DNA from: Escherichia coli
Lineage (GTDB): Bacteria; Pseudomonadota; Gammaproteobacteria; Enterobacterales; Enterobacteriaceae
Length of the DNA stretch: 64,000 nucleotides
Reading direction: 5' to 3' (one strand)
NCBI RefSeq assembly: GCF_003018115.1
Contig: NZ_CP027457.1
In this document: piece by piece, positions 1 through 64,000 of the stretch
Layout of the letters: the number at the start of each line of letters is the position of its first letter
How positions within the stretch are numbered: the first letter of the stretch is position 1
Notes under the pieces: model-generated
The model's database searches: none
What the model was told of the DNA's origin: nothing
Seen by the model: only the letters and a program-made list of their open reading frames with translations
Position numbers and translations under genes: made by a program

Positions 1-1388
1 CAATGCGTTTCGAAGCTTACGGCTGGCACGTTATTCGCGACATCGACGGCCATGACGCAGCATCCATCAAACGCGCAGTTGAAGAAGCGCGCGCAGTGAC
101 TGACAAACCGTCCCTGCTGATGTGCAAAACCATCATCGGTTTCGGTTCCCCGAACAAAGCCGGTACCCACGACTCCCACGGTGCGCCGCTGGGCGACGCT
201 GAAATTGCCCTGACCCGCGAACAGCTGGGCTGGAAATACGCGCCGTTCGAAATCCCGTCTGAAATCTATGCGCAGTGGGATGCGAAAGAAGCAGGTCAGG
301 CGAAAGAATCTGCATGGAACGAGAAGTTTGCTGCTTACGCCAAAGCTTATCCGCAGGAAGCTGCTGAATTCACCCGTCGTATGAAAGGCGAAATGCCGTC
401 TGACTTCGACGCGAAAGCGAAAGAGTTCATTGCTAAACTGCAGGCTAATCCGGCGAAAATCGCCAGCCGTAAAGCGTCTCAGAATGCTATTGAAGCGTTC
501 GGCCCGTTGTTGCCGGAATTCCTCGGCGGCTCTGCTGACCTGGCACCGTCTAACCTGACCCTGTGGTCTGGTTCTAAAGCAATCAACGAAGATGCTGCGG
601 GTAACTACATCCACTACGGTGTTCGCGAGTTCGGTATGACCGCGATTGCTAACGGTATCTCCCTGCACGGTGGTTTCCTGCCGTACACCTCCACCTTCCT
701 GATGTTCGTGGAATACGCACGTAACGCCGTACGTATGGCTGCGCTGATGAAACAGCGTCAGGTGATGGTTTACACCCACGACTCCATCGGTCTGGGCGAA
801 GACGGCCCGACTCACCAGCCGGTTGAGCAGGTCGCTTCTCTGCGCGTGACCCCGAACATGTCTACATGGCGTCCGTGTGACCAGGTTGAATCCGCGGTCG
901 CGTGGAAATACGGTGTTGAGCGTCAGGACGGTCCGACCGCGCTGATCCTCTCCCGTCAGAACCTGGCGCAGCAGGAGCGTACTGAAGAGCAACTGGCAAA
1001 CATCGCGCGCGGTGGTTATGTGCTGAAAGACTGTGCTGGTCAGCCGGAACTGATCTTCATCGCCACCGGTTCTGAAGTTGAACTGGCGGTTGCTGCCTAC
1101 GAAAAACTGACTGCCGAAGGCGTGAAAGCGCGCGTGGTTTCCATGCCGTCTACCGACGCATTCGACAAGCAGGACGCGGCTTACCGTGAGTCTGTCCTGC
1201 CGAAAGCGGTTACTGCACGCGTTGCGGTGGAAGCGGGTATTGCTGACTACTGGTACAAGTATGTTGGCCTGAACGGTGCTATCGTCGGTATGACCACCTT
1301 CGGTGAATCTGCTCCGGCAGAGCAACTCTTTGAAGAGTTCGGCTTCACCGTTGACAACGTTGTTGCGAAAGCAAAAGAACTGCTGTAA
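1..1388 (+). CDS. tktA: transketolase 1, C-terminal 461 codons; 5-prime end lies upstream of the window
   Basis: ORF 3..1388 is open to the window edge; translation has the transketolase motif region ([12 protein letters not shown]) and C-terminal domain, matching E. coli TktA; hairpin terminator follows the stop. Confidence 0.95.
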
Positions 1389-1402
1389 TTAGCATTTTGG
1401 GT

Positions 1403-1430
1403 AAAAAGGTCGCTTCGGCGACCTTTTTTA
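1403..1430 (+). terminator. intrinsic terminator downstream of tktA
   Basis: GC stem aggtcgc/gcgacct with ttcg loop followed by a T-run. Confidence 0.7.
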
Positions 1431-1701
1431 TTACCTTGACATGTCCGTTTTCGGACGAGCAATAGATAAAGCGTGTTGTAGATCACAAATATTTATATGC
1501 AATAAATATCAATTATGTAATATGCATCACGATATGCGTGTTGACATTTGTTGTTATATCTATAACTCAATGTTATATAAGAAATTAATAATTCACTGTT
1601 TTCAAAACACCGGTTTCCCTGCTCAATTGCTTTCATTAAACCGCACGAGTATTTTATTTTTACCGCCGGACGGTACCCTAAAAATAAAATAAGGATAATT
1701 T

Positions 1702-2145
1702 ATGCGGCTTAGTGATTATTTTCCAGAATCATCAATCTCAGTTATACATTCAGCAAAAGATTGGCAGGAAGCTATCGATTTCTCGATGGTATCATTGCTG
1801 GATAAAAACTATATCAGCGAGAATTACATTCAGGCAATTAAAGATTCCACCATTAACAATGGCCCTTATTATATTCTCGCACCAGGCGTGGCAATGCCTC
1901 ATGCGCGACCGGAATGTGGGGCGCTTAAAACCGGGATGTCTTTGACATTACTTGAACAAGGTGTTTATTTTCCGGGGAATGACGAACCAATTAAATTACT
2001 CATCGGACTCTCTGCTGCCGATGCCGATTCGCACATTGGCGCTATTCAGGCGTTAAGTGAATTACTGTGCGAAGAAGAAATACTCGAACAACTCTTAACA
2101 GCATCATCAGAAAAACAATTAGCGGACATTATCAGCCGCGGATAA
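1702..2145 (+). CDS. cmtB: PTS enzyme IIA component, mannitol-type, cryptic (147 aa)
   Basis: ATG at 1702 preceded by aaggataa SD; length and sequence match recalled CmtB; lies directly upstream of an EIICB gene. Confidence 0.85.
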   Translation: MRLSDYFPESSISVIHSAKDWQEAIDFSMVSLLDKNYISENYIQAIKDSTINNGPYYILAPGVAMPHARPECGALKTGMSLTLLEQGVYFPGNDEPIKLLIGLSAADADSHIGAIQALSELLCEEEILEQLLTASSEKQLADIISRG

Positions 2146-2172
2146 TTACTCTCTCCTCTACAGGATAATATT

Positions 2173-3561
2173 ATGGAAAACAAGTCTGCTCGTGCAAAGG
2201 TCCAGGCTTTTGGGGGCTTTTTGACTGCAATGGTCATCCCCAATATTGGTGCTTTTATTGCCTGGGGTTTTATTACTGCGTTATTTATTCCCACCGGTTG
2301 GCTGCCTAACGAACATTTCGCCAAAATTGTCGGCCCGATGATTACCTATTTATTGCCCGTGATGATTGGTTCTACCGGTGGTCATCTGGTCGGCGGTAAA
2401 CGCGGCACGGTCATGGGCGGAATAGGTACTATTGGTGTGATCGTCGGCGCAGAGATCCCGATGTTCCTTGGCTCAATGATTATGGGGCCGCTCGGTGGGC
2501 TGGTCATAAAATATGTCGATAAGGCACTGGAAAAACGCATACCTGCTGGTTTTGAGATGGTTATCAATAACTTCTCATTAGGTATCGCGGGGATGCTCCT
2601 TTGCCTGCTGGGTTTTGAAGTGATCGGCCCGGCGGTGTTAATTGCCAATACTTTCGTCAAAGAGTGTATTGAGGCGCTGGTACATGCGGGTTATCTGCCT
2701 CTGCTGTCAGTCATCAATGAACCGGCGAAAGTGCTTTTCCTTAATAATGCGATCGATCAGGGCGTCTATTATCCGCTGGGAATGCAACAGGCTTCGGTTA
2801 ACGGTAAATCCATCTTCTTTATGGTGGCCTCTAACCCAGGTCCGGGCCTGGGGCTGCTGCTGGCGTTTACCTTGTTTGGTAAAGGGATGAGTAAACGTTC
2901 TGCGCCCGGGGCGATGATTATTCACTTCCTCGGTGGGATCCACGAACTGTATTTCCCATATGTGCTGATGAAGCCGCTGACTATTATTGCCATGATTGTG
3001 GGCGGTATGTCTGGCACCTGGATGTTTAACTTACTGGACGGTGGTCTGGTGGCTGGCCCAAGTCCGGGGTCTATCTTTGCTTACCTGGCGCTGACGCCGA
3101 AAGGTTCGTTCCTGGCGACAATTGCCGGTGTTACGGTAGGTACCCTGGTGTCCTTTGCTATCACTTCGCTGATACTGAAGATGGAAAAAACGGTGGAAAC
3201 GGAGAGCGAAGATGAGTTTGCTCAGTCAGCCAATGTGGTTAAGGCGATGAAACAAGAGGGTGCATTCTCGTTAAGCAGGGTTAAGCGTATCGCCTTTGTT
3301 TGCGATGCGGGGATGGGCTCCAGTGCGATGGGCGCGACCACCTTCCGTAAACGCCTGGAAAAAGCGGGGCTGGCAATTGAAGTAAAACATTACGCCATAG
3401 AAAACGTGCCTGCGGATGCGGATATCGTCGTTACTCATGCCAGTCTGGAAGGGCGCGTGAAACGTGTGACGGATAAACCACTGATATTGATTAATAACTA
3501 TATTGGCGATCCAAAACTCGACACTTTATTTAATCAATTAACCGCCGAACATAAACACTGA
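2173..3561 (+). CDS. cmtA: PTS enzyme IICB component, mannitol-type, cryptic (462 aa)
   Basis: Polytopic membrane protein with EIIC-like hydrophobic core and C-terminal EIIB-like domain (FVCDAGMGSS); length matches CmtA. Confidence 0.85.
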   Translation: MENKSARAKVQAFGGFLTAMVIPNIGAFIAWGFITALFIPTGWLPNEHFAKIVGPMITYLLPVMIGSTGGHLVGGKRGTVMGGIGTIGVIVGAEIPMFLGSMIMGPLGGLVIKYVDKALEKRIPAGFEMVINNFSLGIAGMLLCLLGFEVIGPAVLIANTFVKECIEALVHAGYLPLLSVINEPAKVLFLNNAIDQGVYYPLGMQQASVNGKSIFFMVASNPGPGLGLLLAFTLFGKGMSKRSAPGAMIIHFLGGIHELYFPYVLMKPLTIIAMIVGGMSGTWMFNLLDGGLVAGPSPGSIFAYLALTPKGSFLATIAGVTVGTLVSFAITSLILKMEKTVETESEDEFAQSANVVKAMKQEGAFSLSRVKRIAFVCDAGMGSSAMGATTFRKRLEKAGLAIEVKHYAIENVPADADIVVTHASLEGRVKRVTDKPLILINNYIGDPKLDTLFNQLTAEHKH

Positions 3562-3575
3562 TTACAGAGGTAAAA

Positions 3576-4853
3576 ATGAAAACCAAAGTTGCTGCTATTT
3601 ATGGCAAGCGGGATGTCCGTCTGCGCGAATTTGAACTACCAGAAATTACCGATAATGAATTACTGGTGAGTGTGATTTCTGACAGCGTCTGTTTATCCAC
3701 CTGGAAAGCGGCGTTACTCGGTAGTGAACATAAACGCGTACCCGACGATTTAGAAAATCATCCGGTCATTACCGGGCATGAATGTGCCGGGGTTATTGTC
3801 GAAGTGGGTAAAAATCTCACTGGCAAATATAAAAAAGGCCAGCGTTTTGTATTGCAACCGGCGATGGGATTACCAAGCGGATATTCAGCGGGCTACAGCT
3901 ACGAATATTTTGGCGGCAATGCCACTTATATGATTATTCCCGAAATCGCCATTAATTTGGGCTGCGTATTACCGTATCACGGCTCTTATTTTGCTGCGGC
4001 GTCGCTGGCAGAGCCTATGTGCTGCATTATTGGTGCTTATCATGCCAATTATCACACCACGCAATATGTTTATGAGCATCGCATGGGCGTCAAACCTGGC
4101 GGCAATATTGCGCTACTGGCGTGTGCAGGTCCGATGGGCATTGGCGCTATAGATTACGCCATTAACGGCGGCATACAACCGTCGCGGGTGGTGGTGGTCG
4201 ATATCGACGACACACGTCTGGCGCAGGTACAGAAGCTGCTGCCGGTGGAACTGGCGGCCAGTAAAGGCATTGAGCTGGTGTATGTGAATACCAAAGGGAT
4301 GAGCGATCCTGTCCAGATGCTGCGGGCGCTGACAGGAGATGCCGGGTTCGATGACATTTTTGTTTATGCGGCGGTGCCTGCTGTCGTTGAGATGGCTGAT
4401 GAATTACTGGCGGAAGATGGCTGTCTGAACTTCTTTGCCGGGCCGACGGATAAAAACTTCAAAGTGCCGTTTAATTTCTACAACGTTCATTACAACAGCA
4501 CGCACGTCGTCGGTACATCCGGCGGTTCAACGGACGACATGAAAGAGGCGATTGCCCTTAGCGCCACTGGGCAGTTACAGCCGTCGTTTATGGTGACCCA
4601 TATCGGTGGCCTGGATGCGGTGCCAGAAACCGTGCTCAATCTGCCGGATATCCCTGGCGGTAAAAAACTCATTTATAACGGCGTGACCATGCCGCTCACT
4701 GCCATTGCCGATTTTGCCGAAAAAGGCAAAACCGATCCGCTGTTTAAAGAGTTGGCGCGGCTGGTTGAGAAAACGCACGGCATCTGGAATGAACAGGCCG
4801 AGAAATATCTGCTGGCACAATTTGGCGTTGATATCGGGGAGGCCGCGCAATGA
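3576..4853 (+). CDS. yggP: putative zinc-binding medium-chain dehydrogenase (425 aa)
   Basis: GHECAGVIVEVG zinc-ADH-like motif and a Rossmann-like GPMGIGAID stretch; position between cmtA and yggF. Confidence 0.75.
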   Translation: MKTKVAAIYGKRDVRLREFELPEITDNELLVSVISDSVCLSTWKAALLGSEHKRVPDDLENHPVITGHECAGVIVEVGKNLTGKYKKGQRFVLQPAMGLPSGYSAGYSYEYFGGNATYMIIPEIAINLGCVLPYHGSYFAAASLAEPMCCIIGAYHANYHTTQYVYEHRMGVKPGGNIALLACAGPMGIGAIDYAINGGIQPSRVVVVDIDDTRLAQVQKLLPVELAASKGIELVYVNTKGMSDPVQMLRALTGDAGFDDIFVYAAVPAVVEMADELLAEDGCLNFFAGPTDKNFKVPFNFYNVHYNSTHVVGTSGGSTDDMKEAIALSATGQLQPSFMVTHIGGLDAVPETVLNLPDIPGGKKLIYNGVTMPLTAIADFAEKGKTDPLFKELARLVEKTHGIWNEQAEKYLLAQFGVDIGEAAQ

Positions 4854-5815
4854 TGTCCCTGGCGTGGCCATTATTTCGCGTTACGGAACAGGCAGCGTTG
4901 GCTGCCTGGCCGCAAACCGGATGTGGCGACAAAAATAAAATTGATGGCCTGGCGGTCACCGCGATGCGCCAGGCATTAAACGAAGTCGCTTTTCGTGGAC
5001 GAGTGGTTATCGGCGAAGGAGAAATTGACCATGCGCCGATGCTGTGGATTGGAGAAGAGGTGGGCAAAGGCGATGGGCCAGAAGTCGATATCGCGGTTGA
5101 TCCCATTGAAGGCACGCGGATGGTGGCGATGGGGCAGAGCAATGCGCTGGCGGTCATGGCTTTCGCCCCTCGAGATAGCCTGTTACATGCGCCCGATATG
5201 TATATGAAAAAGCTGGTTGTTAATCGACTGGCTGCCGGGGCGATTGATCTGTCTTTGCCTCTGGCGGACAACTTGCGTAACGTGGCGCGGGCGTTAGGTA
5301 AACCGCTGGACAAGCTGCGCATGGTTACGCTGGATAAACCGCGTCTGAGTGCCGCGATTGAAGAAGCAACACAGCTGGGCGTGAAGGTTTTTGCCCTGCC
5401 GGATGGCGATGTCGCCGCCAGCGTGCTGACCTGCTGGCAGGATAATCCTTACGATGTGATGTACACCATCGGCGGTGCGCCGGAAGGCGTGATTTCTGCC
5501 TGTGCCGTTAAAGCATTAGGCGGGGATATGCAGGCCGAGCTGATTGACTTTTGTCAGGCTAAAGGGGATTACACGGAAAATCGGCAGATTGCAGAGCAGG
5601 AGCGCAAGCGTTGCAAGGCAATGGGCGTTGACGTTAACCGTGTGTACTCGCTCGATGAACTGGTGAGGGGGAACGATATCCTCTTTAGCGCTACGGGCGT
5701 GACGGGCGGTGAGCTGGTGAACGGTATCCAACAGACGGCGAATGGGGTGCGGACGCAGACATTACTGATCGGCGGCGCGGACCAAACGTGTAATATAATA
5801 GACTCCCTGCATTGA
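4850..5815 (+). CDS. yggF: class II fructose-1,6-bisphosphatase paralogue, GlpX-like (321 aa)
   Basis: Start overlaps yggP stop as ATGA; sequence resembles GlpX-family FBPase; length matches YggF. Confidence 0.8.
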   Translation: MMSLAWPLFRVTEQAALAAWPQTGCGDKNKIDGLAVTAMRQALNEVAFRGRVVIGEGEIDHAPMLWIGEEVGKGDGPEVDIAVDPIEGTRMVAMGQSNALAVMAFAPRDSLLHAPDMYMKKLVVNRLAAGAIDLSLPLADNLRNVARALGKPLDKLRMVTLDKPRLSAAIEEATQLGVKVFALPDGDVAASVLTCWQDNPYDVMYTIGGAPEGVISACAVKALGGDMQAELIDFCQAKGDYTENRQIAEQERKRCKAMGVDVNRVYSLDELVRGNDILFSATGVTGGELVNGIQQTANGVRTQTLLIGGADQTCNIIDSLH

Positions 5816-5836
5816 TGGTGATCTATCGGAAGACCA

Positions 5837-6346
5837 ATGGCGACGCTGACAGAAGATGATGTGCTTGAGCAACTGGATGCACAGGACAATTTATTTTCAT
5901 TTATGAAAACGGCGCATTCTATTTTGCTCCAGGGGATACGCCAGTTTCTACCGTCGCTGTTTGTCGATAACGATGAAGAGATCGTCGAATATGCAGTGAA
6001 GCCGTTACTCGCCCAAAGCGGCCCGCTTGACGATATTGATGTTGCGCTGCGTTTGATTTATGCGCTGGGGAAAATGGATAAATGGCTGTACGCCGATATC
6101 ACGCACTTTTCCCAGTTCTGGCATTACCTGAACGAACAGGATGAAATGCCCGGATTTGCCGATGACATGACCTGGGATTTTATCAGCAACGTCAATAGCA
6201 TAACCCGCAATGCGACGCTCTATGACGCGTTGAAAGCGATGAAGTTCGCCGATTTCGCCGTCTGGTCAGAGGCGCGTTTTAGCGGGATGGTCAAAACGGC
6301 GCTGACGCTGGCAGTAACGACAACCTTAAAGGAATTAACGCCGTGA
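5837..6346 (+). CDS. yggD: MtlR-like small regulatory protein (169 aa)
   Basis: ATG at 5837; 169 aa; position and size match YggD. Confidence 0.75.
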   Translation: MATLTEDDVLEQLDAQDNLFSFMKTAHSILLQGIRQFLPSLFVDNDEEIVEYAVKPLLAQSGPLDDIDVALRLIYALGKMDKWLYADITHFSQFWHYLNEQDEMPGFADDMTWDFISNVNSITRNATLYDALKAMKFADFAVWSEARFSGMVKTALTLAVTTTLKELTP

Positions 6347-7056
6347 AAATTGAATTAACGGTGAATGGTCTGAAGGTACAGGCACAGTACCATGATGATG
6401 AGATAGAAAATGTACATAAACCGTTGCTGCGCATGTTGGCGGCCTTACAGACGGTAAATCCGCAGCGGCGTACGGTAGTTTTTCTTTGCGCTCCGCCGGG
6501 GACGGGGAAATCTACCCTAACCACCTTCTGGGAATATCTCGCACAACAAGACCCGGAACTACCCGCTATTCAGACGCTCCCGATGGATGGTTTTCACCAT
6601 TACAATAGCTGGCTGGATGCGCATCAATTGCGCCCCTTCAAAGGCGCACCAGAGACATTTGACGTTGCGAAACTGGCGGAAAATCTGCGCCAGGTAATGG
6701 AAGGGGATTGTACGTGGCCACAGTACGATCGACAAAAGCATGATCCTGTTGAAGATGCGTTGCACGTTACCGCACCACTCGTCATCGTCGAAGGAAACTG
6801 GTTGTTGCTGGACGACGAGAAGTGGTGCCAGCTTGCGCAATTTTGTGATTTCTCGATCTTTATCAACGCGCCAGCTACTGCGTTGCGGGAACGACTGGTG
6901 GGGCGCAAGCTGGCGGGAGGGTTATCGCTGGCAGACGCAGAAGCCTTTTATGACCGTACCGATGGGCCGAATGTTCGCCGGGTGCTGGAAGAGAGTCTGC
7001 CTGCACATTTGACCTTAATAATGACCGCTACGGGTGAATATCGTCTGGTGGATTAA
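6343..7056 (+). CDS. yggC: P-loop nucleoside/pantothenate-kinase-like protein (237 aa)
   Basis: GTG start overlapping yggD stop as GTGA; Walker A motif APPGTGKST; 3-prime end overlaps the convergent ATPase gene. Confidence 0.8.
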   Translation: MKIELTVNGLKVQAQYHDDEIENVHKPLLRMLAALQTVNPQRRTVVFLCAPPGTGKSTLTTFWEYLAQQDPELPAIQTLPMDGFHHYNSWLDAHQLRPFKGAPETFDVAKLAENLRQVMEGDCTWPQYDRQKHDPVEDALHVTAPLVIVEGNWLLLDDEKWCQLAQFCDFSIFINAPATALRERLVGRKLAGGLSLADAEAFYDRTDGPNVRRVLEESLPAHLTLIMTATGEYRLVD

Positions 7057-7705
7057 CGTTCCTGATTACACCATCTTCCAGTCGCACCACCCGAGAGAAA
7101 TGACGCCGGGTAAATGCGGCGTCATGACTGATTGCTACGACGCTCGTGCCTCGCTGGCGGCACTTTTCCAGCCAGCTTTCAAACACGCTCATCCAATTTT
7201 CGTCAAAATCCCGACTCGGCTCGTCCAGCAGCAATAGCGGCGGAGAGAGTGCTTCCAGGCAGGCGACGGCGACCATCCGTCGCTGCGCACTATGCAGATC
7301 TAACGGATGCGCGCTGGCAGTGTCTGCTAACTGACAGCATTGCAGGGCAGCATGGGTACGTTGAGTGATTTCATCCGCCGGGCATTTTTGCAGTTTCAAA
7401 CCAAATGCGATCTCGTCGGCGACGGTGCTGTGAAAAAGCTGGTTTTCCGCTTCCTGAAACAGTACGCCAATCTTTGCTGCACGTTGGCGGTTTTTCAGGT
7501 TTTTCATCGCCTGTTGTTGCAATATAACCGTACCGGTTGTGGGCGTAAGAAGACCTGCCATTACTCGTAACAGCGTCGATTTTCCCGCGCCATTGTCGCC
7601 GGTCAGCGCCAACCATTCACCTTGTTTGAGTTGCAGAGAAATGTCGCAAAGACAATCCGTTGCCGCGCCAGGCCAGCGATAAGTTATCTGATTTAACGTT
7701 AGCAT
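7028..7705 (-). CDS. ABC-type ATPase (225 aa) with a degenerate signature motif; putative EcfA-like subunit 2
   Basis: Walker A GDNGAGKST, Q-loop FQEAE, Walker B LLLLDEPS, H-loop ISHD, but signature is LHSAQ instead of LSGGQ; its ATG overlaps the stop of the upstream ATPase (ATGCTAA). Confidence 0.8.
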   Translation of the reverse strand: MLTLNQITYRWPGAATDCLCDISLQLKQGEWLALTGDNGAGKSTLLRVMAGLLTPTTGTVILQQQAMKNLKNRQRAAKIGVLFQEAENQLFHSTVADEIAFGLKLQKCPADEITQRTHAALQCCQLADTASAHPLDLHSAQRRMVAVACLEALSPPLLLLDEPSRDFDENWMSVFESWLEKCRQRGTSVVAISHDAAFTRRHFSRVVRLEDGVIRNVNPPDDIHP

Positions 7706-8376
7706 AGTGGCTGGAGCGCTCCGTTTTGCAATTGCCAGGCTTGCTGGCAGTAGTTCAGGAAAGGTGTGCGATGACGTTCAAAAAGAATAATCAGCGAACC
7801 ACGTTCAAGCGCCCAGTGTTGTAAGCGCTGCAACAGCATTTCGCTGGCCTGCGGCGTCAGGCGACTAAAGGCTTCATCAAGTATTAAGAGCTTTGGCTGC
7901 ATCGCGATGGCGCAGGCGATGACCACGCGCTGTGTCTCTCCACCGGAGAGTGTTGCCGGGTGACGATGGCGCAACGGCTGGCACTCGGTCAGAGTCAGGG
8001 CGGCATCAATCCGCGCCATAATCTCTTCTTCAGCAAGACACAGATTTTCTGGCCCAAAGGCAACTTCTTCTTCCACGCTAAAGGTACAGCCGGAGAGCTG
8101 CAAATAGGGCGATTGCTGAACGAGCTGGATGGTGGCGGATTGTTCATTAAGCGGGAGATGCCCAATGGGCGTACCGAGAAGCGTCCCCGTGCCGGTTATC
8201 TCTCCTGGCAGAAAGTCCGGATACCAGCCCGCCATCAGCTGTGCCAGCGTACTTTTGCCACTGCCGTTGTCACCAAAGATGGCGACCATCCCCGGTTTGA
8301 CATAGTGAAAGTCATAACAGAACGGAGGATGCGTTGAGTGTGTCGGGCAATAACGGAACTGTTCTAACGTAACCAT
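7699..8376 (-). CDS. ABC-type ATPase (225 aa from ATG 8376; alternative GTG start at 8382) with canonical motifs; putative EcfA-like subunit 1
   Basis: Walker A GDNGSGKST, Q-loop QQSP, signature LSGGETQRV, Walker B LLILDEA; GGAG SD 7 nt upstream of the 8376 ATG. Confidence 0.8.
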   Translation of the reverse strand: MVTLEQFRYCPTHSTHPPFCYDFHYVKPGMVAIFGDNGSGKSTLAQLMAGWYPDFLPGEITGTGTLLGTPIGHLPLNEQSATIQLVQQSPYLQLSGCTFSVEEEVAFGPENLCLAEEEIMARIDAALTLTECQPLRHRHPATLSGGETQRVVIACAIAMQPKLLILDEAFSRLTPQASEMLLQRLQHWALERGSLIILFERHRTPFLNYCQQAWQLQNGALQPLC

Positions 8377-9071
8377 ATCCACGCTCCGAATTCTGTCAGC
8401 ATCAGCAAGATCATGGTGTAACGCGCTACGCGTTGTAGGGTGCTATCGGCTGGTGCCCACAACGTTGTTCGTCGGTTGTGGATCCGAAATGCCCGCATAT
8501 CCAGCGCCGCACCACGGACAGCAAGATTGTTTAGCGCATTGTGTGTTAGCGGAATAATTAACGCGGGCATCGCACGTAAACGCTGATACCAGCCCTCATC
8601 CAGCGGCACGCCGCGGGCACGCTGCGCTTCATGAATAATCGCTAATTGCCGTTTTAACTGCTCAACGACCAATAACGGCCCGGCAAACAGATAAGCGACG
8701 CCTGGCGGCAGGCGAGAAGCAAACAGAGCGCGGATAAAACATTGCACGGGGACGTACTGCATCCACAACTGTGAGGTTGAAACAATCGCCAGAATCCGCA
8801 ACCAGAGCGTAATAGCATGCGTCCAACGCTCCGGCGAACGCGGCGTGCCGCTTAGCCATTCTGTTAGCCAGCCACCGTGTACCAGCCACAGCCCGGCTCC
8901 CAGCGAGAACATCAGCCAGACGACATATTTTGCCCGCCGCCGCGTGGCCTTTAGCGCAATAAGGCAGAAAAAGGTCGCCGCGCTATAGACTGGCAGTATT
9001 GTCTGTGTGGGCAGGATAAGCGTGGTGCAGGCCGCCAATGCCCATAGTGTTAATGAGGTAAATGGATGCAT
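8364..9071 (-). CDS. EcfT/CbiQ-like transmembrane component (235 aa)
   Basis: Polytopic hydrophobic protein containing an EAQRARGVPLD stretch resembling the CbiQ/EcfT coupling motif; its ATG directly abuts the stop of the upstream gene (TAAATG). Confidence 0.7.
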   Translation of the reverse strand: MHPFTSLTLWALAACTTLILPTQTILPVYSAATFFCLIALKATRRRAKYVVWLMFSLGAGLWLVHGGWLTEWLSGTPRSPERWTHAITLWLRILAIVSTSQLWMQYVPVQCFIRALFASRLPPGVAYLFAGPLLVVEQLKRQLAIIHEAQRARGVPLDEGWYQRLRAMPALIIPLTHNALNNLAVRGAALDMRAFRIHNRRTTLWAPADSTLQRVARYTMILLMLTEFGAWIWLR

Positions 9072-9650
9072 TTAGCGCACGGCAGCCATTGCCGGAAAAT
9101 GGCGCGTGGTGCGAATCGGCAGCTGGCGCAGTAAAAGCCAGACAATCACCGCTGTAAGAGTTTTATCGACCAGGTTCGCGCCTATCACCGTAATCGCCAC
9201 CGACTCCACCAGGTTTTGCCCCATCGAGTGCATCCAGGCAACGAACAAATCGGCTCCGCTACCGGTGACACCGCCGAACAGCGCAGTACGCAGCGGTACA
9301 GCGACGACCGTTACCGCAAGCGTAATAATCACGCCGCTGACAACGACTTTTGGCAGGGTGCGAAACCAACCCGCTCGCGCCAGCCAACCGGCGACCAGGC
9401 CGATGACCATCGCGACGGGTGCAAATGCGGCGGCGATCGGGTCGGTCAGCAATCCCCAGAGTAAATTGGTCAGTAAGCCGGTCAGCATTCCGATCACCGG
9501 ACCAAGCAGTACCGCGCTAATAAGTGTGCCGATGGAGTCGAGAAATATAGGTAATTTGACCATGCTGGCCAGTTGCCCGCCGATCATATTGATGGCGATA
9601 GATATAACGATCAACACCAGTGCCTGACTGGAAAAGTGGCTACGCGCCAT
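9072..9650 (-). CDS. ECF-transporter S-component-like small integral membrane protein (192 aa from ATG at 9650; ORF track extends to a TTG at 9749)
   Basis: About six predicted TM helices with an N-terminal FLDSIGT motif; GAGAGG SD upstream of the 9650 ATG. Confidence 0.6.
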   Translation of the reverse strand: MARSHFSSQALVLIVISIAINMIGGQLASMVKLPIFLDSIGTLISAVLLGPVIGMLTGLLTNLLWGLLTDPIAAAFAPVAMVIGLVAGWLARAGWFRTLPKVVVSGVIITLAVTVVAVPLRTALFGGVTGSGADLFVAWMHSMGQNLVESVAITVIGANLVDKTLTAVIVWLLLRQLPIRTTRHFPAMAAVR

Positions 9651-9672
9651 AAGAAAACCTCTCTGAAAGTAG

Positions 9673-10104
9673 TTATTTAACGGGGGAAATATGCAACTCG
9701 TCGTAACCAGAAAGCGCGCAAGGTTGGCGGCTAAACGCCAGTTCCTCAAGGCTACCGATCACCAGTTCAAGCGTGGTCCGCACGGTACAGCCGGGCATCA
9801 TATGACCGCCAAGCATCGTGCCGTGTGGATCGGAAACGCAGAGATGAAGATGCTCACCACTCTGTTCCAACGTGCCGTTTAGTGAGATCACTTCGAATGT
9901 ACCGTTCAGGAGCGTGGTGCCTTCTTGCCCGGCATAGCGCAAGGCGATGTCAGTCAGGCTACCGGTACAGCCTGCAATCCAGGCGGCATGAAGTTGCTGC
10001 TGCTGTGCAAAAGCGTGTAGCTGGGAAAAAACTTCCTGCCCGGGGAGGAGGCGCAGTGCGTAAAAGCGTGCGGAGGAAGAATATGGGTAGGGCAATGTCA
10101 TCAT
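9673..10104 (-). CDS. PPC-domain (DUF296) protein, function unknown (143 aa); first gene of the transporter operon
   Basis: 143-aa soluble protein with a His/Cys-rich stretch (HLHLCVSDPHGTMLGGHMMPGC) that I recognise as PPC/DUF296-like; GGAG SD upstream of ATG at 10104. Confidence 0.6.
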   Translation of the reverse strand: MMTLPYPYSSSARFYALRLLPGQEVFSQLHAFAQQQQLHAAWIAGCTGSLTDIALRYAGQEGTTLLNGTFEVISLNGTLEQSGEHLHLCVSDPHGTMLGGHMMPGCTVRTTLELVIGSLEELAFSRQPCALSGYDELHISPVK

Positions 10105-10475
10105 TGGAGTACTCCGAAACTCGGACGTATTGCGGATAATATCGACGCTGCATCAGTCATATTCTGATATAAGTCAGGGTTTGTGACGGCACAACGAAAA
10201 GATTTTGCTACGCTTATTCGTGATTCTGCAAAGTGGAATAAATTCCACAGGGGCGGGGCTGAAAACGTGACGTAAGTCAGATATTTGTTTTCTTTGACTG
10301 GACAATCATTCCTTTTATTCCACGTTTCGCTTATCCTAGCTGAAGCGTTTCAGTCGATTAAATGTTCGACAATTAACCAATCAGTCGCAGTTTGCGACAG
10401 GTAAGGTTTCCCCGGACGATTTGCTGGATTACTCTGTCTGGCAAATTTGCTCAGGGAAAACCTTGCAGGAGATCT

Positions 10476-11495
10476 ATGACCGTACGCGTAGCGATAAATG
10501 GCTTCGGTCGCATCGGGCGTAATGTGGTTCGTGCTTTGTATGAATCCGGACGCCGGGCGGAAATTACCGTGGTGGCAATCAACGAACTGGCGGATGCTGC
10601 GGGCATGGCGCATTTGTTGAAATATGACACCAGCCATGGCCGTTTTGCATGGGAAGTACGACAGGAACGCGATCAACTTTTTGTTGGTGATGACGCCATC
10701 CGCGTATTGCATGAACGTTCACTGCAATCGCTCCCCTGGCGTGAACTTGGCGTTGATGTAGTCCTCGACTGCACCGGCGTATATGGCTCCCGCGAGCATG
10801 GCGAAGCGCATATTGCCGCCGGGGCCAAAAAAGTGCTCTTTTCACATCCTGGCAGTAACGATCTCGACGCGACCGTTGTTTACGGCGTCAATCAGGATCA
10901 ACTTCGTGCGGAACACCGCATCGTTTCTAACGCTTCCTGTACCACGAATTGCATAATTCCCGTCATCAAATTGTTAGATGATGCGTACGGTATTGAGTCC
11001 GGCACTGTGACCACAATTCACTCCGCCATGCACGATCAACAGGTTATTGATGCATACCATCCTGACCTGCGTCGCACCCGGGCAGCCAGCCAGTCGATCA
11101 TTCCGGTCGATACTAAACTGGCCGCCGGTATCACACGATTTTTTCCGCAATTTAACGATCGCTTTGAAGCGATTGCGGTACGTGTGCCAACCATAAATGT
11201 GACGGCAATCGATTTAAGCGTGACGGTGAAGAAACCTGTAAAAGCCAATGAAGTCAACCTGTTGCTGCAAAAAGCAGCACAAGGTGCATTTCATGGTATA
11301 GTTGACTATACGGAATTGCCGTTGGTCTCTGTAGATTTTAACCACGATCCGCACAGTGCCATTGTCGATGGCACCCAAACCCGGGTCAGTGGCGCACACC
11401 TGATCAAAACGTTGGTCTGGTGCGATAACGAATGGGGCTTTGCTAACCGAATGCTCGACACGACGTTAGCTATGGCTACTGTTGCTTTCAGGTAA
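10476..11495 (+). CDS. epd: D-erythrose-4-phosphate dehydrogenase (339 aa)
   Basis: [16 protein letters not shown]-terminus and GAPDH-family fold with catalytic SNASCTTNC; true ATG at 10476 inside the longer TTG-initiated ORF. Confidence 0.95.
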
Positions 11496-11544
11496 GACGC
11501 AAGCAGCGTCTGCAAAACTTTTAGAATCAACGAGAGGATTCACC

Positions 11545-12708
11545 ATGTCTGTAAATAAGATGACCGATCTGGATCTTGCTGGGAAACGTGTATTTATCCG
11601 TGCGGATCTGAACGTACCAGTAAAAGACGGGAAAGTAACCAGCGACGCGCGTATCCGTGCTTCTCTGCCGACCATCGAACTGGCCCTGAAACAAGGCGCA
11701 AAAGTGATGGTAACTTCCCACCTGGGTCGTCCTACCGAAGGCGAGTACAACGAAGAATTCTCTCTGCTGCCGGTTGTTAACTACCTGAAAGACAAACTGT
11801 CTAACCCGGTTCGTCTGGTTAAAGATTACCTCGACGGCGTTGACGTTGCTGAAGGTGAACTGGTTGTTCTGGAAAACGTTCGCTTCAACAAAGGCGAGAA
11901 GAAAGACGACGAAACCCTGTCCAAAAAATACGCTGCACTGTGTGACGTGTTCGTAATGGACGCATTCGGTACTGCTCACCGCGCGCAGGCTTCTACTCAC
12001 GGTATCGGTAAATTCGCTGACGTTGCATGCGCAGGCCCGCTGCTGGCAGCTGAACTGGACGCGCTGGGTAAAGCACTGAAAGAACCTGCTCGCCCGATGG
12101 TGGCTATCGTTGGTGGTTCTAAAGTATCTACCAAACTGACCGTTCTGGACTCCCTGTCTAAAATCGCTGACCAGCTGATTGTTGGTGGTGGTATCGCTAA
12201 CACCTTTATCGCGGCACAAGGCCACGATGTGGGTAAATCCCTGTACGAAGCTGACCTGGTTGACGAAGCTAAACGTCTGCTGACCACCTGCAACATCCCG
12301 GTTCCGTCTGATGTTCGCGTAGCAACCGAGTTCTCTGAAACTGCACCGGCTACCCTGAAATCTGTTAACGATGTGAAAGCTGACGAGCAGATCCTGGATA
12401 TCGGTGATGCTTCCGCTCAGGAACTGGCTGAAATCCTGAAGAATGCGAAAACCATTCTGTGGAACGGTCCGGTTGGCGTGTTCGAATTCCCGAACTTCCG
12501 CAAAGGTACTGAAATCGTGGCTAACGCTATCGCAGACAGCGAAGCGTTCTCCATCGCTGGCGGCGGCGACACTCTGGCAGCAATCGACCTGTTCGGCATT
12601 GCTGACAAAATCTCCTACATCTCCACTGGCGGCGGCGCATTCCTCGAATTCGTGGAAGGTAAAGTACTGCCTGCAGTAGCGATGCTCGAAGAGCGCGCTA
12701 AGAAGTAA
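11545..12708 (+). CDS. pgk: phosphoglycerate kinase (387 aa)
   Basis: [26 protein letters not shown]-terminus; ATG 11545 with GAGAGGA SD. Confidence 0.95.
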
Positions 12709-12716
12709 AAAATCAC

Positions 12717-12745
12717 AGGGCAGGGAAACCTGCCCTTGTTTCAGC
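12717..12745 (+). terminator. stem-loop between pgk and fbaA; likely partial terminator or processing site
   Basis: 8-bp stem agggcagg/cctgccct with GAAA loop followed by a T-rich stretch. Confidence 0.45.
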
Positions 12746-12922
12746 GCGCTTTTAGAGCACGCATTTTTTCATACTCTAAATAATTCGAGTTGCAGGAAGG
12801 CGACAAGAGAGTGAATCCCCAGGAGCTTACATAAGTAAGTGACTGGGGTGAGCGAACGCAGACGCAGCACATGCAACTTGAAGTATGACGAGTATAAGGC
12901 CCGACGATACAGGACAAGAGAC

Positions 12923-14002
12923 ATGTCTAAGATTTTTGATTTCGTAAAACCTGGCGTAATCACTGGTGATGACGTACAGAAAGTTTTCCAGGTAGCAAAA
13001 GAAAACAACTTCGCACTGCCAGCAGTAAACTGCGTCGGTACTGACTCCATCAACGCCGTACTGGAAACCGCTGCTAAAGTTAAAGCGCCGGTTATCGTTC
13101 AGTTCTCCAACGGTGGTGCTTCCTTTATCGCTGGTAAAGGCGTGAAATCTGACGTTCCGCAGGGTGCTGCTATCCTGGGCGCGATCTCTGGTGCGCATCA
13201 CGTTCACCAGATGGCTGAACATTATGGTGTTCCGGTTATCCTGCACACTGACCACTGCGCGAAGAAACTGCTGCCGTGGATCGACGGTCTGCTGGACGCG
13301 GGTGAAAAACACTTCGCTGCTACCGGCAAGCCGCTGTTCTCTTCTCACATGATCGACCTGTCTGAAGAATCTCTGCAAGAGAACATCGAAATCTGCTCTA
13401 AATACCTGGAGCGCATGTCCAAAATCGGCATGACTCTGGAAATCGAACTGGGTTGCACCGGTGGTGAAGAAGACGGCGTGGACAACAGCCACATGGACGC
13501 TTCTGCACTGTACACCCAGCCGGAAGACGTTGATTACGCATACACCGAGCTGAGCAAAATCAGCCCGCGTTTCACCATCGCAGCGTCCTTCGGTAACGTA
13601 CACGGTGTTTACAAGCCGGGTAACGTTGTTCTGACTCCGACCATCCTGCGTGATTCTCAGGAATATGTTTCTAAGAAACACAACCTGCCGCACAACAGCC
13701 TGAACTTCGTATTCCACGGTGGTTCCGGTTCTACTGCTCAGGAAATCAAAGACTCCGTAAGCTACGGCGTAGTGAAAATGAACATCGATACCGATACCCA
13801 ATGGGCAACCTGGGAAGGCGTTCTGAACTACTACAAAGCGAACGAAGCTTATCTGCAGGGTCAGCTGGGTAACCCGAAAGGCGAAGATCAGCCGAACAAG
13901 AAATACTACGATCCGCGCGTATGGCTGCGTGCCGGTCAGACTTCGATGATCGCTCGTCTGGAAAAAGCATTCCAGGAACTGAACGCGATCGACGTTCTGT
14001 AA
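12923..14002 (+). CDS. fbaA: fructose-bisphosphate aldolase class II (359 aa)
   Basis: MSKIFDFVKPGVITGDD N-terminus; ATG at 12923. Confidence 0.95.
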   Translation: MSKIFDFVKPGVITGDDVQKVFQVAKENNFALPAVNCVGTDSINAVLETAAKVKAPVIVQFSNGGASFIAGKGVKSDVPQGAAILGAISGAHHVHQMAEHYGVPVILHTDHCAKKLLPWIDGLLDAGEKHFAATGKPLFSSHMIDLSEESLQENIEICSKYLERMSKIGMTLEIELGCTGGEEDGVDNSHMDASALYTQPEDVDYAYTELSKISPRFTIAASFGNVHGVYKPGNVVLTPTILRDSQEYVSKKHNLPHNSLNFVFHGGSGSTAQEIKDSVSYGVVKMNIDTDTQWATWEGVLNYYKANEAYLQGQLGNPKGEDQPNKKYYDPRVWLRAGQTSMIARLEKAFQELNAIDVL

Positions 14003-14026
14003 GTCATTCCTTTCTGCTTATCTCAA

Positions 14027-14052
14027 GGCCCGCTCTGCGGGTCTTTTTTTTG
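14027..14052 (+). terminator. intrinsic terminator after fbaA
   Basis: cccgc-tct-gcggg hairpin followed by an 8-T run. Confidence 0.7.
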
Positions 14053-14066
14053 CCAAAAGAAAAATT

Positions 14067-14167
14067 GCCTGATGCGCTACGCTTATCAGGCCTACACGTA
14101 TCCTGCAATATATTGAATTAGCAGGTTTTTGTAGGCCGGATAAGGCGTTCACGCCGCATCCGGCATG
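14067..14167. repeat. BIME: two REP palindromic units in inverted orientation
   Basis: gcctgatgcgctacgcttatcaggcctac and gtaggccggataaggcgttcacgccgcatccggcatg match the REP consensus. Confidence 0.8.
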
Positions 14168-14194
14168 ACAAAGCGCACATTGATATCTGTCTGA

Positions 14195-14219
14195 GCCCCG
14201 CTCTGCGGGTCTTTTTTTC
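14195..14219 (+). terminator. second copy of the fbaA-type terminator hairpin, direct repeat of 14027..14052
   Basis: ccccgctctgcggg hairpin plus T-run, nearly identical to the first copy. Confidence 0.6.
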
Positions 14220-14360
14220 GCCAAAAGCAAGGTGATACAGATGAGAAATCTGTGATCTATTTGGCAAAATTATGCTTTATTGTTTACCCTTGTCAGACTG
14301 CCCGTCATAAGGCGGCGGAGTGTATTTCTCCATTTTGAGTCAGTTGAAAAGGAATATTGA

Positions 14361-15221
<861 letters not shown>

Positions 15222-15229
15222 TCAACGCT

Positions 15230-15272
15230 GAGGCCAGATAATACTCTCTGGCCTCTCTCTTATTATTTTTTC
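15230..15272 (+). terminator. intrinsic terminator after mscS
   Basis: gaggccaga/tctggcctc stem followed by a T-rich tail. Confidence 0.65.
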
Positions 15273-15359
15273 TGATTGCCAATTAATATTATCAATTTCC
15301 GCTAATAACAATCCCGCGATATAGTCTCTGCATCAGATACTTAATTCGGAATACCAAAC

Positions 15360-15995
15360 GTGTTTTCTTATTACTTTCAAGGTCTTGCACTTGGCGCAGC
15401 TATGATCCTACCGCTCGGTCCACAAAATGCTTTTGTGATGAATCAGGGCATTCGTCGTCAGTACCACATTATGATTGCCTTACTTTGCGCTATCAGCGAT
15501 TTGGTCCTGATTTGCGCCGGGATTTTTGGTGGCAGCGCGTTATTGATGCAGTCGCCGTGGTTGCTGGCGCTGGTCACCTGGGGCGGCGTAGCCTTCTTGC
15601 TCTGGTATGGTTTTGGCGCTTTTAAAACAGCGATGAGCAGTAATATTGAGTTAGCCAGTGCCGAAGTCCTGAAGCAAGGCAGATGGAAAATTATCGCCAC
15701 CATGCTGGCAGTGACCTGGCTGAATCCGCATGTTTACCTGGATACTTTTGTTGTACTGGGCAGCCTTGGCGGGCAGCTTGACGTTGAACCAAAACGTTGG
15801 TTTGCGCTCGGGACAATTAGCGCCTCTTTCCTGTGGTTCTTTGGTCTGGCTATTCTCGCAGCCTGGCTGGCACCGCGCCTGCGCACGGCAAAATCACAGC
15901 GCATTATCAATCTGGTAGTGGGATGTGTCATGTGGTTTATAGCCTTGCAGCTGGCGAGAGACGGTATTGCTCATGCACAAGCCTTGTTCAGTTAG
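15360..15995 (+). CDS. argO: arginine exporter, LysE family (211 aa)
   Basis: GTG start; [24 protein letters not shown]-terminus. Confidence 0.9.
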
Positions 15996-16087
15996 GCGCT
16001 ATCTGATGGAAAAATAAAACAGAGGCGCTAAGCTTGCCTCCAGAGGTCCTGAATTTTGGGCAAGTCAATTAACACGGAGAGACTAAC

Positions 16088-16828
16088 GTGAAGTTCAAAG
16101 TTATCGCCCTGGCGGCATTAATGGGTATTAGCGGGATGGCAGCGCAGGCTAACGAATTGCCGGATGGACCGCATATTGTCACCTCCGGTACGGCAAGTGT
16201 GGATGCGGTGCCAGACATTGCCACTCTTGCGATTGAAGTTAACGTGGCCGCGAAGGATGCCGCTACAGCCAAGAAACAGGCAGATGAGCGCGTCGCACAA
16301 TACATTTCCTTCCTTGAACTCAATCAGATCGCGAAAAAAGATATCAGCTCAGCGAATTTACGCACCCAGCCAGATTATGATTATCAGGATGGTAAAAGTA
16401 TCCTTAAAGGCTACCGCGCTGTGAGAACGGTGGAAGTCACGCTCCGTCAGTTAGACAAACTGAATTCCTTGCTGGATGGCGCGCTGAAGGCGGGTCTTAA
16501 CGAAATTCGTTCTGTGTCGCTGGGCGTGGCGCAGCCGGATGCCTATAAAGACAAAGCGCGTAAGGCAGCGATTGATAACGCGATTCATCAGGCGCAGGAA
16601 CTGGCGAACGGCTTTCATCGTAAACTGGGGCCGGTATATAGCGTGCGCTACCATGTTTCCAACTATCAGCCCAGCCCAATGGTGCGGATGATGAAAGCCG
16701 ATGCCGCGCCGGTGTCCGCCCAGGAAACTTACGAGCAGGCCGCTATTCAGTTTGATGATCAGGTCGATGTGGTCTTCCAGTTAGAACCTGTGGATCAACA
16801 ACCCGCTAAAACACCTGCAGCACAATAA
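16088..16828 (+). CDS. yggE: DUF541/SIMPL-family periplasmic protein (246 aa)
   Basis: GTG start; N-terminal signal peptide MKFKVIALAALMGISGMAAQA. Confidence 0.85.
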   Translation: MKFKVIALAALMGISGMAAQANELPDGPHIVTSGTASVDAVPDIATLAIEVNVAAKDAATAKKQADERVAQYISFLELNQIAKKDISSANLRTQPDYDYQDGKSILKGYRAVRTVEVTLRQLDKLNSLLDGALKAGLNEIRSVSLGVAQPDAYKDKARKAAIDNAIHQAQELANGFHRKLGPVYSVRYHVSNYQPSPMVRMMKADAAPVSAQETYEQAAIQFDDQVDVVFQLEPVDQQPAKTPAAQ

Positions 16829-16834
16829 TACTTG

Positions 16835-16858
16835 TAGCCCGACGTATTCGTCGGGCTA
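16835..16858 (+). terminator. hairpin after yggE
   Basis: agcccgacg/cgtcgggct stem; weak T tail. Confidence 0.45.
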
Positions 16859-16994
16859 ATGCCTTTACCCGATATTGCCTCCTTTTTCTGTAATTTTCTG
16901 TAAAACCATGACGTAATCACCTATCTTTGCTCGCGGTTTCATCAAGGATAGGCTGACTGAAACGGTTAAGCGGACAAGGATGCGGGGGAGGGGG

Positions 16995-17891
16995 ATGGAC
17001 ATTTTTATTTCGAAAAAGATGCGCAATTTCATTTTATTAGCGCAAACCAATAATATTGCCCGGGCGGCAGAAAAAATCCATATGACGGCTTCGCCATTTG
17101 GTAAAAGCATTGCCGCGCTGGAAGAACAAATTGGCTATACGCTATTTACCCGCAAAGATAATAATATCAGCCTCAATAAAGCCGGACAGGAACTGTATCA
17201 AAAACTGTTCCCGGTTTATCAACGGCTTTCTGCGATTGATAATGAAATCCATAACTCAGGGCGTCGTTCACGAGAAATTGTGATTGGCATAGATAATACT
17301 TATCCGACAATTATTTTCGATCAGTTGATTAGTCTCGGAGATAAGTATGAAGGCGTGACCGCCCAGCCAGTTGAGTTCAGCGAAAACGGCGTTATCGATA
17401 ATCTTTTTGACCGCCAGTTAGATTTTATTATCTCCCCACAGCATGTATCTGCACGAGTTCAGGAACTGGAAAACCTGACTATCAGTGAACTACCACCGCT
17501 GCGATTAGGCTTTCTCGTTTCTCGCCGTTATGAAGAGCGTCAAGAGCAAGAGCTGCTTCAGGAGCTGCCCTGGCTACAAATGCGCTTTCAGAACCGGGCC
17601 AACTTCGAAGCAATGATTGATGCGAATATGCGACCTTGTGGGATCAATCCAACCATTATTTATCGTCCCTACAGTTTTATGGCCAAAATCAGCGCCGTGG
17701 AGCGCGGACATTTTCTGACGGTGATCCCGCATTTTGCCTGGCGACTGGTGAATCCGGCAACGCTGAAATATTTTGATGCGCCGCACAGGCCGATGTATAT
17801 GCAGGAATATCTTTATTCAATCAGAAATCATCGTTATACCGCCACGATGCTTCAGCATATTGCTGAAGATCGTGACGGGACGAGTCATTAA
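16995..17891 (+). CDS. ygfI: LysR-family transcriptional regulator (298 aa from ATG 16995; alternative ATG at 16980)
   Basis: N-terminal HTH followed by a LysR substrate-binding domain; G-rich SD before the 16995 ATG. Confidence 0.8.
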   Translation: MDIFISKKMRNFILLAQTNNIARAAEKIHMTASPFGKSIAALEEQIGYTLFTRKDNNISLNKAGQELYQKLFPVYQRLSAIDNEIHNSGRRSREIVIGIDNTYPTIIFDQLISLGDKYEGVTAQPVEFSENGVIDNLFDRQLDFIISPQHVSARVQELENLTISELPPLRLGFLVSRRYEERQEQELLQELPWLQMRFQNRANFEAMIDANMRPCGINPTIIYRPYSFMAKISAVERGHFLTVIPHFAWRLVNPATLKYFDAPHRPMYMQEYLYSIRNHRYTATMLQHIAEDRDGTSH

Positions 17892-19366
17892 CCCAGCATC
17901 GAGCCGGTTGCTATTAAATTACGGTGTAAGTCGAAGACGTGGCTAAGATCGTGGTGAATATGTCCGCCAGGCGCATTTTCCAGATAGCGATGCAGATAAT
18001 CCCGATACATAGGATGTGCACAATTATCAATGATAGTGCGGGCGCGTTGAAGCGGGGAAAGACCGCGCAGATCGGCGATCCCTTGTTCAGTGATGATCAC
18101 TTTGACGCTGTGTTCGCTGTGATCAACATGGCTGCACATTGGCACGACGGTTGAGATCTTGCCTTCTTTAGCAATCGACGGGGCCATAAAGATCGACAGA
18201 TACGCGTTGCGTTCAAAATCACCGCTGCCGCCGATGCCGTTCATCAGATCGACCCCGGCTACGTGCGTTGAGTTGGCATGCCCGTAAATATCAAACTCCA
18301 GGCCGACGTTCAGAGCGATGACGCCCAGACGACGGATGATTTCCGGGTTATTGGAAATCTCCTGCGGACGCAACACAATGCGGCTGGCAAAGTAATCCAT
18401 ATTGTCGTAAATCTTGCGCAGGGAATCGGCCGAGATTGTCAGGCTGGAGGCGCTGGCCCCGCTGATTTTGCCGGTTTCCAGTAAATGCACCACCGATTCC
18501 TGTAGCACTTCCGAATACATCATAAACGGAGGAATTTCCGGGTTTTCCCCCAGACGCGCCATTACCGCATTATTGATATTGCCCACGCCACTTTGCAGCG
18601 GCAGAAATTCCGGCGGAATACGCCCATGCGCCATTTCCTGCAACAAGAACGTGACCACGTTATCGGCAATCTGCTGGCACATGGGATTTTGCTTATCCAG
18701 CATATTACCGGCGTCGGGCAAGTTGGTTTCCACGACGGCGACAATCTTTTTCGGATCGATTTGCACATAGCGGGTACCGACGCGATCCATTGCATGGAAG
18801 ATCGACACGCTATTGCGCCGCGGTGGCGCGCCAGGAATCACAATATCTGCCAGTTCTGCAACGCGCGGATCGTGATAGTGATTAAGTTCAATGATCACTT
18901 TCTTCGCTCGCAGCAGCCAGGTCGGCGCATTACCGATCCCGCTGGTTAACCAGACTCGACCATCTGGTGCCAGTGCCGATGCTTCAATGACGGCAACATC
19001 AATGTCGCCGAAGAAACCGTAATTGACCATTTGCGCCACTTCGCTCAAATGCAGGTCAACGAAACTCACCGCGCCCTGATTGATCTTTTTACGTAAACCG
19101 GACGATGTTTGATATGGCGCACGCCAGGAAACAGCATCGGCGTCAGAAAGTACATCGTCAGCGGCGGCGCTGATTGACGCCCCCGTCAGCAGGCGAATTT
19201 GATACGGCTTTTTGGCCTCATGCTGTTCGTTAGCTCTGCGGGCAATCGCGGTGGGTAGGGCTTTCGGCGAACCCGCTGGGGTAAAACCGCTAAATGCCAC
19301 CATGTCGTTATGCTGGATAATTTCTGCCGCTTCATCGGCGGTCATCCTTGTCCACTGAGTTTCCAT
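17888..19366 (-). CDS. scpC: propionyl-CoA:succinate CoA transferase (492 aa)
   Basis: METQWTRMTADEAAEIIQHNDMVAFSGF N-terminus; acetyl-CoA hydrolase/transferase family. Confidence 0.9.
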   Translation of the reverse strand: METQWTRMTADEAAEIIQHNDMVAFSGFTPAGSPKALPTAIARRANEQHEAKKPYQIRLLTGASISAAADDVLSDADAVSWRAPYQTSSGLRKKINQGAVSFVDLHLSEVAQMVNYGFFGDIDVAVIEASALAPDGRVWLTSGIGNAPTWLLRAKKVIIELNHYHDPRVAELADIVIPGAPPRRNSVSIFHAMDRVGTRYVQIDPKKIVAVVETNLPDAGNMLDKQNPMCQQIADNVVTFLLQEMAHGRIPPEFLPLQSGVGNINNAVMARLGENPEIPPFMMYSEVLQESVVHLLETGKISGASASSLTISADSLRKIYDNMDYFASRIVLRPQEISNNPEIIRRLGVIALNVGLEFDIYGHANSTHVAGVDLMNGIGGSGDFERNAYLSIFMAPSIAKEGKISTVVPMCSHVDHSEHSVKVIITEQGIADLRGLSPLQRARTIIDNCAHPMYRDYLHRYLENAPGGHIHHDLSHVFDLHRNLIATGSMLG

Positions 19367-19389
19367 TTTTACTCCTTCGTTCGCAGGGA

Positions 19390-20175
19390 TTAATGACCAA
19401 CGAAATTAGGTTTACGTTTTTCGAGGAAAGCGTTCATCCCTTCCTGGTAATCTTCGCTGTCATAAACCGCGCGGCGCATCCCCTGAATACGTTCAAATTC
19501 ATCGGAGTTCATGGTGTGTGCTTCGCCCAGTACACGCAGCTCTTCTTTGATAACGGCAATGGCTAACGGCGCTTTCTCAGAGATGTGGTGCGCCATTTGT
19601 AAGGTGAAATCTTCCAGTTCTTCCACTTCCACAACATGGTTGAGGATGCCGACAGCCAGCGCGCGCTGGGCGGTGATTGGCGAAGCGGTAAAAATCAGCT
19701 CTTTGACAATGTGGAAGCCCGCGTCGCGGGTCAGGTTGTGAATGCCGACCAGGTTATACGGGACGCCGAGGTTTACAGGCGTCATTGAGAAGGTTGAGGT
19801 ACTGGCGGCGATGATCAGATCGGAACTCATGATCATTTCAAATGCGCCACCCCAAACACTACCTTCCACCATCGAAATGATCGGTTTCGGGAATTTTTGG
19901 ATCATGCGGGTGATTTGACGCAACGGATCATCATAGGAGAGCGGATCGCGACCGCCAGACGGCAGTTCGTGAATATCGTGACCTGCGGAGAAGACTTTGG
20001 ATCCACTCGGCGCGCGCAAAATGATACAGCGAATTTCCGGCCGGTTGAGATCGCTTAACGCCTGCATAAGATCATCAATAAAGACTTTACTTAAGGCATT
20101 AAGTTTTCGGCCATAGTTAAACTCAATGACCGCCACTTTGTTGATAGTGGCAACGTTCACATACTGATAAGACAT
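19390..20175 (-). CDS. scpB: methylmalonyl-CoA decarboxylase, crotonase family (261 aa)
   Basis: MSYQYVNVATINKVAVIEFNYGRKLNAL N-terminus; enoyl-CoA hydratase fold. Confidence 0.9.
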   Translation of the reverse strand: MSYQYVNVATINKVAVIEFNYGRKLNALSKVFIDDLMQALSDLNRPEIRCIILRAPSGSKVFSAGHDIHELPSGGRDPLSYDDPLRQITRMIQKFPKPIISMVEGSVWGGAFEMIMSSDLIIAASTSTFSMTPVNLGVPYNLVGIHNLTRDAGFHIVKELIFTASPITAQRALAVGILNHVVEVEELEDFTLQMAHHISEKAPLAIAVIKEELRVLGEAHTMNSDEFERIQGMRRAVYDSEDYQEGMNAFLEKRKPNFVGH

Positions 20176-20185
20176 AAAAATTCCT

Positions 20186-21181
20186 TTAATCAAAATATTG
20201 CGTCTGGATAAATTCACTGAGCTGCCGCAGGCCGGTGCGCGGTGAGAGCGTATTGTTTTTGACCGCTAAAAGCGTCTGGCGGTAATAGCGATCGAAATCT
20301 TCATTCGCGAACAGGTGATTCAGTACTTCTTCTTCGGTCTGCTTACGCAGCCATTCCACCGATTGTTGTTGCCGCACTTGTTGTAAACGACCACTGGCAG
20401 TTAGCGCGGTTTTGAAGTCGATGATGGCGTGCCAGATCTCATCGATTCCACGTTTTTCCAGTGCGCTACAAGTCAGAACCCGTGGCTGCCATTCGTCGTA
20501 TTTACGTCGCAGAATATGCAGGGCACTCTCGTACATATGCCGGGCAATGGCGACATTGGTATGGTTATCGCCATCGTCTTTGTTGATAACGATCAGATCA
20601 GCCACTTCCATCAGCCCTTTTTTAATGCCCTGCAGATCATCGCCGCCACCGGCAATTTGCAACGAGATAAAACAGTCCACCATGCGGGCGACTTCCGTTT
20701 CCGACTGCCCGACGCCAACCGTTTCGACAATCACTACGTCATAACCCGCCGCTTCGCATAACAGCATTAATTCCCGCGCTCGCTGACTGGCACCGCCCAG
20801 ATGACCGGAGGATGGTACCGGGCGAATAAACGCCGTCTCGGCACGCGCCAGGTCATTCATGCGGGTTTTATCCCCGAGAATGCTACCGCCAGTGACCGGA
20901 CTGCTGGGATCGACCGCAATAACCGCAACCTTTAATCCATCACGAATCAACAACATGCCAAAGGCTTCAAGAAAGGTACTTTTCCCCGCGCCGGGTGTGC
21001 CGGTAACGCCCAGTCGCAGGGCGTTACCGCAGTACGGCATAATGGCATCAAGCAGTTGCGTACTTAGCGCCTGATGACGCGGGTGACGGCTTTCCACCAG
21101 CGTCATGGCCTGGGCGAGTGTGGCACGCTCACCCTGACGTAAGCGGCGAATACTTTCTGCCAGCGTGGCTTCATTAATCAT
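20186..21181 (-). CDS. argK: methylmalonyl-CoA mutase-associated GTPase, MeaB-like (331 aa)
   Basis: P-loop [13 protein letters not shown]; start overlaps the sbm stop. Confidence 0.9.
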
Positions 21182-23318
21182 GATGCTGGCTTATCAGATT
21201 CAGTACGTCGCGCACACTGTCGAGCATAGGTGTACCTGGACCATAAATCGCCGCCACGCCGCGCTCTTGCAGGAAGGCGTAATCCTGCGGTGGAATGACG
21301 CCACCGGCGACTACGCAGATATCTTCGCGTCCCCATTTTTTCAGCGCTTCGACCAGTTCCGGGATCAGCGTTTTATGACCGGCAGCCAGTGAGGATGCGC
21401 CCACTACGTGAACGTCATTTTCTACTGCCAGGCGGGCGATCTCTTCAGGTGTAGAGAACATCGGGCTTAAATCTACGTCGAAACCGAGATCGGAATAGGC
21501 GCTGGCGATCACTTTCGCGCCGCGATCGTGCCCATCCTGGCCCATTTTGGCGATCAGAATGCGCGGGCGACGACCATTGTCGGCAAGGAACTGCTCCGTT
21601 TGCGCAACAATGGCATCGAACTCCGAGGCCGATTTCTCAGATTGATGATAGCTTTGCGCAATCACGCCGGTAACACACTGGCTTGGCACCAGATAACGGT
21701 CGAAAGCGGCTTCCAGCGCATCGGAAATTTCACCCAGGGTGGCGCGAACGCGAGCGGCATTAACAGCGGCAGCCAGCAGGTTTTCGTTATGCTGTGCGGC
21801 GTGAGTCAGGGCGTTCAACGCGGCGGTTACGGCGGCATCATCACGGGTGGCGCGAATGCGTTCCAGCGAAGCAATTTGCTCGTTACGCACCATCACGTTG
21901 TCGATCTCAAGTACATCGGTTTCGTCTTCGTGATCCAGTTTGTACTTGTTGACACCAACGATGACACGCTTGCCCTGGTCGATCAGCGACTGTTCGCGCG
22001 CTGAGGCCTCTTCGATCATTCGTTTTGGCAGACCTGCTTCGATCGCTTTCGCCATGCCACCGGCTTCGTCGATCTGTTGGATAATAGCTCTGGCTTGTTT
22101 GACGATTTGATCGGTCAGCGACTCAATGTAATAGGATCCGGCCAGTGGATCGACGGTGCGGCAGAGTTCTGATTCTTCCTGGATGATGATCTGGGTGTTG
22201 CGGGCAATGCGTGCGGAGAAATCGGTAGGCAAACCAAGCGCTTCGTCAAAGGCGTTGGTATGCAGTGACTGAGTACCGCCCAGCGTCGCAGCCAGTGCTT
22301 CAATGGTGGTGCGGATAACGTTGTTATACGGATCCTGTTCAGTCAGGCTCCAGCCTGAGGTCTGGCAGTGGGTACGCAGCGCCAGTGATTTCGGGTCCTG
22401 TGCGCCAAATCCACTGACCGCTTCGCTCCATAAATAACGTGCCGCACGCAACATGGCGACGTTCATAAACAGATCCATGCCGATGCCGAAGAAGAACGAC
22501 AGGCGAGGAGCGAAGTCATCAATTTTCAGTCCGGCAGAGATTGCTGCTTTGATGTACTCAATCCCATCAGCGAGCGTAAATGCTACCTGCTGCACGCAGT
22601 TGGCACCCGCTTCACCCATGTGGTAACCGCTGATACTGATGGTATTAAATCGCGGCATGTTGCCGGAACACCAGGCGATGATGTCGGCGATAATGCGCAT
22701 TGACGGTTTTGGCGGGTAAATATAGGTGTTGCGGCAGAGGTACTCTTTGAGGATATCGTTCTGAATGGTGCCGGTCAGTTTATCAGGTGTAACACCTTGC
22801 TCTTCCGCGGCGACGATATAAAACGCCAGTACTGGTAGCACTGCGCCATTCATGGTCATCGAAACCGACATTTTATCCAGCGGGATCTGGTCGAACAGGA
22901 CTTTCATATCTTCCACGGTGTCGATAGCGACGCCCGCTTTGCCGACGTCGCCCGCCACGCGCGGGTTATCGGAGTCGTAGCCTCGGTGGGTGGCAAGGTC
23001 AAACGCAACGGAAAGACCTTTTTGCCCGGCGGCCAGGTTACGGCGATAAAAAGCGTTGGACTCTTTTGCTGTTGAAAAACCAGCATACTGACGGATGGTC
23101 CACGGTTGGGCGGTATACATAGTGGCACGCGGGCCACGAACGTAGGGCGGCAAACCAGGAAGGGTACCTGTCACCTCCAGATTATCGAGATCGGCTTCGG
23201 TATACAGCGGCTTGATGGCGATCCCTTCCGCGGTTTGCTGAACCAGCGAGTCGACAGTTTTCTCCCGACGGCTCAATTCCTTGTTGGCAAGCTGTTGCCA
23301 CTCCTGCACGTTAGACAT
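21174..23318 (-). CDS. scpA: methylmalonyl-CoA mutase, B12-dependent (714 aa)
   Basis: [26 protein letters not shown]-terminus; mutase catalytic and C-terminal B12-binding domains. Confidence 0.9.
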
Positions 23319-23487
23319 TATTTGCTCCGTAAAACGCAATCAAAATGAGGGTATTTGCGCCTACGGTGAGCTTTTTACGTGGGTTTGTCGCCAGCAAAAA
23401 AAATGCATTCAGACGTCGTTTTTTGCCGCCTGAGATTTGTCTATTTTGTGATGTGATTCAAGGAATACAAAAAGAAGTGAGGACAAC

Positions 23488-23508
23488 GCCTGATATGTGC
23501 TATCAGGC
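23488..23508 (-). terminator. hairpin downstream of argP
   Basis: gcctgata/tatcaggc 8-bp stem with U-rich tail on the minus strand. Confidence 0.45.
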
Positions 23509-23521
23509 ATTATTTGATGGA

Positions 23522-24415
23522 TTAATCCTGACGAAGGACTTTGTGACCATAATCGAGTAACGCATCAGTGACTTTACGCATCATGCGGCTTTCAGGAGCA
23601 AAGCGGTGCCAGTAGAGCATCCGTCGTTGAAATAGCCCAGGCGTTAAGTCAATCAGTTCACCGCTGGCCAGCTCTTTCTCGATTTGCAGGTGCGGGATCA
23701 TACAGCAGGTGGTGCCCTGGCGAGCAAGTTGTACGAACGCTTCTGAAGAATTAACGATATGGCAGGGCACGCTGCCTGGAGGCAGATCGAAGTTTTGCTG
23801 CAAAAAGGCCTGGTGCATATCGTCAAGATGGTCAAACGCGACCACTGGCGCTTTCAGTAATGCCGAACGCGTTACGCCGTTAGGGAAATATTTTTCGGCA
23901 AAGGGTTTTGAGCTGACGAACAGATAGTCGAGCGCACCAAGTTTATCGACAAGACAACTCGGCAGCGCCTGATGTTGAATACTCACCGCGCCGACCACTT
24001 CGCCGCGGCGCAGACGTTCCTGAGTGCGGGTTTCATCTTCTACCTGCAAGTTGAGGCGGATAGGCGAATCAGCCAACACAGGAGCCAGTGCAGGAAGCAA
24101 CCACGTCGCCAGACTGTCGGCGTTGACCGCCAGTGAAAGCAGCAGCGGAGTCGAACCGGTTTGTTCATCGCCCAGCCACTCTTCTTCCAGCAACTCCACC
24201 TGGCGCAGCAGTGCCAGCAGTTTTTGACCTTGTTCCGTTGGGCGCGGCGGTACGGTACGCACTAACAGCGGCTGCCCGAACATATTTTCCAGTTGCTTAA
24301 TGCGCTGTGAGACGGCTGATTGTGTAATGCACAGCTTTTGTGCCGCGCGCTCAAATCCTCGTTCACGTATCACCGCATCCAGTGCCTGTAATGTTCTGTA
24401 GTCCGGGCGTTTCAT
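23522..24415 (-). CDS. argP: LysR-family regulator ArgP/IciA (297 aa)
   Basis: [44 protein letters not shown]-terminus. Confidence 0.9.
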
Positions 24416-24556
24416 TGCTGTTGTCTGCTCCTGGTAAATGCTTTTTCCTGCACTATGACACAATTTTGTGTCAGGTTGCATATACCGAAGCCGTCGGCGG
24501 GTAACATTTGTATTCGTGGTTAAACGCGCAGCTTAAAAGATCAGGGATTTGCGCTA

Positions 24557-24787
24557 ATGCATTTCGCTCAGCGAGTTCGCGCCCTGGTTGTGTTGAATGG
24601 CGTGGCGTTATTGCCTCAATTTGCCTGTAAACAGGGGCTTGCGAACGGTGAACTGGTGCGCCTGTTTGCACCGTGGAGCGGCATACCCAGATTGTTGCAT
24701 GCCTTATTTGCGGGGCGAAAGGGGATGCCTGCCATTGCGCGATATTTTATGGATGAGTTAACCACGCGGCTTGCCAACGGGGTCTGA
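24557..24787 (+). pseudogene. yqfE: C-terminal fragment of a LysR-family regulator
   Basis: 76-aa ORF resembling only the extreme C-terminus of a LysR substrate-binding domain, with no HTH; lies between argP and rpiA. Confidence 0.55.
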
Positions 24788-24842
24788 ATCGCTTTTTTTG
24801 TATATAATGCGTGTGAAATTTCATACCACAGGCGAAACGATC

Positions 24843-25502
24843 ATGACGCAGGATGAATTGAAAAAAGCAGTAGGATGGGCGGCACTTCAGTATGTTCAGC
24901 CCGGCACCATTGTTGGTGTAGGTACAGGTTCCACCGCCGCACACTTTATTGACGCGCTCGGTACAATGAAAGGCCAGATTGAAGGGGCCGTTTCCAGTTC
25001 AGATGCTTCCACTGAAAAACTGAAAAGCCTCGGCATTCACGTTTTTGATCTCAACGAAGTCGACAGCCTTGGCATCTACGTTGATGGCGCAGATGAAATC
25101 AACGGCCACATGCAAATGATCAAAGGCGGCGGCGCGGCGCTGACCCGTGAAAAAATCATTGCTTCGGTTGCGGAAAAATTTATCTGCATTGCAGACGCTT
25201 CCAAGCAGGTTGATATTCTGGGTAAATTCCCGCTGCCAGTAGAAGTTATCCCGATGGCACGTAGTGCAGTGGCGCGCCAACTGGTGAAACTGGGCGGTCG
25301 TCCGGAATACCGTCAGGGCGTGGTGACCGATAATGGCAACGTGATCCTCGACGTCCACGGCATGGAAATCCTTGACCCGATAGCGATGGAAAACGCCATA
25401 AATGCGATTCCTGGCGTGGTGACTGTTGGCTTGTTTGCTAACCGTGGCGCGGACGTTGCGCTGATTGGCACACCTGACGGTGTCAAAACCATTGTGAAAT
25501 GA
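24843..25502 (+). CDS. rpiA: ribose-5-phosphate isomerase A (219 aa)
   Basis: [32 protein letters not shown]-terminus; ATG at 24843. Confidence 0.95.
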
Positions 25503-25505
25503 TCT

Positions 25506-25525
25506 GACGGGGGAACCTCCCCCGT
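25506..25525 (+). terminator. hairpin immediately after rpiA
   Basis: acggggg/cccccgt stem; followed by an A-run then a T-rich stretch. Confidence 0.4.
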
Positions 25526-25757
25526 TAAAAAAATTCTCTTCATTAAATTTGGTGACATGTGTCACGCTTTTACCAGGCAATTGTCGATTGCTCTAAATAA
25601 ATCCTCTAAACCAGCATATTCATCCAAGAATTACCTTTGCGTGATATTTCCTCAACATCGCGACGCAAACGTTCATATTGCCGCAATATTATTTTTTGAT
25701 ATGTTGAAAGGCGGATGCAAATCCGCACACAACATTTCAAAAGACAGGATTGGGTAA

Positions 25758-26990
25758 ATGGCAAAGGTATCGCTGGAGAAAGACAAGATTAAGTTTCTGC
25801 TGGTAGAAGGCGTGCACCAAAAGGCGCTGGAAAGCCTTCGTGCAGCTGGTTACACCAACATCGAATTTCACAAAGGCGCGCTGGATGATGAACAATTAAA
25901 AGAATCCATCCGCGATGCCCACTTCATCGGCCTGCGATCCCGTACCCATCTGACTGAAGACGTGATCAACGCCGCAGAAAAACTGGTCGCTATTGGCTGT
26001 TTCTGTATCGGAACAAACCAGGTTGATCTGGATGCGGCGGCAAAGCGCGGGATCCCGGTATTTAACGCACCGTTCTCAAATACGCGCTCTGTTGCGGAGC
26101 TGGTGATTGGCGAACTGCTGCTGCTATTGCGCGGCGTGCCGGAAGCCAATGCTAAAGCGCACCGTGGCGTGTGGAACAAACTGGCGGCGGGGTCTTTTGA
26201 AGCGCGCGGCAAAAAGCTGGGTATCATCGGCTACGGTCATATTGGTACGCAATTGGGCATTCTGGCTGAATCGCTGGGAATGTATGTTTACTTTTATGAT
26301 ATTGAAAACAAACTGCCGCTAGGCAACGCCACTCAGGTACAGCATCTTTCTGACCTGCTGAATATGAGCGATGTGGTGAGTCTGCATGTACCAGAGAATC
26401 CGTCCACCAAAAATATGATGGGCGCGAAAGAAATTTCACTAATGAAGCCCGGCTCGCTGCTGATTAATGCTTCGCGCGGTACTGTGGTGGATATTCCGGC
26501 GCTGTGTGATGCGCTGGCGAGCAAACATCTGGCGGGGGCGGCAATCGACGTATTCCCGACGGAACCGGCGACCAATAGCGATCCATTTACCTCTCCGCTG
26601 TGTGAATTCGACAACGTCCTTCTGACGCCACACATTGGCGGTTCGACTCAGGAAGCGCAGGAGAATATTGGCCTGGAAGTTGCGGGTAAATTGATCAAGT
26701 ATTCTGACAATGGCTCAACGCTCTCTGCGGTGAACTTCCCGGAAGTCTCGCTGCCACTGCACGGTGGGCGTCGTCTGATGCACATCCACGAAAACCGTCC
26801 GGGCGTGCTAACTGCGCTGAACAAAATCTTCGCCGAGCAGGGCGTCAACATCGCCGCGCAATATCTACAAACTTCCGCCCAGATGGGTTATGTGGTTATT
26901 GATATTGAAGCCGACGAAGACGTTGCCGAAAAAGCGCTGCAGGCAATGAAAGCTATTCCGGGTACCATTCGCGCCCGTCTGCTGTACTAA
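25758..26990 (+). CDS. serA: D-3-phosphoglycerate dehydrogenase (410 aa)
   Basis: MAKVSLEKDKIKFLLVEGVHQKALESLRAAGY N-terminus; NAD-binding GYGHIGTQ; C-terminal ACT domain. Confidence 0.95.
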   Translation: MAKVSLEKDKIKFLLVEGVHQKALESLRAAGYTNIEFHKGALDDEQLKESIRDAHFIGLRSRTHLTEDVINAAEKLVAIGCFCIGTNQVDLDAAAKRGIPVFNAPFSNTRSVAELVIGELLLLLRGVPEANAKAHRGVWNKLAAGSFEARGKKLGIIGYGHIGTQLGILAESLGMYVYFYDIENKLPLGNATQVQHLSDLLNMSDVVSLHVPENPSTKNMMGAKEISLMKPGSLLINASRGTVVDIPALCDALASKHLAGAAIDVFPTEPATNSDPFTSPLCEFDNVLLTPHIGGSTQEAQENIGLEVAGKLIKYSDNGSTLSAVNFPEVSLPLHGGRRLMHIHENRPGVLTALNKIFAEQGVNIAAQYLQTSAQMGYVVIDIEADEDVAEKALQAMKAIPGTIRARLLY

Positions 26991-27010
26991 TTCCCCTTCT
27001 CTGAAAATCA

Positions 27011-27042
27011 ACGGGCAGGTCACTGACTTGCCCGTTTTTTTA
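27011..27042 (+). terminator. intrinsic terminator after serA
   Basis: acgggca/tgcccgt stem followed by a 7-T run. Confidence 0.7.
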
Positions 27043-27174
27043 TCCCTTCTCCACACCGTTGCCGCGTTGCGCATTCTACTTTGCGAGTCTGCTCCAGAAA
27101 ATAAATCAAAGTCAGATCAATGCGTTGTGTTTATTTAATGGGGATTTACGATGGCAGGACAGCATAGGGCTGTA

Positions 27175-27330
27175 ACGGTAAAGCCCTCACCGAAGCGAGG
27201 GCTTGAAGGAGAAGGGTTATGATGCGACTTGTCATCATACTGATTGTACTGTTACTCATAAGTTTCCCAGCTTATTAACAGTCAGTCTCAGGGGAGGAGT
27301 CATCCTCCCTTACCCTTACTCACTAAATTA
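27175..27330 (-). ncRNA. sibC: Sib-family antisense RNA (antitoxin) opposite ibs copy 1; ends approximate
   Basis: Inferred from the conserved Ibs/Sib architecture (antisense RNA spanning the whole toxin ORF and its SD); flanking hairpins at 27181..27204 and 27289..27310; ends not determinable from sequence alone. Confidence 0.4.
27219..27278 (+). CDS. ibsC: Ibs-family type I toxin peptide, 19 aa (MMRLVIILIVLLLISFPAY), copy 1
   Basis: ATG ATG start with GAAGGAGAAGGG SD; 19-codon hydrophobic ORF matching the Ibs family; below the ORF-track size threshold. Confidence 0.7.
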   Translation: MMRLVIILIVLLLISFPAY

Positions 27331-27359
27331 GGTCAAAGAATCAACGATGTCAATCAGGG

Positions 27360-27427
27360 CGATGCGGGATGTATCGCCCTGAACCGATCATTTGGATGCG
27401 GGATGTATCGCCCTGAACCGATCATTT
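27360..27427. repeat. 34-bp perfect tandem duplication carrying a hairpin
   Basis: ggatgcgggatgtatcgccctgaaccgatcattt occurs twice head to tail; unit contains the inverted repeat agggcgat..atcgccct. Confidence 0.85.
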
Positions 27428-27600
27428 GATAGACACTTCATCGCCCACGTTTACTGCCGTAATTAATCCCTTATCCCTGCAATGTGTGTCTGTCTTACAT
27501 GACGTTTTACGAGTGCGCTCGAAGAAAAAATTTAAAGGTAGATCAATGCATTGTGCATATTTAAAGAGAGTTTACGATGGCAGGGCAGCATGGGGCTGTA

Positions 27601-27756
27601 ACGGTAAAGCCCTCACCGAAGCGAGGGCTTGAAGGAGAAGGGTTATGATGCGACTTGTCATCATACTGATTGTACTGTTACTCATAAGTTTCAGCGCTTA
27701 TTAACAGTCAGTCACAGGGGAGGAGCAATCCTCCCTTACCCTTACTCACTAAATTA
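27601..27756 (-). ncRNA. sibC: Sib-family antisense RNA opposite ibs copy 2; ends approximate
   Basis: Paralogous to the copy-1 region at about 90 percent identity; same inference. Confidence 0.4.
27645..27704 (+). CDS. ibsC: Ibs-family type I toxin peptide, 19 aa (MMRLVIILIVLLLISFSAY), copy 2
   Basis: Same SD and ORF structure as copy 1, 426 bp downstream; peptide matches IbsC as I recall it. Confidence 0.7.
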   Translation: MMRLVIILIVLLLISFSAY

Positions 27757-27804
27757 GGTTAAAGAATCAACGATGTCAATCAGGGCGATGCAGGTGTGTC
27801 GCCC

Positions 27805-28353
27805 TCACCACTCCCAGACTTTCGACGGTGTAACCACCGCAGGAAGAGGGATATCCCACTCTTCAACGGGGAGTTTTTCCACCAACTGACAATCATGCGC
27901 ATAACCCACCGGTTGCATTTTATAGTGCTGCCAGTTTTGTAAGGTCCGATCATAAAAACCACCGCCCATTCCCAGGCGCTGGCCGTACTCATCAAAGGCG
28001 ACCAGCGGTGTGATCAACACGTCTAATCGGGAAAGGGGTAGCACGTCACGCACATCCAATTTTGGCTCATGGATCTTCAACCTGTTCATCACCAGTTCGC
28101 TTTGCGGATGGTAATTCAGGAACAGCAAATTACCGGCACTAAAGGGATGCAAAACTGGAAGATATACGCGCTTACCGGCGCGCCAGAGTTGTTCTATGAG
28201 TGGCTGGGTGTCGAGTTCGCCATCAAAAGAGAGGAATACAGCGACCGTATGTGCCATCACCACCGGGGGATAAGTCATCATCCGGGTAGCGGCTTGTTGA
28301 CCCATTTCCTGCTGTTGTTCCGGCGTTAACGTACGACGACGTTGCCGAATCAT
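27805..28353 (-). CDS. fau: 5-formyltetrahydrofolate cyclo-ligase (182 aa from ATG 28353; alternative upstream ATG at 28407)
   Basis: Translation MIRQRRRTLTPEQQQEMGQQAATRM...; sits immediately downstream of ssrS on the same strand; the long track ORF reading into ssrS is an artefact. Confidence 0.8.
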   Translation of the reverse strand: MIRQRRRTLTPEQQQEMGQQAATRMMTYPPVVMAHTVAVFLSFDGELDTQPLIEQLWRAGKRVYLPVLHPFSAGNLLFLNYHPQSELVMNRLKIHEPKLDVRDVLPLSRLDVLITPLVAFDEYGQRLGMGGGFYDRTLQNWQHYKMQPVGYAHDCQLVEKLPVEEWDIPLPAVVTPSKVWEW

Positions 28354-28423
28354 TTTGCGGATTTCTTGTCGGGATAATGTCAGTGGGAGTTCTGGTAGTT
28401 GCGTCATGGCTGGTGCCAGATAA

Positions 28424-28611
28424 GAAGGGAATCTCCGAGATGCCGCCGCAGGCTGTAACCCTTGAACCCTTGGTTCAAGGTGAATGTGTCGTCGCAGTTT
28501 TAAGGCTTCTCGGACGGACCGAGCATGCTCACCAACCGCGGAGCGCCACATTCTTGTGGTATGAAATATCGGCTCAGGGGACTGGCCCGCTTGCGAACAT
28601 CTCAGAGAAAT
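28424..28611 (-). ncRNA. ssrS: 6S RNA
   Basis: Minus-strand sequence reads AUUUCUCUGAGAUGUUCGCAAGCGGGCCAGUCCCCUGAGCCGAUAUUUCAUACCACAAG...GGAGAUUCCCU, matching E. coli 6S RNA as recalled; ends within a few nt. Confidence 0.9.
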
Positions 28612-28652
28612 TTTGTCTTCACGGTTACTCTACCACAGTAAACCGAAAAGTG

Positions 28653-29048
<396 letters not shown>

Positions 29049-29149
29049 CTATAGCTACCCTGATGAGAAGAGACAAGCCCTTTTCTGGTCCACCAGGGCC
29101 CAAAGTGGTAGCATATCATGAATATTCCTCCCTTTGACGACGAATGCTT

Positions 29150-29728
29150 ATGTCTATACAGAACGAAATGCCTGGTTACAACGAAATGAACCAGTATCTG
29201 AACCAACAAGGGACGGGTCTGACCCCTGCTGAGATGCATGGTTTAATCAGTGGGATGATATGTGGCGGTAACGATGACAGCTCATGGCTGCCGCTACTTC
29301 ACGACCTGACGAACGAAGGCATGGCTTTCGGTCATGAGCTGGCACAGGCACTGCGTAAAATGCACTCTGCCACCAGCGATGCCCTGCAGGATGACGGCTT
29401 CCTTTTTCAGCTTTATCTGCCTGATGGCGATGATGTCAGCGTTTTCGATCGGGCTGATGCGCTGGCAGGTTGGGTCAATCACTTCCTGCTTGGTCTTGGC
29501 GTTACGCAACCGAAGCTGGACAAAGTGACCGGCGAAACCGGTGAAGCCATCGACGATCTGCGTAACATCGCGCAGTTGGGCTACGACGAAGACGAAGATC
29601 AGGAAGAGCTTGAAATGTCGCTTGAAGAGATCATCGAGTACGTCCGTGTTGCCGCGCTGTTATGCCACGACACCTTTACTCATCCGCAACCGACCGCGCC
29701 AGAAGTACAAAAACCGACTCTACACTAA
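29150..29728 (+). CDS. ygfB: UPF0149-family protein (192 aa)
   Basis: [32 protein letters not shown]-terminus; first gene of the ygfB-pepP-ubiH-ubiI cluster. Confidence 0.85.
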
Positions 29729-29753
29729 AAACAAAAAACGTAAGGAGAGTGTT

Positions 29754-31079
29754 ATGAGTGAGATATCCCGGCAAGAGTTTCAGCGTCGCCGTCAGGCCCT
29801 GGTGGAGCAAATGCAACCCGGCAGCGCCGCGCTGATTTTTGCTGCACCAGAAGTAACACGTAGCGCCGACAGCGAATACCCCTATCGTCAGAACAGTGAC
29901 TTCTGGTACTTCACCGGCTTTAACGAACCGGAAGCGGTGCTGGTGCTGATTAAAAGCGATGACACTCATAACCACAGCGTTCTGTTTAACCGCGTTCGCG
30001 ACCTGACGGCGGAGATCTGGTTTGGCCGTCGTTTAGGTCAGGATGCCGCGCCAGAGAAACTGGGCGTTGACCGCGCACTGGCATTCAGCGAAATTAATCA
30101 GCAACTTTATCAACTACTTAATGGTCTGGATGTGGTTTACCACGCCCAGGGCGAATATGCATATGCTGATGAAATCGTGAACAGCGCGCTTGAGAAACTG
30201 CGTAAAGGTTCGCGGCAAAATCTCACCGCGCCGGCAACGATGATCGACTGGCGTCCCATTGTTCATGAAATGCGCCTGTTCAAATCGCCGGAAGAGATTG
30301 CCGTACTTCGCCGCGCGGGTGAAATCACCGCCCTGGCGCATACCCGGGCGATGGAAAAATGCCGTCCGGGAATGTTCGAGTACCACCTGGAAGGCGAAAT
30401 TCACCACGAATTTAACCGCCACGGCGCGCGCTATCCTTCCTATAACACCATTGTCGGCAGCGGTGAAAACGGCTGCATTCTGCATTACACCGAAAACGAG
30501 TGTGAACTGCGCGACGGCGATCTGGTGTTGATTGACGCGGGTTGCGAATACAAAGGTTACGCTGGCGATATTACCCGCACCTTCCCGGTCAACGGCAAAT
30601 TCACTCAGGCTCAGCGTGAAATCTACGACATTGTGCTGGAGTCTCTCGAAACCAGCCTGCGCCTGTATCGTCCGGGAACTTCCATTCAGGAAGTCACCGG
30701 TGAAGTGGTGCGCATCATGGTTAGCGGCCTGGTAAAACTCGGCATCCTGAAAGGTGATGTTGATGAACTGATCGCTCAGAACGCCCATCGTCCTTTCTTT
30801 ATGCATGGCCTTAGCCACTGGTTAGGGCTGGATGTCCATGACGTTGGCGTTTATGGTCAGGATCGCTCGCGCATTCTGGAACCGGGCATGGTACTGACCG
30901 TAGAGCCAGGGCTGTATATTGCGCCGGATGCAGAAGTGCCAGAACAATATCGCGGTATCGGCATTCGTATTGAAGACGACATTGTGATTACCGAAACCGG
31001 TAACGAAAACCTCACCGCCAGCGTGGTGAAAAAGCCGGAAGAAATCGAAGCATTGATGGCAGCTGCGAGAAAGCAATGA
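29754..31079 (+). CDS. pepP: Xaa-Pro aminopeptidase (441 aa)
   Basis: MSEISRQEFQRRRQALVEQMQPGSAALIFAAPE N-terminus; M24 metallopeptidase domain; ATG 29754 with AAGGAGAG SD. Confidence 0.95.
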   Translation: MSEISRQEFQRRRQALVEQMQPGSAALIFAAPEVTRSADSEYPYRQNSDFWYFTGFNEPEAVLVLIKSDDTHNHSVLFNRVRDLTAEIWFGRRLGQDAAPEKLGVDRALAFSEINQQLYQLLNGLDVVYHAQGEYAYADEIVNSALEKLRKGSRQNLTAPATMIDWRPIVHEMRLFKSPEEIAVLRRAGEITALAHTRAMEKCRPGMFEYHLEGEIHHEFNRHGARYPSYNTIVGSGENGCILHYTENECELRDGDLVLIDAGCEYKGYAGDITRTFPVNGKFTQAQREIYDIVLESLETSLRLYRPGTSIQEVTGEVVRIMVSGLVKLGILKGDVDELIAQNAHRPFFMHGLSHWLGLDVHDVGVYGQDRSRILEPGMVLTVEPGLYIAPDAEVPEQYRGIGIRIEDDIVITETGNENLTASVVKKPEEIEALMAAARKQ

Positions 31080-32254
31080 GCGTAATCATCGTCGGTGGCG
31101 GCATGGCGGGCGCGACGCTGGCGCTGGCTATTTCCCGGTTAAGTCACGGGGTGTTGCCGGTACATCTGATTGAAGCGATCGCACCAGAGTCACATGCCCA
31201 TCCAGGCTTTGATGGCCGGGCTATTGCGCTGGCAGCAGGCACTTGTCAGCAGCTGGCGCGCATCGGTGTCTGGCAATCTCTGGCCGATTGCGCAACCGCC
31301 ATCACCACCGTTCATGTCAGCGATCGCGGCCATGCCGGATTCGTCACTCTTGCCGCAGAAGATTATCAACTGGCGGCGCTAGGGCAGGTTGTCGAATTGC
31401 ACAATGTTGGGCAACGGCTGTTTGCGCTGTTGCGTAAAGCACCAGGCGTCACGCTGCATTGTCCGGATCGCGTGGCTAACGTTGCCCGTACTCAGAGTCA
31501 TGTTGAAGTGACGCTGGAGTGTGGCGAGACGCTAACGGGCCGCGTGCTGGTAGCCGCTGATGGCACCCATTCAACGTTAGCCACTGTGTGCGGCGTTGAC
31601 TGGCAGCAGGAGCCTTACGAACAACTGGCTGTGATTGCCAACGTTGCGACTTCCGTTGCGCATGAAGGGCGAGCTTTTGAACGCTTTACGCAACATGGCC
31701 CGCTGGCGATGTTGCCGATGTCTGACGGACGCTGTTCGCTGGTCTGGTGTCATCCACTGGAACGGCGCGAAGAGGTGCTGTCGTGGAGCGACGAGAAGTT
31801 TTGCCGTGAACTCCAGTCGGCCTTTGGCTGGCGACTTGGGAAAATTACCCACGCTGGTAAACGCAGTGCTTATCCGCTGGCGTTAACCCACGCCGCCAGA
31901 TCTATTACCCATCGTACCGTGCTGGTGGGCAATGCGGCGCAAACCCTGCACCCGATTGCCGGGCAAGGGTTCAACCTCGGTATGCGAGATGTCATGAGTC
32001 TTGCGGAAACCCTGACTCAGGCGCAGGAGCGCGGAGAAGACATGGGTGATTACGGCGTATTGTGTCGTTATCAGCAGCGTCGACAGAGCGATCGCGAAGC
32101 AACCATTGGCGTCACGGACAGCCTTGTACATCTTTTTGCCAACCGATGGGCGCCGCTGGTTGTCGGGCGCAACATCGGGCTGATGACGATGGAATTATTT
32201 ACCCCGGCACGCGATGTGCTGGCGCAGCGCACCCTCGGTTGGGTGGCGCGTTGA
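31076..32254 (+). CDS. ubiH: 2-octaprenyl-6-methoxyphenol hydroxylase, FAD-dependent (392 aa)
   Basis: MSVIIVGGGMAGATLALAIS FAD-binding N-terminus; start overlaps the pepP stop. Confidence 0.9.
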   Translation: MSVIIVGGGMAGATLALAISRLSHGVLPVHLIEAIAPESHAHPGFDGRAIALAAGTCQQLARIGVWQSLADCATAITTVHVSDRGHAGFVTLAAEDYQLAALGQVVELHNVGQRLFALLRKAPGVTLHCPDRVANVARTQSHVEVTLECGETLTGRVLVAADGTHSTLATVCGVDWQQEPYEQLAVIANVATSVAHEGRAFERFTQHGPLAMLPMSDGRCSLVWCHPLERREEVLSWSDEKFCRELQSAFGWRLGKITHAGKRSAYPLALTHAARSITHRTVLVGNAAQTLHPIAGQGFNLGMRDVMSLAETLTQAQERGEDMGDYGVLCRYQQRRQSDREATIGVTDSLVHLFANRWAPLVVGRNIGLMTMELFTPARDVLAQRTLGWVAR

Positions 32255-32276
32255 AGGCGGTTTTAAGGAATAAACA

Positions 32277-33479
32277 ATGCAAAGTGTTGATGTAGCCATT
32301 GTTGGCGGCGGCATGGTGGGGCTGGCGGTTGCCTGCGGCTTACAGGGTAGCGGCTTACGCGTTGCCGTACTGGAGCAGCGCGTACCGGAACCTCTGGCGG
32401 CGGATGCACCACCACAACTGCGCGTTTCGGCTATCAATGCCGCCAGCGAAAAATTACTCACCCGTCTTGGCGTCTGGCAGGACATTCTCTCTCGTAGGGC
32501 CAGTTGTTATCACGGCATGGAAGTGTGGGACAAAGACAGTTTTGGTCACATTTCGTTTGACGATCAAAGCATGGGCTATAGCCATCTTGGGCATATCGTT
32601 GAAAACTCAGTGATTCACTACGCGCTGTGGAACAAAGCGCATCAGTCGTCAGATATCACTCTGTTGGCCCCCGCAGAATTACAGCAGGTCGCCTGGGGAG
32701 AAAACGAAACCTTCCTGACGCTGAAAGATGGCAGCATGTTAACGGCGCGTCTGGTGATTGGTGCGGATGGCGCTAATTCCTGGTTGCGCAACAAAGCCGA
32801 TATTCCGCTGACTTTCTGGGATTATCAGCATCACGCGCTGGTGGCGACCATTCGCACGGAAGAACCGCATGATGCGGTGGCGCGGCAGGTTTTCCACGGC
32901 GAAGGCATTCTGGCCTTTTTGCCGCTTAGCGATCCGCATCTTTGCTCGATTGTCTGGTCCCTATCGCCAGAGGAAGCGCAGCGGATGCAGCAGGCAGGGG
33001 AAGGCGAATTTAATCGCGCGTTAAATATCGCTTTTGATAATCGCCTGGGCTTATGCAAGGTCGAGAGCGAGCGTCAGGTGTTCCCGCTGACGGGGCGTTA
33101 TGCGCGCCAGTTTGCCGCACATCGTCTGGCGCTGGTGGGCGACGCCGCGCATACCATTCACCCACTGGCGGGGCAGGGCGTTAATCTCGGCTTTATGGAC
33201 GCCGCAGAGCTGATTGCTGAACTGAAACGGTTGCATCGTCAGGGTAAAGACATCGGGCAGTACATTTATCTGCGCCGCTATGAGCGTAGTCGCAAGCACA
33301 GTGCGGCACTGATGCTGGCAGGTATGCAGGGCTTTCGCGATCTCTTTTCCGGCGCTAATCCGGCGAAAAAACTGCTGCGCGATATTGGTCTGAAACTGGC
33401 TGATACACTTCCTGGCGTTAAGCCGCAACTTATCCGTCAGGCAATGGGATTAAACGATTTGCCTGAGTGGCTGCGTTAA
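32277..33479 (+). CDS. ubiI: 2-octaprenylphenol hydroxylase, FAD-dependent (400 aa)
   Basis: MQSVDVAIVGGGMVGLAVACGLQGSG FAD-binding N-terminus; paralogue of ubiH. Confidence 0.9.
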   Translation: MQSVDVAIVGGGMVGLAVACGLQGSGLRVAVLEQRVPEPLAADAPPQLRVSAINAASEKLLTRLGVWQDILSRRASCYHGMEVWDKDSFGHISFDDQSMGYSHLGHIVENSVIHYALWNKAHQSSDITLLAPAELQQVAWGENETFLTLKDGSMLTARLVIGADGANSWLRNKADIPLTFWDYQHHALVATIRTEEPHDAVARQVFHGEGILAFLPLSDPHLCSIVWSLSPEEAQRMQQAGEGEFNRALNIAFDNRLGLCKVESERQVFPLTGRYARQFAAHRLALVGDAAHTIHPLAGQGVNLGFMDAAELIAELKRLHRQGKDIGQYIYLRRYERSRKHSAALMLAGMQGFRDLFSGANPAKKLLRDIGLKLADTLPGVKPQLIRQAMGLNDLPEWLR

Positions 33480-33522
33480 AAATTTCTCTTCTGCTGTTTA
33501 TTTGATACGCATCACACTTTCA

Positions 33523-33550
33523 TCTCCCGGTTTTTTCGCCGGGAGATTTT
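33523..33550 (+). terminator. intrinsic terminator after ubiI
   Basis: tctcccgg/ccgggaga stem followed by a T-run. Confidence 0.7.
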
Positions 33551-33925
33551 CCTCATTTGAAATAAACTAATTTCACCTCCGTTTTCGCATTATATTTTCT
33601 AATGCCATGATTTTTTGATTTAGTGTTTTTTGACATTTTTTTAGCTCTTAATATTGTCTTATTCAAATTGACTTTCTCATCACATCATCTTTGTATAGAA
33701 ACTGGTGTGTTTTTTGGTTTTTTATTCTGTCGCGATTTTTGCATTTTTTAACCATAAGCTAATGTGATGATCAATTTTACCTTATGGTTAACAGTCTGTT
33801 TCGGTGGTAAGTTCAGGCAAAAGAGAACGATTGCGTTGGGGACCGGGAGTGGCTCCGATGCTGGGTTTCGTGGTGATAATTTCACCATGAAAAGTTGTCA
33901 GCCCCGCTTATTCAATGAGGACAAG
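33551..33925 (+). promoter_or_regulatory. gcvTHP control region: AT-rich 5-prime leader and promoter
   Basis: About 375 bp, highly AT-rich, upstream of gcvT; GcvA/Lrp/PurR/CRP sites are expected from the literature but not mapped here. Confidence 0.5.
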
Positions 33926-35020
33926 ATGGCACAACAGACTCCTTTGTACGAACAACACACGCTTTGCGGCGCTCGCATGGTGGATTTCCACGGGTGGATG
34001 ATGCCGCTGCATTACGGTTCGCAAATCGACGAACATCATGCGGTACGTACCGATGCCGGAATGTTTGATGTGTCACATATGACCATCGTCGATCTCCGCG
34101 GCAGCCGCACCCGGGAGTTTCTGCGTTATCTGCTGGCGAACGATGTGGCGAAGCTCACCAAAAGCGGCAAAGCCCTTTACTCGGGGATGTTGAATGCCTC
34201 TGGCGGTGTGATAGATGACCTCATCGTCTACTACTTTACTGAAGATTTCTTCCGCCTCGTTGTTAACTCCGCCACCCGCGAAAAAGACCTCTCCTGGATT
34301 ACCCAACACGCTGAACCTTTCGGCATCGAAATTACCGTTCGTGATGACCTTTCCATGATTGCCGTGCAAGGGCCGAATGCGCAGGCAAAAGCTGCCACAC
34401 TGTTTAATGACGCCCAGCGTCAGGCGGTGGAAGGGATGAAACCGTTCTTTGGCGTGCAGGCGGGCGATCTGTTTATTGCCACCACTGGTTATACCGGTGA
34501 AGCGGGCTATGAAATTGCGCTGCCCAATGAAAAAGCGGCCGATTTCTGGCGTGCGCTGGTGGAAGCGGGTGTTAAGCCATGTGGCTTGGGCGCGCGTGAC
34601 ACGCTGCGTCTGGAAGCGGGCATGAATCTTTATGGTCAGGAGATGGACGAAACTATTTCTCCTTTAGCCGCCAACATGGGCTGGACTATCGCCTGGGAAC
34701 CGGCAGATCGTGACTTTATCGGTCGTGAAGCCCTGGAAGTGCAGCGTGAGCATGGTACAGAAAAACTGGTTGGTCTGGTGATGACCGAAAAAGGCGTGCT
34801 GCGTAATGAACTGCCGGTACGCTTTACCGATGCGCAGGGCAACCAGCATGAAGGCATTATCACCAGCGGTACTTTCTCCCCGACGCTGGGTTACAGCATT
34901 GCGCTGGCGCGCGTGCCGGAAGGTATTGGCGAAACGGCGATTGTGCAAATTCGCAACCGTGAAATGCCGGTTAAAGTGACAAAACCTGTTTTTGTGCGTA
35001 ACGGCAAAGCCGTCGCGTGA
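33926..35020 (+). CDS. gcvT: glycine cleavage system T protein, aminomethyltransferase (364 aa)
   Basis: [39 protein letters not shown]-terminus; ATG at 33926. Confidence 0.95.
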
Positions 35021-35043
35021 TTTACTTTTTTGGAGATTGATTG

Positions 35044-35433
35044 ATGAGCAACGTACCAGCAGAACTGAAATACAGCAAAGAACACGAATGGCTGCGTAAA
35101 GAAGCCGACGGCACTTACACCGTTGGTATTACCGAACATGCTCAGGAGTTGTTGGGCGATATGGTGTTTGTTGACCTGCCGGAAGTGGGCGCAACGGTTA
35201 GCGCGGGCGATGACTGCGCGGTTGCCGAATCGGTAAAAGCGGCGTCAGACATTTATGCGCCAGTAAGCGGTGAAATCGTGGCGGTAAACGACGCACTGAG
35301 CGATTCCCCGGAACTGGTGAACAGCGAACCGTATGCAGGCGGCTGGATCTTTAAAATCAAAGCCAGCGATGAAAGCGAACTGGAATCACTGCTGGATGCG
35401 ACCGCATACGAAGCATTGTTAGAAGACGAGTAA
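35044..35433 (+). CDS. gcvH: glycine cleavage system H protein, lipoyl carrier (129 aa)
   Basis: [34 protein letters not shown]; lipoyl-lysine context [11 protein letters not shown]. Confidence 0.95.
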
Positions 35434-35551
35434 CGGCTTTATTCCTCTTCTGCGGGAGAGGATCAGGGTGAGGAAAATTTATGCCTCACCCTCACTCTCT
35501 TCGTAAGGAGAGAGGTTCACAATTCACTGCACGTTTCAGGAACCATCGCTC

Positions 35552-38425
35552 ATGACACAGACGTTAAGCCAGCTTGAAAACAGCGGCGCTTTTATTGAAC
35601 GCCATATCGGACCGGACGCCGCGCAACAGCAAGAAATGCTGAATGCCGTTGGCGCACAATCGTTAAACGCGCTGACCGGCCAGATTGTACCGAAAGATAT
35701 TCAGCTTGCGACCGCGCCGCAGGTTGGCGCACCGGCGACCGAATACGCCGCACTGGCAGAACTCAAGGCTATTGCCAGTCGCAATAAACGCTTCACGTCT
35801 TACATCGGCATGGGTTACACCGCCGTGCAGCTACCGCCGGTTATCCTGCGTAACATGCTGGAAAATCCGGGCTGGTATACCGCGTATACTCCGTATCAAC
35901 CTGAAGTCTCTCAGGGCCGCCTTGAAGCACTGCTCAACTTCCAGCAGGTAACGCTGGATTTAACCGGGCTGGATATGGCCTCTGCTTCTCTTCTTGACGA
36001 AGCCACCGCTGCCGCCGAAGCAATGGCGATGGCGAAACGCGTCAGCAAACTGAAAAATGCCAACCGCTTCTTCGTGGCTTCCGATGTGCATCCGCAAACG
36101 CTGGATGTGGTCCGTACTCGTGCCGAAACCTTTGGTTTTGAAGTGATTGTCGATGATGCGCAAAAAGTGCTCGACCATCAGGACGTCTTCGGCGTGCTGT
36201 TACAGCAGGTTGGCACTACCGGTGAAATTCACGACTACACTGCGCTTATCAGCGAACTGAAATCACGCAAAATTGTGGTCAGCGTTGCCGCTGATATTAT
36301 GGCGCTGGTGCTGTTAACTGCGCCGGGTAAACAGGGCGCTGATATTGTTTTTGGTTCGGCGCAACGCTTTGGCGTACCGATGGGTTACGGTGGCCCACAC
36401 GCGGCATTCTTTGCGGCGAAAGACGAATACAAACGCTCAATGCCAGGCCGTATTATCGGTGTATCGAAAGATGCAGCTGGCAATACCGCGCTGCGCATGG
36501 CGATGCAGACTCGCGAGCAACATATTCGTCGTGAGAAAGCGAACTCCAACATTTGTACTTCCCAGGTGCTGCTGGCAAACATCGCCAGCCTGTATGCCGT
36601 TTATCACGGCCCGATTGGCCTGAAACGTATCGCTAACCGCATTCACCGTCTGACTGATATCCTGGCGGCAGGCCTGCAACAAAAAGGTCTGAAGCTGCGC
36701 CATGCGCACTATTTCGACACTCTGTGTGTGGAAGTGGCCGACAAGGCGGGCGTACTGGCGCGTGCCGAAGCGGCTGAAATCAACCTGCGTAGCGATATCC
36801 TGAACGCGGTTGGGATCACCCTTGATGAAACCACCACGCGCGAAAACGTGATGCAGCTTTTCAGCGTACTACTGGGGGATAATCACGGGCTGGACATCGA
36901 CACGCTGGACAAAGACGTGGCTCACGACAGCCGCTCTATCCAGCCTGCGATGCTGCGCGACGACGAAATCCTCACCCATCCGGTGTTTAATCGCTACCAC
37001 AGCGAAACCGAAATGATGCGCTATATGCACTCGCTGGAGCGTAAAGATCTGGCGCTGAATCAGGCGATGATCCCGCTGGGTTCCTGCACCATGAAACTGA
37101 ACGCCGCCGCCGAGATGATCCCAATCACCTGGCCGGAATTTGCCGAACTGCATCCGTTCTGCCCGCCGGAGCAGGCCGAAGGTTATCAGCAGATGATTGC
37201 GCAGCTGGCTGACTGGCTGGTGAAACTGACCGGTTACGACGCCGTTTGTATGCAGCCGAACTCTGGCGCACAGGGCGAATACGCGGGCCTGCTGGCGATT
37301 CGTCATTATCATGAAAGCCGCAACGAAGGGCATCGCGATATCTGCCTGATCCCTGCCTCTGCGCACGGCACTAACCCGGCTTCCGCGCATATGGCAGGAA
37401 TGCAGGTGGTGGTTGTGGCGTGTGATAAAAACGGCAACATCGATCTGGCTGATCTGCGCGCGAAAGCGGAACAGGCGGGCGATAACCTCTCCTGTATCAT
37501 GGTGACCTATCCTTCCACCCACGGCGTGTATGAAGAAACGATCCGTGAAGTGTGTGAAGTCGTGCATCAGTTCGGCGGTCAGGTTTACCTTGATGGCGCG
37601 AACATGAACGCCCAGGTTGGCATCACCTCGCCGGGCTTTATTGGCGCAGACGTTTCACACCTTAACCTGCATAAAACTTTCTGCATTCCGCACGGCGGTG
37701 GTGGTCCGGGTATGGGACCGATCGGCGTGAAAGCGCATCTGGCTCCGTTTGTACCGGGTCATAGCGTGGTGCAAATCGAAGGCATGTTAACCCGTCAGGG
37801 CGCAGTTTCTGCGGCACCGTTCGGTAGCGCCTCTATCCTGCCAATCAGCTGGATGTACATCCGCATGATGGGCGCAGAAGGGCTGAAAAAAGCAAGCCAG
37901 GTGGCAATCCTCAACGCCAACTATATTGCCAGCCGCCTGCAGGATGCCTTCCCGGTGCTGTATACCGGTCGCGACGGTCGCGTGGCGCACGAATGTATTC
38001 TCGATATTCGCCCGCTGAAAGAAGAAACCGGCATCAGCGAGCTGGATATTGCCAAGCGCCTGATCGACTACGGTTTCCACGCGCCGACGATGTCGTTCCC
38101 GGTGGCGGGTACGCTGATGGTTGAACCGACTGAATCTGAAAGCAAAGTGGAACTGGATCGCTTTATCGACGCGATGCTGGCTATCCGCGCAGAAATTGAC
38201 CAGGTGAAAGCCGGTGTCTGGCCGCTGGAAGATAACCCGCTGGTGAACGCGCCGCACATTCAGAGCGAACTGGTCGCCGAGTGGGCGCATCCGTACAGCC
38301 GTGAAGTTGCGGTATTCCCGGCAGGCGTGGCAGACAAATACTGGCCGACAGTGAAACGTCTGGATGATGTTTACGGCGACCGTAACCTGTTCTGCTCCTG
38401 CGTACCGATTAGCGAATACCAGTAA
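35552..38425 (+). CDS. gcvP: glycine dehydrogenase (decarboxylating), P protein (957 aa)
   Basis: [23 protein letters not shown]-terminus; PLP-dependent. Confidence 0.95.
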
Positions 38426-38447
38426 TTCACTGATTCGACTATCTTCT

Positions 38448-38470
38448 AAAGGCGCTTCGGCGCCTTTTTA
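38448..38470 (+). terminator. intrinsic terminator after gcvP
   Basis: ggcgc-ttcg-gcgcc hairpin followed by TTTTT; A-run upstream suggests it could act bidirectionally. Confidence 0.75.
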
Positions 38471-38544
38471 GCTTGTTAATAAAGTGCGCTTTGTGTGTTT
38501 CGGCTGAGGCGTAATATAAAATCTTGCGAGCTCAATATATTAAA

Positions 38545-38590
38545 AGAGTGCCAGGCCTGATGAGCGTATCGCATCAGGCACATCGGCTAA
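38545..38590. repeat. REP palindromic unit
   Basis: gccaggcctgatgagcgtatcgcatcaggcacatcggc resembles the REP consensus. Confidence 0.6.
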
Positions 38591-40051
<1,461 letters not shown>

Positions 40052-40068
40052 TTACAGGAAATAGTACC

Positions 40069-40380
40069 ATGCAGCCAAACGACATCACTTTTTTTCAACG
40101 TTTCCAGGATGACATTCTGGCTGGGCGTAAAACCATCACCATCCGCGACGAGTCTGAATCGCACTTCAAAACGGGTGATGTGCTTCGTGTCGGGCGTTTT
40201 GAAGATGACGGTTATTTTTGCACGATTGAAGTCACCGCAACCTCAACCGTAACGCTGGATACGCTGACGGAAAAACATGCAGAGCAGGAAAATATGACCC
40301 TGACTGAACTGAAAAAGGTCATTGCCGACATCTATCCCGGTCAGACACAGTTTTATGTGATTGAATTTAAATGTCTTTAA
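40069..40380 (+). CDS. yqfB: ASCH-domain protein (103 aa)
   Basis: [28 protein letters not shown]. Confidence 0.85.
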
Positions 40381-40540
40381 ATTGAACTCACGCCTGTTAG
40401 TTGAAATTTCGCATTTAATTTCATGATTTTTAGGGGATTAGTCTCAAATCAGAATTTATTTTAGCTAACAGGTGTTCACTGGAACTATTCTCAGTTACGC
40501 TGGAGAGGTATACATGTGCGTGTACGTTTCTCCGGAGTAA

Positions 40541-41203
<663 letters not shown>

Positions 41204-41219
41204 TGGGTATGCCTTTGTA

Positions 41220-41260
41220 GGCCTGATAAGACGCGCCAGCGTCGCATCAGGCGATAAATG
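41220..41260. repeat. REP palindromic unit
   Basis: gtaggcctgataagacgcgccagcgtcgcatcaggcg matches the REP consensus. Confidence 0.75.
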
Positions 41261-41279
41261 CGTGATGCGACACAGAGAT

Positions 41280-42260
41280 TTACTCTTCGAGCGAATACGG
41301 CAGCGGCTCGATATGCAATGTATTCGCATCGTCGCGCACGCGGAAGATGCTGTCCGGTTCCATATCGTTATTCATCACTACCTGCACCACGACCTGACCA
41401 TCTTCCAGTTTTACCGCAGCCAGCACCGTACCGGTACGACGCCAGTTCTCGCCCATTTTCAGCTCTAAGTCTTCACCAGCTTCCGGCAGTCGGCTGGCAC
41501 TACCTGTCAGCAACCAGAGCGCGCGTTTGTTGGCACCACGGAATTTTGCTCGCGCCACCATCTCTTGTCCGGTATAGCAGCCTTTCTTAAAGCTGATACC
41601 GCCCAGCGCCTGGAGGTTGGTCGCCTGTGGGATAAACTGCCCGCTGTTGGCGGCATCAATCACCGGGAAACCAGCTTCAATGTTTAATGCCAGCCACTGT
41701 TGGCTATTGTTCAGTTCCGCTTCACCGCGCAGTTTATCGGTCAGCATATTGGCAGTAGCTTCATCGGTTACGATCAGGAAACGTTCTGCCGGATGTTCAA
41801 ACCAAAGCAGAGTAGTCGCACCTTCTCTGACTACCTGCTTTTCCTTCGAAGGCAGTTCACTAAAGAGATTGGCCAGCGCGGCGCGCGCCTGAAAACCGGC
41901 AACACCAAGCAGCACACGCTCGTCGTCTGGCGCGATGGTCACTTTAGAGAACACCGCATATTTTTTCAGTTCAGTCAGCTGCGATTCACGCACGCTGCGC
42001 CGTTCAATCCATGCAAAGCCATCGCCGTCGCGGAACAGACGTAAATTGCTCCACATTTTACCTTTGGCGTCGCAATGGGCGGCCAGCAGGTGCTGATCTT
42101 CTGTCATTTGGCTGACGTCTGCTGTCACCTGACCCTGCATATATTTTTCGCTGTCCGCGCCAGTAATGGTGGCAAGCGCCCAGTCATCAAGCGTCATCAG
42201 CGTCAGCGGTAAACGGGCAGAAGCCGTAGGCTGACGGGGAGGAAAAGGTGTAAAAGCCAT
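41280..42260 (-). CDS. ygfZ: folate-binding tRNA-modification/Fe-S cluster protein (326 aa)
   Basis: [35 protein letters not shown]-terminus; GcvT-like fold. Confidence 0.9.
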
Positions 42261-42490
42261 AATAGAGTCCTGAGTTGCTTAACGGCGTATTAATGACTAA
42301 TGGTAAAAGAGCTATGAGGCAATGCAAGCGCTTTCACTACGCGATCTGTGCCTTCTGCGAGGCGACTTCCAAAAAAATGAAGCCCTTGAATTGTTGTGAA
42401 TTAATTTCGCGATCGCGATTGTGTTTACTGATATTCCCGTAAAAGAAGTCGAAAAACACGTTACAATAGCGGGGTACTGGATTTTCGTGA

Positions 42491-43157
<667 letters not shown>

Positions 43158-43196
43158 AGATGACGGCAAAGCAGATGCGCTAAGCCGTCAGTGACA

Positions 43197-43718
43197 TCAG
43201 GCGTAATGCTCTGCCATTTCGTTGAGGATTTGCTCGCACCAGCCCTGAATACGCTCGTCGCTAAGGTCATACTGGTTAGTTTCGTCCAGCGCCAGACCCA
43301 CGAACAGTTGCCCGTCAGCAATCACCGGTTTCGGGCTGGTAAATTCATATCCTTCCGTTGGCCAGTAGCCGACGAACTTCACGCCTTTGGTCGAGAGTTT
43401 GTCATGCAGCATCCCTAGCGCATCGAGGAACCACTCGCCGTATCCCAGTTGATCGCCAAGCCCATACAGCGCAACAATTTTACCTTCAAGGTTCAGGTCG
43501 TCGAGTTGATCCCAGACGGCTTCCCAGTCTTCCTGGATTTCGCCAAAATCCCAGGTCGGGATACCCAGAATGAGCACATCGTACTGCTCCATTAATTTCG
43601 GGGAGTCGTCCTTGAGGTTATGTAAGGTCACCAGTTCTGGGCCGATAATATCGCGGATTTTTTCTGCCGCCATTTCGGTGTAACAGGTGCTGGAACCGTA
43701 AAAAAGACCCATATTCAT
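43197..43718 (-). CDS. fldB: flavodoxin 2 (173 aa)
   Basis: [23 protein letters not shown] flavodoxin FMN-binding N-terminus. Confidence 0.9.
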
Positions 43719-43829
43719 AACGTAAGCTTCTCGATTCTGCTGTGGCTTTTGTGGCTAGTGTATCAGAATCGCTTTAGTCACGGCACAATAAGGCATAATG
43801 GATCAAATGAGTGACCATAAGGGGCGCAA

Positions 43830-44726
43830 GTGAAACAGGATCTGGCACGCATCGAGCAGTTTCTTGATGCTCTGTGGCTGGAAAAAAATCTGGCTGAAAA
43901 TACGTTGAACGCTTACCGTCGCGATCTGTCAATGATGGTGGAGTGGTTGCATCACCGCGGGTTGACGCTGGCGACGGCGCAAAGTGACGATTTGCAGGCA
44001 TTACTGGCAGAACGGCTGGAGGGCGGGTATAAAGCCACCAGCTCAGCGCGTTTGCTGAGTGCAGTGCGCCGATTGTTCCAGTATCTTTATCGCGAAAAGT
44101 TTCGTGAAGACGATCCCAGTGCGCATCTCGCTTCACCGAAATTGCCCCAGCGTTTGCCAAAAGATTTAAGCGAAGCGCAGGTTGAACGTTTATTACAGGC
44201 ACCATTAATTGATCAGCCACTGGAGCTACGCGATAAAGCCATGCTTGAAGTGTTGTATGCTACCGGGCTGCGTGTCTCTGAACTGGTCGGACTGACAATG
44301 AGTGATATCAGCCTGCGTCAGGGCGTAGTGCGGGTCATTGGTAAAGGCAACAAAGAGCGCCTGGTGCCGTTAGGTGAAGAGGCGGTTTACTGGCTGGAAA
44401 CCTATCTGGAACATGGGCGTCCGTGGCTGCTGAATGGTGTGTCAATTGACGTGTTGTTTCCCAGCCAGCGTGCGCAGCAGATGACGCGACAGACCTTCTG
44501 GCACCGTATTAAACATTATGCCGTGCTGGCGGGTATCGACAGCGAAAAGCTGTCACCGCATGTGTTGCGTCACGCTTTTGCCACTCATTTATTAAATCAT
44601 GGTGCGGATTTACGCGTGGTGCAGATGCTACTAGGCCACAGCGATCTCTCCACCACGCAAATTTATACGCATGTCGCTACCGAGCGTCTGCGGCAACTTC
44701 ATCAACAGCATCACCCGCGGGCGTGA
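43830..44726 (+). CDS. xerD: site-specific tyrosine recombinase XerD (298 aa)
   Basis: GTG start; C-terminal catalytic residues in HxxR...Y context (LRHAFATHLL...IYTHV); chromosomal xerD-dsbC-recJ context, not a phage integrase. Confidence 0.9.
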   Translation: MKQDLARIEQFLDALWLEKNLAENTLNAYRRDLSMMVEWLHHRGLTLATAQSDDLQALLAERLEGGYKATSSARLLSAVRRLFQYLYREKFREDDPSAHLASPKLPQRLPKDLSEAQVERLLQAPLIDQPLELRDKAMLEVLYATGLRVSELVGLTMSDISLRQGVVRVIGKGNKERLVPLGEEAVYWLETYLEHGRPWLLNGVSIDVLFPSQRAQQMTRQTFWHRIKHYAVLAGIDSEKLSPHVLRHAFATHLLNHGADLRVVQMLLGHSDLSTTQIYTHVATERLRQLHQQHHPRA

Positions 44727-44750
44727 TGTCTGAAAAGAACGGGAAGATTT

Positions 44751-45461
44751 ATGAAGAAAGGTTTTATGTTGTTTACTTTGTTAGCGGCGTTTTCAGGCTT
44801 TGCTCAGGCTGATGACGCGGCAATTCAACAAACGTTAGCCAAAATGGGCATCAAAAGCAGCGATATTCAGCCCGCGCCCGTAGCTGGCATGAAGACAGTT
44901 CTGACTAACAGCGGTGTGTTGTACATCACCGATGATGGTAAACATATCATTCAGGGGCCAATGTATGACGTTAGCGGCACGGCTCCGGTCAATGTCACCA
45001 ATAAGATGCTGTTAAAGCAGTTGAATGCGCTTGAAAAAGAGATGATCGTTTATAAAGCGCCGCAGGAAAAACACGTCATCACCGTGTTTACTGATATTAC
45101 CTGTGGTTACTGCCACAAACTGCATGAGCAAATGGCAGACTACAACGCGCTGGGGATCACCGTGCGTTATCTTGCTTTCCCGCGCCAGGGGCTGGATAGC
45201 GATGCTGAGAAAGAAATGAAAGCTATCTGGTGTGCGAAAGACAAAAACAAAGCGTTTGATGATGTGATGGCAGGTAAAAGCGTCGCACCAGCCAGTTGCG
45301 ACGTGGATATTGCCGACCATTACGCACTTGGCGTCCAGCTTGGCGTTAGCGGTACTCCGGCAGTTGTGCTGAGCAATGGCACACTTGTTCCGGGTTACCA
45401 GCCGCCGAAAGAGATGAAAGAATTCCTCGACGAACACCAAAAAATGACCAGCGGTAAATAA
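44751..45461 (+). CDS. dsbC: periplasmic disulfide isomerase DsbC (236 aa)
   Basis: Signal peptide MKKGFMLFTLLAAFSGFAQA; thioredoxin active site CGYC. Confidence 0.9.
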   Translation: MKKGFMLFTLLAAFSGFAQADDAAIQQTLAKMGIKSSDIQPAPVAGMKTVLTNSGVLYITDDGKHIIQGPMYDVSGTAPVNVTNKMLLKQLNALEKEMIVYKAPQEKHVITVFTDITCGYCHKLHEQMADYNALGITVRYLAFPRQGLDSDAEKEMKAIWCAKDKNKAFDDVMAGKSVAPASCDVDIADHYALGVQLGVSGTPAVVLSNGTLVPGYQPPKEMKEFLDEHQKMTSGK

Positions 45462-45466
45462 TTCGC

Positions 45467-47200
45467 GTGAAACAACAGATACAACTTCGTCGCCGTGAAG
45501 TCGATGAAACGGCAGACTTGCCCGCTGAATTGCCTCCCTTGCTGCGCCGTTTATACGCCAGCCGAGGAGTACGCAGTGCGCAAGAACTGGAACGCAGTGT
45601 TAAAGGTATGTTGCCCTGGCAGCAACTGAGCGGCGTCGAAAAGGCCGTTGAGATCCTTTACAACGCTTTTCGCGAAGGAACGCGTATTATTGTGGTCGGT
45701 GATTTCGACGCCGACGGCGCGACCAGCACGGCTCTAAGCGTGCTGGCGATGCGCTCGCTTGGTTGCAGCAATATCGACTACCTGGTACCAAACCGTTTCG
45801 AAGACGGTTACGGCTTAAGCCCGGAAGTGGTCGATCAGGCCCATGCCCGTGGCGCGCAGTTAATTGTCACGGTGGATAACGGTATTTCCTCCCATGCGGG
45901 GGTTGAGCACGCTCGCTCGTTGGGCATCCCGGTTATTGTTACCGATCACCATTTGCCAGGCGACACATTACCCGCAGCGGAAGCGATCATTAACCCTAAC
46001 TTGCGCGACTGTAATTTCCCGTCGAAATCACTGGCAGGCGTGGGTGTGGCGTTTTATCTGATGCTGGCGCTGCGCACCTTTTTGCGCGATCAGGGCTGGT
46101 TTGATGAGCGTAACATCGCAATTCCTAACCTGGCAGAACTGCTGGATCTGGTCGCGCTGGGGACAGTGGCGGACGTCGTGCCGCTGGACGCTAATAATCG
46201 CATTCTGACCTGGCAGGGGATGAGTCGCATCCGAGCCGGAAAGTGCCGTCCGGGGATTAAAGCGCTGCTTGAAGTGGCAAACCGTGATGCACAAAAACTC
46301 GCCGCCAGCGATTTAGGTTTTGCGCTGGGGCCACGTCTCAATGCTGCCGGACGACTGGACGATATGTCCGTCGGTGTGGCGCTCTTGCTGTGCGACAACA
46401 TCGGCGAAGCGCGCGTGCTGGCAAATGAACTCGATGCGCTAAACCAGACGCGAAAAGAGATCGAACAAGGAATGCAGGTTGAAGCCCTGACCCTGTGCGA
46501 GAAACTGGAGCGCAGCCGCGACACGCTACCCGGCGGGCTGGCAATGTATCACCCCGAATGGCATCAGGGCGTTGTCGGTATTCTGGCTTCGCGCATCAAA
46601 GAGCGTTTTCATCGTCCGGTTATCGCCTTTGCGCCAGCAGGTGACGGTACGCTGAAAGGTTCCGGTCGCTCCATTCAGGGGCTGCATATGCGTGATGCGC
46701 TGGAGCGATTAGACACACTCTACCCTGGCATGATGCTGAAGTTTGGCGGTCATGCGATGGCGGCGGGTTTGTCGCTGGAAGAGGATAAATTCGAACTCTT
46801 TCAACAACGGTTTGGCGAACTGGTTACTGAGTGGCTGGACCCTTCGCTATTGCAAGGCGAAGTGGTGTCAGACGGTCCGTTAAGCCCGGCCGAAATGACC
46901 ATGGAAGTGGCGCAGCTGCTGCGCGATGCTGGCCCGTGGGGGCAGATGTTCCCGGAGCCGCTGTTTGACGGTCATTTCCGTCTGCTGCAACAGCGGCTGG
47001 TGGGCGAACGTCATTTGAAAGTCATGGTCGAACCGGTCGGCGGCGGTCCGCTGCTGGATGGTATTGCTTTTAATGTCGATACCGCCCTCTGGCCGGATAA
47101 CGGCGTGCGCGAAGTGCAACTGGCTTACAAGCTCGATATCAACGAGTTTCGCGGCAACCGCAGCCTGCAAATTATCATCGACAATATCTGGCCAATTTAG
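45467..47200 (+). CDS. recJ: single-strand DNA-specific 5-prime to 3-prime exonuclease RecJ (577 aa)
   Basis: GTG start; DHH motifs (VVGDFDADGATS, VTDHH). Confidence 0.9.
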   Translation: MKQQIQLRRREVDETADLPAELPPLLRRLYASRGVRSAQELERSVKGMLPWQQLSGVEKAVEILYNAFREGTRIIVVGDFDADGATSTALSVLAMRSLGCSNIDYLVPNRFEDGYGLSPEVVDQAHARGAQLIVTVDNGISSHAGVEHARSLGIPVIVTDHHLPGDTLPAAEAIINPNLRDCNFPSKSLAGVGVAFYLMLALRTFLRDQGWFDERNIAIPNLAELLDLVALGTVADVVPLDANNRILTWQGMSRIRAGKCRPGIKALLEVANRDAQKLAASDLGFALGPRLNAAGRLDDMSVGVALLLCDNIGEARVLANELDALNQTRKEIEQGMQVEALTLCEKLERSRDTLPGGLAMYHPEWHQGVVGILASRIKERFHRPVIAFAPAGDGTLKGSGRSIQGLHMRDALERLDTLYPGMMLKFGGHAMAAGLSLEEDKFELFQQRFGELVTEWLDPSLLQGEVVSDGPLSPAEMTMEVAQLLRDAGPWGQMFPEPLFDGHFRLLQQRLVGERHLKVMVEPVGGGPLLDGIAFNVDTALWPDNGVREVQLAYKLDINEFRGNRSLQIIIDNIWPI

Positions 47201-47290
47201 CGTCATCTTCTCTATAAAAAAGAGCGTGGATTGGGTACAATCCCGCTCTTATCACCGCATTTTGACTAGCTCAATAAAAGAAATCAGACC

Positions 47291-48389
47291 ATGTTTGAAA
47301 TTAATCCGGTAAATAATCGCATTCAGGACCTCACGGAACGCTCCGACGTTCTTAGGGGGTATCTTTGACTACGACGCCAAGAAAGAGCGTCTGGAAGAAG
47401 TAAACGCCGAGCTGGAACAGCCGGATGTCTGGAACGAACCCGAACGCGCACAGGCGCTGGGTAAAGAGCGTTCCTCCCTCGAAGCCGTTGTCGACACCCT
47501 CGACCAAATGAAACAGGGACTGGAAGATGTTTCTGGTCTGCTGGAACTGGCTGTAGAAGCTGACGACGAAGAAACCTTTAACGAAGCCGTTGCTGAACTC
47601 GACGCCCTGGAAGAAAAACTGGCGCAGCTTGAGTTCCGCCGTATGTTCTCTGGCGAATATGACAGCGCCGACTGCTACCTCGATATTCAGGCGGGGTCTG
47701 GCGGTACGGAAGCACAGGACTGGGCGAGCATGCTTGAGCGTATGTATCTGCGCTGGGCAGAATCGCGTGGTTTCAAAACTGAAATCATCGAAGAGTCGGA
47801 AGGTGAAGTGGCGGGTATTAAATCCGTGACTATCAAAATCTCCGGCGATTACGCTTACGGCTGGCTGCGTACAGAAACCGGCGTTCACCGCCTGGTGCGT
47901 AAAAGCCCGTTTGACTCCGGCGGTCGTCGCCATACGTCGTTCAGCTCCGCGTTTGTTTACCCGGAAGTCGATGACGATATTGATATCGAAATCAACCCGG
48001 CGGATCTGCGCATTGACGTTTATCGCGCGTCCGGCGCGGGCGGTCAGCACGTTAACCGTACCGAATCTGCGGTGCGTATTACTCACATCCCAACCGGGAT
48101 CGTGACCCAGTGCCAGAACGACCGTTCCCAGCACAAGAACAAAGACCAGGCCATGAAGCAGATGAAAGCGAAGCTTTATGAACTGGAGATGCAGAAGAAA
48201 AATGCCGAGAAACAGGCGATGGAAGATAACAAATCCGATATCGGCTGGGGCAGCCAGATTCGTTCTTATGTCCTTGATGACTCCCGCATTAAAGATCTGC
48301 GCACTGGGGTAGAAACCCGCAACACGCAGGCCGTGCTGGACGGCAGCCTGGATCAATTTATCGAAGCAAGTTTGAAAGCAGGGTTATGA
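47291..48389 (+). CDS. prfB: peptide chain release factor 2 (365 aa), produced by programmed +1 frameshift: frame 0 is 47291..47365, +1 frame is 47367..48389
   Basis: Frame 0 encodes [25 protein letters not shown] then an in-frame TGA; the site AGGGGGTATCTTTGAC (SD-like element plus CTT TGA C slippery site) is intact and the +1 frame continues [11 protein letters not shown]... into the long track ORF; GGQ motif present. Confidence 0.9.
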
Positions 48390-48398
48390 GGAACCAAC

Positions 48399-49916
48399 AT
48401 GTCTGAACAACACGCACAGGGCGCTGACGCGGTAGTCGATCTTAACAATGAACTGAAAACGCGTCGTGAGAAGCTGGCGAACCTGCGCGAGCAGGGGATT
48501 GCCTTCCCGAACGATTTCCGTCGCGATCATACCTCTGACCAATTGCACGCAGAATTCGGCGGTAAAGAGAACGAAGAACTGGAAGCGCTGAATATCGAAG
48601 TCGCCGTTGCTGGCCGCATGATGACCCGCCGTATTATGGGTAAAGCGTCTTTCGTTACCCTGCAGGACGTTGGCGGTCGCATTCAGCTGTACGTTGCCCG
48701 TGACGATCTGCCGGAAGGCGTTTACAACGAGCAGTTCAAAAAATGGGACCTCGGCGACATCCTCGGCGCGAAAGGTAAACTGTTCAAAACCAAAACCGGC
48801 GAACTGTCTATCCACTGTACCGAGCTGCGTCTACTGACCAAAGCACTGCGTCCGCTGCCGGATAAATTCCACGGCTTGCAGGATCAGGAAGCGCGCTATC
48901 GTCAGCGTTATCTGGATCTCATCTCTAACGATGAATCCCGTAACACCTTTAAAGTGCGCTCGCAGATCCTCTCTGGTATTCGCCAGTTCATGGTGAACCG
49001 CGGCTTTATGGAAGTTGAAACGCCGATGATGCAGGTGATCCCTGGCGGTGCCGCTGCGCGTCCGTTTATCACCCACCATAACGCGCTGGATCTCGACATG
49101 TACCTGCGTATCGCGCCGGAACTGTACCTCAAGCGTCTGGTGGTCGGTGGCTTCGAGCGTGTATTCGAAATCAACCGTAACTTCCGTAACGAAGGTATTT
49201 CCGTACGTCATAACCCAGAGTTCACCATGATGGAACTCTACATGGCTTACGCAGATTACAAAGATCTGATCGAGCTGACCGAATCGCTGTTCCGTACTCT
49301 GGCACAGGATATTCTCGGTAAGACGGAAGTGACCTATGGCGACGTGACGCTGGACTTCGGTAAACCGTTCGAAAAACTGACCATGCGTGAAGCGATCAAG
49401 AAATATCGCCCGGAAACCGACATGGCGGATCTGGACAACTTCGACTCTGCGAAAGCGATTGCTGAATCTATCGGCATCCACGTTGAGAAGAGCTGGGGTC
49501 TGGGCCGTATCGTTACCGAGATCTTCGAAGAAGTGGCAGAAGCACATCTGATTCAGCCGACCTTCATTACTGAATATCCGGCAGAAGTTTCTCCGCTAGC
49601 GCGTCGTAACGACGTTAACCCGGAAATCACAGACCGCTTTGAGTTCTTCATTGGTGGTCGTGAAATCGGTAACGGCTTTAGCGAGCTGAATGACGCGGAA
49701 GATCAGGCGCAGCGCTTCCTGGATCAGGTTGCCGCGAAAGACGCAGGTGACGACGAAGCGATGTTCTACGATGAAGATTACGTTACCGCACTGGAACATG
49801 GCTTACCGCCGACAGCAGGTCTGGGAATTGGTATCGACCGTATGGTAATGCTGTTCACCAACAGCCATACCATCCGCGACGTTATTCTGTTCCCGGCGAT
49901 GCGTCCGGTGAAATAA
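48399..49916 (+). CDS. lysS: lysyl-tRNA synthetase, constitutive (505 aa)
   Basis: [34 protein letters not shown]-terminus; class II aaRS. Confidence 0.95.
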
Positions 49917-49930
49917 GCATTACGTTATGC

Positions 49931-49958
49931 TCACAACCCCGGCAAATGTCGGGGTTTT
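49931..49958. terminator. bidirectional intrinsic terminator between convergent lysS and idi
   Basis: aaccccg/cggggtt stem flanked by an A-run and a T-run. Confidence 0.7.
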
Positions 49959-50507
49959 TTATTTAAGCTGGGTAAATGCAGATAATCGTATTCTGGCTTC
50001 GCGATTTGTCGCCTGCATCACCATCCACGGACTGAACGCCCACGGCGTGGCATCAATACCGCGTAATACATCAGCTAAATCACACCATTGATAATCCATC
50101 ACTTCATCATCGTTGATCTGTAACGCACTGGTGGTGCGTGCGGCAAATACCGGACACACTTCATTTTCCACAATGCCATTCGGATCGGTGGCGCGATAGC
50201 GAAAGTCAGGATAGATAGATTCAGGAGGCGTAATTTCCACGCCAAGCTCATAACGGCAACGGCGGATCACCGCGTCTTCGTTGCTTTCTCCCAGTTGTGG
50301 GTGCCCACAAACCGAGTTAGTCCACACGCCAGGCCATGCTTTTTTGCTCAGTGCGCGGCGGGTAACTAATAATTGTCCTTTGGCATTAAACAGCCAACTG
50401 GAGAACGCGAGATGTAAGCGGGTGTCTGCCGTGTGTGCGGCATACTTTTCCAGCGTACCCGTGGGAACTCCCTGTGCATTCAATAAAATGACGTGTTCCG
50501 TTTGCAT
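49959..50507 (-). CDS. idi: isopentenyl-diphosphate delta-isomerase, Nudix family (182 aa)
   Basis: [41 protein letters not shown]. Confidence 0.9.
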
Positions 50508-50756
50508 AATTTCTCACATGTAATTCTGATCACTCATCATTATAGATAATTGAAGAGTGAAATGATTAACCAAGTGAGCGTTTATCGACAACCGCCCGTT
50601 TTGAGCGGATGTCGACAGGTAAAAACCATTTAAAAAAGTAGCATCATATATTTGAAGCGACTTTCAATGGCCATTGCAACACAGTCAGAAATGACAGGAA
50701 TAGAGAGAGTAAAAAGCAACAGCAGACTGAATATAGCGCGCATTAAAAAATTCATA

Positions 50757-52205
50757 TTATTCTCCATGCTCATTTTTCTTCAGCTTGCGCATCAGAAGCC
50801 ACATACGTACTGTCCTGACTTTTAAATCTTTATCAGAGACGGATTCCTTCACCAGGTCAGCATGATGCTGGTAGCCATTAAAGAAGACATTCAGCACAAC
50901 GGCGCTAAGGGTTGCGAGCATAATGCCGCTATGCAGCAGCGGTTGCAGTACGGCCGGTAACTTAGAAAAGAAATCGTGAGAGAGCGTCGGAGTCATGCCA
51001 ACGCCGAGACTGATCGCCACAATATAGAGGTTGTAACGGTTGGTGGTGTAGTTACAGCGCGACAGAATTCGAATCCCTGTCGCCAGTACCATGCCGAACA
51101 TCACCAGCCCAGCGCCGCCCAGCACAAATTGCGGAATGGAGGCTACCAGCACCGCCATTTTTGGCACCATGCCAAACAGGATTAATATAATTCCCGAAGA
51201 AATACACACCCAGCGGCTATGAACGCGCGTCACGCTAACCAGGCCAACGTTTTGAGAAAATGACGTGTGGGGGAAGCTGTTAAACGTGCCACCAATCATT
51301 GTCCCTACGCCATCGACACGCAGCCCGCGAATAATATCGTGCGAAGAGAGTTTACGACCGACTATTTCACCCAGTGCCAGGAACATCCCCATCGACTCGA
51401 TAAACACGATGATTAACACGGCAGTCATGGTCAGAATGGAAACGGGATCGAAAATCGGCATACCAAACGACATCGGCGTAACAATCGCAAACCACGAGGC
51501 ATCATGTAGCCCGGATAAATTGACTTCATTCATCATCCACGAAAGTAAAAAGCCAAATACAATCCCCAGTAATACGGCGACGTTGGACATAAATCCTTTC
51601 GCATAGCGAGTAATGAGCAAGATAAAAATTAAGACGGCAAAGGAGATACCTAAATAAACGGGATTACCATATTGCGGATTCCCTTTACCTCCGGCGGCCC
51701 AGTCAATACCCACCTGAATGATGCTAAGCCCGATAGAAGTAATAACCACACCGGTAACCAGTGGCGGAAATAAAGGCATCAAGCGACCGATAAGTGGCGC
51801 TAATAATGTGGTGATAAAACCCGCGGCGATAGTGGCACCAAATATCCCCAGCAGGCCGATATCCGGGTTCATCCCAATGGCTATCATTGGTGTTACAGCA
51901 GCAAAGGTCACCGACATAATCACCGGCAGGCGGATCCCCATAAAGCGGCCGATACCGATACATTGCAATAATGTGACGATCCCGCAGCAAAAGAGATCCG
52001 AGCTAATGAGCATCGCAATAGCATCTTTTGAGAGGCCCAGTCGGTCACCAATCATAAGAGGAACAGCGACTGCACCTGCGTACATGACAAGGACGTGTTG
52101 CAGACCGAGTATGATCAGCTTTCCTGGTGATAATATGCGGTCAACCTCATCAGTTGGGCGGTCTTGCCCAGAAGATGAGGGAAGTTGGGAATCTATGGCG
52201 CTCAT
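50757..52205 (-). CDS. uacT: uric acid/xanthine-family NCS2 permease (482 aa)
   Basis: MSAIDSQLPSSSGQDRPTDEVDR N-terminus at ATG 52205; NCS2 hydrophobic profile; the track ORF has a spurious 43-codon extension. Confidence 0.85.
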   Translation of the reverse strand: MSAIDSQLPSSSGQDRPTDEVDRILSPGKLIILGLQHVLVMYAGAVAVPLMIGDRLGLSKDAIAMLISSDLFCCGIVTLLQCIGIGRFMGIRLPVIMSVTFAAVTPMIAIGMNPDIGLLGIFGATIAAGFITTLLAPLIGRLMPLFPPLVTGVVITSIGLSIIQVGIDWAAGGKGNPQYGNPVYLGISFAVLIFILLITRYAKGFMSNVAVLLGIVFGFLLSWMMNEVNLSGLHDASWFAIVTPMSFGMPIFDPVSILTMTAVLIIVFIESMGMFLALGEIVGRKLSSHDIIRGLRVDGVGTMIGGTFNSFPHTSFSQNVGLVSVTRVHSRWVCISSGIILILFGMVPKMAVLVASIPQFVLGGAGLVMFGMVLATGIRILSRCNYTTNRYNLYIVAISLGVGMTPTLSHDFFSKLPAVLQPLLHSGIMLATLSAVVLNVFFNGYQHHADLVKESVSDKDLKVRTVRMWLLMRKLKKNEHGE

Positions 52206-52640
52206 CAGTGTTTCTCCTTTCGCCCGCCAGAGTAAAAAGCAACCGTTTACGTTAATGAAACTGTCTAAACACATGCTCGTGGAGTGCCAGTTTTTGCGAG
52301 GAAGGGGAGTTAGAGACAGGAATTGCGGAGGCAATCACATAATCGTGGTTAAACCACGAAAATGAGAAGAGAACCTGACAATGGAATTATCTGTAATTTT
52401 CTCATATTGATATTTCATTAATCATTCTGGCATGTCGCACTCTCGCATTTAATCGTTTTTATCTGGATAGCGCTCTTTTGATCGGCAATGTTGAAATAAT
52501 GAAAGCGGCATAGATTGAGGGGCAATAATTTGAACTCAGTCGCAAAATTATAATTAAAACGGTCATGCTACCTAATATATGCCCGTTTATTGCATCGCGA
52601 AATTTGAGAAGACATAACTCATTAAATGAAAGGGATGCAA

Positions 52641-54560
52641 ATGAATAAGTTTATCGCTGCTGAAGCTGCGGAATGTATAGGCTGTCATGCTTGTGAAATT
52701 GCCTGTGCGGTGGCACACAATCAAGAAAACTGGCCGCTGAGTCACAGTGACTTTCGACCACGTATCCACGTTGTAGGGAAAGGCCTGGCTGCGAATCCGG
52801 TGGCCTGCCATCACTGCAACAATGCCCCTTGCGTTACGGCTTGTCCGGTTAATGCTCTGACTTTCCAGTCCGATAGCGTACAACTGGACGAGCAAAAATG
52901 TATTGGTTGTAAAAGATGCGCAATCGCTTGCCCCTTTGGCGTCGTTGAGATGGTCGATACGATTGCGCAGAAATGCGACCTTTGTAACCAGCGCAGTTCC
53001 GGCACGCAAGCCTGTATTGAAGTCTGCCCAACACAGGCGTTACGGCTGATGGACGATAAAGGGTTACAGCAGATAAAGGTGGCCCGCCAGCGCAAAACGG
53101 CAGCAGGAAAAGCGTCATCAGACGCTCAGCCATCTCGCAGTGCAGCGTTGCTCCCCGTTAACTCGCGTAAAGGCGCAGATAAAATTTCAGCAAGTGAACG
53201 GAAAACCCACTTTGGCGAAATCTATTGCGGGCTGGATCCACTGCAAGCGACTTATGAGAGTGACCGCTGTGTTTATTGTGCCGAAAAAGCTAACTGCAAC
53301 TGGCATTGCCCGCTGCATAACGCTATTCCGGATTACATCCGTCTGGTACAGGAAGGAAAGATTATTGAAGCGGCAGAACTTTGCCACCAGACCAGTTCCT
53401 TACCAGAAATTTGCGGCAGGGTATGTCCACAGGACCGTCTTTGTGAAGGCGCATGTACTTTGAAAGATCACTCGGGCGCAGTCTCTATCGGTAATCTGGA
53501 ACGCTACATCACCGATACCGCGCTGGCGATGGGCTGGCGTCCCGATGTCAGCAAAGTTGTTCCCCGTAGCGAAAAAGTGGCGGTGATTGGCGCTGGGCCA
53601 GCAGGGTTAGGGTGTGCTGATATTCTGGCGCGCGCGGGAGTTCAGGTTGATGTCTTTGATCGCCATCCAGAAATTGGCGGTATGCTGACTTTTGGCATTC
53701 CTCCTTTCAAACTCGATAAAACGGTATTAAGCCAGCGGCGAGAGATATTCACCGCAATGGGAATCGACTTTCATCTTAACTGTGAAATTGGCCGCGATAT
53801 TACCTTTAGCGATTTAACTTCTGAATATGATGCAGTTTTCATCGGCGTGGGGACTTACGGGATGATGCGAGCAGATCTGCCGCATGAAGATGCGCCCGGT
53901 GTCATTCAGGCTCTACCGTTCCTGACTGCCCATACCCGCCAGCTCATGGGATTGCCGGAGTCTGAAGAGTATCCGCTGACGGACGTGGAAGGTAAGCGAG
54001 TCGTGGTATTGGGCGGTGGCGATACGACAATGGATTGTTTGCGGACTTCCATCCGCCTCAATGCCGCCAGCGTGACCTGCGCGTATCGTCGTGATGAAGT
54101 CAGTATGCCGGGCTCGCGCAAAGAGGTGGTTAATGCGCGCGAGGAAGGTGTCGAGTTTCAGTTCAATGTTCAACCGCAATATATCGCTTGTGACGAAGAT
54201 GGGCGTTTAACTGCGGTGGGCCTGATTCGTACCGCCATGGGTGAGCCGGGGCCGGATGGTCGCCGTCGTCCTCGTCCGGTAGCGGGTTCAGAGTTTGAAT
54301 TGCCCGCCGATGTTCTGATTATGGCCTTTGGTTTCCAGGCGCATGCCATGCCGTGGTTGCAGGGCAGCGGAATTAAACTCGATAAATGGGGCCTGATTCA
54401 AACCGGTGACGTCGGGTATTTACCTACCCAGACGCATCTGAAAAAAGTCTTTGCTGGTGGTGATGCAGTTCATGGCGCGGATCTGGTTGTCACTGCAATG
54501 GCCGCAGGAAGGCAGGCGGCGCGCGATATGTTAACTCTGTTTGATACGAAGGCATCGTGA
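52641..54560 (+). CDS. ygfT: Fe-S flavoprotein oxidoreductase: N-terminal 4Fe-4S ferredoxin domains fused to a GltD-like NAD(P)H/FAD domain (639 aa)
   Basis: Multiple CxxCxxCxxxCP clusters followed by a dinucleotide-binding motif [14 protein letters not shown]. Confidence 0.85.
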
Positions 54561-55048
54561 TGAAATCGTTAATTATCGTTAATCCGGCTGACTGTATTGG
54601 CTGCCGTACTTGTGAAGTAGCCTGTGTGGTCGCTCACCCTTCAGAACAGGAGTTGAATGCCGATGTCTTTTTACCCCGGCTGAAGGTACAGCGACTGGAC
54701 AGCATCAGTGCGCCGGTGATGTGCCATCAGTGTGAAAACGCCCCTTGTGTTGGCGCTTGCCCCGTGGGGGCGCTGACGATGGGCGAGCAGGTGGTGCAGA
54801 CCAATTCTGCCCGTTGTATTGGCTGTCAGAGTTGCGTCAGTGCGTGCCCGTTGGGAATGATCACCATTCAGTCGTTGCCGGGGGATACCCGACAACAAAT
54901 TGTGAAATGCGATCTCTGTGAACAGCGGGAAGAGGGGCCAGCCTGTGTTGAATCTTGCCCGACACAGGCGCTGCAGTTGCTTACTGAAAGAGAACTCAGG
55001 CGAGTCCGCCAGCAGCGTATTGTTGCCAGCGGTGAGAATCCTCTGTGA
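54560..55048 (+). CDS. ygfS: 4Fe-4S ferredoxin-type protein (162 aa from ATG 54560; GTG at 54557 also possible)
   Basis: Four CxxCxxCxxxCP motifs; start overlaps the ygfT stop. Confidence 0.85.
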
Positions 55049-55083
55049 AAGAAATCTCCGCGCTGAAAGGCGCGGAGAATCTA

Positions 55084-56451
55084 TTAGATTGCCCAACCAC
55101 CCGCGTAAAATGCGACCAGTGCGGCAGTAATGATCACCGTACCAATATTCAACTTTTGCCATTCGCGAGCAAAGACACGGCCTACGACCAGTGTCACAAA
55201 GCCCAGCATAATACCGGTAACGATATTACAAGTCAGAACGATGAACACGGCACACACCAGGCCAGCCATTGCGTCAATAAAATCGTTGAAATCCAGCTTC
55301 GAGACGTTACTTAACATCAGCAAACCCACGTACATCAGAGCGGGTGCAGTGGCGTAACCAGGGATCAAAAATGACAGCGGTGATAAGAACAGAATCAGCA
55401 GGAATAACGCCCCCACTACGGTTGCGGTCAACCCTGTTTTACCCCCGGCGGCGGTTCCTGCCGCTGATTCGATATAAACCGCTGCGGGCGCTGCGCCCAC
55501 CAGACCGGAGAATATTGAACTTACTGAGTCACTGGTCAGGGCTTTGCCGCCATTGATGATCTGGTTGTCTTTATCCAACAAATTCGCCTGACCGGCGACG
55601 GCACGGATGGTGCCAGTGGCGTCGAACACTGCGGTCATCACCAATGCCAGTACACTCGGAAGTACGGTTGGCTGGAGTGCGCCCATAATATCGAGGCTGA
55701 AAATCAGAGACTTACCATCTTCGCCAGTCAGACTTGGCATCGCCACCAGACCGTGGTATTTCACCGCTGGGTCAAAGATTAAGCCGATAATCGAAATTGC
55801 GATAATCACCAACAAGATCCCGCCGGGTACGCGGCACTTCTCCAGACCGAAGATGACCGCCAGCCCCAGCAAGCTCATCATCACCGGGAAGGAGGTAAAC
55901 GCACCGAGCGCCACTGGCAAGCCTTCAATCGGGTTTTTGATAACCATACCCACACCGTTAGCAGCAATCAGCAGCAGAAACAGGCCGATACCGATACCTG
56001 TACCGTGAGCGATACCCATCGGTAAATTACGTAAGATCCAGGTACGCACACCGGTTACGGAAATAGCGGTGAAGATGACGCCCATCAGAAAGACCGCGCC
56101 CAGTGCGACAGGAACGCTAATTTGTTGCCCGAGTACCAGACTGAATGCGGTAAATGCCGTCAAGGAAATCGCACAACCAATCGCCATTGGCAAATTGGCC
56201 CACAACCCCATCAGCAACGAGCCGAAGCCCGCGACCAGACAGGTGGCAACAAACACAGCTGCGGGAGGAAAACCTGCTTTGCCCAGCATTCCCGGAACGA
56301 CGATAACGGAATAAACCATGGCCAGAAAGGTCGTTAAGCCAGCCAGTACTTCCTGACGAACGGTACTGCCACGAGCGGTAATTTTAAAATAATTATCCAG
56401 CGCGCCCTGTGGCTTTGGTGCGTCCGGTGTTTGTAGGATGTCTCCAGACAT
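55084..56451 (-). CDS. ghxQ: guanine/hypoxanthine permease, AzgA-like NCS2 family (455 aa)
   Basis: [47 protein letters not shown]. Confidence 0.85.
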
Positions 56452-56486
56452 AATGATGTCCTCACGAGGATGTTAAAGTTTTATTA

Positions 56487-57806
56487 TTAGTTGCGTTCGT
56501 ACACCAGACGACCATCAACGTAGGTGCGGTAGATCGAACGGTCATCGCCCAACGTCATCATCACGAACAATTTGTCGACTAAAGAAACAGAGTTGTCATA
56601 GCGCAGCTGCTGTAGCGGAGTGGCGGTGGGTTCCATCACCACGAAATCAGCCTCTTTGCCAGGTAAAAAGTTGCCAATCAAATCGTCAAGGCCCAGAGAT
56701 TTCGCTCCGCCGAGCGTGGCCAGGTAAAACGCTTCATATGCCGAGAGGCGATAGCCTTGTAATTGCAATACTTTGTAGGCTTCGTTCAGCGTTTGCAGCA
56801 TGTTGAAAGTGGTTCCGGCACCGATATCCGTTCCCATGCCCACTTTAACTTTCTTCTGCCATGCTTTTTTCAAGTTGAATAACCCGCTGCCGAGGTAAAG
56901 GTTGGAGGTCGGACAGAAAGCAATGCTGGATTTGGTTTCGCTGAGACGATCCCACTCTTTTTCTTCGAGATGGACGCAGTGAGCAAAGACACAGTTTTTA
57001 CCGGTCAGGCCGTACTGATGGTAAACATCCAGATAACCATCATGGTCAGGATAAAGCGATTTCACCCAGGCAATTTCATCTTTGTTTTCACAGAGATGGG
57101 TATGTACCCACGTATCCGGATATTCCTCTTTCAGGCGTTGCGCCATCGCCATCTGTTCAGGAGATGAGGTAGGGGCGAATCGTGGCGTAATCGCATACAA
57201 CAGACGACCATTTTTGTGCCAGCGTTCGATCAGTTCTTTGCTTTGGTGATAGCTGCTTTCGGCAGTGTCGAGCAGATAATCCGGTGCGTTGCGGTCCATC
57301 ATCACCTTACCGGCAATCATACGCATATTGATATGACTGGCGGCTTCAAACAGCGCATCAACAGATTGCGGATGAACAGTGCCAAACACCAGCGCCGTGG
57401 TGGTTCCGTTACGTAAAAGCTGCTTGATGAAGAACGCCGACATTTCGCGGGCGTACTCTAAATCCTCATAACGACGTTCAGTAGGGAAGGTGTGTTTATT
57501 CAACCACTCCAGCAATTGCTCACCATAGGCCCCCACCATTTCACTTTGCGGATAATGGATATGTGTATCGACAAAGCCCGGTACTATCAGTTTGCCGCGA
57601 TAGTCGCGCACGCGAATGGTGTCAGGAATTTGATGCTTTCCGTTTTCCCATTCGCCAAACCATTCCACTTTTCCCTGTTTAATGAGTAATAAACCATCCT
57701 CAATAAACCGCAGCGCAGAGGCAATCTCTTCCGGGTTATCGACCGTACGGGTGACATCAATAAAACTGCCTCGTACCGCTTTTAACGTGTGTTTTCCTGA
57801 CATCAT
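56487..57806 (-). CDS. guaD: guanine deaminase, amidohydrolase superfamily (439 aa)
   Basis: MMSGKHTLKAVRGSFIDVT N-terminus; metal-binding HxH (GFVDTHIHYPQ). Confidence 0.9.
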   Translation of the reverse strand: MMSGKHTLKAVRGSFIDVTRTVDNPEEIASALRFIEDGLLLIKQGKVEWFGEWENGKHQIPDTIRVRDYRGKLIVPGFVDTHIHYPQSEMVGAYGEQLLEWLNKHTFPTERRYEDLEYAREMSAFFIKQLLRNGTTTALVFGTVHPQSVDALFEAASHINMRMIAGKVMMDRNAPDYLLDTAESSYHQSKELIERWHKNGRLLYAITPRFAPTSSPEQMAMAQRLKEEYPDTWVHTHLCENKDEIAWVKSLYPDHDGYLDVYHQYGLTGKNCVFAHCVHLEEKEWDRLSETKSSIAFCPTSNLYLGSGLFNLKKAWQKKVKVGMGTDIGAGTTFNMLQTLNEAYKVLQLQGYRLSAYEAFYLATLGGAKSLGLDDLIGNFLPGKEADFVVMEPTATPLQQLRYDNSVSLVDKLFVMMTLGDDRSIYRTYVDGRLVYERN

Positions 57807-57820
57807 TGACTCCTTTACTG

Positions 57821-59221
57821 TTAATCCATCTCTTCCGCTGAGGTAATACCAGGCAGAACGTTTTCCTGTCGGTAGCCACCAGGGAGGATAATATTTAATA
57901 AAATCGCAGTTAACCCGCCAGCACAAATAGGGTTTTCAACTAATACATAAATAGAGGCTGGCAATATTTTAAAAATTTCGGGATCGTAGGAGACGCCAAG
58001 CCCTAAACCTAAAGAAGTGGCGACAATAAGTGTTTCACGCCGCTTTAATCCGTTGGTGATGATGATGCGAATCCCAGCGATGGCAATCATGGAAAACATC
58101 AACGTCATTGCGCCTCCCAGAACTGCCGAGGGAATGGTCGTGAAGAAGCCGCCAATCATCGGAAATAAGCCGAGGATAACCAGCATTACCGCGATGGTTC
58201 GCCCGACATAACGTGAAGCGACGCCAGTCATCTGAATAACCCCATTATTTTGCGCAAACGTGGTTAATGGTAATGAACCAACAGCGGAGGCGATAACAGA
58301 AACCAGACCATCTGCCAGCACGCCGCCTTTCAGTCGGGACTGATACTCTTCCCCCTGAATGGGGCGGCGGGAAACCATTGCCGTGGCGGTGATATCGCCG
58401 ACTGCTTCCAGCACGCTAAGCAGATAAATCGTGCCAACCACCAGGAACTGATGGAAGCTAAAACTAAAGCCGTATTTGAACGGATGTGGGATGGTGATTA
58501 ACGGCAAATTGCGCATACTGCTGAAATCCACCATGCCCAGGCATAACGACGCGATATAACCGACGCATAGCCCAATGGCGATCCCTCCCATGCGTAGCAA
58601 CGGACTGCGACAGCAGTTAAAGCCGATCACCACAATCAAAACCAACAAACCAACGCCGAGATGTTCGTAATTGCCGAACGTACCGCTGCTTTTGGCAGCA
58701 AACCCACCGCCAAAATCGATAATGCCGACTTTAATCAGGCTTAAGCCGATCATCAGTACCACAATACCGCTGACGGTAGGCGTAATAACCCGACGTAAAT
58801 AGGGCAAGATAAATGAAGATCCGACAACCAGAAATGCGCCAACGAAGGAGACGCCGAGAAGCGACGACATGATTAACTCTTCGTGAAAACCGTCGCTTTT
58901 CATGCTGCTGCCCAGCGCAATCATGACCGTAACAAATGAAAAATTGACTGACTGAATTGAGAGTAGGCCAGAACCGACGATGCCGTAGCGGTTTACTTGT
59001 AACCAGGTACCAATACCAGAGGCGATCATCGCCATAGAAACAAGATAGGCGGTTGTTTCAGCGGAAAGCTGTAAGGCCGCACCCACGATTAACGCGGGGG
59101 TTACCATCGGAACGAAAATTGCCAACAGATGGGTAATGGCACCAACGAGAGCCTGATGAAAGGGAGGGCGATCCTCCAGTTCAAATATAAGGTCAGAACC
59201 TGCATGGTTTATATCAGACAT
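57821..59221 (-). CDS. xanQ: xanthine permease, NCS2 family (466 aa)
   Basis: MSDINHAGSDLIFELEDRPPFHQALVGAITHLLAIF N-terminus. Confidence 0.9.
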   Translation of the reverse strand: MSDINHAGSDLIFELEDRPPFHQALVGAITHLLAIFVPMVTPALIVGAALQLSAETTAYLVSMAMIASGIGTWLQVNRYGIVGSGLLSIQSVNFSFVTVMIALGSSMKSDGFHEELIMSSLLGVSFVGAFLVVGSSFILPYLRRVITPTVSGIVVLMIGLSLIKVGIIDFGGGFAAKSSGTFGNYEHLGVGLLVLIVVIGFNCCRSPLLRMGGIAIGLCVGYIASLCLGMVDFSSMRNLPLITIPHPFKYGFSFSFHQFLVVGTIYLLSVLEAVGDITATAMVSRRPIQGEEYQSRLKGGVLADGLVSVIASAVGSLPLTTFAQNNGVIQMTGVASRYVGRTIAVMLVILGLFPMIGGFFTTIPSAVLGGAMTLMFSMIAIAGIRIIITNGLKRRETLIVATSLGLGLGVSYDPEIFKILPASIYVLVENPICAGGLTAILLNIILPGGYRQENVLPGITSAEEMD

Positions 59222-59349
59222 CCCTTCACTCCTTTTAAAGTAAATTTGATCATCTGAATTAGTAAAATAAATTCCCACGAATTTGGGGCGCAGGACGCCT
59301 TGAGAACGGCTTATCTCATTTTCGCAGTCACTATTTAGTCATCGTTCAA

Positions 59350-59385
59350 ACAGAGAAACAGGCCGCCGAAGCGGCCATTTATTAT
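59350..59385 (-). terminator. hairpin downstream of xdhD
   Basis: ggccgc-ttcg-gcggcc stem with U-rich tail on the minus strand. Confidence 0.45.
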
Positions 59386-62256
59386 TTATATTTTTTCCAG
59401 CGCAGTGAGTATTTTCTCCGGTGTGAAATGCCATTCGCGTAACCAGATGCCGCATGCATCGTGAATTGCGGTAGCAATCGCCGGAGCTGCGCCATTTACA
59501 CCGATTTCCGAGATCGATTTCGCCCCGAACGGGCCGACTTTATCGTCGCTCGGCACCAGCACAGCGCGGAAATCACGCGGAATGTCACCAATTTTCGGTG
59601 CGCCGTAACTGCGTAAATCACGCGTTAACGGGTGACCTTCGGCGTCATAAATGATCTCTTCGCTCATACTGTGGCCGATAGCTCGCAGGGTAGCACCGTA
59701 GATTTGTCCCAATGCTAATTCCGGGTTGACCGGTGTACCGCAGTCCAGCAAGGCGTAGAATTTATCCAGGCGGATTTCACCCGTACGCGTGTTGACGGCA
59801 ACTTCAGCGAAGTTTGCGCCATACGGGAAGGCGAAATCAGGCGTGATATAACTGCCAGTTCCCACCAGTGAACCAAAGCCGGTGCCGGTTTCGCCTTTAT
59901 GGGCAATATCCCCGAAACTAACTTCGCCTTTCTTGCCGCGCACGACGCCCGGCGTTGCCAGTTGAACATCTGCCACTGCCTCACCCAACATTTGCGCGCC
60001 GTGGAACAGAATTTTCTCCCGTAGATTTTCCGCTGCCAAACGCGCCGCGTTACCCGAGAAGCAAGTACCGGACGAGGCATATGCGCCTTTATCAAACAAC
60101 GCATGATCGGTATCACCGGAGATAACATGCACGTCCTGTGGTGGGCAGTGCAGCACTTCTGCTGCCAGTTTCGTCACCACAGTATCCAGACCAGTACCAA
60201 TATCCGCACCGCCAGAATGAACAATAAAGGTGCCGTCCGATTCCAGTTTGATCATGCAGTTAGCCTGATCGATATCCGGAATACCCGATTTCTGCATGAT
60301 AATGGCGACGCCGCGACCGATGTGCCAGTCACCATTTTGCGGTTTCGGTGAAGACCATTGGATCATCTCGCGACCCTGACGCAGGATCTCTTCCAGTGCA
60401 CAGCTGGCGGCGGAAGGAACGGAGGTCGGCGCTTTACCTTCACCGATTGCACCGAGAATTTTCAGCTCTTGCCCTTCGTGTACCCGGTTACGTTCGATAA
60501 TTTCCAGTTGGTCGATCTGTAACTGTTCAGCAAGTTCCGCTAATGCCATGGTGATAGCGAAGTTACCTTTCGGTGCGCCATAACCCTGATAAGCACCATT
60601 TGGGCAAATGTTGCTGTAGTAGGTGGTGACCTGGAAATCGACGTTATCGCACGGATATAACGGCAGCGACAGCGCCGGTCCGTTACACGGTACGGTGAGT
60701 GAGTGGTTGCCGTAAGGGCCAGTGTTGGCGCGGAAATCCATCTTCACTGCCGTCAGGCGACCATCTTTTTTCGCTCCCAGTTTGACGGTGACTTTCGCGA
60801 CGTGACGAGAGGTGTTAGCAATAAACTCTTCTTCACGGGTGTAGCGGAACAGTACCGGACGCCCGGTCACGCAGGTTGCCCAGGCGCACACTTCTTCCAG
60901 CAGGATGTCCTGTTTGGAACCAAAACCGCCGCCAACTCGCTCTTTAATGACATGAACTTTATGCTGTTTCATGCCCACGAGGCGCGCGACCTGGCGGCGT
61001 AAGTGCCATGGTACCTGGGTGGAGGCGTGGATAACCAGACGATCGCCGTCCATCCGGGTAAAGCAGATATGTGTTTCAGTCGGGCACTGCTGTGCCTGCG
61101 TTGAGTTATAGGTTCGCTCAATGATCACATCGGCATCGGCAAAGCCTTTGTCCATATCGCCAATATGACCATGAATACTGGCGGCGATATTTTTGCGAGG
61201 GCGAGAACCGATCGGGAAGTTGATGATCATATGCTCGCCGCGCTGGGCTGCATGGCTGTTATCGTCTTCCAGAGTATCTGGCGCACCAGCAACATACACC
61301 ACCGGTTCATCGTGCACGACAGGCGCATCTTCCGCCATTGCTTCGTCGATCGACATTACCGGCTTAAGCACTTCATATTCAACGTCGATGAGCTTCAGTG
61401 CTTCGAGCGCAATTTCTTCACTTTCTGCGACGACCGCAGCAACACGATCGCCGACGTGACGCATTTTCTTGCCGAACATACGGCGGTCAAGCGGTGACGG
61501 TTCCGGTGCGCTCTGACCCCCCGGGGTATAGTAGATATCCGGGCAATTCAGGTGAGTAATAACGTGAACGACGCCCGGTAAGGCTTCAGCTTTGCTGACA
61601 TCCAGATGAGTAATCAGTGCGTGAGCGTGTGGGCTACGTAACATTTTAATGACGCAGGCGTCAGCCGTTACGCGGTCTTCAACATAGCAGGGTTTCGCCT
61701 GCACCATTTTCGCGGCATCAGTTTTAGGATAATGCTTGCCAATGACTTCAAGGTCGTCACGGAAAGTCGGAGCGATATCAATGGTGGCCTGCGGATTATT
61801 TTTACGTGCAACCGCCAGTTCAATGACCTGATAGTATTGTTGCCAGCCTGCATCGCGGCTGAACAAACCAGAAAGCGCGTCGTCGATCTCTTCGCGGGTA
61901 GGTGCGGCGATGCGATCGAGAAGATCGGTGATAATCAGAGCTGCAGCTGGATCGTTATAACCAGACTGCACCACGCCAACATCAACCATTGCCTGTTGAA
62001 CCAGACTTAACTCGTTCCATTTGCCCAGAGATTCTGCGGTACGAATATCTGCCTTCTCTAACTGTGCGGCAATAAGCAAGGACGCGTTAACGATATTACC
62101 GTTAAAGATTATTGCGTCAGAACCGGCAAACCCGAAGCCATCATCACTGTTGCGTACAGAGTGCATTCCCATGTTAAACAACAGCTTTTGCACGTTTTCG
62201 CCTGGATTAACGGTTAGCTCCTGAGGCGCGCCATTTAAAGTAAAGTGGATGATCAT
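59386..62256 (-). CDS. xdhD: molybdopterin-dependent xanthine-dehydrogenase-family fused subunit (956 aa)
   Basis: 956-aa ORF whose length and position (between xanQ and ygfM) match XdhD; no individual motif was checked. Confidence 0.85.
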   Translation of the reverse strand: MIIHFTLNGAPQELTVNPGENVQKLLFNMGMHSVRNSDDGFGFAGSDAIIFNGNIVNASLLIAAQLEKADIRTAESLGKWNELSLVQQAMVDVGVVQSGYNDPAAALIITDLLDRIAAPTREEIDDALSGLFSRDAGWQQYYQVIELAVARKNNPQATIDIAPTFRDDLEVIGKHYPKTDAAKMVQAKPCYVEDRVTADACVIKMLRSPHAHALITHLDVSKAEALPGVVHVITHLNCPDIYYTPGGQSAPEPSPLDRRMFGKKMRHVGDRVAAVVAESEEIALEALKLIDVEYEVLKPVMSIDEAMAEDAPVVHDEPVVYVAGAPDTLEDDNSHAAQRGEHMIINFPIGSRPRKNIAASIHGHIGDMDKGFADADVIIERTYNSTQAQQCPTETHICFTRMDGDRLVIHASTQVPWHLRRQVARLVGMKQHKVHVIKERVGGGFGSKQDILLEEVCAWATCVTGRPVLFRYTREEEFIANTSRHVAKVTVKLGAKKDGRLTAVKMDFRANTGPYGNHSLTVPCNGPALSLPLYPCDNVDFQVTTYYSNICPNGAYQGYGAPKGNFAITMALAELAEQLQIDQLEIIERNRVHEGQELKILGAIGEGKAPTSVPSAASCALEEILRQGREMIQWSSPKPQNGDWHIGRGVAIIMQKSGIPDIDQANCMIKLESDGTFIVHSGGADIGTGLDTVVTKLAAEVLHCPPQDVHVISGDTDHALFDKGAYASSGTCFSGNAARLAAENLREKILFHGAQMLGEAVADVQLATPGVVRGKKGEVSFGDIAHKGETGTGFGSLVGTGSYITPDFAFPYGANFAEVAVNTRTGEIRLDKFYALLDCGTPVNPELALGQIYGATLRAIGHSMSEEIIYDAEGHPLTRDLRSYGAPKIGDIPRDFRAVLVPSDDKVGPFGAKSISEIGVNGAAPAIATAIHDACGIWLREWHFTPEKILTALEKI

Positions 62257-63032
62257 ACGGCTTCCTCCCCAGCCTGTTGGCAGTCGGCATACAGGTCGGC
62301 TACCAGAACTCCCGTGATATAGCGTTTATAGGCTACGCTGCCCCGCAAATCTTCCTGCGGGAAAATGTCGTTGGCGACAGCCTGTTCAAGTGCATTGCCT
62401 TCCAGATTTTGTTTTTCGACATCGTGCAGACGCAGTGCTTTACTGGCGACGCCATCCAGCGCAATTCGCATACCGTCGTGGTCTGTTATTGCAACGGCTG
62501 CCGTCACGACGGTTAAACCTGCCTGAGAACGGCTAATTTTGCGGGTCGCACAGGTGCGATACGGATCTTTAATGATAATTTCGGTTAGCAGGCGATCGCA
62601 TGGGCAGGCCAGGTAGTCCTCGATTGACAGCGTTTCGCCGTTGCCAAAAACCAGTTCAGCATCCAGTGCCAGCAGGACGGGAAGCAGCACCGACTCTTCC
62701 TGGCGGGCGGCGATTTCACCACCAATGGTCGACTGATTACGAACATGGCGTGAGTAAACAAAACCGAGGGCTTCACGCAGCGCTGCAGGAATAAATCGCG
62801 CATCACGCAGTGGCTGCAAGCGAGACATTGCGCCAATCCGCAGCGCACCGTTATCCCAGTCAACCCAGTCCAGTTCCAGATCCTGTAAGGAGATGGCAAT
62901 CTTTTTATCGGTACGGGTTGGTGTAGCATTGAGTTTGCTGCCCCCGGCGAACCAGACGGCTTCATCCTGGTAGCGGCGCTTCAGTTCCAGCGCCTGTTCG
63001 ACAGAGTCGGGCCTGAAAAATTGTTCAATCAT
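62253..63032 (-). CDS. ygfM: FAD-binding subunit of a molybdo-oxidoreductase, CoxM-like (259 aa)
   Basis: Stop overlaps the xdhD start; FAD-binding PCMH-type domain. Confidence 0.85.
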   Translation of the reverse strand: MIEQFFRPDSVEQALELKRRYQDEAVWFAGGSKLNATPTRTDKKIAISLQDLELDWVDWDNGALRIGAMSRLQPLRDARFIPAALREALGFVYSRHVRNQSTIGGEIAARQEESVLLPVLLALDAELVFGNGETLSIEDYLACPCDRLLTEIIIKDPYRTCATRKISRSQAGLTVVTAAVAITDHDGMRIALDGVASKALRLHDVEKQNLEGNALEQAVANDIFPQEDLRGSVAYKRYITGVLVADLYADCQQAGEEAV

Positions 63033-63082
63033 CTTCTTTCCTTATTTAACCCTCTTCCCTGCGGGAAGAGGGCATCTGTCAT

Positions 63083-64000
63083 TTATGCCAGCGTATCCAT
63101 CCGACGCCACATACTGGCAGCGGCTTTTCTGGCTTGTGCATAAATGGAATCGCAATCGAAGTTAAACTGACGGTCTTCATAGACCATCACACCGTTGACC
63201 ATCACGCTGTGAACGCTGCCTGAGCCCATACCGAAAGCGATATGCCCGGCGATATTGTCTGCCAGCAGCGGCGTCGGTGAGTTGTAATCGCAAATGGTTA
63301 AATCAGCTTTGTAACCGGCTTCCAGAAGCCCAAATTTCGCGCCAAAGTTGCGGCTCATCAGTTCGTTACCGTTAGTCAGGGCTTTGGCAAAACTGTCAGG
63401 CCACAGCGGACCACCCGCATCGCGATGTTTAAAGAAGGCAAATTTCATCTCTTCAAACATGTCCGAACCAATGCCGTCCGTTCCCAACGCCAGATTGCGG
63501 ATGTCGCTAAGGTGATGGTTGTAGCCGACATGGTTGTTCATGTTTGAACGGGCGTTATGCACCAGGAACGCATCGCGCTGATTGAGTAGGGTGATGTCAT
63601 CTTTCGACAAGTACAGCCCATGAGCGACCAGCGTTTTGCTATCGATGAGATCGAATTGCGCTAGTCGTGCCAGCAGGTCTTTGCCGTACCAGTGGTGACT
63701 GTAGGAAACGTCGTAAAGGTCTTCCGCAGCGTGAATATGCAAACCACGGCCTGTGGCTTTCACGGCTTCACGTAGCATCTCCAGACCGGCATCCGGCACG
63801 GTAAACGGCGCGTGAGCACCGATATGTGCTTCCACCAGATACGGCTCGGTTGCTGCTTTCTTCGCCTCATCAATCTGACGGGCGAAGCGGATGTTTTCTT
63901 CTACACCTTCCTGCAACTCTTTGATGCCGTTGTTACGGTCAGTAGTTTCAAAACAGGTCATCGCGCGCAGGCCAACTTTTAAAAATGCGTCGCGCAATGT
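63083..64000 (-). CDS. ssnA: putative aminohydrolase SsnA, C-terminal ~304 codons; start lies beyond the window end
   Basis: ORF open to the window edge; assigned as ssnA from its position in the xdhD-ygfM cluster and amidohydrolase-like size. Confidence 0.8.
   Translation of the reverse strand, partial: TLRDAFLKVGLRAMTCFETTDRNNGIKELQEGVEENIRFARQIDEAKKAATEPYLVEAHIGAHAPFTVPDAGLEMLREAVKATGRGLHIHAAEDLYDVSYSHHWYGKDLLARLAQFDLIDSKTLVAHGLYLSKDDITLLNQRDAFLVHNARSNMNNHVGYNHHLSDIRNLALGTDGIGSDMFEEMKFAFFKHRDAGGPLWPDSFAKALTNGNELMSRNFGAKFGLLEAGYKADLTICDYNSPTPLLADNIAGHIAFGMGSGSVHSVMVNGVMVYEDRQFNFDCDSIYAQARKAAASMWRRMDTLA

Follow-up and report, generated by a model that had tools for sequence, protein, structure and literature searches.

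An intact scpA-argK-scpB-scpC cluster with K-12 layout, convergent with srsR, in an Escherichia coli chromosome

INTRODUCTION

Methylmalonyl-CoA mutases are represented by P. shermanii MutAB and human MUT, both homologous to Escherichia coli ScpA (E values of ~1e-270 to PDB entries 1REQ and 2XIJ), and the G-proteins of the MeaB/MMAA type by Methylobacterium MeaB and human MMAA, which are homologous to E. coli ArgK (~1e-90 to 2QM7 and ~1e-78 to 2WWW). The locus described here shares with such systems a mutase gene lying next to the GTPase gene. The partners of the E. coli mutase gene are those for a crotonase-type decarboxylase and a CoA-transferase, in place of an epimerase and of a carboxylase or transcarboxylase; the mutase is one large polypeptide, and no gene of its own exists for a small (beta) subunit. 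The Wood-Werkman cycle found in propionibacteria runs through the same steps, from succinyl-CoA via methylmalonyl-CoA and propionyl-CoA to propionate, and is likewise closed by a CoA-transferase (PMC5512728). Compared to that cycle, the E. coli cluster includes neither methylmalonyl-CoA epimerase nor biotin transcarboxylase, and ScpB frees the carboxyl group as CO2 instead of transferring it.

The E. coli cluster has already been described under the name "sleeping beauty mutase" operon, and finding it again is a correct but ordinary observation. In K-12 MG1655, it comprises b2917-b2920 and lies beside srsR/ygfI (b2921). Nissle 1917 carries a degraded locus at the same argP-srsR position; it keeps a 5' portion of scpA, annotated at 927 nt and marked by small internal deletions, together with the final 153 nt of scpC. 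In strain O145:NM FWSEC0002, meaB is interrupted by an internal stop and scpA by a frameshift. The locus analyzed here has neither of these two lesions, nor the Nissle-type deletion.

RESULTS AND DISCUSSION

Gene content and intactness of the locus

The analyzed stretch of E. coli DNA (contig NZ_CP027457.1, 64,000 nt, referred to as the window) contains the following genes at the locus, with the evidence for each given in brackets.

16995-17891, plus strand: ygfI (srsR), LysR-family regulator of 298 aa, convergent with scpC (ORF 16980-17891, SrsR equivalog)
17888-19366, minus strand: scpC (ygfH), propionyl-CoA:succinate CoA-transferase of 492 aa (ORF with ATG start, K-12 match, TIGRFAM)
19390-20175, minus strand: scpB (ygfG), biotin-independent methylmalonyl-CoA decarboxylase of crotonase fold, 261 aa (ORF, K-12 match, NCBIfam)
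20186-21181, minus strand: argK (ygfD/meaB), mutase-associated GTPase of 331 aa (ORF with ATG start, K-12 match, NCBIfam)
21174-23318, minus strand: scpA (sbm), adenosylcobalamin-dependent methylmalonyl-CoA mutase of 714 aa (ORF, K-12 match, NCBIfam and Pfam)
23522-24415, minus strand: argP (iciA), upstream neighbor on the same strand (protein identical to K-12 b2916, annotation)

We put at about 0.93 the probability that positions 17888-23318 of the minus strand are the canonical chromosomal scpA(sbm)-argK(ygfD/meaB)-scpB(ygfG)-scpC(ygfH) cluster of E. coli, intact, in the K-12 layout and with activities as characterized in K-12. No observation spoke against this identification. The ORF list gave four minus-strand frames in tandem (261-714 aa), and ORFs, annotation and alignment agreed on the order mutase, MeaB-type GTPase, decarboxylase and CoA-transferase on one strand, flanked by argP and srsR. 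All four proteins matched curated family models far beyond chance, with E values from 1e-146 down to 0, and exceeded the specific NCBIfam cut-offs (three equivalogs and, for ScpC, the YgfH subfamily model), in agreement with the Pfam domains. The gene identities, their order and the end coordinates 17888-23318 proposed in the initial annotation were thus borne out by ORFs, annotation, K-12 alignment and family models.

The window was aligned without gaps to K-12 MG1655 (NC_000913.3) over 6,701 nt, sharing the genes, their order, strands and lengths, all four junctions and the 203-nt spacer upstream. The genes have the K-12 lengths of 2145, 996, 786 and 1479 nt (scpA, argK, scpB and scpC); all begin with ATG and end with TAA, and none contains an internal stop. 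Nucleotide identity at the gene level was ~99%, and the 51 base differences and 8 amino acid changes, none of them a frameshift or stop, were distributed over scpA (19 nt; H27Q and V537A relative to b2917), argK (13 nt; T54A, E81D and A116T), scpB (5 nt; V9A) and scpC (14 nt; N11D and V277E). Alignment to K-12 had been proposed as the check for frameshifts and premature stops; none was found over the 6,701 nt, and the claim that all four frames are intact holds.

The region is 100% identical in ETEC F9792 and O169:H41, where scpA, meaB, scpB, scpC and srsR are annotated. In the window-wide comparison with F9792, the operon region was the same except for one G in a G-run, elsewhere the identity was 98.1-99.9%, and the window carried an extra SIB repeat, which led us to reject F9792 as its source. 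Since the sequence recurs at 100% in five independent complete genomes, a frameshift masked by sequencing error is unlikely.

The junctions are tight. The argK ATG (21179-21181) and the scpA TAA (21174-21176) lie within ATGATTAA and give an 8-nt overlap of the two genes; this overlap, read directly from the sequence, and the 10-nt gap between the argK stop and the scpB ATG (20176-20185) were both as originally described. A 23-nt gap between the scpB stop and the scpC ATG (19367-19389), absent from the initial annotation, was added, and scpC has an AGGAG Shine-Dalgarno sequence. Two ORFs were extended at their 5' ends, scpA by a TTG start to 23339 and scpB by a GTG start to 20217; the K-12-equivalent ATG codons at 23318, preceded by GGAG at 23325-23328, and at 20175 give the proteins of 714 and 261 aa, respectively.

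Predicted gene products

ScpA scored 1252.3 bits against the NCBIfam equivalog NF006944 (cut-off 876) and combines the MM_CoA_mutase domain (PF01642) with a C-terminal B12-binding domain (PF02310), including the B12-binding motif DxHxxG as DGHDRG at residues 595-600. Among solved structures, human MUT (2XIJ) and the P. shermanii enzyme (1REQ) come closest to it. ArgK scored 494.7 bits against the MeaB equivalog NF006958 (cut-off 329), carries the P-loop GTPGAGKS at residue 61 (GxxGxGK[ST]) and NKDD at residue 200 (NKxD), as expected of MeaB proteins (NF006958/TIGR00750), and is near-identical to its closest solved structure, E. coli YgfD (PDB 2P67, E=6.6e-218). Judged by its sequence, the argK product belongs to the MeaB-type GTPases that accompany the mutase and is no arginine kinase.

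ScpB matched the equivalog NF008506 over its full length (residues 1-261) with 486.8 bits (cut-off 257) and is near-identical to the solved structure of E. coli YgfG (PDB 1EF8, E=5e-172). It carries H66, G110 and Y140, crotonase-fold residues whose roles are reportedly given in the paper on the 1EF8 structure. ScpC scored 754.5 bits against the YgfH subfamily model TIGR03458 (cut-off 658.7) and is composed of N-terminal and C-terminal AcetylCoA_hydro domains (PF02550 and PF13336), with a GIGGSGD motif at residue 377 and 2NVV and AarC (4EU3) as the closest solved structures. Its substrate preference is not decidable from sequence because the related succinyl-CoA:acetate transferase equivalog NF053853 was passed too (601.8 bits, cut-off 500).

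Predicted pathway and its physiological role

With the enzyme activities taken from the literature, the cluster would carry out a B12-dependent conversion of succinate to propionate, in the direction described for K-12 (pathway descriptions in PMC3850637 and PMC5512728). As in K-12, adenosylcobalamin-dependent ScpA would interconvert succinyl-CoA and methylmalonyl-CoA, with ArgK as its predicted MeaB-type GTPase partner. ScpB would then decarboxylate methylmalonyl-CoA, giving propionyl-CoA, and ScpC would transfer CoA from propionyl-CoA to succinate, releasing propionate and regenerating succinyl-CoA, so that the net reaction would be succinate to propionate and CO2. Judging from the literature, the operon would depend on B12 taken up from outside, as E. 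coli makes none. Expression in this strain is likewise expected to be weak, the native operon being described as hardly expressed, possibly from a weak or inactive promoter (PMC3850637).

The intact genes may serve something other than succinate-to-propionate fermentation, namely catabolic routes that supply or consume methylmalonyl-CoA and propionyl-CoA (for example, amino acid or odd-chain degradation), or the pathway may need an unlinked epimerase activity; we regard this as a serious alternative, though clearly the less probable one. ScpA is described as yielding methylmalonyl-CoA in its (R)-form, the (S)-form being the one used by decarboxylases of the ScpB kind, and the cycle may therefore be incomplete without methylmalonyl-CoA epimerase; in the same study, propionate production from glucose required an added epimerase, and the operon boosted the degradation of amino acids to propionate (PMC5512728). 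The metabolic context has also been called ambiguous (PMC3850637), and the strong purifying selection reported below shows that a function was kept, not which one. However, Haller et al. (via PMC5512728) coupled ScpA and ScpB in vitro to convert succinyl-CoA to propionyl-CoA, several engineering studies in which the operon was expressed with B12 yielded propionate or 1-propanol (PMC3850637), and the 64-kb window has no annotated epimerase gene.

Upstream spacer and regulation

Three features were delimited upstream of scpA.

23319-23521, minus strand: argP-scpA spacer of 203 nt, presumed promoter and leader (100% identical to K-12)
23485-23511, minus strand: hairpin directly past the argP stop, likely the argP terminator stem (inverted repeat, arms of 11 nt around a 5-nt loop)
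23396-23433, minus strand: second small hairpin followed by T8 (sequence and MFE fold)

The four genes are probably transcribed as one polycistronic mRNA starting in the 203-nt spacer, which fits the 8-nt overlap and the 10-nt and 23-nt gaps and otherwise follows the K-12 literature. A consensus scan of 23319-23521 on the operon strand gave no match of the sigma-70 type, and reading the spacer by eye yielded poor hexamer candidates only. No cobalamin riboswitch was detected in the window at the Rfam gathering score, the spacer gave no Rfam family of any kind at that score, and at E<=10 only chance-level Rfam matches, none of them a cobalamin riboswitch, were obtained in 23250-23600.

The spacer folds more stably than its shuffles (z=-3.94). 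The hairpin at the argP stop was detected by the terminator scan in plus-strand orientation and appears in the MFE fold as a stem of 13 bp. The second hairpin (7 bp with an 11-nt loop, 23409-23433) is followed 5 nt later by T8 (23396-23403), ~80-115 nt upstream of the scpA ATG; it went unreported by the scan, which allows loops of up to 8 nt, and is a possible insulator or attenuator.

Sites for control of the operon by the convergent LysR regulator SrsR were looked for upstream of scpA. No SrsR box TCAGATTTTGC (PMC9181523) was present in 23319-23521 within 2 mismatches, and the window-wide matches were at chance level (29, with 23.3 expected). No scp gene is mentioned in the SrsR paper (PMC9181523).

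Convergent scpC/ygfI junction

Two further features mark the downstream end of the cluster.

17888-17891, no strand assigned: palindromic TTAA holding both stops, a 4-nt tail-to-tail overlap (sequence)
17839-17878, no strand assigned: imperfect 40-nt inverted repeat within the last 55 nt of ygfI (repeat search and RNA fold)

The ygfI ORF reaches an in-frame ATG at 16980; the protein is identical to K-12 b2921, scored 635 bits against the SrsR equivalog NF047842 (cut-off 425), and is annotated as srsR in F9792 and K-12. The scpC TAA occupies 17888-17890 on the minus strand and the ygfI TAA 17889-17891 on the plus strand, which confirms the 4-nt overlap of the two stops reported initially. The same TTAA arrangement occurs in K-12 (3066277-3066280) and in every strain inspected. 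The overlap is real but unremarkable, as 3 of ~10 convergent junctions in the window overlap, the others being yqfG/yqfH by 4 nt (50630-50633) and another by 29 nt (7028-7056).

Because both stops share one TTAA, without intergenic space, each transcript must end inside the opposite gene. On the operon strand, the inverted repeat begins 10 nt past the scpC stop (arms 17839-17848 and 17869-17878), and the MFE fold of minus-strand RNA from 17680-17895 includes the long stem of this repeat, the region having z=-3.58 with 0 of 200 shuffles as stable. The hairpin is a candidate 3' end of the operon transcript.

Such an arrangement may suggest that the stop overlap is a regulatory device, in which srsR and scp interfere by convergent transcription, through antisense RNA or colliding polymerases, and the repeat at 17839-17878 serves both genes as a terminator lying within coding sequence. 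The forced ending of each transcript within the other gene, the stable hairpin, and the retention of the final 153 nt of scpC beside srsR in the B2-type deletion fit this, and a bioRxiv preprint (10.1101/2022.10.23.513370) discusses bidirectional termination through collision at convergent genes of E. coli. We nevertheless consider it unlikely: the hairpin has no canonical T-tract on either strand and was absent from the terminator scan output, the repeat does not vary among 9 strains and so gives no covariation evidence, overlaps at convergent junctions are frequent in the window, and the operon is reportedly barely transcribed (PMC3850637). No structured srsR terminator was found in the 3' end of scpC (plus strand, 17880-18060), which folds like its shuffles (z=-0.04). 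Slightly more doubtful still is the broader speculation that the repeat is a functional 3' end of the scp transcript, that the TTAA junction couples the stationary-phase regulator SrsR to the "sleeping" operon by convergent-transcription interference, and that purifying selection reflects a niche-specific role in the B12-rich gut and not a silent relic.

Retention, loss and selection across E. coli

Returning to the canonical, intact cluster, among 5,425 complete genomes of E. coli ~79% keep the operon, and ~21% (about 1,150), e.g., Nissle 1917, have an internal deletion of ~4.3 kb, spanning window positions ~18042 to ~22391 in the Nissle type. The operon is evidently dispensable in some lineages, since ~21% of complete genomes have deleted most of it. 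The strain analyzed here is of the majority type with the complete B12-dependent succinate/propionate module, which is relevant for predicting the short-chain fatty acid metabolism of gut isolates and for the choice of chassis in propionate, 1-propanol and PHBV engineering; beyond correct annotation, the finding has little importance.

In four strain comparisons where the operon is kept, the four genes all had dN/dS values of 0-0.14, with dS reaching 0.097; this points strongly to purifying selection on each of them, with some function maintained, though not indicating which one. It is a small reminder of selection on a "sleeping" operon in nature. That the cluster is a cryptic relic, transcriptionally silent, drifting to loss and with ORFs still intact by chance, would agree with its description as "silent" or "hardly expressed" (PMC3850637), the spacer without a sigma-70-like promoter, the frequent ~4.3-kb deletion and the damaged meaB and scpA of FWSEC0002, but is very improbable given dN/dS values unlike neutral drift, exactly equal gene lengths in the 7 strains compared and a ScpC protein identical between strains with ~2% DNA difference.

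Among the same 7 strains, the K-12 residues ScpC N11, ScpC V277 and ScpA H27 represent the rarer state, and D11 and E277 of ScpC the commoner one. V277E was considered as a damaging, window-specific change of ScpC and rejected, V277 being the variant, present in K-12 and RM14721. D81 of ArgK was the only substitution unique to the window.

Gene layout of the sbm operon

The sbm operon of the window, scpA (sbm)-argK (meaB)-scpB (ygfG)-scpC (ygfH), is a known and characterised locus in its commonest state, and its anatomy is the same as that of K-12 MG1655 throughout. A six-frame ORF list made for 16000-25500 contained the four genes as minus-strand ORFs in tandem, adjoined by the LysR-family regulator gene srsR (ygfI).

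Genes and junctions of the sbm operon and srsR
16980-17891, plus: srsR ORF; 16995-17891, 298 aa, from the K-12 start
17888-17891: scpC/srsR junction, TTAA, containing both stops, TAA of scpC (minus strand) and TAA of srsR (plus strand)
17888-19366, minus: scpC ORF, 492 aa, ATG start
19367-19389: scpB-scpC junction, 23 nt
19390-20217, minus: scpB ORF, 275 aa from an upstream GTG; 19390-20175, 261 aa, from the K-12 start
20176-20185: argK-scpB junction, 10 nt from stop to ATG
20186-21181, minus: argK ORF, 331 aa, ATG start
ATGATTAA: scpA/argK junction, 8-nt overlap, read directly from the sequence
21174-23339, minus: scpA ORF, 721 aa from an upstream TTG; 21174-23318, 714 aa, from the K-12 start

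The initial annotation had described an argK start overlapping the scpA stop, a 10-nt gap ahead of scpB, and scpC and srsR stops overlapping by 4 nt on opposite strands; with ORFs and junctions read from the sequence, all of its statements were therefore found correct, positions included. GGAG at 23325-23328 precedes the scpA ATG at 23318, and AGGAG precedes the scpC start.

Comparison with K-12 and ETEC genomes

Megablast with 16900-23600 matched 5,425 of the 5,426 complete E. coli genomes, with a 100% match in five records, the ETEC strains F9792 and O169:H41 among them. The matching stretch is annotated in F9792 and K-12 MG1655 as argP, scpA, meaB/argK, scpB, scpC and convergent srsR, with gene lengths and junction offsets equal to those of the window. 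In direct comparison, K-12 aligned without gaps over 6,701 nt and differed by 19 bases in scpA, 13 in argK, 5 in scpB and 14 in scpC, corresponding to 2, 3, 1 and 2 amino acids, respectively. ArgP and SrsR have the same protein sequences in both, and the 203-nt argP-scpA spacer is the same base for base. All four genes start with ATG, end with TAA and have no internal stops. Given the gapless alignment and absence of internal stops, the search for frameshifts or premature stops was thus negative, and the four reading frames are intact, as had been proposed.

Protein families and pathway

The curated cut-offs of specific NCBIfam models were exceeded by ScpA (NF006944, 1252 bits, cut-off 876), ArgK (NF006958, MeaB, 495 bits, cut-off 329), ScpB (NF008506, 487 bits, cut-off 257) and ScpC (TIGR03458, YgfH subfamily, 754.5 bits, cut-off 658.7), and the Pfam domains were consistent with these assignments. 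Motifs found were the B12-ligand motif DGHDRG in ScpA, the P-loop GTPGAGKS and NKDD in ArgK, and GIGGSGD in ScpC. ScpB carries H66, G110 and Y140, which we take to be the residues given roles in the 1EF8 structure work. ArgK is near-identical to the solved E. coli structure 2P67 (YgfD) and ScpB to 1EF8/6N92 (YgfG); among solved structures, ScpA comes nearest to human and Propionibacterium mutases and ScpC to 2NVV and AarC. Judged by its family, ArgK is the MeaB-type GTPase associated with the mutase, "argK" being a historical name.

The four-gene operon has been described as a cobalamin-dependent decarboxylation route from succinate to propionate, in which Sbm/ScpA converts succinyl-CoA to methylmalonyl-CoA, YgfG/ScpB turns methylmalonyl-CoA into propionyl-CoA, and YgfH/ScpC transfers CoA to succinate (PMC3850637). 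E. coli does not make B12, so that without supplied cobalamin the mutase is an apo-enzyme (PMC3850637), and one study obtained propionate from glucose only once an epimerase was added (PMC5512728). The interpretation in the initial annotation is the textbook one for a locus already known.

Retention and loss across E. coli

At least 80% of 17888-23318 is held by 4,273 of 5,425 complete genomes. The remaining 1,152 (~21%) hold less than 80% of the operon, mostly with ~20% of 17888-23318 left, and most of the reduced loci retain just the scpA 5' part and, of scpC, its last 153 nt. In Nissle 1917, the scpA 5' part (927 nt as annotated) is fused near these last 153 nt of scpC, with window positions ~18042 to ~22391 lost. 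Point lesions were seen in other lineages: in O145:NM FWSEC0002, meaB is interrupted by an internal stop and scpA is frameshifted, and srsR is a pseudogene in that strain, an O157:H7 genome and SCU-172.

Where kept, the operon is conserved. Gene lengths were equal in the seven operon-bearing strains compared, and dN/dS was 0-0.14 for each gene, with dS up to 0.097 (Nei-Gojobori; versus K-12, O157:H7, SCU-172 and SCU-301). The K-12 states ScpC N11, ScpC V277 and ScpA H27 were the rarer ones among the seven strains, and several of the eight K-12 amino-acid differences are K-12-lineage variants; the only residue unique to the window in this set was ArgK D81.

Convergent scpC/srsR overlap

The scpC/srsR overlap is the same in K-12 and every strain inspected. 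Of ~10 convergent CDS junctions counted in the window from annotation tables, three overlap, the others being yqfG/yqfH (50630-50633, 4 nt) and an ABC-transporter ATPase gene against a nucleoside/nucleotide-kinase-family gene (7028-7056, 29 nt); a tail-to-tail overlap of this kind is not unusual. It follows from the overlap that each transcript must end within the opposite gene. An imperfect inverted repeat of 40 nt (17839-17878) lies in the last 55 nt of srsR, 10 nt past the scpC stop, and is predicted to fold into a long stem (region z=-3.58). The repeat, a possible terminator, lacks a canonical T-tract, and its sequence was unchanged in nine strains. On the plus strand, no special structure was predicted past the srsR stop (z=-0.04).

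The argP-scpA spacer

A simple sigma-70 scan of 23319-23521 found no site on the operon strand, a result that is compatible with the description of a "weak promoter" but is no proof of it. The spacer as a whole folds more stably than its shuffles (z=-3.94) and matched no Rfam family, cobalamin riboswitches included, and no SrsR box.

Hairpins in the argP-scpA spacer
23485-23511: hairpin directly after the argP stop
23409-23433, minus: second hairpin, 7 bp, with T8 (23396-23403) 5 nt beyond it

The hairpin + T8 element (23396-23433, minus) precedes the scpA start by ~80-115 nt and is separate from the 23485-23511 hairpin. It could insulate scpA against argP read-through or act as an attenuator in the leader transcript.

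Other elements of the window

The G-rich tract GGGGGAGGGGG is located at 16983-16994, directly upstream of the srsR ATG. It reads G5AG5 in the window and K-12, and the second run is one G longer in F9792 and Nissle 1917; in F9792, this extra G is the sole difference from the window over 16900-23600. The tract may vary in length and be part of the srsR ribosome-binding region. In the window, an upstream ATG at 16980 shares the reading frame of the srsR ATG (16995), giving a 303-aa ORF.

A marginal Rfam match to the ES036 (CssrF) sRNA was found at 14088-14130 on the minus strand (40.0 bits versus a gathering score of 37.6, E=1.5e-4). Two full-length SIB RNAs (sib/ibs type I toxin-antitoxin) were matched by Rfam on the minus strand at 27203-27353 and 27629-27779, with 137.6 and 134.6 bits, ~426 nt apart; one sibC/ibsC occupies this locus in F9792 and in K-12. 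By blast, a 300-nt F9792 segment matches two places in the window, indicating a tandem duplication in the window strain.

Follow-up and report, generated by a model that had tools for sequence, protein, structure and literature searches.

What is the small open reading frame (ORF) that lies between argP and rpiA in Escherichia coli: a protein in its own right, a derivative of the neighbouring regulator gene argP, or what is left of another regulator? The question is posed here for a stretch of 64,000 nucleotides of E. coli DNA (the window), in which the list of ORFs contains a plus-strand frame of 76 codons plus stop at 24557-24787, starting with an ATG at 24557, ending with a TGA at 24785-24787, and preceded by a weak Shine-Dalgarno-like AGGGA 9 nt 5' of the start codon. 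Its neighbours are argP on the minus strand (23522-24415) and rpiA on the plus strand (24843-25502); scpA and serA lie farther out. A preliminary description of the window, made from the sequence alone, had called it "yqfE-like" and had taken it for the remnant of a regulator deleted or rearranged next to argP.

Both the location and the name given there were well chosen. The counterpart in K-12 MG1655 (NC_000913.3, 3,059,381-3,059,611) is yqfE (b2915), listed as a pseudogene in RefSeq; the two ORFs have the same length of 231 nt, occupy the same gap between argP and rpiA on the strand of rpiA, and are near-identical. The surrounding 451-nt region (24400-24850) is 100% identical to that of E. 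coli F9792 and 98.7% identical to that of a K-12 MG1655 assembly; it is matched in 5,425 of the 5,426 complete E. coli genomes, with at least 80% of its length covered in 5,157 of them. One E. coli genome record labelled as a plasmid also bears argP-yqfE-rpiA; mislabelling of the replicon or a misassembly is the probable reason. Upstream of argP, scpA (methylmalonyl-CoA mutase) is a pseudogene with an internal stop in O104:H4 (L003 1-119), a sign of decay in the neighbourhood.

Resemblance to LysR regulators

yqfE resembles the LysR regulators, and of these only the very end. In Pfam, residues 15-72 correspond to positions 151-208 of the 209 positions of LysR_substrate (PF03466; E 1.4e-5), with a score of 25 bits that falls just below the gathering score of 28, and the NCBIfam LysR models are likewise matched over their last ~60 positions only. 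The relationship is one of descent, since residues 14-76 are identical at 60 of 63 positions to residues 236-298 of the intact LysR protein of 298 aa that other E. coli strains encode at this locus (BLASTP, E 1e-42). When this full-length protein was compared with the whole 64-kb window by tblastn, residues 236-298 alone were recovered, at 24596-24784, and residues 1-235 had no match anywhere in the window. No match to HTH_1 (PF00126) was found in the ORF, and no helix-turn-helix (HTH) domain upstream of it or elsewhere in the window. Thus, the claim that the frame resembles the tail of a LysR substrate-binding domain and has no HTH was confirmed: neither the N-terminal winged HTH domain nor a complete two-lobed effector-binding domain of ~209 positions is present. 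With no DNA-binding domain and only about a quarter of the effector-binding domain left, yqfE cannot act as a regulator.

Larger searches led to the same end of the family. When 1.84 billion representative proteins were searched exhaustively with HMMER, the hits were short fragments together with LysR proteins of ~300 aa that align by their C-terminal ~60-70 residues, the best of the latter (P0069) being 54% identical over its residues 229-296. A word-indexed search of 5.8 billion proteins with the 76-aa ORF returned short fragments only, 43 to 110 aa in length, all labelled E. coli, Shigella or Escherichia with the exception of one partial fragment that bears the label Enterobacter cloacae complex.

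The window's allele has a peculiarity that affects how it is annotated. It carries four substitutions (24692, 24693, 24698 and 24703), leading to P46L and Y48H, at a place where the intact alleles do not vary, and these two changes lower the Pfam score from 29.4 bits in K-12 to 25 bits, under the cut-off, so that PGAP calls the product a "hypothetical protein" in the source strain. In K-12-like and CFT073-like strains the label is "LysR substrate-binding domain-containing protein", and no gene is called at this position in O157:H7 or O104:H4. A reconstruction of the locus is of use for annotation in this respect, as the same scar is named in three ways (LysR substrate-binding, hypothetical, nothing) by strain. 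The four substitutions lie within 12 bp (24692-24703), reading AGATTGTTGCATGCC where all other alleles examined have AGACCGTTGTATGCT, which suggests one multi-nucleotide event, not independent mutations.

The intact locus in other genomes

The full-length gene is found in the same slot in a minority of the species. A long argP-rpiA haplotype occurs in 241 of the 5,426 complete E. coli genomes (about 4%), with an interval of ~3,416 bp in strains PapRG-06-5, PE164 and Res13-Sevr-PER07-33, versus 427 bp in the short form. Three of its genes lie on the strand of argP and encode a protein of 441 aa with ferric-reductase transmembrane, FAD and NAD domains (NOX-like), a DUF1471 protein of 86 aa (BhsA/YhcN-like) and an FMN-dependent NADH-azoreductase-like protein of 209 aa. 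The fourth, divergent gene encodes the LysR regulator of 298 aa (WP_000568126.1 in PapRG-06-5), with HTH_1 at residues 4-63 and LysR_substrate at residues 88-294, and ends 55 bp before rpiA. In PapRG-06-5 this four-gene module spans positions 3602-6892 of the extracted locus (L006), and related loci were collected as L007, L008, L013 (Salmonella) and L015 (Citrobacter); the module is absent from the window.

The comparison with relatives also returned a full LysR gene outside E. coli. In the relatives compared, for which the scan of contigs returned only four loci, the argP-rpiA slot holds the same LysR gene in E. whittamii, Escherichia sp. E1V33 and Escherichia sp. MOD1-EC7003 (frameshifted in the last), in a Pseudocitrobacter metagenome-assembled genome (73% identity) and in Citrobacter portucalensis (68% identity), where it is accompanied by the azoreductase gene only. 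In some Salmonella enterica, the whole four-gene block is present at a different locus. The idea that a gene had been lost from this site, and that relatives might still retain it, is therefore correct.

These genomes also bear on whether the stub could have come from argP, itself a LysR regulator, through a rearrangement or duplication that gave rise to the short haplotype. Even though the two lie side by side, the tail of yqfE matches at 95% identity a separate LysR gene that other strains have at this site, and among the NCBIfam models that gene fits PRK14997/YafC/AaeR best (E 1e-49 to 1e-37), with ArgP at E 1.6e-14. Besides, argP is intact and 100% identical between the short and long haplotypes. 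An origin from argP is refuted by this evidence, and we give it practically no credence. Of the preliminary description, then, the deletion stands, with its junction now mapped, and the proximity to argP is a coincidence, the lost regulator being PRK14997/YafC/AaeR-like (E 1e-49).

Among solved structures, the closest relative of the intact LysR protein is PDB 3SZP/3T1B (E 3e-36, residues 5-288 aligned), which we take to be AphB of Vibrio cholerae. The module, with its AphB-like regulator and its DUF1471 protein (BhsA/YhcN/RclB-like), is as yet uncharacterised; its intact state in about 4% of the complete E. coli genomes, together with its different locus in some Salmonella, suggests that it may be an accessory redox or oxidant-stress cassette.

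Judging from their gene structures, the long haplotypes are also decaying. The ferric-reductase gene is split in Res13, has an internal deletion in E. whittamii and is fragmented in E1V33, and in MOD1-EC7003 its 3' part alone survives beside a truncated DUF1471 gene, in addition to the frameshift in the LysR gene. The first clue to the long haplotype had been a 92-aa homologue (P0019) from an error-rich E. coli assembly. In that assembly (L005; GCA_046507405.1, JBKFET010000002.1) the rpiA, serA, azoreductase and LysR genes are all fragmented by frameshifts; since it is full of them, the 92-aa "LysR substrate-binding" protein is an assembly artefact of a long-haplotype locus.

Anatomy of the deletion scar

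With an intact locus at hand, the loss can be mapped. Comparison of window positions 24350-24900 with the long haplotype of PapRG-06-5 (L006) by blastn yields three collinear blocks. The first (24350-24471, L006 3466-3587, 98%) comprises the 5' end of argP plus 56 bp upstream. The second (24537-24594, L006 5296-5353, 88%, or 96% to L010) lies within the 3' end of the minus-strand azoreductase gene, and the third (24595-24900, L006 6700-7005, 98%) runs from the final 193 nt of the LysR gene through the spacer into rpiA. The LysR remnant thus extends over 24595-24787 (plus strand) and consists of the last 63 codons and the stop (residues 236-298 of 298). It abuts a remnant of the azoreductase-like gene at 24510-24594 (minus strand), recognised by blastn and by translation, which keeps the ~28 last codons and has lost the stop codon; the minus-strand translation of 24516-24593 is identical to azoreductase residues 182-207 of 209 at 20 of 26 positions (E 9e-13).

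Between the second and third blocks, 1,346 bp of the long haplotype are missing (L006 5354-6699). This deletion took the 5' part of the azoreductase gene together with 704 nt from the start of the LysR gene (~235 codons) and the divergent promoter region that separated them. Its junction is located at 24584-24596, where similar sequence of TTGG type on both sides leaves the breakpoint ambiguous within ~10 nt in the alignment of the short and long haplotypes. Collinear flanks with a mappable junction, and an intact orthologue in the same slot of relatives, are what a pseudogene produced by deletion should present. The opposite polarity, with the long haplotype as a secondary insertion, seems unlikely, as the short form contains fragments of two genes.

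The frame of yqfE runs across this junction and is therefore chimeric. Its ATG at 24557 and codons 1-13 are the antisense strand of the azoreductase tail, and this ATG exists already as antisense sequence in the intact azoreductase gene, opposite the codons for ...NALAQ.... The 13 codons foreign to LysR agree with a Pfam alignment that begins only at residue 15, and they refine the preliminary description, in which the whole ORF had been likened to a LysR fragment. On the opposite strand, a 66-codon ORF (24471-24671, minus) is the mirror artefact of yqfE, composed of the antisense LysR tail and the C-terminal remnant of the azoreductase, its stop lost; it has no Pfam match.

To the left of the azoreductase remnant, a segment of 38 bp (24472-24509) occupies the place where the long E. 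coli haplotype has ~1.7 kb with the ferric-reductase-like and DUF1471 genes. These 38 bp have no blastn match, and their local alignments with six long loci and with the Citrobacter spacer are no better than those of shuffled sequences. Two candidate origins for the 38-65 bp that separate the azoreductase remnant from the argP flank, a diverged piece of the cassette and a spacer of the Citrobacter argP-azoreductase type, were rejected on the same grounds, as their scores did not exceed those of shuffles. The short haplotype may have arisen from the four-gene form by a second deletion of ~1.7 kb, or from a two-gene form like that of Citrobacter.

The argP-proximal left flank of the scar (24416-24471) is common to the short and long haplotypes (blastn, 98%). 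A perfect 8-bp inverted repeat, TGACACAA-TT-TTGTGTCA, is situated at 24456-24473, on the upstream side of argP and 41-58 bp from its start codon. The right arm sits where the homology with the long haplotype ends, and the repeat is conserved neither in the long E. coli haplotype nor in Citrobacter. The repeat may be an operator-like site made or altered by the rearrangement, or may be due to chance.

Decay of the frame across E. coli

If yqfE encoded a useful product, its frame should be maintained, and this was followed by searching the 5,426 complete E. coli genomes with 70-nt queries diagnostic of each junction. A deletion of 45 bp (15 codons) between two GCCT motifs within the ORF is present in 1,599 of them. 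At least 419 genomes, those of O157:H7 and O104:H4 among them, are identical to the O157:H7 form, in which the ATG has become TTG and codon 5 has changed from CAG to TAG, and 20 have the E09 form, with frameshifting deletions of 89 and 24 bp. Roughly two thirds of the complete genomes have the open 76-codon frame, a figure derived arithmetically from these counts and not from a direct count. The frame is thus not maintained: disruptive alleles segregate within the species, as is to be expected when no purifying selection acts on a frame.

Substitutions in the LysR tail are sparse. By the Nei-Gojobori method, K-12 differs from the intact E. coli alleles by one change and CFT073 by five, too few for a test. 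Of the CFT073 changes, four are synonymous and one is non-synonymous, and since four of the five are also found in the intact gene of E. whittamii, these variants probably predate the deletion or came by recombination.

This is the point at which to weigh whether yqfE is a functional chimeric micro-protein of 76 aa, which might bind full-length LysR proteins through the C-terminal oligomerisation surfaces and modulate them. In favour of it, most E. coli genomes have the frame open and many of these carry a CDS called there by PGAP, the AGGGA motif could serve as a weak ribosome-binding signal, and the nearly unchanged tails of K-12 and CFT073, with mostly synonymous changes, could by themselves suggest constraint. 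However, both N-terminus and start codon come by accident from the antisense strand of a gene remnant; at least 419 genomes no longer have the start and carry a stop at codon 5, 1,599 lack 15 codons, and 20 have deletions that shift the frame. In addition, short homologues of 43 to 110 aa are nearly all from E. coli, Shigella or Escherichia. The 63 LysR residues amount to the last ~58 positions of a two-lobed domain of ~209 positions, as seen from both Pfam and the alignment with 3T1B, and from the known fold of LysR effector domains we infer that such a tail would not be an independent folding unit. A functional micro-protein is accordingly very improbable, and the narrower proposal that a translated chimera of 13 antisense-derived and 63 LysR residues would interfere with the oligomerisation of full-length LysR proteins deserves scarcely any weight; were it true, it would represent a gene remnant en route to a new function. 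The preliminary description had named an intact, conserved small protein with its own start as the finding that would speak against a remnant, and the antisense-derived ATG, lost in at least 419 genomes, does not answer to it.

The spacer and the rpiA promoter

Between the LysR stop codon and rpiA, the right flank of the scar is a spacer (24788-24842, plus strand) that contains a TATAAT at 24803-24808. Its block TTTTTGTATATAAT...TTCAyACCACrGGCGAAA hardly differs between E. coli, E. whittamii, Citrobacter and Pseudocitrobacter, whereas the adjoining 3' end of the LysR gene varies. The spacer is presumably the promoter and 5' untranslated region of rpiA. A consensus scan of 24300-24900 for promoters and terminators called nothing, upstream of argP and rpiA included, and an Rfam scan of 23300-25800 returned no family.

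An insertion of ~125 bp is found inside the TATAAT upstream of rpiA in two loci, those of E09 (L004 ~1608-1740) and MOD1-EC7003 (L012), at the equivalent of window position ~24806. It has a core (…CACCCCAGTCACTTACTTCTGTAAGCTCCTGGGGATTCAC…) that we take to be ERIC/IRU-like, and the sequence from the TATAAT to rpiA is re-created on its far side. The E09-type deletion junction associated with this insertion is common to 20 E. coli genomes.

Compatible with a pseudogene, and unlikely although worth retaining, is a role of the stub as cis-regulatory DNA, with the LysR 3' end providing the -35/UP part of the promoter of rpiA, and the left part serving argP as control DNA. This would account only for the persistence of the stub, as neighbouring promoters would limit deletions. 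It is consistent with the position of the LysR stop codon, only 16 bp upstream of the TATAAT at 24803-24808, with the conservation across genera of the sequence from there to rpiA, and with the fact that the deletions of 45, 89 and 24 bp all spare the last ~60 bp of the ORF. Nevertheless, the region equivalent to the -35 is not conserved among E. coli, Citrobacter and Pseudocitrobacter, the ERIC-like insertion at the TATA is tolerated in E09 and MOD1-EC7003, the simple promoter scan gave nothing, and the middle of the ORF is clearly dispensable.

A remnant of a lost LysR regulator

The reading that we favour, with a probability of about 0.92, is that yqfE is a non-functional gene remnant, a known pseudogene and the deletion scar of a LysR regulator. 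On this account, the ancestor would have had a complete LysR gene of 298 aa between argP and rpiA, divergent from an azoreductase-like gene that, in the long E. coli haplotype, is followed by the gene for a DUF1471 periplasmic stress protein and then by that for a ferric-reductase/NOX-like membrane flavoprotein. In the lineage of most E. coli, the 1,346-bp deletion, apparently between short similar sequences, took away three quarters of each divergent gene at the 5' end, along with the promoter region that the two shared, leaving the ~28 last azoreductase codons on the minus strand abutting the 63 last LysR codons on the plus strand. By accident, the antisense azoreductase tail supplies an ATG from which the frame runs into the LysR tail without meeting a stop, which is why gene finders call a 76-codon ORF. 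The stub may persist because too little time has passed, and because deletions reaching farther right would hit the rpiA promoter.

From the sequence data, no functional protein is likely to be made from yqfE. We also count for non-function that the viable reduced-genome strain DGF-298 has a 10.4-kb deletion containing yqfE (PMC10652928). In the literature on yqfE, b2915 and the rpiA promoter, nothing relevant was found beyond this deletion list naming yqfE.

As an already known and catalogued pseudogene of the best-annotated bacterial genome, yqfE makes for a finding that is real but ordinary. What is added here is the reconstruction of the loss, that of a LysR regulator and a divergent azoreductase-like/DUF1471/NOX-like redox module through a deletion of 1,346 bp, which turns the locus into a small textbook example of stepwise deletional decay.

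Comparison with known systems

The closest known system is yqfE/b2915 of K-12 itself, which is alike in position between argP and rpiA, in its length of 231 nt and in its junction, and from which the window's ORF differs by the four clustered substitutions (P46L, Y48H). Next comes the intact 298-aa LysR regulator (WP_000568126.1, and its counterparts in E. whittamii, C. portucalensis and Pseudocitrobacter), whose residues 236-298 are 95% identical to residues 14-76 of yqfE and which is followed by the same spacer and rpiA; contrary to the window, which has none of these, it possesses HTH_1 at 4-63, the full LysR_substrate at 88-294 and a divergent azoreductase-like operon. The LysR protein of 3SZP/3T1B is a more distant relative within the family: its alignment to the intact ancestor includes the tail kept in yqfE, but what the window retains of such a protein, about one fifth, cannot bind DNA. 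Finally, ordinary enterobacterial deletion pseudogenes likewise have an intact orthologue in relatives, a sharp junction, nested deletions and sub-lineages that have lost the start codon, and the sole curiosity that sets yqfE apart from them is an apparent start codon taken from a second gene remnant, on its antisense strand.

What the first reader, a model, noticed from the sequence alone, without database searches (positions are those of the whole stretch)
27110..27795. Tandem duplication of the Ibs/Sib type I toxin-antitoxin module between serA and fau
Two paralogous units of about 265 bp, about 90 percent identical and offset by 426 bp, each carry a 19-codon hydrophobic ORF with a strong SD, missed by the ORF track because of size. 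Copy 2 encodes MMRLVIILIVLLLISFSAY, matching IbsC as I recall it. Copy 1 encodes MMRLVIILIVLLLISFPAY, with a Ser17Pro change near the C-terminus that could alter toxicity. As I recall, K-12 has a single copy at this locus, so the duplication is a strain difference. The antisense Sib RNAs are inferred, not directly visible.
Basis: partly seen in the sequence, partly recalled or inferred. Interest (0 to 1): 0.6.

Follow-up and report, generated by a model that had tools for sequence, protein, structure and literature searches.

The report
Two tandem Ibs/Sib toxin-antitoxin modules
Between serA and fau this Escherichia genome carries two intact copies of the known Ibs/Sib small-toxin/antisense-RNA module where K-12 has one, but this two-copy form is an old, already annotated variant found in about a third of E. 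coli genomes, so it is ordinary.

Summary
Two 289-nt direct repeats, 90% identical and offset by 426 bp, each hold a 19-codon ibs ORF on the + strand and a full-length Sib antisense RNA on the - strand (Rfam SIB_RNA 137.6 and 134.6 bits, threshold 56). Copy 2 encodes K-12 IbsC exactly. K-12 and BL21 have one module here.

The event is not a recent, strain-specific duplication. The sequence between the copies occurs in 1867 of 5426 complete E. coli genomes (34%). RefSeq annotates both CDSs. The serA-side and fau-side copies are positional orthologues across strains, and their 5' flanks are only 77% identical. The window's closest single-copy relative, F9792, is a clean copy1-to-copy2 recombinant, which indicates deletion between the repeats.

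Pro17 is not an odd mutation. CCA at codon 17 is the commonest allele (2789 genomes, against 2164 for Ser and 1843 for Gly). K-12 IbsB and IbsE also carry Pro at the corresponding position, third from the C-terminus.

Codon 17 lies antisense to Sib nt 49-51, the TRD1 loop trinucleotide that Han et al. 2010 mutated to switch target specificity. TRD2 is identical in both copies, so I predict cross-repression.

Verdict: a known system and a known polymorphism, of low interest.

The parts
27125..27152 (+). Putative ibs promoter of copy 1 (-35 TTGTGT 27125-27130, 16-nt spacer, -10 TACGAT 27147-27152)
   Evidence: Placed relative to the ibsC +1 taken from the T7 primer of Han et al. 2010 and read from the sequence. 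It is a weak match to consensus and the generic promoter scan did not report it. Inferred.
27159..27317 (+). ibs mRNA of copy 1 (159 nt by homology to the K-12 ibsC transcript)
   Evidence: The +1 (GCAGCATGGGGCTG in K-12) and the +159 end come from the primers in PMC2943612, mapped onto the window. Expression was not tested here.
27205..27211 (+). Shine-Dalgarno GAAGGAG of ibs copy 1
   Evidence: Sequence. It lies 7 nt before the ATG and within the target of Sib TRD2.
27219..27278 (+). ibs copy 1 CDS, 19 aa MMRLVIILIVLLLISFPAY (Pro17 allele, codon 17 = CCA at 27267-27269)
   Evidence: The peptide is identical to the serA-proximal peptide of O145 RM9872, annotated WP_071525914.1 'IbsC'. F9792 and SK1144 carry the same accession as their single copy.
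27177..27317 (-). Sib antitoxin RNA of copy 1 (141 nt; nt 49-51 = UGG in the TRD1 loop)
   Evidence: Alignment to K-12 sibC b4446. Rfam SIB_RNA 137.6 bits over 27203-27353. MFE -55.3 kcal/mol, z = -4.9.
27325..27353 (-). Sib promoter of copy 1 (-35 TTGACA 27353-27348, 17-nt spacer, -10 TAATTT 27330-27325)
   Evidence: Sequence. These bases align to positions 1-29 of the Rfam model.
27355..27381 (.). 9-bp perfect hairpin CAGGGCGAT-N9-ATCGCCCTG at the end of unit 1; its counterpart at the end of unit 2 abuts the fau stop codon
   Evidence: Sequence. Function unknown.
27361..27428 (.). Exact 34-bp tandem duplication inside the inter-copy spacer; it makes the period 426 bp rather than about 392 bp
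   Evidence: family D3. Absent from O145 RM9872, CDC#03-98, 2014C-3057 and SCPM-O-B-8794. The junction was found in only 1 of 5426 genomes, AB66.
27429..27505 (.). Non-repeated, fast-evolving spacer between the two modules
   Evidence: Alignment A2. A query spanning it (27410-27510) matched 1867 of 5426 genomes, in identity classes of >=99%, about 93% and about 82%.
27551..27578 (+). Putative ibs promoter of copy 2 (-35 TTGTGC, -10 TACGAT)
   Evidence: Inferred as for copy 1.
27585..27743 (+). ibs mRNA of copy 2 (159 nt by homology)
27645..27704 (+). ibs copy 2 CDS, 19 aa MMRLVIILIVLLLISFSAY, identical to K-12 IbsC (codon 17 = AGC at 27693-27695)
27603..27743 (-). Sib antitoxin RNA of copy 2 (141 nt; one mismatch to K-12 SibC; nt 49-51 = GCU)
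   Evidence: Rfam 134.6 bits over 27629-27779. MFE -53.9 kcal/mol, z = -5.8.
27751..27779 (-). Sib promoter of copy 2 (-35 TTGACA, -10 TAATTT)

Best explanation
The serA-fau intergenic region holds two intact, tandem Ibs/Sib type I toxin-antitoxin modules.

How each module works: a weak promoter makes an ibs mRNA of about 159 nt that encodes a 19-residue hydrophobic membrane toxin. A strong convergent promoter makes a 141-nt Sib RNA that is fully antisense to the ORF and its ribosome-binding site. Sib pairs first through its TRD1 loop (nt 46-68, inside the ORF) and its single-stranded TRD2 (nt 99-115, over the SD and start). This blocks translation and leads to degradation of the ibs mRNA; RNase III is implicated. 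That mechanism was established for K-12 SibC/ibsC and is inferred here from near-identity.

The two-copy arrangement is an old haplotype of this locus carried by about a third of E. coli. Single-copy strains arise from it by homologous recombination between the repeats. This is shown for F9792. K-12 and BL21 carry mosaic single copies, which is compatible with the same route but does not demonstrate it.

The two Sib RNAs differ at only 6 of 141 nt, and 3 of those are the TRD1 loop trinucleotide, which is the antisense of codon 17 (Pro versus Ser). TRD2 and 90 contiguous nt are identical. Each Sib RNA should therefore repress both ibs mRNAs, so the locus would act as a doubled dose of toxin and antitoxin rather than as two insulated systems.
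For: Shown here:
- Two full-length SIB_RNA matches far above threshold.
- Two intact 19-codon ORFs, each with an SD.
- Copy 2 is identical to K-12 IbsC, and its Sib differs from K-12 SibC at one base.
- Promoter hexamers and terminator hairpins are conserved in both copies.
- Both Sib RNAs fold alike, with nt 49-51 in an 8-nt apical loop.
- The spacer is present in 1867 of 5426 genomes.
- Both CDSs are annotated in AB66, O145 RM9872, CDC#03-98 and 2014C-3057.
- c1 copies are 96-100% alike across strains and c2 copies 95-100%, while c1 versus c2 is 88-92%.
- The core is 95.7% identical between the copies but the 5' flank only 77%.
- F9792 carries c1 states up to 27334 and c2 states from 27366 onward.

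From the literature:
- TRD1, TRD2 and the G49CU51 swap (PMC2943612).
- Translation block and an RNase III role (PMC4147584).
- Membrane depolarisation by IbsC (PMC8309996).
- Seven Ibs genes in O157:H7 Sakai, and tandem repetition of ibs-sib in one intergenic region (PMC2887945).
Against: No expression or toxicity data exist for this strain. The ibs promoters are weak matches and the generic promoter scan did not pick them up. Cross-repression through TRD2 is extrapolated from SibC/SibD chimeras, not measured for this pair. The only non-coli Escherichia retrieved (sp. E1V33) has a single copy, so the deep ancestral state is not settled. K-12's single copy is a mosaic, not a simple crossover of this window's alleles.
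Confidence: 0.9

Rival explanations
1. A recent tandem duplication specific to this strain or lineage produced the second module from a K-12-like single copy.
For: K-12 and BL21 have one copy. The window's nearest relatives by flanking sequence (F9792, O169:H41 strains, 99.3% over 25 kb) also have one copy. One other Escherichia species has one copy.
Against: A fresh tandem duplication would repeat the whole period at near 100% identity. Here only 289 of 426 bp is repeated, the 5' flanks are 77% identical, and the spacer is unique. The same c1 and c2 types occupy the same positions in O157:H7-type, B1-type and O145 genomes, and 1867 of 5426 genomes carry the spacer. F9792 is c1 on the left and c2 on the right of a single crossover, which a deletion explains and a duplication does not.
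Confidence: 0.04
2. One of the two modules is a decaying, non-functional remnant, for example the Pro17 copy as a detoxified toxin, so only one working system remains.
For: Chromosomal type I loci are sometimes degenerate (PMC4147584). According to the review PMC8309996, C-terminal residues of IbsC are required for toxicity. The whole locus is dispensable, because O157:H7 TR01 has lost both modules.
Against: Both ORFs, SDs, Sib promoters and terminators are intact. The core from ibs +1 to the hairpin is 95.7% identical between the copies, including a 100-nt invariant block. Both Sib RNAs score above 134 bits. Pro17 is the only allele in many single-copy genomes (F9792, SK1144) and the commonest allele overall. 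K-12 IbsE, annotated as a toxic peptide, has Pro at the same position.
Confidence: 0.05
3. The second copy is an assembly artefact, a mis-resolved repeat.
For: Short tandem repeats can be mis-assembled. The 34-bp internal duplication is nearly unique, present in 1 of 5426 genomes.
Against: The two copies differ at 28 of 289 positions and are separated by unique sequence. The same architecture is present in 1867 independently finished genomes. AB66 independently carries the 34-bp duplication.
Confidence: 0.01

Closest known systems
E. coli K-12 ibsC/sibC (b4665/b4446), between serA and fau
   Same: Same locus and same orientation. Copy 2's peptide is identical to IbsC and its Sib differs from SibC at 1 of 141 nt. 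Copy 1's Sib differs at 5 of 141 nt. TRD2, SD, promoters and terminator are identical.
   Different: K-12 has one module and the window has two. K-12's copy is a mosaic of c1-type and c2-type states.
Two-copy serA-fau locus of other E. coli (O145 RM9872, AB66, O157:H7-type CDC#03-98, 2014C-3057, SCPM-O-B-8794)
   Same: Same tandem architecture with both CDSs annotated by PGAP. O145 RM9872 has the same peptide pair (Pro17, Ser17) and a 100% identical spacer. AB66 also shares the 34-bp duplication.
   Different: Most two-copy genomes carry the pair (Gly17, Pro17) and a spacer only 82-93% identical. Their period is about 392 bp rather than 426 bp.
K-12 tandem pairs ibsA/sibA-ibsB/sibB and ibsD/sibD-ibsE/sibE
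   Same: Two Ibs/Sib modules head to tail in one intergenic region, with periods of a few hundred bp (335 and 376 bp). This is the family hallmark noted by Fozo et al. 2010.
   Different: Those pairs are 78-85% identical over the unit and differ in both TRDs, which per Han et al. 2010 gives cognate-only repression. The window's pair is 90% identical overall (95.7% in the core) with identical TRD2.
Other tandemly repeated type I systems (ldr/rdl, zorO-orzO/zorP-orzP)
   Same: A small hydrophobic toxin plus an antisense sRNA, duplicated in tandem, with copy number varying between strains (PMC2887945).
   Different: Unrelated sequences. The antitoxins of those systems pair with the 5' UTR rather than overlapping the whole ORF (abstract of PMC5397157, for zorO).

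Membership tests
Ibs/Sib type I toxin-antitoxin (Rfam RF00113 SIB_RNA plus Ibs toxin) | Antisense RNA matching the SIB_RNA covariance model above its gathering score | tested here: met
   137.6 and 134.6 bits against 56, model positions 1-147 of 147 matched in both copies.
Ibs/Sib type I toxin-antitoxin (Rfam RF00113 SIB_RNA plus Ibs toxin) | An 18-19-codon hydrophobic ORF with its own SD, lying wholly inside the Sib gene on the opposite strand | tested here: met
   ORFs 27219-27278 and 27645-27704 lie inside Sib 27177-27317 and 27603-27743. GAAGGAG lies 7 nt upstream of each ATG.
Ibs/Sib type I toxin-antitoxin (Rfam RF00113 SIB_RNA plus Ibs toxin) | Sequence identity of the toxin to a characterised Ibs protein | tested here: met
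   Copy 2 is identical to K-12 IbsC. Copy 1 differs only at residue 17 and equals RefSeq WP_071525914.1 'IbsC'. Profile libraries could not be used because the peptides are shorter than the tools' minimum length.
Ibs/Sib type I toxin-antitoxin (Rfam RF00113 SIB_RNA plus Ibs toxin) | Target recognition domains TRD1 (nt 46-68, loop) and TRD2 (nt 99-115, single-stranded, over SD and start), each complementary to the cognate mRNA | tested here: met
   Both domains map onto both copies. Nt 49-51 fall in an 8-nt apical loop and nt 107-113 are unpaired in the predicted fold. Cis-encoding guarantees cognate complementarity.
Ibs/Sib type I toxin-antitoxin (Rfam RF00113 SIB_RNA plus Ibs toxin) | Sib promoter and intrinsic terminator present | tested here: met
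   -35 TTGACA, 17-nt spacer, -10 TAATTT, and a 10-bp GC-rich terminal hairpin, as in K-12. The generic promoter scan did not flag them because the -10 is a poor consensus match.
Ibs/Sib type I toxin-antitoxin (Rfam RF00113 SIB_RNA plus Ibs toxin) | Overproduced peptide is toxic, and Sib represses that toxicity | not testable with these tools
   Known for K-12 IbsC/SibC from the literature. Not measured for the Pro17 peptide or for this strain.
Recent strain-specific tandem duplication | The whole repeat period is duplicated at near-uniform, near-complete identity, and the second copy is absent from other lineages | tested here: not met
   Only 289 of 426 bp is repeated. The core is 95.7% identical but the 5' flank 77%. 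The spacer is present in 1867 of 5426 genomes, and c1 and c2 are positional orthologues.

The most novel reading that the evidence does not exclude
The trinucleotide that is both codon 17 of Ibs and nt 49-51 of the Sib TRD1 loop may be a hypervariable site kept different between co-resident copies by selection. Selection could act on RNA-level target discrimination or on the toxin's C-terminus.

At this one locus it exists as AGC, CCA and GGA, which differ pairwise by 2-3 bases, while about 100 nt of flanking sequence is invariant. In the allele-specific searches no genome had two CCA copies, and almost none had two AGC or two GGA copies. The pairs I saw were (CCA, AGC) or (GGA, CCA).

If this is real, the tandem pair would be an early stage on the path to the fully insulated SibC/SibD-type pairs.

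Two points count against it. TRD2 is identical in both copies, and per Han et al. either TRD alone suffices for repression. Also, only about three haplotype classes exist, so common descent alone could explain why the copies always differ.
Probability: 0.25. Interest if true: 0.4.

Novelty: already known. Interest (0 to 1): 0.15.

Why it matters
It matters little beyond correct annotation. It confirms that short type I toxin genes and their antisense RNAs are missed by length-filtered ORF tracks. It also shows that K-12 is not representative at this locus: one third of E. coli carry two modules, and the K-12 Ser17 IbsC is the minority allele. The practical consequences are that knock-out or Northern experiments on 'ibsC/sibC' in non-K-12 strains must allow for a second, nearly identical and probably cross-reacting module, and that probes must cover Sib nt 49-51 to tell the two apart.

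Tried and rejected
- The generic promoter/terminator scan of 26950-27900 found only the serA terminator and no promoters. I placed the promoters by homology to mapped K-12 transcript ends instead.
- My single genome-contig scan, using a degenerate pattern for MMRLVIILIVLL, returned only two loci: the E. coli representative with two copies, and Escherichia sp. E1V33 with one.
- Fozo et al. 2008 (PMC2597788) is not held, and the supplements of Fozo et al. 2010 are not held. I could not check whether the serA-fau second copy was listed explicitly there.
- The Salmonella IbsA preprint gave no information on locus arrangement.
- Coverage in the first 1-kb megablast was misleading, because both window copies align to the one copy of single-copy genomes. 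I replaced it with spacer-specific and allele-specific queries.
- Pfam, NCBIfam and structure tools were not used, because 19-residue peptides are below their length limits.
- I rejected a simple-crossover origin for K-12's copy from this window's alleles, because K-12 is mosaic.
- I chose not to spend a protein database search on Fau to reach more outgroups, because the polarity of the change was already shown for the nearest relative.

Full report
**Observation**

The region contains two direct repeats of 289 nt, at 27080-27368 and 27506-27794. They are 90% identical (261/289) with a start-to-start spacing of 426 bp.

Each repeat carries a 19-codon ORF on the + strand. Copy 1 is at 27219-27278 and encodes MMRLVIILIVLLLISFPAY. 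Copy 2 is at 27645-27704 and encodes MMRLVIILIVLLLISFSAY. Each is preceded by GAAGGAG 7 nt upstream of ATGATG.

Rfam SIB_RNA (RF00113) matches the minus strand at 27203-27353 (137.6 bits) and at 27629-27779 (134.6 bits). The gathering score is 56, and all 147 model positions are matched in both.

**Anatomy**

I aligned K-12 sibC (b4446, 141 nt) to the window. This places Sib copy 1 at 27317 to 27177 and Sib copy 2 at 27743 to 27603, both on the minus strand.

Each Sib gene is preceded by -35 TTGACA, a 17-nt spacer and -10 TAATTT, and ends in a 10-bp GC-rich hairpin.

The T7 and +159 primers of Han et al. 2010 (PMC2943612) define the K-12 ibsC transcript. Mapped onto the window, the ibs mRNAs run 27159-27317 and 27585-27743. 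Each follows a weak TTGTGT/TTGTGC and TACGAT promoter. A generic consensus scan did not report these promoters.

Both Sib RNAs fold into the same multi-branch structure (-55.3 and -53.9 kcal/mol; z = -4.9 and -5.8). Nt 49-51 lie in an 8-nt apical loop and nt 107-113 are unpaired. This agrees with the published TRD1 (P5 loop) and TRD2 (J1/7).

The surrounding genes are serA (25758-26990, +), fau (its CDS ends at 27805, -) and 6S RNA (28428-28611, -), the same neighbours as in K-12.

**Comparison with K-12 and the E. coli population**

K-12 MG1655 and BL21 have a single ibsC/sibC module between serA and fau.

The two-copy form is common. A 101-nt query from the inter-copy spacer (27410-27510) matches 1867 of 5426 complete E. 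coli genomes, once per genome. Of these, 55 match at >=99% identity, 309 at about 93% (the O157:H7 type) and 1503 at about 82%.

Every such locus I opened (AB66, O145 RM9872, CDC#03-98, 2014C-3057) has two ibs CDSs already annotated by PGAP. So does the E. coli representative in the GTDB-based collection.

Fozo et al. 2010 already reported seven Ibs genes in O157:H7 Sakai. They treated tandem repetition within one intergenic region as a hallmark of ibs-sib (PMC2887945). K-12 carries five copies (PMC4147584).

**Age and polarity of the event**

Across strains the serA-proximal copies (c1) are 96-100% identical to each other. The fau-proximal copies (c2) are 95-100% identical to each other. c1 against c2 is 88-92%. 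The copies are therefore positional orthologues, and the duplication predates the divergence of these lineages.

Within the window the transcribed core is 95.7% identical between copies (198/207). The 5' flank is only 77% identical (61/79), and about 100 bp of spacer is not repeated at all. A fresh tandem duplication would not look like this.

The window's closest relatives over 25 kb are F9792 and O169:H41 strains, at 99.3% identity, and they are single-copy. Site by site, F9792 carries the window's c1 state at every diagnostic position up to 27334. It carries the c2 state at essentially every diagnostic position from 27366 onward. That is the signature of one homologous crossover in the identical stretch 27335-27365 / 27761-27791, deleting one period.

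K-12 and BL21 are mosaics of c1-like and c2-like states. This suggests gene conversion or different parental alleles.

One O157:H7 strain (TR01) has lost both modules through a microhomology deletion, so the locus is dispensable.

Only one non-coli Escherichia was retrieved: sp. E1V33, whose fau is 91.7% identical to the window's. It has a single copy. Its 5' flank is closer to c1 (79%) than c1 is to c2 (69%). This weakly suggests that the duplication is older than that species split. The deep ancestral state remains unsettled.

**The Ser17/Pro17 difference**

I ran allele-specific 35-nt megablast queries, in which any 28-nt seed word must span codon 17. They found CCA (Pro) in 2789 genomes, AGC (Ser, the K-12 allele) in 2164 and GGA (Gly) in 1843. 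The O157-type fau-proximal copy (TTG CCA) is not counted by the CCA query, so Pro17 is under-counted.

Pro17 is therefore the majority allele. It is the sole copy in single-copy genomes such as F9792 and SK1144, where RefSeq names it IbsC (WP_071525914.1). K-12 IbsB (...SFPAY) and IbsE (...SFPTY) also carry Pro third from the C-terminus. Nothing suggests a defective toxin, although toxicity was not tested.

The three changed bases are the antisense of SibC G49CU51. Han et al. replaced this trinucleotide with UGC to retarget TRD1 from ibsC to ibsD.

The two Sib RNAs of the window differ at only six positions: 17, 18, 30 and 49-51. TRD2 and 90 contiguous nt (52-141) are identical. Han et al. found that either TRD alone suffices for repression. 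I therefore infer that each Sib RNA represses both ibs mRNAs, unlike the insulated SibC/SibD pair.

**Mechanism**

This is shown for K-12 and inferred here from near-identity. Sib is transcribed from a strong promoter; EσS binds the K-12 sibC promoter region (PMC4447067). It pairs with the ibs mRNA through TRD1 and TRD2, blocks ribosome binding, and leads to degradation of the ibs mRNA, with RNase III implicated (PMC4147584).

If Sib is lost, the 19-residue hydrophobic peptide inserts into the inner membrane and depolarises it (PMC8309996).

**Novelty and verdict**

The family, its tandem habit, its variable copy number and both peptides are already in the literature and in RefSeq.

Two things could be new. 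One is the near-unique 34-bp internal tandem duplication that lengthens the period to 426 bp; its junction occurs in 1 of 5426 genomes. The other is a population-level observation. The TRD1/codon-17 trinucleotide is hypervariable (AGC, CCA, GGA) within an otherwise invariant 100-nt block, and it was never the same in the two co-resident copies I examined.

That observation may reflect diversifying selection. But only about three haplotype classes exist, and TRD2 is shared between the copies, so I give that reading about 25%.

Overall this is a correct identification of an ordinary, already annotated polymorphism, and interest is low.

Noticed in passing
window 27361-27428: An exact 34-bp tandem duplication (GATGCGGGATGTATCGCCCTGAACCGATCATTTG x2) sits in the spacer between the two modules and repeats the 3' arm of the end-of-unit hairpin. 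Its junction occurs in only 1 of 5426 complete E. coli genomes (AB66, NZ_OZ547461.1), which is 100% identical to the window across fau and the last 400 nt of serA.
   Followed up: yes
L013 (E. coli O157:H7 TR01, NZ_CP033605.1) 360-640: A zero-copy allele. Both ibs/Sib modules are deleted between ibs +6 of copy 1 and the Sib -35 region of copy 2, with a 2-3 nt microhomology at the junction. The whole locus is therefore dispensable in at least one natural isolate.
   Followed up: partly
L012 (E. coli F9792) 12061-12420, compared with window 27060-27420: The single-copy relative is a clean c1/c2 recombinant, with the crossover inside the identical 31-nt stretch at window 27335-27365 (27761-27791 in copy 2). 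This is direct evidence for deletion by recombination between the repeats.
   Followed up: yes
L001 (AB66) 3320-3379: The serA-proximal copy in AB66 encodes MMRFFIILIVLLLISFPAY (L4F, V5F). Val5 is reported as the one N-terminal residue that matters for IbsC toxicity (PMC8309996).
   Followed up: no
E. coli genome search: One of the 2167 places matching the Ser17 (AGC) ibsC allele lies on a record typed as a plasmid. I did not establish which record it is, or whether this is a real plasmid-borne ibsC or a mis-assigned contig.
   Followed up: no
window 14088-14130 (-): An Rfam ES036 (CssrF) sRNA match at 40.0 bits, just above its gathering score of 37.6. It is unrelated to the finding.
   Followed up: no
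window 28428-28611 (-): The 6S RNA gene (ssrS), 139.8 bits, lies upstream of fau as in K-12. The longest fau ORF listed (27805-28551) runs into it, so the true fau start is further downstream. The fau CDS is annotated as 603 nt in six of the related genomes examined and as 549 nt in K-12 MG1655.
   Followed up: partly
window 15000-39999: No complete E. coli RefSeq genome exceeds about 99.3% identity to this 25-kb stretch, and only 6 of 5426 reach 99%. The source is therefore not closely represented there. It may be an unsampled E. coli lineage or a Shigella.
   Followed up: partly

Follow-up and report, generated by a model that had tools for sequence, protein, structure and literature searches.

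Type I toxin-antitoxin loci of the ibs-sib, ldr-rdl and zor-orz kinds were described as showing tandem duplication of their modules, with a copy number that is lineage-specific (Fozo et al., 2010, PMC2887945). The sibC/ibsC locus of Escherichia coli K-12 (Rfam RF00113, Pfam PF13956) is composed of a single module in the interval between serA and fau, and its antitoxin RNA, SibC, is 141 nt long with defined ends (PMC2943612). The locus analysed here lies in a stretch of 64,000 nucleotides of an E. coli contig, NZ_CP027457.1, which we refer to in its full length as the window. It shares with K-12 the position between serA and fau, the Sib promoter, RNA and terminator, the IbsC protein (in module 2) and a hairpin between the fau stop codon and the Sib -35 hexamer, and it differs from K-12 in having two modules, a S17P variant of Ibs in module 1 and an extra 34-bp unit in the spacer. 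The presence of whole ibs-sib modules duplicated in tandem at serA-fau agrees with the pattern described for these loci, whereas the 34-bp repeat does not, being a piece of non-coding spacer and not a module (Fozo et al., 2010, PMC2887945). The architecture is that of the common two-module serA-fau allele (as in EC1515, O145 RM9872, strain 108 and FORC_043), from which the window differs in its period (426 bp versus 392/393 bp), owing to the repetition of one 34-bp unit. With respect to the Rfam SIB_RNA family, the duplication is located outside the part covered by the model (27203-27353) and outside both mapped Sib RNAs. Whole-module duplication is, then, already known and the two-module state is common, while the repetition of the 34-bp unit is very rare.

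Rho-terminated RNAs without a canonical intrinsic terminator are trimmed back to a protective hairpin, and REP-type elements act as stabilisers of this kind. The stem-loop at the duplication is similar to such 3'-end-protecting stem-loops, as it has a GC-rich stem and no U-tract and as, in K-12, an abundant 3' end was mapped 4 nt past the stem and Rho dependence was detected nearby. Nevertheless, it differs from the REP-type ones in being an element of a single locus, and not a member of a dispersed family, and in having one of its arms duplicated.

The reading we favour, with a probability of about 0.75, is that of a genuine, derived, single-origin duplication of 34 bp of spacer, which is selectively neutral and gives rise, at most, to a minor ibs-sense isoform longer by 34 nt; its anatomy, rarity and derived state, and the 3' end in K-12, are shown by the data, and its neutrality and the limit to a minor isoform are what we infer.

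The sibC/ibsC site and its two tandem modules

In the RefSeq annotation of near-identical genomes the gene order is serA, ibs, ibs, fau, ssrS, zapA. In line with this order, two matches to SIB_RNA were obtained on the - strand, at 27203-27353 (137.6 bits) and 27629-27779 (134.6 bits), both well above the gathering score of 56 of Rfam RF00113, and 6S RNA was identified by Rfam at 28428-28611. Since K-12 has a single module, sibC/ibsC, in the equivalent interval, the locus is the sibC/ibsC site of K-12, here in the form of two tandem modules (Table 1). The modules repeat with a period of 426 bp and have a 289-nt core that is 90% identical between module 1 and module 2. The ends of the Sib RNAs were mapped from the annotated 141-nt K-12 SibC and, in both modules, the antisense Sib RNA covers the whole of the Ibs open reading frame (18-19 hydrophobic amino acid residues), whose homologous genes are annotated with PF13956. 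The module 1 protein is the S17P variant.

Table 1. Features of the serA-fau interval, with coordinates in the window.
Feature	Coordinates	Strand	Description
serA	25758..26990	+	left boundary gene; intrinsic terminator 27010-27036
Sib antitoxin RNA, module 1	27177..27317	-	141 nt, mapped from K-12 sibC; Rfam SIB_RNA 137.6 bits
ibs toxin ORF, module 1	27219..27278	+	MMRLVIILIVLLLISFPAY
Sib-1 promoter	27325..27353	-	-35 TTGACA 27353..27348, 17-nt spacer, -10 TAATTT 27330..27325, TSS 27317
Module-1 hairpin	27355..27381	+	9-bp stem CAGGGCGAT (27355-27363)/ATCGCCCTG (27373-27381), 9-nt loop
Tandem unit 1	27361..27394	.	GATGCGGGATGTATCGCCCTGAACCGATCATTTG
Predicted ibs-sense RNA 3' end, module 1	27384..27385	+	by homology to K-12 3056785(-); inside unit 1
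Tandem unit 2	27395..27428	.	identical to unit 1; absent from parental alleles
Spare right arm made by the duplication	27407..27415	+	ATCGCCCTG; able to pair with the only left arm
Sib antitoxin RNA, module 2	27603..27743	-	Rfam SIB_RNA 134.6 bits
ibs toxin ORF, module 2	27645..27704	+	protein identical to K-12 IbsC (WP_010723220.1)
Module-2 hairpin	27782..27805	+	AGGGCGAT-GCAGGTGT-GTCGCCCT; final base shared with the fau stop codon (its first base, on the opposite strand)
fau (ygfA), 5-formyltetrahydrofolate cyclo-ligase	27805..28407	-	right boundary gene
Junction k-mer of the 34-bp duplication			CCCTGAACCGATCATTTGGATGCGGGATGTATCG

Along 27080-27805 of the window, the module cores are at least 90% identical, and divergence is much greater in the spacers that precede the ibs promoters. 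A third state of the interval was observed in E. coli O157:H7 TR01 (NZ_CP033605.1), which has no ibs/sib module between serA and fau, only a spacer of ~208 bp; the serA-fau locus therefore exists in 0-, 1- and 2-module states. Elsewhere in the window, Rfam also returned a match to the ES036 (CssrF) sRNA, at 14088-14130 on the - strand in the fbaA-mscS region (40.0 bits, gathering score 37.6).

The duplicated 34 bp and the adjoining stem-loop

A perfect 34-bp tandem repeat had been noted at 27360-27427 in the original prediction; the repeat stands, the frame is one base off. Two perfect head-to-tail units were identified at 27361-27428 by Tandem Repeats Finder (period 34, 2.0 copies, 100% matches, score 136), and a second repeat search returned the identical two units at the same position. 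The array is composed of exactly 2.0 units, as the base at 27360 (C) differs from that at 27394 (G) and the base at 27429 (A) from that at 27361 (G). No further copy of the unit, allowing up to 3 mismatches, is present in the 64-kb window, the unit did not occur in any of 100 shuffles, and Rfam recognised nothing in the spacer or the unit, either at the gathering threshold over the whole window or at E values up to 1 over 27340-27600. Each unit contains one GATC (27386 and 27420). Two small open reading frames that run over the array (23 amino acid residues on the - strand and 24 on the + strand) were rejected, being without support and having their frame shifted by the duplication.

Microhomology was sought at the breakpoints of the duplication and none was found (C/G ... 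G/A). The lack of a direct repeat at the breakpoints and an array that does not exceed 2.0 units rule out a microhomology-mediated slippage duplication, and classical slippage between short repeats is not indicated as the origin. Thus, of the recent slippage or recombination event that had been proposed, a derived event on an older allele is retained (see below), and slippage, in the absence of microhomology, is not. A replication error at the hairpin is our guess for the cause.

The module-1 hairpin, which starts 1 nt upstream of the Sib-1 -35 hexamer, folds at -22 kcal/mol as + strand RNA and is a copy carried along in the whole-module duplication. Unit 1 comprises the last 3 nt (GAT) of its left arm, the loop, the entire right arm and 13 more bases, and covers also the predicted ibs-sense 3'-end site together with 9-10 nt past that site. 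The inverted repeat was previously said to be duplicated; it is present, although not duplicated as a whole, since the unit has only the GAT of the left arm. As most of the left arm is lacking, the duplication created no second hairpin, only a spare right arm 34 nt downstream, and unit 2 by itself does not fold (-5 kcal/mol, z +1.2).

At the equivalent position in module 2 a single diverged hairpin had been noted, and we confirmed it at 27782-27805. This module-2 hairpin, like that of K-12, adjoins the fau stop codon. The stop codon is TGA in the window (27805-27807) and TAA in K-12, and in both cases its final A opens the stem on the fau strand; therefore, the fau stop and the ibs-sense 3' stem-loop share DNA. 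Upstream of sibA, sibB, sibD and sibE in K-12 the hairpin is absent, so that it is confined to the sibC locus. The stem is kept in ten of the ten allele variants collected, with no compensatory double change seen among them; the sole change in the stem is an A to G opposite U, which the + strand accommodates as a wobble pair and which leaves the - strand with a C-A mismatch.

In a scan for terminator and promoter consensus sequences the only terminator flagged was that of serA (27010-27036), and the scan missed both the hairpin and the Sib promoters. In fact, the hairpin is not followed by a U/T tract (tails: + strand, GAACCGATCA; - strand, ATTGACATCG), and a GC-rich stem without a T-run on either strand rules out a canonical intrinsic terminator.

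Term-seq data from K-12 suggest what the stem may be for. In the curated table of Adams et al. (2021, PMC7815308, supplementary file 1) a dominant K-12 3' end is given at 3056785(-), with 140,250 reads in LB at OD 0.4 and 146,380 reads in a second condition, and its sole classification there is "antisense to fau". The 61-nt string published for this end matches the K-12 sequence exactly, and places the 3' end 4 nt past the last base of the stem, on the ibsC-sense strand. A Rho termination region was reported on the same strand, with its peak at 3056905(-) and a Rho score of 4.41 (PMC7815308, supplementary file 2). The most fitting interpretation of the hairpin is thus a stem-loop at which an ibs-sense RNA has its 3' end, as had been anticipated when the hairpin was called a possible ibs 3' structure, and it seems plausible that this 3' end results from Rho-terminated transcripts trimmed back to the stem. 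By northern blot, the ibsC mRNA was estimated at ~160 nt (Han et al., 2010, PMC2943612), a size that is discrepant with, being smaller than, that of an RNA spanning the 5' UTR to the hairpin, and an abundant ibsC-sense RNA ending at the hairpin is described neither in Han et al. (2010, PMC2943612) nor in Fozo et al. (2010, PMC2887945).

The same Term-seq data contain a second strong ibsC-sense 3' end, at K-12 3056960(-), in the ibsC 5' UTR, 11 nt before the open reading frame (PMC7815308). It directly follows the sequence complementary to the SibC terminator hairpin, which may therefore act in both directions. Neither of the two ibsC-sense 3' ends was discussed as such with the published data (PMC7815308). 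Their equivalents in the window are at ~27809 and ~27385, for 3056785(-), and at ~27208 and ~27634, for 3056960(-).

Consequences for promoters and RNAs

The 34-bp unit starts at 27361, outside the Sib RNA (TSS 27317), the Sib core promoter (-35 end 27353) and the ibs open reading frame (end 27278). Its start is 8 bp upstream of the -35 hexamer of Sib-1, and the inferred ibs-2 promoter (~27551-27578) is more than 120 bp away from the array. The Sib-1 sequence from -35 to -77 is identical to that of the parental allele, only the DNA beyond -77 being displaced, by 34 bp. An effect on the Sib promoter had been considered in the original prediction; the intact promoter-proximal copy, from -35 to -77, speaks against it. 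A tandem duplication spares the copy nearest to the flank and, therefore, the Sib-1 promoter, the Sib RNAs, the ibs open reading frames and the proximal hairpin are unchanged. The sole molecule that could differ is an ibs-1 sense RNA reading past 27394.

Because the unit starts inside the left arm, the duplication took in everything from the loop to ~10 nt past the 3'-end site, right arm included, and left the left arm single. The proximal hairpin, transcribed and folded first, would still define the 3' end. The main ibs-1 3' end is thus predicted to stay at ~27385, and an isoform with its end near 27419 would be a minor one at most.

The alternative that best withstands the data, although we consider it rather unlikely, is a function at the level of this RNA, in which the spare arm provides the ibs-1 RNA with a longer and more stable 3' hairpin and the stability of the module-1 toxin mRNA is altered, either by moving the 3' end 34 nt downstream or by changing the protection from 3' exonucleases. 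Folding predictions lend this some weight: taken each alone, the long alternative hairpin has -31.8 kcal/mol and the proximal one -22.1 kcal/mol, so that the former is more stable by 9.7 kcal/mol, and in a 191-nt model transcript of the + strand the left arm pairs, at equilibrium, with the proximal arm with a probability of 0.67 and with the spare arm with a probability of 0.33, whereas in the pre-duplication allele the proximal hairpin has a probability of 0.998. On the - strand the proximal hairpin prevails (0.96 versus 0.03 for pairing with the spare arm). The K-12 data point the same way, since the hairpin coincides there with an abundant 3' end that has no U-tract and has Rho nearby, which fits trimming to a protective stem. 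Nevertheless, the proximal hairpin can fold before the spare arm exists and is, even at equilibrium, the majority state (0.67), the ibs open reading frame and the regions of pairing with Sib are upstream and unchanged, and the allele is very rare, with no sign of selection. A two-state ibs-1 3' stem-loop, either the short proximal hairpin or the more stable one longer by 34 nt, that alters the module-1 3' end, its stability or the read-through into module 2 has, in our estimate, a slightly smaller chance still. If true, the window would carry a naturally occurring variant in which the balance between toxin and antitoxin is shifted for one of the paralogues.

Less probable by a clear step is an effect on transcription initiation, through a changed region upstream of Sib-1, a changed spacing between the divergent Sib-1 and ibs-2 promoters, or the duplication of a protein-binding or Dam (GATC) site. 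The closeness of the unit to the -35 hexamer (8 bp) and the GATC at 27386 and 27420 are compatible with such an effect, and Han et al. (PMC2943612) mentioned, as unpublished, putative sites for transcription factors upstream of ibs promoters. However, positions -36 to -77 of Sib-1 are the same as in the parental allele, with displacement only beyond -77, the inferred ibs-2 promoter is separated from the duplication by more than 120 bp, and no known binding motif was identified.

Distribution and origin of the duplication

We searched 5,426 complete RefSeq E. coli genomes and found two-module alleles, recognised by the presence of the spacer after the hairpin, in 1,857 of them (~34%); 54 of these are at least 99% identical to the window's unit plus flank, 53 of them with the parental allele. 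The duplication was traced with a 51-mer over the unit boundary, a probe that cannot match a single-unit genome under megablast. The junction was found in one of the 5,426 genomes, that of strain AB66 (NZ_OZ547461.1), and the other 1,856 two-module genomes have a single unit. The exact junction had no match in GTDB representative genomes or in JGI metagenome contigs. In EC1515, O145 RM9872 and GCA_010669025.1 the exact unit is present once and the alignment lacks exactly 34 bp, the spacer sequence of the EC1515/RM9872-type allele being likewise that of the window, while other two-module alleles have a diverged single unit of 35 bp. Draft assemblies were located by exact look-up of the window's GcvP, since Fau was too unspecific (26,002 blocks), and two of them, GCA_012667485.1 and GCA_902845645.1, carry the junction, each being 99.996% identical to the window over 22.9 kb. 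The copy number behaves like that of a VNTR, with two units in AB66, the window, GCA_012667485.1 and GCA_902845645.1, and none seen with more than two.

An alignment of the locus across the population had been suggested as a check, and its outcome, a single-unit parental allele and a junction in 1 of 5,426 complete genomes, supports the proposed duplication: as judged from these alignments, it is derived, having taken place on a pre-existing single-unit allele. The junction is not private to one strain, as AB66 carries it in an identical 1.5-kb haplotype: AB66 is identical to the window over 27232-28760, and the parental-type alleles differ at 27550, 27557, 27982 and more positions. Because there is no microhomology to drive recurrence and the 1.5-kb haplotype is shared, we take the shared junction as a single event; from the sequences compared, one origin, followed by inheritance or by recombination of the 1.5-kb haplotype, seems to be the best explanation.

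Over 27156-27231, in an otherwise identical stretch, AB66 and the window are set apart by a cluster of six substitutions, in module 1 only, which affect the ibs 5' UTR and the first codons (Ibs MMRFFIIL...); its appearance is that of a small patch introduced by gene conversion from a different ibs paralogue. Over the 12 kb of core genes at 28000-40000, identity to the window reaches at most 98.9% among complete RefSeq E. coli genomes, the best being O169:H41 strains, and the lineage of the window is therefore unrepresented among RefSeq complete genomes. GCA_012667485.1, GCA_902845645.1 and CP050207.1 are 99.996-100% identical to the window.

The last of these records bears on the possibility that the duplication is an artefact of assembly or sequencing, which was named in the original prediction as what could refute it and which we regard as highly improbable. 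CP050207.1 has flanks 100% identical to those of the window and yet a single unit, which speaks for an artefact. However, this record, labelled as a 5.76-Mb chromosome, has ~1,500 N within the 22.9-kb locus, where the N runs vary from 31 to ~1,066 bases and interrupt core genes, ubiH/ubiI and bglA among them; it may represent a consensus guided by, and biased towards, a reference, and because of the N runs its unit count is untrustworthy either way. The junction is shared by four independent assemblies (the window, GCA_012667485.1, GCA_902845645.1 and AB66), each more reliable at this point than CP050207.1, and the array, of 68 bp, is spanned by single short reads, which argues for a real duplication.

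The expansion in place of a dispersed REP/BIME-like palindromic element, suggested by a GC-rich imperfect palindrome of REP-like size at a gene end that protects an RNA 3' end, is just as hard to sustain, given that the window has no other copy even with 3 mismatches, that across the 5,426 genomes the element occurs in one place per genome (at most two), always at the sibC locus, and that it has no Rfam match down to E = 1 and is absent upstream of the other sib genes.

Returning to the neutral, single-origin duplication, it is most likely an ordinary rare indel polymorphism in a non-coding spacer and a probable harmless lineage marker, which matters little on its own. What needs correcting is the identity of the locus, which is the sibC/ibsC site in its two-module state, found in about one third of E. 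coli. The junction is a near-unique marker with which the lineage, or the recombined 1.5-kb haplotype, can be tracked, and the two-unit and the exact one-unit alleles constitute a natural pair with which the hairpin between fau and the Sib promoter and the ibsC-sense 3' end can be probed.

Follow-up and report, generated by a model that had tools for sequence, protein, structure and literature searches.

The closest described system is the ssrS-fau locus of Escherichia coli K-12, in which ssrS encodes the 6S RNA and fau, also named ygfA, lies directly downstream. The K-12 6S RNA, near-identical to the one in the DNA analyzed here, is known from the literature to bind the sigma70 RNA polymerase holoenzyme and to template pRNA synthesis. 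The passages of the literature dealing with the transcript state that 6S and ygfA are co-transcribed and that the primary transcript ends by Rho-dependent termination inside ygfA; termination of this kind within the gene is attributed to Chae et al. (2011), as cited in PMC3299989. According to the 6S literature, enterobacteria and gammaproteobacteria show a highly conserved linkage of 6S to a fau/ygfA homologue located downstream of it, and the reason for this linkage is still described there as open.

The present analysis concerns a stretch of 64,000 nt of E. coli DNA (contig NZ_CP027457.1), hereafter called the window. Our analysis revealed on its minus strand, in this order, zapA, the 6S RNA gene and the fau open reading frame (Table 1), and the labels given by RefSeq to the identical DNA are likewise zapA, ssrS and fau. 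The region is the known zapA/ssrS-fau locus of E. coli, ordinary and well studied, and there is nothing new in kind in it, co-transcription and Rho-dependent termination inside fau having already been published. The segment 27600-28700 is 100% identical to the E. coli chromosome NZ_OZ547461.1 and is carried by 5425 of the 5426 complete E. coli genomes, with a junction identity of at least 95% in 5424 of the 5425. Variation of the junction within the species is therefore too low to discriminate between two possible starts of fau. The comparison set consisted of 80 loci fetched from different Enterobacterales species, and in each locus the 3' end of 6S was placed by nhmmer and the conserved N-terminal motif of fau by translation.

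Table 1. Features of the zapA/ssrS-fau region and of the adjoining sib/ibs modules, with positions counted from the first nucleotide of the window.
Feature	Coordinates	Strand	Source
zapA coding sequence, 109 aa, upstream neighbour	28653-28982	-	ORF list, RefSeq
Candidate distal ssrS promoter P2 inside zapA (TTGCAA, 17 nt, TAGAGT)	28843-28871	-	sequence reading
Putative proximal ssrS promoter, P1-like (ATGACA, 18 nt, TG-TAGAGT)	28627-28656	-	promoter scan
ssrS, 6S RNA gene, 184 nt	28428-28611	-	Rfam RF00013, RefSeq annotation
Spurious upstream extension of the fau frame, 48 extra codons	28408-28551	-	ORF list
C-rich, G-poor tract over the junction and the first ~22 fau codons, candidate rut region	28342-28431	-	
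Pyrimidine-rich junction, 20 nt, from the 6S 3' end to the fau start (CUUCUUAUCUGGCACCAGCC)	28408-28427	-	
fau (ygfA) coding sequence, best supported: 200 aa plus stop, from ATG 28407	27805-28407	-	
Internal ATG (Met19), start of the 182-aa annotation of MG1655 b2912	28351-28353	-	
Rfam SIB_RNA match	27629-27779	-	
Rfam SIB_RNA match	27203-27353	-	
Ibs peptide (MMRLVIILIVLLLISFPAY)	27219-27278	+	
Ibs peptide (MMRLVIILIVLLLISFSAY)	27645-27704	+	

A first-pass annotation, made by reading the sequence together with a list of its open reading frames, had placed the 6S RNA gene on the minus strand directly upstream of fau and had found this consistent with the known ssrS-ygfA co-transcript. All of its coordinates proved correct. 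The arrangement is the same in K-12. Of 81 Enterobacterales sequences, 80 have 6S directly upstream of fau and in the same orientation according to nhmmer (Rfam agreed in 19 of the 20 loci tested), and co-transcription is confirmed by the literature. A single locus, that of Superficieibacter electus (L038, 1300-1460), had no 6S in the 1.5 kb that precede fau; in it, fau overlaps the stop codon of an unrelated upstream ORF (ATGA), a purine-rich GGAAGAG precedes the ATG, and the long N-terminus is retained (MTLIQPSDTPLSRQQIR). Among the E. coli genomes, strain Z1323HEC0477 (L083, 734-1330) stands apart, being the one genome of the 5425 with a fau allele of 198 aa that does not contain the 6-nt (Leu-Thr) insertion typical of Escherichia. 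Its junction identity is only 89.9%, and these features suggest an allele imported from, or common to, another genus.

A covariance-model search with Rfam RF00013, the check that had been proposed for the 6S RNA gene, returned a full-length match on the minus strand (model positions 1-187 of 187) of 139.8 bits against a gathering score of 46.4 (E = 2.2e-28), with only two non-canonical pairs flagged; this match is far beyond chance. The closing stem and the internal helices of 6S are present in both the MFE and the centroid fold of the P1 transcript, and the fold z-score for the whole 291-nt segment is -2.81. The P1-like site itself shows nine of 12 consensus matches in addition to the extended -10 TG, in a region where two promoter-like sites were found versus 1.3 expected from shuffles. 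Transcription from it is predicted to begin near 28620, which is 9 nt before the mature 5' end of 6S, and its -35 element is overlapped by the zapA stop codon. The candidate distal site has eight of 12 consensus matches, which is under the threshold of the promoter scan, and its predicted start is near 28835, approximately 224 nt upstream of the mature 5' end; in the literature the distal ssrS promoter P2 is placed at -224. The unusual -10 hexamer TAGAGT is common to the putative proximal (28632-27) and distal (28848-28843) promoters.

The fau ORF, with its stop at 27805, encodes 5-formyltetrahydrofolate cyclo-ligase, as indicated by PF01812 (160.8 bits, cut-off 27), TIGR02727 (177.7, cut-off 84.9) and the NCBIfam equivalog NF007661 (446.2, cut-off 343). 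Three in-frame ATGs are present in it, at 28551 (248 aa), 28407 (603 nt including the stop, 200 aa) and 28353 (549 nt, 182 aa). We estimate the probability that fau starts at ATG 28407 and encodes 200 aa at roughly 0.88, and the evidence for this start is presented below together with that for the other two.

The mechanical ORF (27805-28551, minus strand) takes as its start the first ATG, which lies inside the 6S gene. If this ORF were real, translation from within 6S would give an extended Fau of 248 aa, a prospect whose probability we consider negligible. E. coli and E. albertii do keep the frame open from 28551, and a public protein collection contains the 248-aa version as an entry (P0001) that comprises 2588 sequences from automated assemblies (source Logan assemblies). 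However, these entries come from longest-ORF gene callers and thus provide no evidence of expression. When the 80 Enterobacterales loci are compared, the fau start lies in all three phases with respect to the 6S end (31/25/24), its phase is not the same from one genus to another, and the peptides translated from 6S in the different loci fall into three frames unrelated to one another. The reading frame across 6S is not conserved among these relatives: only E. coli and E. albertii have 94 open codons upstream, whereas outside Escherichia the frame is closed by a stop 19-67 codons before the conserved fau motif. In addition, the extra residues are covered by no family profile, no match having been obtained upstream of residue 52 of the 248-aa ORF, and ATG 28551 has no Shine-Dalgarno sequence (-0.7 kcal/mol) and sits inside the strongly base-paired 6S fold. 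A run of about 48 stop-free codons in DNA of 55% GC is roughly a 1-in-10 event, and no special explanation of the open frame is therefore required. What keeps the 248-codon frame open is a chance absence of stops over a non-coding RNA gene, and the first-pass annotation was right to call it an artefact. Through longest-ORF gene callers, this chimera with a non-coding RNA gene has spread into public protein sets.

As for the two shorter forms, the first-pass annotation had described the start as ambiguous between ATG 28353 and ATG 28407, and these are exactly the two starts in public use. The curated MG1655 reference NC_000913.3 gives b2912 as 549 nt and 182 aa (L002, 1742-2290), while PGAP gives 603 nt and 200 aa on DNA identical to that of the window and also on the K-12 assembly NZ_CP178206.1 (L085, 734-1336). 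The ambiguity need not stand, as five independent lines of evidence, drawn from sequence comparison, profile and structural homology and published ribosome profiling, favour ATG 28407, and ATG 28353 is most likely just an internal methionine. In K-12 coordinates the long start lies at 3056187 and the short one at 3056241.

The comparative evidence is based on the position of the start relative to the conserved IRQRRR motif. An in-frame ATG precedes this motif by exactly 17 codons in 67 of the 81 sequences and by 13-29 codons in nearly all of the remaining ones, with GTG in one locus; in E. coli the distance is 19 codons rather than 17 because of a two-codon insertion. According to the reading followed in the curated reference annotation (NP_417387.3) and in several database entries of 182 aa (e.g., P0002 from E. 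coli ED1a), fau would start at ATG 28353, and the sequence from 28407 to 28353 would be an untranslated leader. Yet only nine of the 80 loci have ATG at the codon that corresponds to Met19, and none has GTG or TTG there, so that this codon is not a start codon in 71 of the loci; it is CTG, CTA, ACT, CAG, GAA, CAT and others instead, and the residue varies freely (L, Q, T, H, E, M and others). Upstream of Met19, on the other hand, the 67 aligned loci show an Arg13 that is invariant over six Arg codons, including CGN/AGR switches, an invariant Gln14 (CAA, CAG), an Arg17 invariant over five codons and an Ile16 replaced only by L or V. Such synonymous codon turnover at invariant residues speaks against an untranslated leader, and constraint at the protein level exists between ATG 28407 and Met19. 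Pairwise differences in codons 13-23 amount to 0.27, 0.18 and 0.64 at codon positions 1, 2 and 3, while no such periodicity is present in the 21 nt upstream of ATG 28407 (0.68, 0.61, 0.67). Indels are of 6 nt downstream of this ATG and of 1 or 4 nt upstream of it.

Profile and structural comparisons also argue against a start at Met19. A complete cyclo-ligase domain, including the N-terminal helix at model position 1, was found in the 200-aa form alone. Position 1 of the Pfam and TIGRFAM models aligns to Arg13, six residues upstream of Met19, and four solved MTHFS structures align from residues 12-15, so that homology to profiles and PDB entries begins 4-7 residues upstream of Met19. In the AlphaFold (AF2) model, with a mean pLDDT of 74.7, helix 1 consists of residues 13-26 and Met19 is located in the middle of it; a start at Met19 would therefore cut this predicted helix in half. 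Residues 1-12 are poorly conserved and are modelled with low confidence.

Ribosome profiling, which had been named as a means of fixing the fau start, has in fact been published. TetRP performed in K-12 (Nakahigashi et al., 2016; PMC4909307, Tables S2 row 100 and S5) placed a new ygfA ATG at -54, which corresponds to ATG 28407, and the manual verdict was 'new site', with a predicted product of 200 aa. The signals were 150.5, 4.68 and 0.62 at the new site versus 0, 1.75 and 0.33 at the annotated site, that at -54 being strong in only one of the three samples. The small signal at the 182-aa start in two of the three samples (1.75, 0.33) speaks for initiation there. With -54 favoured by the same data, no Shine-Dalgarno sequence at ATG 28353 (-0.7 kcal/mol), and the conservation and homology upstream of Met19, we regard the 182-aa start as very unlikely. 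The tables of the TetRP study hold no N-terminal peptide for either form of Fau, ygfA is absent from the genes tested by lacZ fusions in that paper, and the main texts on Ribo-RET (10.1101/520783) and Onc112 (10.1101/511675) make no mention of ygfA or fau. The predicted N-terminal tryptic peptide of the 200-aa Fau is (M)TQLPELPLTLSR, and that of the 182-aa form is only MIR.

The non-zero signal at the annotated start could also be read as dual initiation, in which Escherichia, Salmonella and the few relatives with Met19 would produce both a full-length and an N-terminally truncated Fau. The two ATGs are in frame and equally devoid of a Shine-Dalgarno sequence, and many genes with two start sites were reported in the TetRP study (PMC4909307). 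Its authors, however, classed ygfA as 'new site' and not as 'multiple'. The free variation at the Met19 position gives no hint of selection for an internal start, and the truncated protein would be without the invariant Arg13 and Arg17. Dual initiation thus appears unlikely to us, and a single start at ATG 28407 is the reading we retain. The MG1655 start appears to be a lingering misannotation, already corrected by the 2016 data set and by the NCBI pipeline. The fau of the K-12 reference is probably truncated by 18 residues, among them two invariant arginines of the first helix, and cloning or modelling Fau from the MG1655 record may mean working with an incomplete enzyme.

The preferred start has an anti-Shine-Dalgarno energy of only -1.5 kcal/mol, versus -7.8 for zapA and -5.8 for serA, and a gene finder could thus reasonably distrust it. 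A GGAG in the 3' strand of 6S (28436-28433) was considered as a Shine-Dalgarno sequence for ATG 28407 and rejected, being 25 nt away and paired in the closing stem. Weak energies are general at this junction: the median over the 80 loci is -1.5 kcal/mol, values of -4.4 or lower occur in only three, and the spacer between 6S and fau is 15-29 nt long in 56 of the 80. Longer spacers of 98-125 nt, compared with about 20, were observed in Klebsiella and Raoultella (L022, L023, L034, L035) and in Yersinia (L069, L081), at approximately 1380-1500 of these loci. Neither a terminator-like nor a promoter-like site was found in the long spacers of the two loci scanned, and the Yersinia sequence that follows 6S is not rich in C.

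A terminator scan of the region detected no intrinsic terminator between 6S and fau (28427-28408). The only terminator-like site in the region (27978-27963) was discarded as a chance match, as it falls inside the conserved GMGGGF coding motif and such sites are fewer than in shuffles. In the tract that covers the junction and the beginning of fau, C and G counts are 23/7 and 19/8 in two 60-nt windows, compared with about 1:1 elsewhere, and most of the tract is single-stranded in the centroid fold. Across the 80 loci, the median composition of the 60 nt that follow 6S is 20 C and 8 G. Given this composition and the literature on Rho termination, we infer that the tract is a candidate rut site, although composition by itself is no proof that Rho acts there.

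Taken together with published work, the sequence suggests the following course of expression. Transcription would begin at the ssrS promoters, i.e., the proximal one and probably the distal one inside zapA, and would run through 6S into fau without meeting an intrinsic terminator. Most transcripts would end Rho-dependently shortly into fau and then be trimmed to the mature 6S RNA, while those that read through would serve as fau mRNA. Fau would be translated from ATG 28407, 20 nt past the 6S 3' end, in an unstructured, C-rich and G-poor stretch without a Shine-Dalgarno sequence. Ribosomes probably load poorly at this ATG, which would leave the RNA accessible to Rho and Fau at a low level, so that only read-through transcripts would make the enzyme. 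Fau itself would recycle 5-formyl-THF, an inhibitory folate by-product, a role taken from the literature on recycling in vivo, where a phenotype of the ygfA deletion is also reported. On this basis we tentatively propose, as a possibility that we hold to be doubtful, that the junction is a conserved switch at which loading of Rho, giving the 3' end of the 6S precursor, and loading of ribosomes, giving Fau, compete for the same ~90 nt. In a lesser variant of this proposal, Met19 may give Escherichia and Salmonella a second, truncated Fau isoform. If the switch exists, the way in which 6S transcripts terminate would directly determine how much of a folate-repair enzyme is made. The conserved C-rich junction devoid of a Shine-Dalgarno sequence offers, in any case, a testable handle on why ssrS and fau stay linked.

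Several features of the surrounding DNA were also recorded. Between fau and serA lie two sib/ibs type I toxin-antitoxin modules in tandem (27080-27368 and 27506-27794), which form a 289-nt direct repeat, 90% identical, with a period of 426 nt. Other E. coli strains were matched in two pieces with about 390 extra bases, indicating that the copy number of sib/ibs varies between strains. The Rfam SIB match nearest to fau starts at a TTGACA at position 27779, only 26 nt after the fau stop and about 36 nt upstream of the annotated 5' end of K-12 sibC (L002, 2352-2492), and the promoter thus seems to be part of the match. Any transcript that reads through fau would continue directly into sib, which is on the same strand. 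At a distance from the locus, a match to the Rfam sRNA family ES036 (CssrF) at 14088-14130 (minus strand) scored 40.0 bits, just above the threshold of 37.6. Finally, another small start-site discrepancy is present nearby, since the mechanical ORF of ygfB (29144-29728, plus strand) begins at ATG 29144 and encodes 194 aa (MLMSIQ...), while the RefSeq gene of 579 nt (29150-29728, 192 aa) begins at the second Met.

Concerning the known systems, E. coli Fau is homologous over essentially its whole length to the MTHFS structures 2JCB (B. anthracis), 1YDM (B. subtilis YqgN), 1SOU (A. aeolicus) and 3HXT (human), with E-values from 7e-23 to 5e-16. In the N-terminal helix of the solved proteins a basic residue and an Arg four positions further on align to Arg13 and Arg17 of Fau, and the GxGGGxYDR motif is common to all. 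Sequence similarity is nevertheless low, and the enterobacterial proteins possess about 12 extra, poorly conserved N-terminal residues; E. coli Fau also differs from its enterobacterial counterparts by the two-residue insertion, having 200 aa instead of 198. In the human MTHFS structure the N-terminal basic residues are assigned a role in ATP binding; a literature search on such a role of the N-terminal Lys/Arg gave no relevant result. The 6S RNA gene, with its full-length, high-scoring match and canonical closing stem, is the type member of the gammaproteobacterial family RF00013 with no notable difference from it. The K-12 ssrS-fau locus (b2911-b2912) has the same genes, order, strand and spacing, a junction that is about 99% identical at the DNA level, and the same neighbours, namely pepP, ygfB and zapA upstream and sib/ibs and serA downstream. 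The two loci differ in that MG1655 carries a single sib/ibs module here (sibC/ibsC) in place of the two tandem modules of the window, and in that the K-12 reference begins fau at Met19, giving 182 aa, whereas a protein of 200 aa is supported here.

Follow-up and report, generated by a model that had tools for sequence, protein, structure and literature searches.

The 118-nt spacer between gcvH and gcvP of Escherichia coli is, as judged from its sequence, a site at which a degenerate inverted pair of BoxC repeats is present; the element is a member of a known repeat family that is not in the published catalogue, and is neither a REP element nor a new RNA. Its transcript is predicted to form three consecutive hairpins (hereafter H1, H2 and H3), and public maps of RNA 3' ends place a strong internal terminus of the gcvTHP operon a few nucleotides past the central one. 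We consider it fairly probable that the 3' end of a gcvT-gcvH transcript is formed or shielded by the three hairpins of this degenerate pair, and by H2 above all, with the consequence that the gcvP message is less abundant than the gcvT-gcvH message.

The spacer and its repeat family

The DNA analysed (the window) is a stretch of 64,000 nt of E. coli DNA from contig NZ_CP027457.1 (assembly GCF_003018115.1). The upstream cistron, gcvH, occupies positions 35044..35433 of its + strand, stop codon included (129 aa, from the list of open reading frames and the translation; the gene is named gcvH in K-12 and in strain VTB96775v). It is followed by the gcvH-gcvP intergenic spacer (35434..35551, + strand, 118 nt) and by the downstream cistron gcvP (35552..38425, + strand, 957 aa). 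The operon ends at the gcvP intrinsic terminator (38451..38470, + strand), which consists of GGCGC-TTCG-GCGCC followed by T5; it was recognised from its sequence and from a Term-seq 3' end at K-12 position 3,046,123 (window 38470; 36,065 reads), and was used as the 3' end for comparison. The window spacer is 100% identical to positions 3,049,042-3,049,159 of K-12 MG1655 (NC_000913.3), so that 3'-end maps of MG1655 apply to it directly. It carries no annotated feature, in MG1655 included, and a promoter and terminator consensus scan of the spacer gave no match. Of 5426 complete E. coli genomes searched with blastn, 5425 contain it, each in a single copy and with an identity of 96.6-100%.

BoxC is a known E. 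coli repeat that was described in the 1990s and later named PIT (potential intrastrand triplex) or TMECO (Hoyne and Maher; Holder et al. 2015), with the consensus CCCTCNCCC-N3-6-GGGNGAGGG-N3-GGGNGAGGG (PMC4666352). In MG1655, 23 copies are listed and inverted pairs occur at five sites; the habit of these pairs is a type A unit (TTA linker) inverted with respect to a type B unit (CCG linker) (PMC4666352). The gcvH-gcvP site is absent from this published list of 23 copies, and the strict TMECO regular expression, with the loop relaxed to 2-7 nt, gave 0 matches in the window. A left BoxC/TMECO-like unit can be read at 35443..35474 (+ strand) as TCCTCTTCT-GC-GGGAGAGGA-TCA-GGGTGAGGA. When compared by eye with the consensus, it has 5 mismatches at the 24 specified positions and a first loop of 2 nt instead of 3-6, and it was therefore considered as a degenerate relative and not as a consensus member. 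The right unit, CTCTCTCCTTACGAAGAGAGTGAGGGTGAGGA (35483..35515, - strand), is inverted and is an imperfect mirror of the left one.

Profile searches were performed with single units and with pairs. The best match in the window to a single-unit profile, built from the 23 published MG1655 copies, was found at 35452-35473 (E = 0.012). The inverted-pair profile (nhmmer), which was built from four K-12 BoxC inverted pairs only, at unrelated and non-orthologous loci, gave its top matches in the 64 kb at 35448-35514 (+ strand, E = 4.8e-6; - strand, E = 1.3e-4). Both linkers of the gcv element are TCA, that is neither type A (TTA) nor type B (CCG), and the inverted-pair architecture is present; at the same site elsewhere the linkers are recognisable (CCG and TAA in Pseudocitrobacter, TTA and TAA in another Escherichia).

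Clean BoxC pairs are found after gcvH in Enterobacter cloacae, Enterobacter asburiae, Pseudocitrobacter, Buttiauxella, Siccibacter and many metagenome contigs, with the layout CCCTCTCCC-loop-GGGAGAGGG..GGGGTGAGGG..spacer..CCCTCACCC..CCCTCTCCC-loop-GGGAGAGGG. A clean Enterobacter copy, used as a query, gave a median of 19 matches per E. coli genome. Thus the clean copy at this very site is multi-copy and the gcv element is intergenic, as are members of a dispersed, intergenic family. The single-copy status of the window spacer by blastn had at first spoken against a repeat, and the family surfaced through the clean Enterobacter query.

The gcv element shares with BoxC the order of its parts (pyrimidine block, loop, purine block, 3-nt linker, second purine block), the inversion around a central spacer that is seen in four of the five K-12 pairs, and the intergenic location. 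It differs in the length of its stems (8-9 bp, against 9-11 bp in the family) and in its RNA, which is predicted to prefer three local hairpins whereas clean copies prefer one extended hairpin. It also coincides with a major mRNA 3' end, whereas the literature gives the family no function. As regards an intrastrand triplex, inspection shows 7 consecutive Hoogsteen-compatible positions that are left between GGGAGAGGA and GGGTGAGGA; the triplets at the ends have disappeared, and another coincides with a G.T mismatch of the DNA hairpin.

A preliminary description of this spacer had proposed a decayed REP-like insertion. The decayed repeat is borne out, and the family assignment has to be changed from REP to BoxC, the element having no similarity to REP. 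In the search for REP/BIME identity, no REP motif (GCCGGATG... / ...CATCCGGC stem) was found in 35434-35551. Readings of the element as an sRNA, a riboswitch, a translational operator or a REP were set aside, with no feature in their support. True REPs are readily visible at the same site in Citrobacter and Lelliottia, and at 38553-38580 of the window.

Predicted fold, decay and variation of the element

Folding of the + strand RNA of the 118-nt spacer returns all three consecutive hairpins of the preliminary description. H1 (35443..35462, + strand) has 8 bp including one U.G, a UGCG loop and a predicted energy of -11.8 kcal/mol. The central hairpin H2 (35465..35492, + strand) pairs AGGGUGAGG / CCUCACCCU over 9 bp, closes an A/U-rich loop of 10 nt and, at -15.1 kcal/mol, is the stablest of the three; H3 (35495..35514, + strand) has 8 bp including one U.G, a GUAA loop (GCAA in some strains) and -10.6 kcal/mol. 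The minimum free energy (MFE) of the + strand spacer is -44.3 kcal/mol, against -29.6 +/- 3.4 for shuffled sequences (z = -4.35; 0 of 200 dinucleotide shuffles were as stable), and the - strand folds worse (z = -2.40). With a repeat finder, 35445-35473 and 35484-35512 were recovered as the arms of an imperfect palindrome that has the H2 loop at its centre, and H1 and H3 as direct repeats of one another. A search of positions 33000-39000 against Rfam 15 (E <= 10) gave no family at or above its gathering score on the element; the sole match that overlaps it, to whalefall-1 (19.8 bits, for a gathering score of 37; E = 0.15), was treated as chance.

The gcvP leader (35516..35551, + strand) lies outside the repeat and contains the Shine-Dalgarno sequence AGGA at 35538-35541. 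The hairpins had been placed immediately before this sequence, which does not agree with the coordinates: 23 nt lie between the end of H3 (35514) and AGGA. The 30-nt core of the leader, ATTCACTGCACGTTTCAGGAACCATCGCTC (35522-35551), hardly varies across Enterobacteriaceae, regardless of the repeat that is found upstream.

Clean pairs fold best as one extended hairpin of ~30 bp (-60 to -73 kcal/mol), and decay of the E. coli copy would have turned such a single long hairpin, formed by the whole pair, into three. For the E. coli copy the predicted three-hairpin form (-40.3) is favoured over the extended form (-27.2) by 13 kcal/mol. When folding was restricted to local pairs, every BoxC-type spacer at the site kept three hairpins, mostly of 8-11 bp. 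In E. coli every stem is shorter by 1-2 bp and has acquired U.G pairs, and the mRNA is thereby predicted to form three separate hairpins of 8-9 bp. Comparison of the E. coli stems with the family consensus reveals two compensated changes from C:G to U:A, one in the outer pair of H1 and one in the second pair of H3. Two C-to-U changes, located at matching positions of H1 and H3, produce U.G pairs; no disruptive mismatch was seen on inspection of the about six stem substitutions. These U.G wobbles pair on the mRNA-sense strand only, which explains the difference in energy between the two strands of the element (-40.5 kcal/mol mRNA-sense vs -30.3 kcal/mol for the other strand).

The strand asymmetry in folding is not systematic across the other genera, and it therefore does not speak for selection at the RNA level in the family as a whole. 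Templated mutation or gene conversion can produce compensated changes in a palindrome in the absence of selection, and a compensatory change in a DNA palindrome cannot tell RNA selection from DNA-level homogenisation. A comparative alignment had been recommended as a source of covariation; RNAalifold, run on a MAFFT alignment of 29 BoxC-type spacers, returned next to no covariation (a term of only -0.81 kcal/mol), in an alignment where the low-complexity repeats are mis-registered.

Variation within E. coli was examined in a metagenome scan with the conserved gcvP leader, which yielded 113 spacers, 61 of them distinct. The E. coli-type spacers comprise six haplotypes and one low-coverage contig, in which sequencing errors are probably present. 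Differences between the haplotypes are seen in the H2 loop (AAAATTTATG, AAATTTACG, AACTTTTACG, AACATTTACG) and in the H3 loop (GTAA/GCAA) only; stems, linkers and flanks are invariant among those sampled. All 4 variable columns lie in loops (18 of the 118 nt), 3 of them in the H2 loop, and an even spread of changes would give this result with a chance of (18/118)^4, or ~5e-4, to be taken as a rough figure. The most divergent haplotype has 4 differences (96.6% identity), which coincides with the lowest value of the main identity range in the 5425 genomes. Such loop-only polymorphism could stem from the hypermutability of single-stranded palindrome loops.

Mapped RNA 3' ends and the same site in relatives

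RNA 3' termini cluster at 35492..35503 (+ strand), with peaks 4-9 nt past H2 and inside the 5' arm of H3. In Term-seq data, a 3' end at K-12 position 3,049,097 (- strand), which corresponds to window position 35496, lies 4 nt past the H2 stem (PMC7815308 Supplementary file 1). It is represented by 412,219 reads (LB, OD 0.4) and by 171,112 in a second sheet; the gcvP terminator has 36,065, so that the internal end has ~11x as many (PMC7815308). The listed context of the internal end is ...GCCTCACCCTCAC[T]CTCTTCGTAA (PMC7815308), in a format (50 nt, the end, 10 nt) that was verified on the sgrS row. TRS, an independent analysis, gives a terminus at 3,049,090-3,049,101 with peaks at 3,049,092-095, that is window 35498-35501 (PMC10687069, supplementary files 4 and 5). 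There it belongs to the class 'Alternative primary in TU, gcvH', with a score of 0.73-0.91 (0.56-0.99 for the gcvP terminator) and a U count of 2, vs 5 for the gcvP terminator (PMC10687069). The tail that follows H2, CACUCUCUU, contains 4 U in 9 nt and no U-tract. No gcv entry was found in the SMRT-Cappable-seq supplements.

According to these maps, a large share of the gcv transcripts end in vivo 4-9 nt past the central hairpin. The preliminary description had raised the possibility of differential mRNA stability within the operon, with which the strong internal end at 35496-35501, present in both Term-seq and TRS, agrees; we infer that it is formed or protected by the hairpins, H2 in particular. 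The likelier route would be a block by the hairpins to 3'-to-5' exonucleases, once the transcript has been cleaved or terminated further downstream, and weak factor-independent termination would be the less likely one; by either of them a stable gcvT-gcvH sub-transcript should accumulate over full-length gcvTHP. Mapping of 3' ends cannot separate termination from processing. Protection of a processed end is favoured here because a U-tract and a consensus terminator are both lacking and because PIT elements lacked terminator activity in earlier reporter tests: neither promoter nor terminator activity was reported for PIT/BoxC elements, nor any effect on RNA polymerase (cited in PMC4666352). A weakness of the simple exonuclease-barrier model is that the end lies past H2 and not past H3. 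A barrier would then require either a cleavage between H2 and H3 or an unfolding of the weaker H3.

REP/BIME elements are intercistronic stabilisers of mRNA, as in the malE-malF case, and their stabilising effect was shown by deletion. The gcv element resembles them as a repeat-derived hairpin between two cistrons, with in vivo 3' ends a few nucleotides downstream of the stem (35496-35501) and an upstream message that is expected to be more abundant. It differs in having no similarity to the REP consensus (GCCGGATG...), and a role as stabiliser may be proposed for it by analogy. As known from plant mitochondria, glycine cleavage requires more H protein than P protein, and this would give the arrangement a plausible purpose; selection may maintain it. 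The literature yielded no measured ratio of GcvH to GcvP protein for E. coli.

The gcvH loci of 80 species, window included, were used to extract the gcvH-gcvP spacers, which were then roughly classified. About 13 of the 80 contain BoxC pairs or solo BoxC hairpins, ~17 contain REP (some with ERIC too) and ~6 contain ERIC alone or with a terminator-like hairpin (REP and/or ERIC together, ~23). In 28 of the 80, only a GC hairpin with a T-run is present, located 4-32 nt past the gcvH stop and, in one of them, at 54 nt. Spacers with terminator-like hairpins were found in Pantoea, Photorhabdus, Providencia, Dickeya, Pectobacterium, Yersinia, Serratia, Shewanella and Idiomarina. Five spacers measure only 8-23 nt and are without hairpin (Erwinia, Rosenbergiella), and the remainder contain other hairpins. 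REP occupies the site in Citrobacter, Lelliottia and some Enterobacter, and ERIC in Citrobacter koseri, Kluyvera, Serratia marcescens and a Providencia MAG; even inside one genus, Enterobacter or Citrobacter, the site holds different elements. In some contigs, solo hairpins resemble deletions between H1 and H3.

A stable hairpin is found just past gcvH at most of the 80 sampled sites. Conservation of the structures in related species had been put forward as a check, and it has to be answered in two parts: the sequence is not conserved across genera, and a stable hairpin past gcvH is present at most sites. As BoxC, REP, ERIC or a terminator-like hairpin occupy the site in turn, the sequence is not conserved and a test on non-conservation would have misled. 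In our reading, the terminator-type hairpin after gcvH is the older state, repeatedly replaced by hairpin-forming repeats in Enterobacteriaceae. The high turnover of the site (BoxC, REP, ERIC) also fits a merely permissive insertion site.

Two known systems can be compared with this junction. In Dickeya dadantii, an internal terminator past gcvH stops ~71-76% of the transcripts (PMC9239193). It occupies the same position in the operon and yields a gcvT-gcvH transcript together with a minority of read-through into gcvP (PMC9239193), and in the Dickeya spacers sampled here a hairpin and T-run are found 4-5 nt past the gcvH stop. The Dickeya structure is a canonical GC hairpin with a U-tract and no repeat, whereas that of E. 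coli is BoxC-derived and lacks the U-tract. ERIC/IRU elements are likewise transcribed, hairpin-forming enterobacterial repeats and are found in this spacer in relatives; they differ by an unrelated sequence of ~127 bp that is absent from the window's spacer.

Competing explanations and BoxC hairpins elsewhere in K-12

Rather unlikely, in our estimation, is the view that the element is a neutral relic, a decaying selfish or accidental BoxC insertion at which the Term-seq peak is a by-product of exonuclease trimming, since trimmed 3' ends would gather at any stable mRNA hairpin, and is irrelevant to gcv expression. The BoxC family is without demonstrated function and is tied to local genomic instability (PMC4666352), and the copy has drifted from the consensus, as a relic would; the turnover of the site among BoxC, REP, ERIC and solo hairpins, even within genera, the hairpin-free spacers of 8-23 nt in Erwinia and Rosenbergiella, and one E. 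coli genome with a palindrome-mediated rearrangement of the element are of the same kind. A relic accounts less well for variation that is confined to loops among the sampled E. coli, for some six stem substitutions of which none is disruptive, for the strong hairpin of one kind or another past gcvH at most of the 80 sites, and for a 3' end that is among the stronger ones of the region, with 11x the reads of the operon terminator. The distance of the termini from the H2 stem, 4-9 nt, is the usual one for intrinsic termination, and weak termination was therefore kept as a live rival: H2 and its pyrimidine-rich tail CACUCUCUU would release part of the transcripts and so replace the canonical terminator of other Enterobacterales. 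A terminator-like hairpin with a T-run at this place in 28 of the 80 relatives is consistent with it, and the Dickeya paper describes its internal terminator after gcvH as being in accord with SMRT-Cappable-seq and SEnd-seq data from E. coli (PMC9239193). We nevertheless regard such a terminator as unlikely, in view of the missing U-tract (4 U in 9 nt; TRS U count 2, vs 5 for the gcvP terminator), of a spacer in which a GC hairpin with a direct U-tract was not found and the consensus scan was empty, of the 10-nt loop of H2, and of the inactivity of PIT elements as terminators in reporter tests, as cited in PMC4666352.

Two further explanations do not act through mRNA stability. An element working at the DNA level, as an intrastrand triplex, a cruciform, or a hot spot of replication or recombination, seems improbable: in vivo footprinting gave the triplex no support, even for the consensus copies that form it in vitro (PMC4666352), and the gcv copy has lost its terminal triplets, while its duplex as DNA carries a G.T mismatch. 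The spacer is moreover stable in 5425/5426 genomes, and the G.U pairs favour the transcribed strand as RNA. Repeat loci are more rearranged between strains (PMC4666352), which speaks for the DNA level, as do the canonical BoxC pair and ygfF that K-12 carries just after the gcvP terminator, both missing in the window strain, and the inverted partial duplication of the element in strain VTB96775v. Control of translation, by hairpins that mask or expose the gcvP ribosome-binding site or that uncouple the translation of gcvH and gcvP, appears most improbable, although the element does sit in the untranslated spacer 5' of gcvP, a gap of 118 nt across which translational coupling from gcvH is unlikely, and differential gcvP translation had been suggested for it. 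The suggestion was not supported, as H3 ends 23 nt before the Shine-Dalgarno and pairing of the repeat with it or with the start codon is seen in neither of the predicted structures (MFE and centroid). The leader and its ribosome-binding site are conserved independently of the upstream repeat.

The result, a BoxC-derived element that coincides with a strong internal 3' end, accounts for an unannotated structured spacer in a textbook operon, and the degenerate copy is added to a family whose published catalogue rested on a strict pattern. It links two literatures that do not cite each other here, namely the BoxC/PIT papers, which report no function, and the E. coli 3'-end maps. These maps list strong 'orphan' or 'alternative primary' termini, several of which lie just past BoxC hairpins and have gone unremarked; BoxC is mentioned in neither mapping paper (PMC7815308, PMC10687069; checked for Adams et al.). 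If the hairpins cause these ends, BoxC, like REP, would be a repeat with an influence on operon stoichiometry, and the gcvH-gcvP junction would be a clear case of unrelated hairpin-forming elements swapping at one functional position. A wider proposition seems to us possible and is put forward tentatively, as short of probable: BoxC/PIT repeats would form or protect RNA 3' ends genome-wide, and the decayed gcvH-gcvP pair would be kept by selection on its RNA stems, as the replacement of an ancestral attenuating terminator that set the gcvTH message above that of gcvP, with REP and ERIC doing the same job in sister genera.

In the same two datasets, other BoxC hairpins of K-12 lie just upstream of mapped 3' termini, mostly within ~10 nt; these cases are a set of examples and not an enrichment test. 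One of them is again intercistronic, at the glnH-glnP junction (847,196-200). Single ends are found at hrpB (164,638), alx (3,239,706) and lldD (3,781,065), two ends at hemB (388,647 and 388,687), and three at tldD and aaeR, on both strands (3,390,482, 3,390,499 and 3,390,541). Further ends adjacent to BoxC are located at 3,959,467 and 4,231,270, and an ilvC-antisense case is also among the BoxC hairpins that precede mapped 3' termini.

RNA 3' ends at BoxC hairpins and in gcvT

Individual examples in the two public MG1655 datasets of RNA 3' ends, Term-seq and TRS (PMC7815308, PMC10687069), show that further BoxC hairpins, canonical as well as degenerate, likewise have a mapped terminus just downstream, in most cases no more than about 10 nt away. 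The termini lie outside the window, at MG1655 positions 164,638; 388,647 and 388,687; 847,196-200; 3,239,706; 3,390,482, 3,390,499 and 3,390,541; 3,781,065; 3,959,467; and 4,231,270, and one of the hairpins that they follow lies where glnH meets glnP in the glnHPQ operon. The same datasets place 3' ends in the 5' UTR of gcvT and roughly 65 nt into the gene itself (window about 33870 and about 33991, corresponding to K-12 3,050,723 and 3,050,602), where the reads number 80,000-105,000. Attenuation in the leader may account for them, or else a 5'-derived RNA located upstream of the operon.

Variation and conservation in the gcvH-gcvP spacer

Among BoxC pairs inserted at the same site in other genomes (L100, L181 and L159), the central stem forms a series from GGGTGAGGGG/CCCTCACCC through a G.U intermediate, GGGTGAGGGG/CCTTCACCC, to GGGTGAAGGG/CCTTCACCC, and the stem of L120, GGGGTGAGGG/CCCTCACCC, compares with GGGGCGAGGG/CCCTCGCCC in L106. 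The series is one of stepwise compensation. Pairing is kept, which in a DNA palindrome is no proof of selection on the RNA. In E. coli VTB96775v (NZ_CP178634.1, positions 327-495 of the locus sequence L206) the spacer is 170 nt long, and hairpins 3 and 2 (35495-35514 and 35465-35492 in the window) are partly duplicated in inverted order, the cause being a template-switch rearrangement mediated by the palindrome or else an error of assembly.

The 30-nt end of the gcvP leader, ATTCACTGCACGTTTCAGGAACCATCGCTC (35522-35551, within 35516-35551), hardly varies across Enterobacteriaceae, regardless of the repeat found upstream of it. This conservation exceeds the need of a Shine-Dalgarno sequence alone, and the segment may be a binding or processing site. 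Outside Enterobacteriaceae proper, the spacer is usually opened by a GC-rich hairpin followed by a T-run, 4-32 nt past the gcvH stop codon (L037, L043-L044, L048-L050, L052-L054, L056-L058, L060-L062, L064-L065, L067-L072, L078 and L081, each a sampled gcvH-gcvP spacer), which suggests that an attenuating internal terminator was the ancestral gcvTHP arrangement.

Other repeats in the window

In K-12, ygfF and a canonical BoxC inverted pair (published as TMECO 10+11) are found directly 3' of the gcvP terminator, and this strain lacks both (window 38426-38590); a strain-variable segment adjoining a BoxC site is what the 2015 paper on TMECO repeats (PMC4666352) would predict. A REP is located at about 38553-38580, inside the ~120 bp between the gcvP terminator and the bglA stop codon. 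A solo BoxC-like hairpin, CCCTCTTCCC-TGC-GGGAAGAGGG, gave a weak profile match (E = 0.16) at 63050-63072, in the 50-bp intercistronic gap between two minus-strand ORFs (62253..63032 and 63083..63997).
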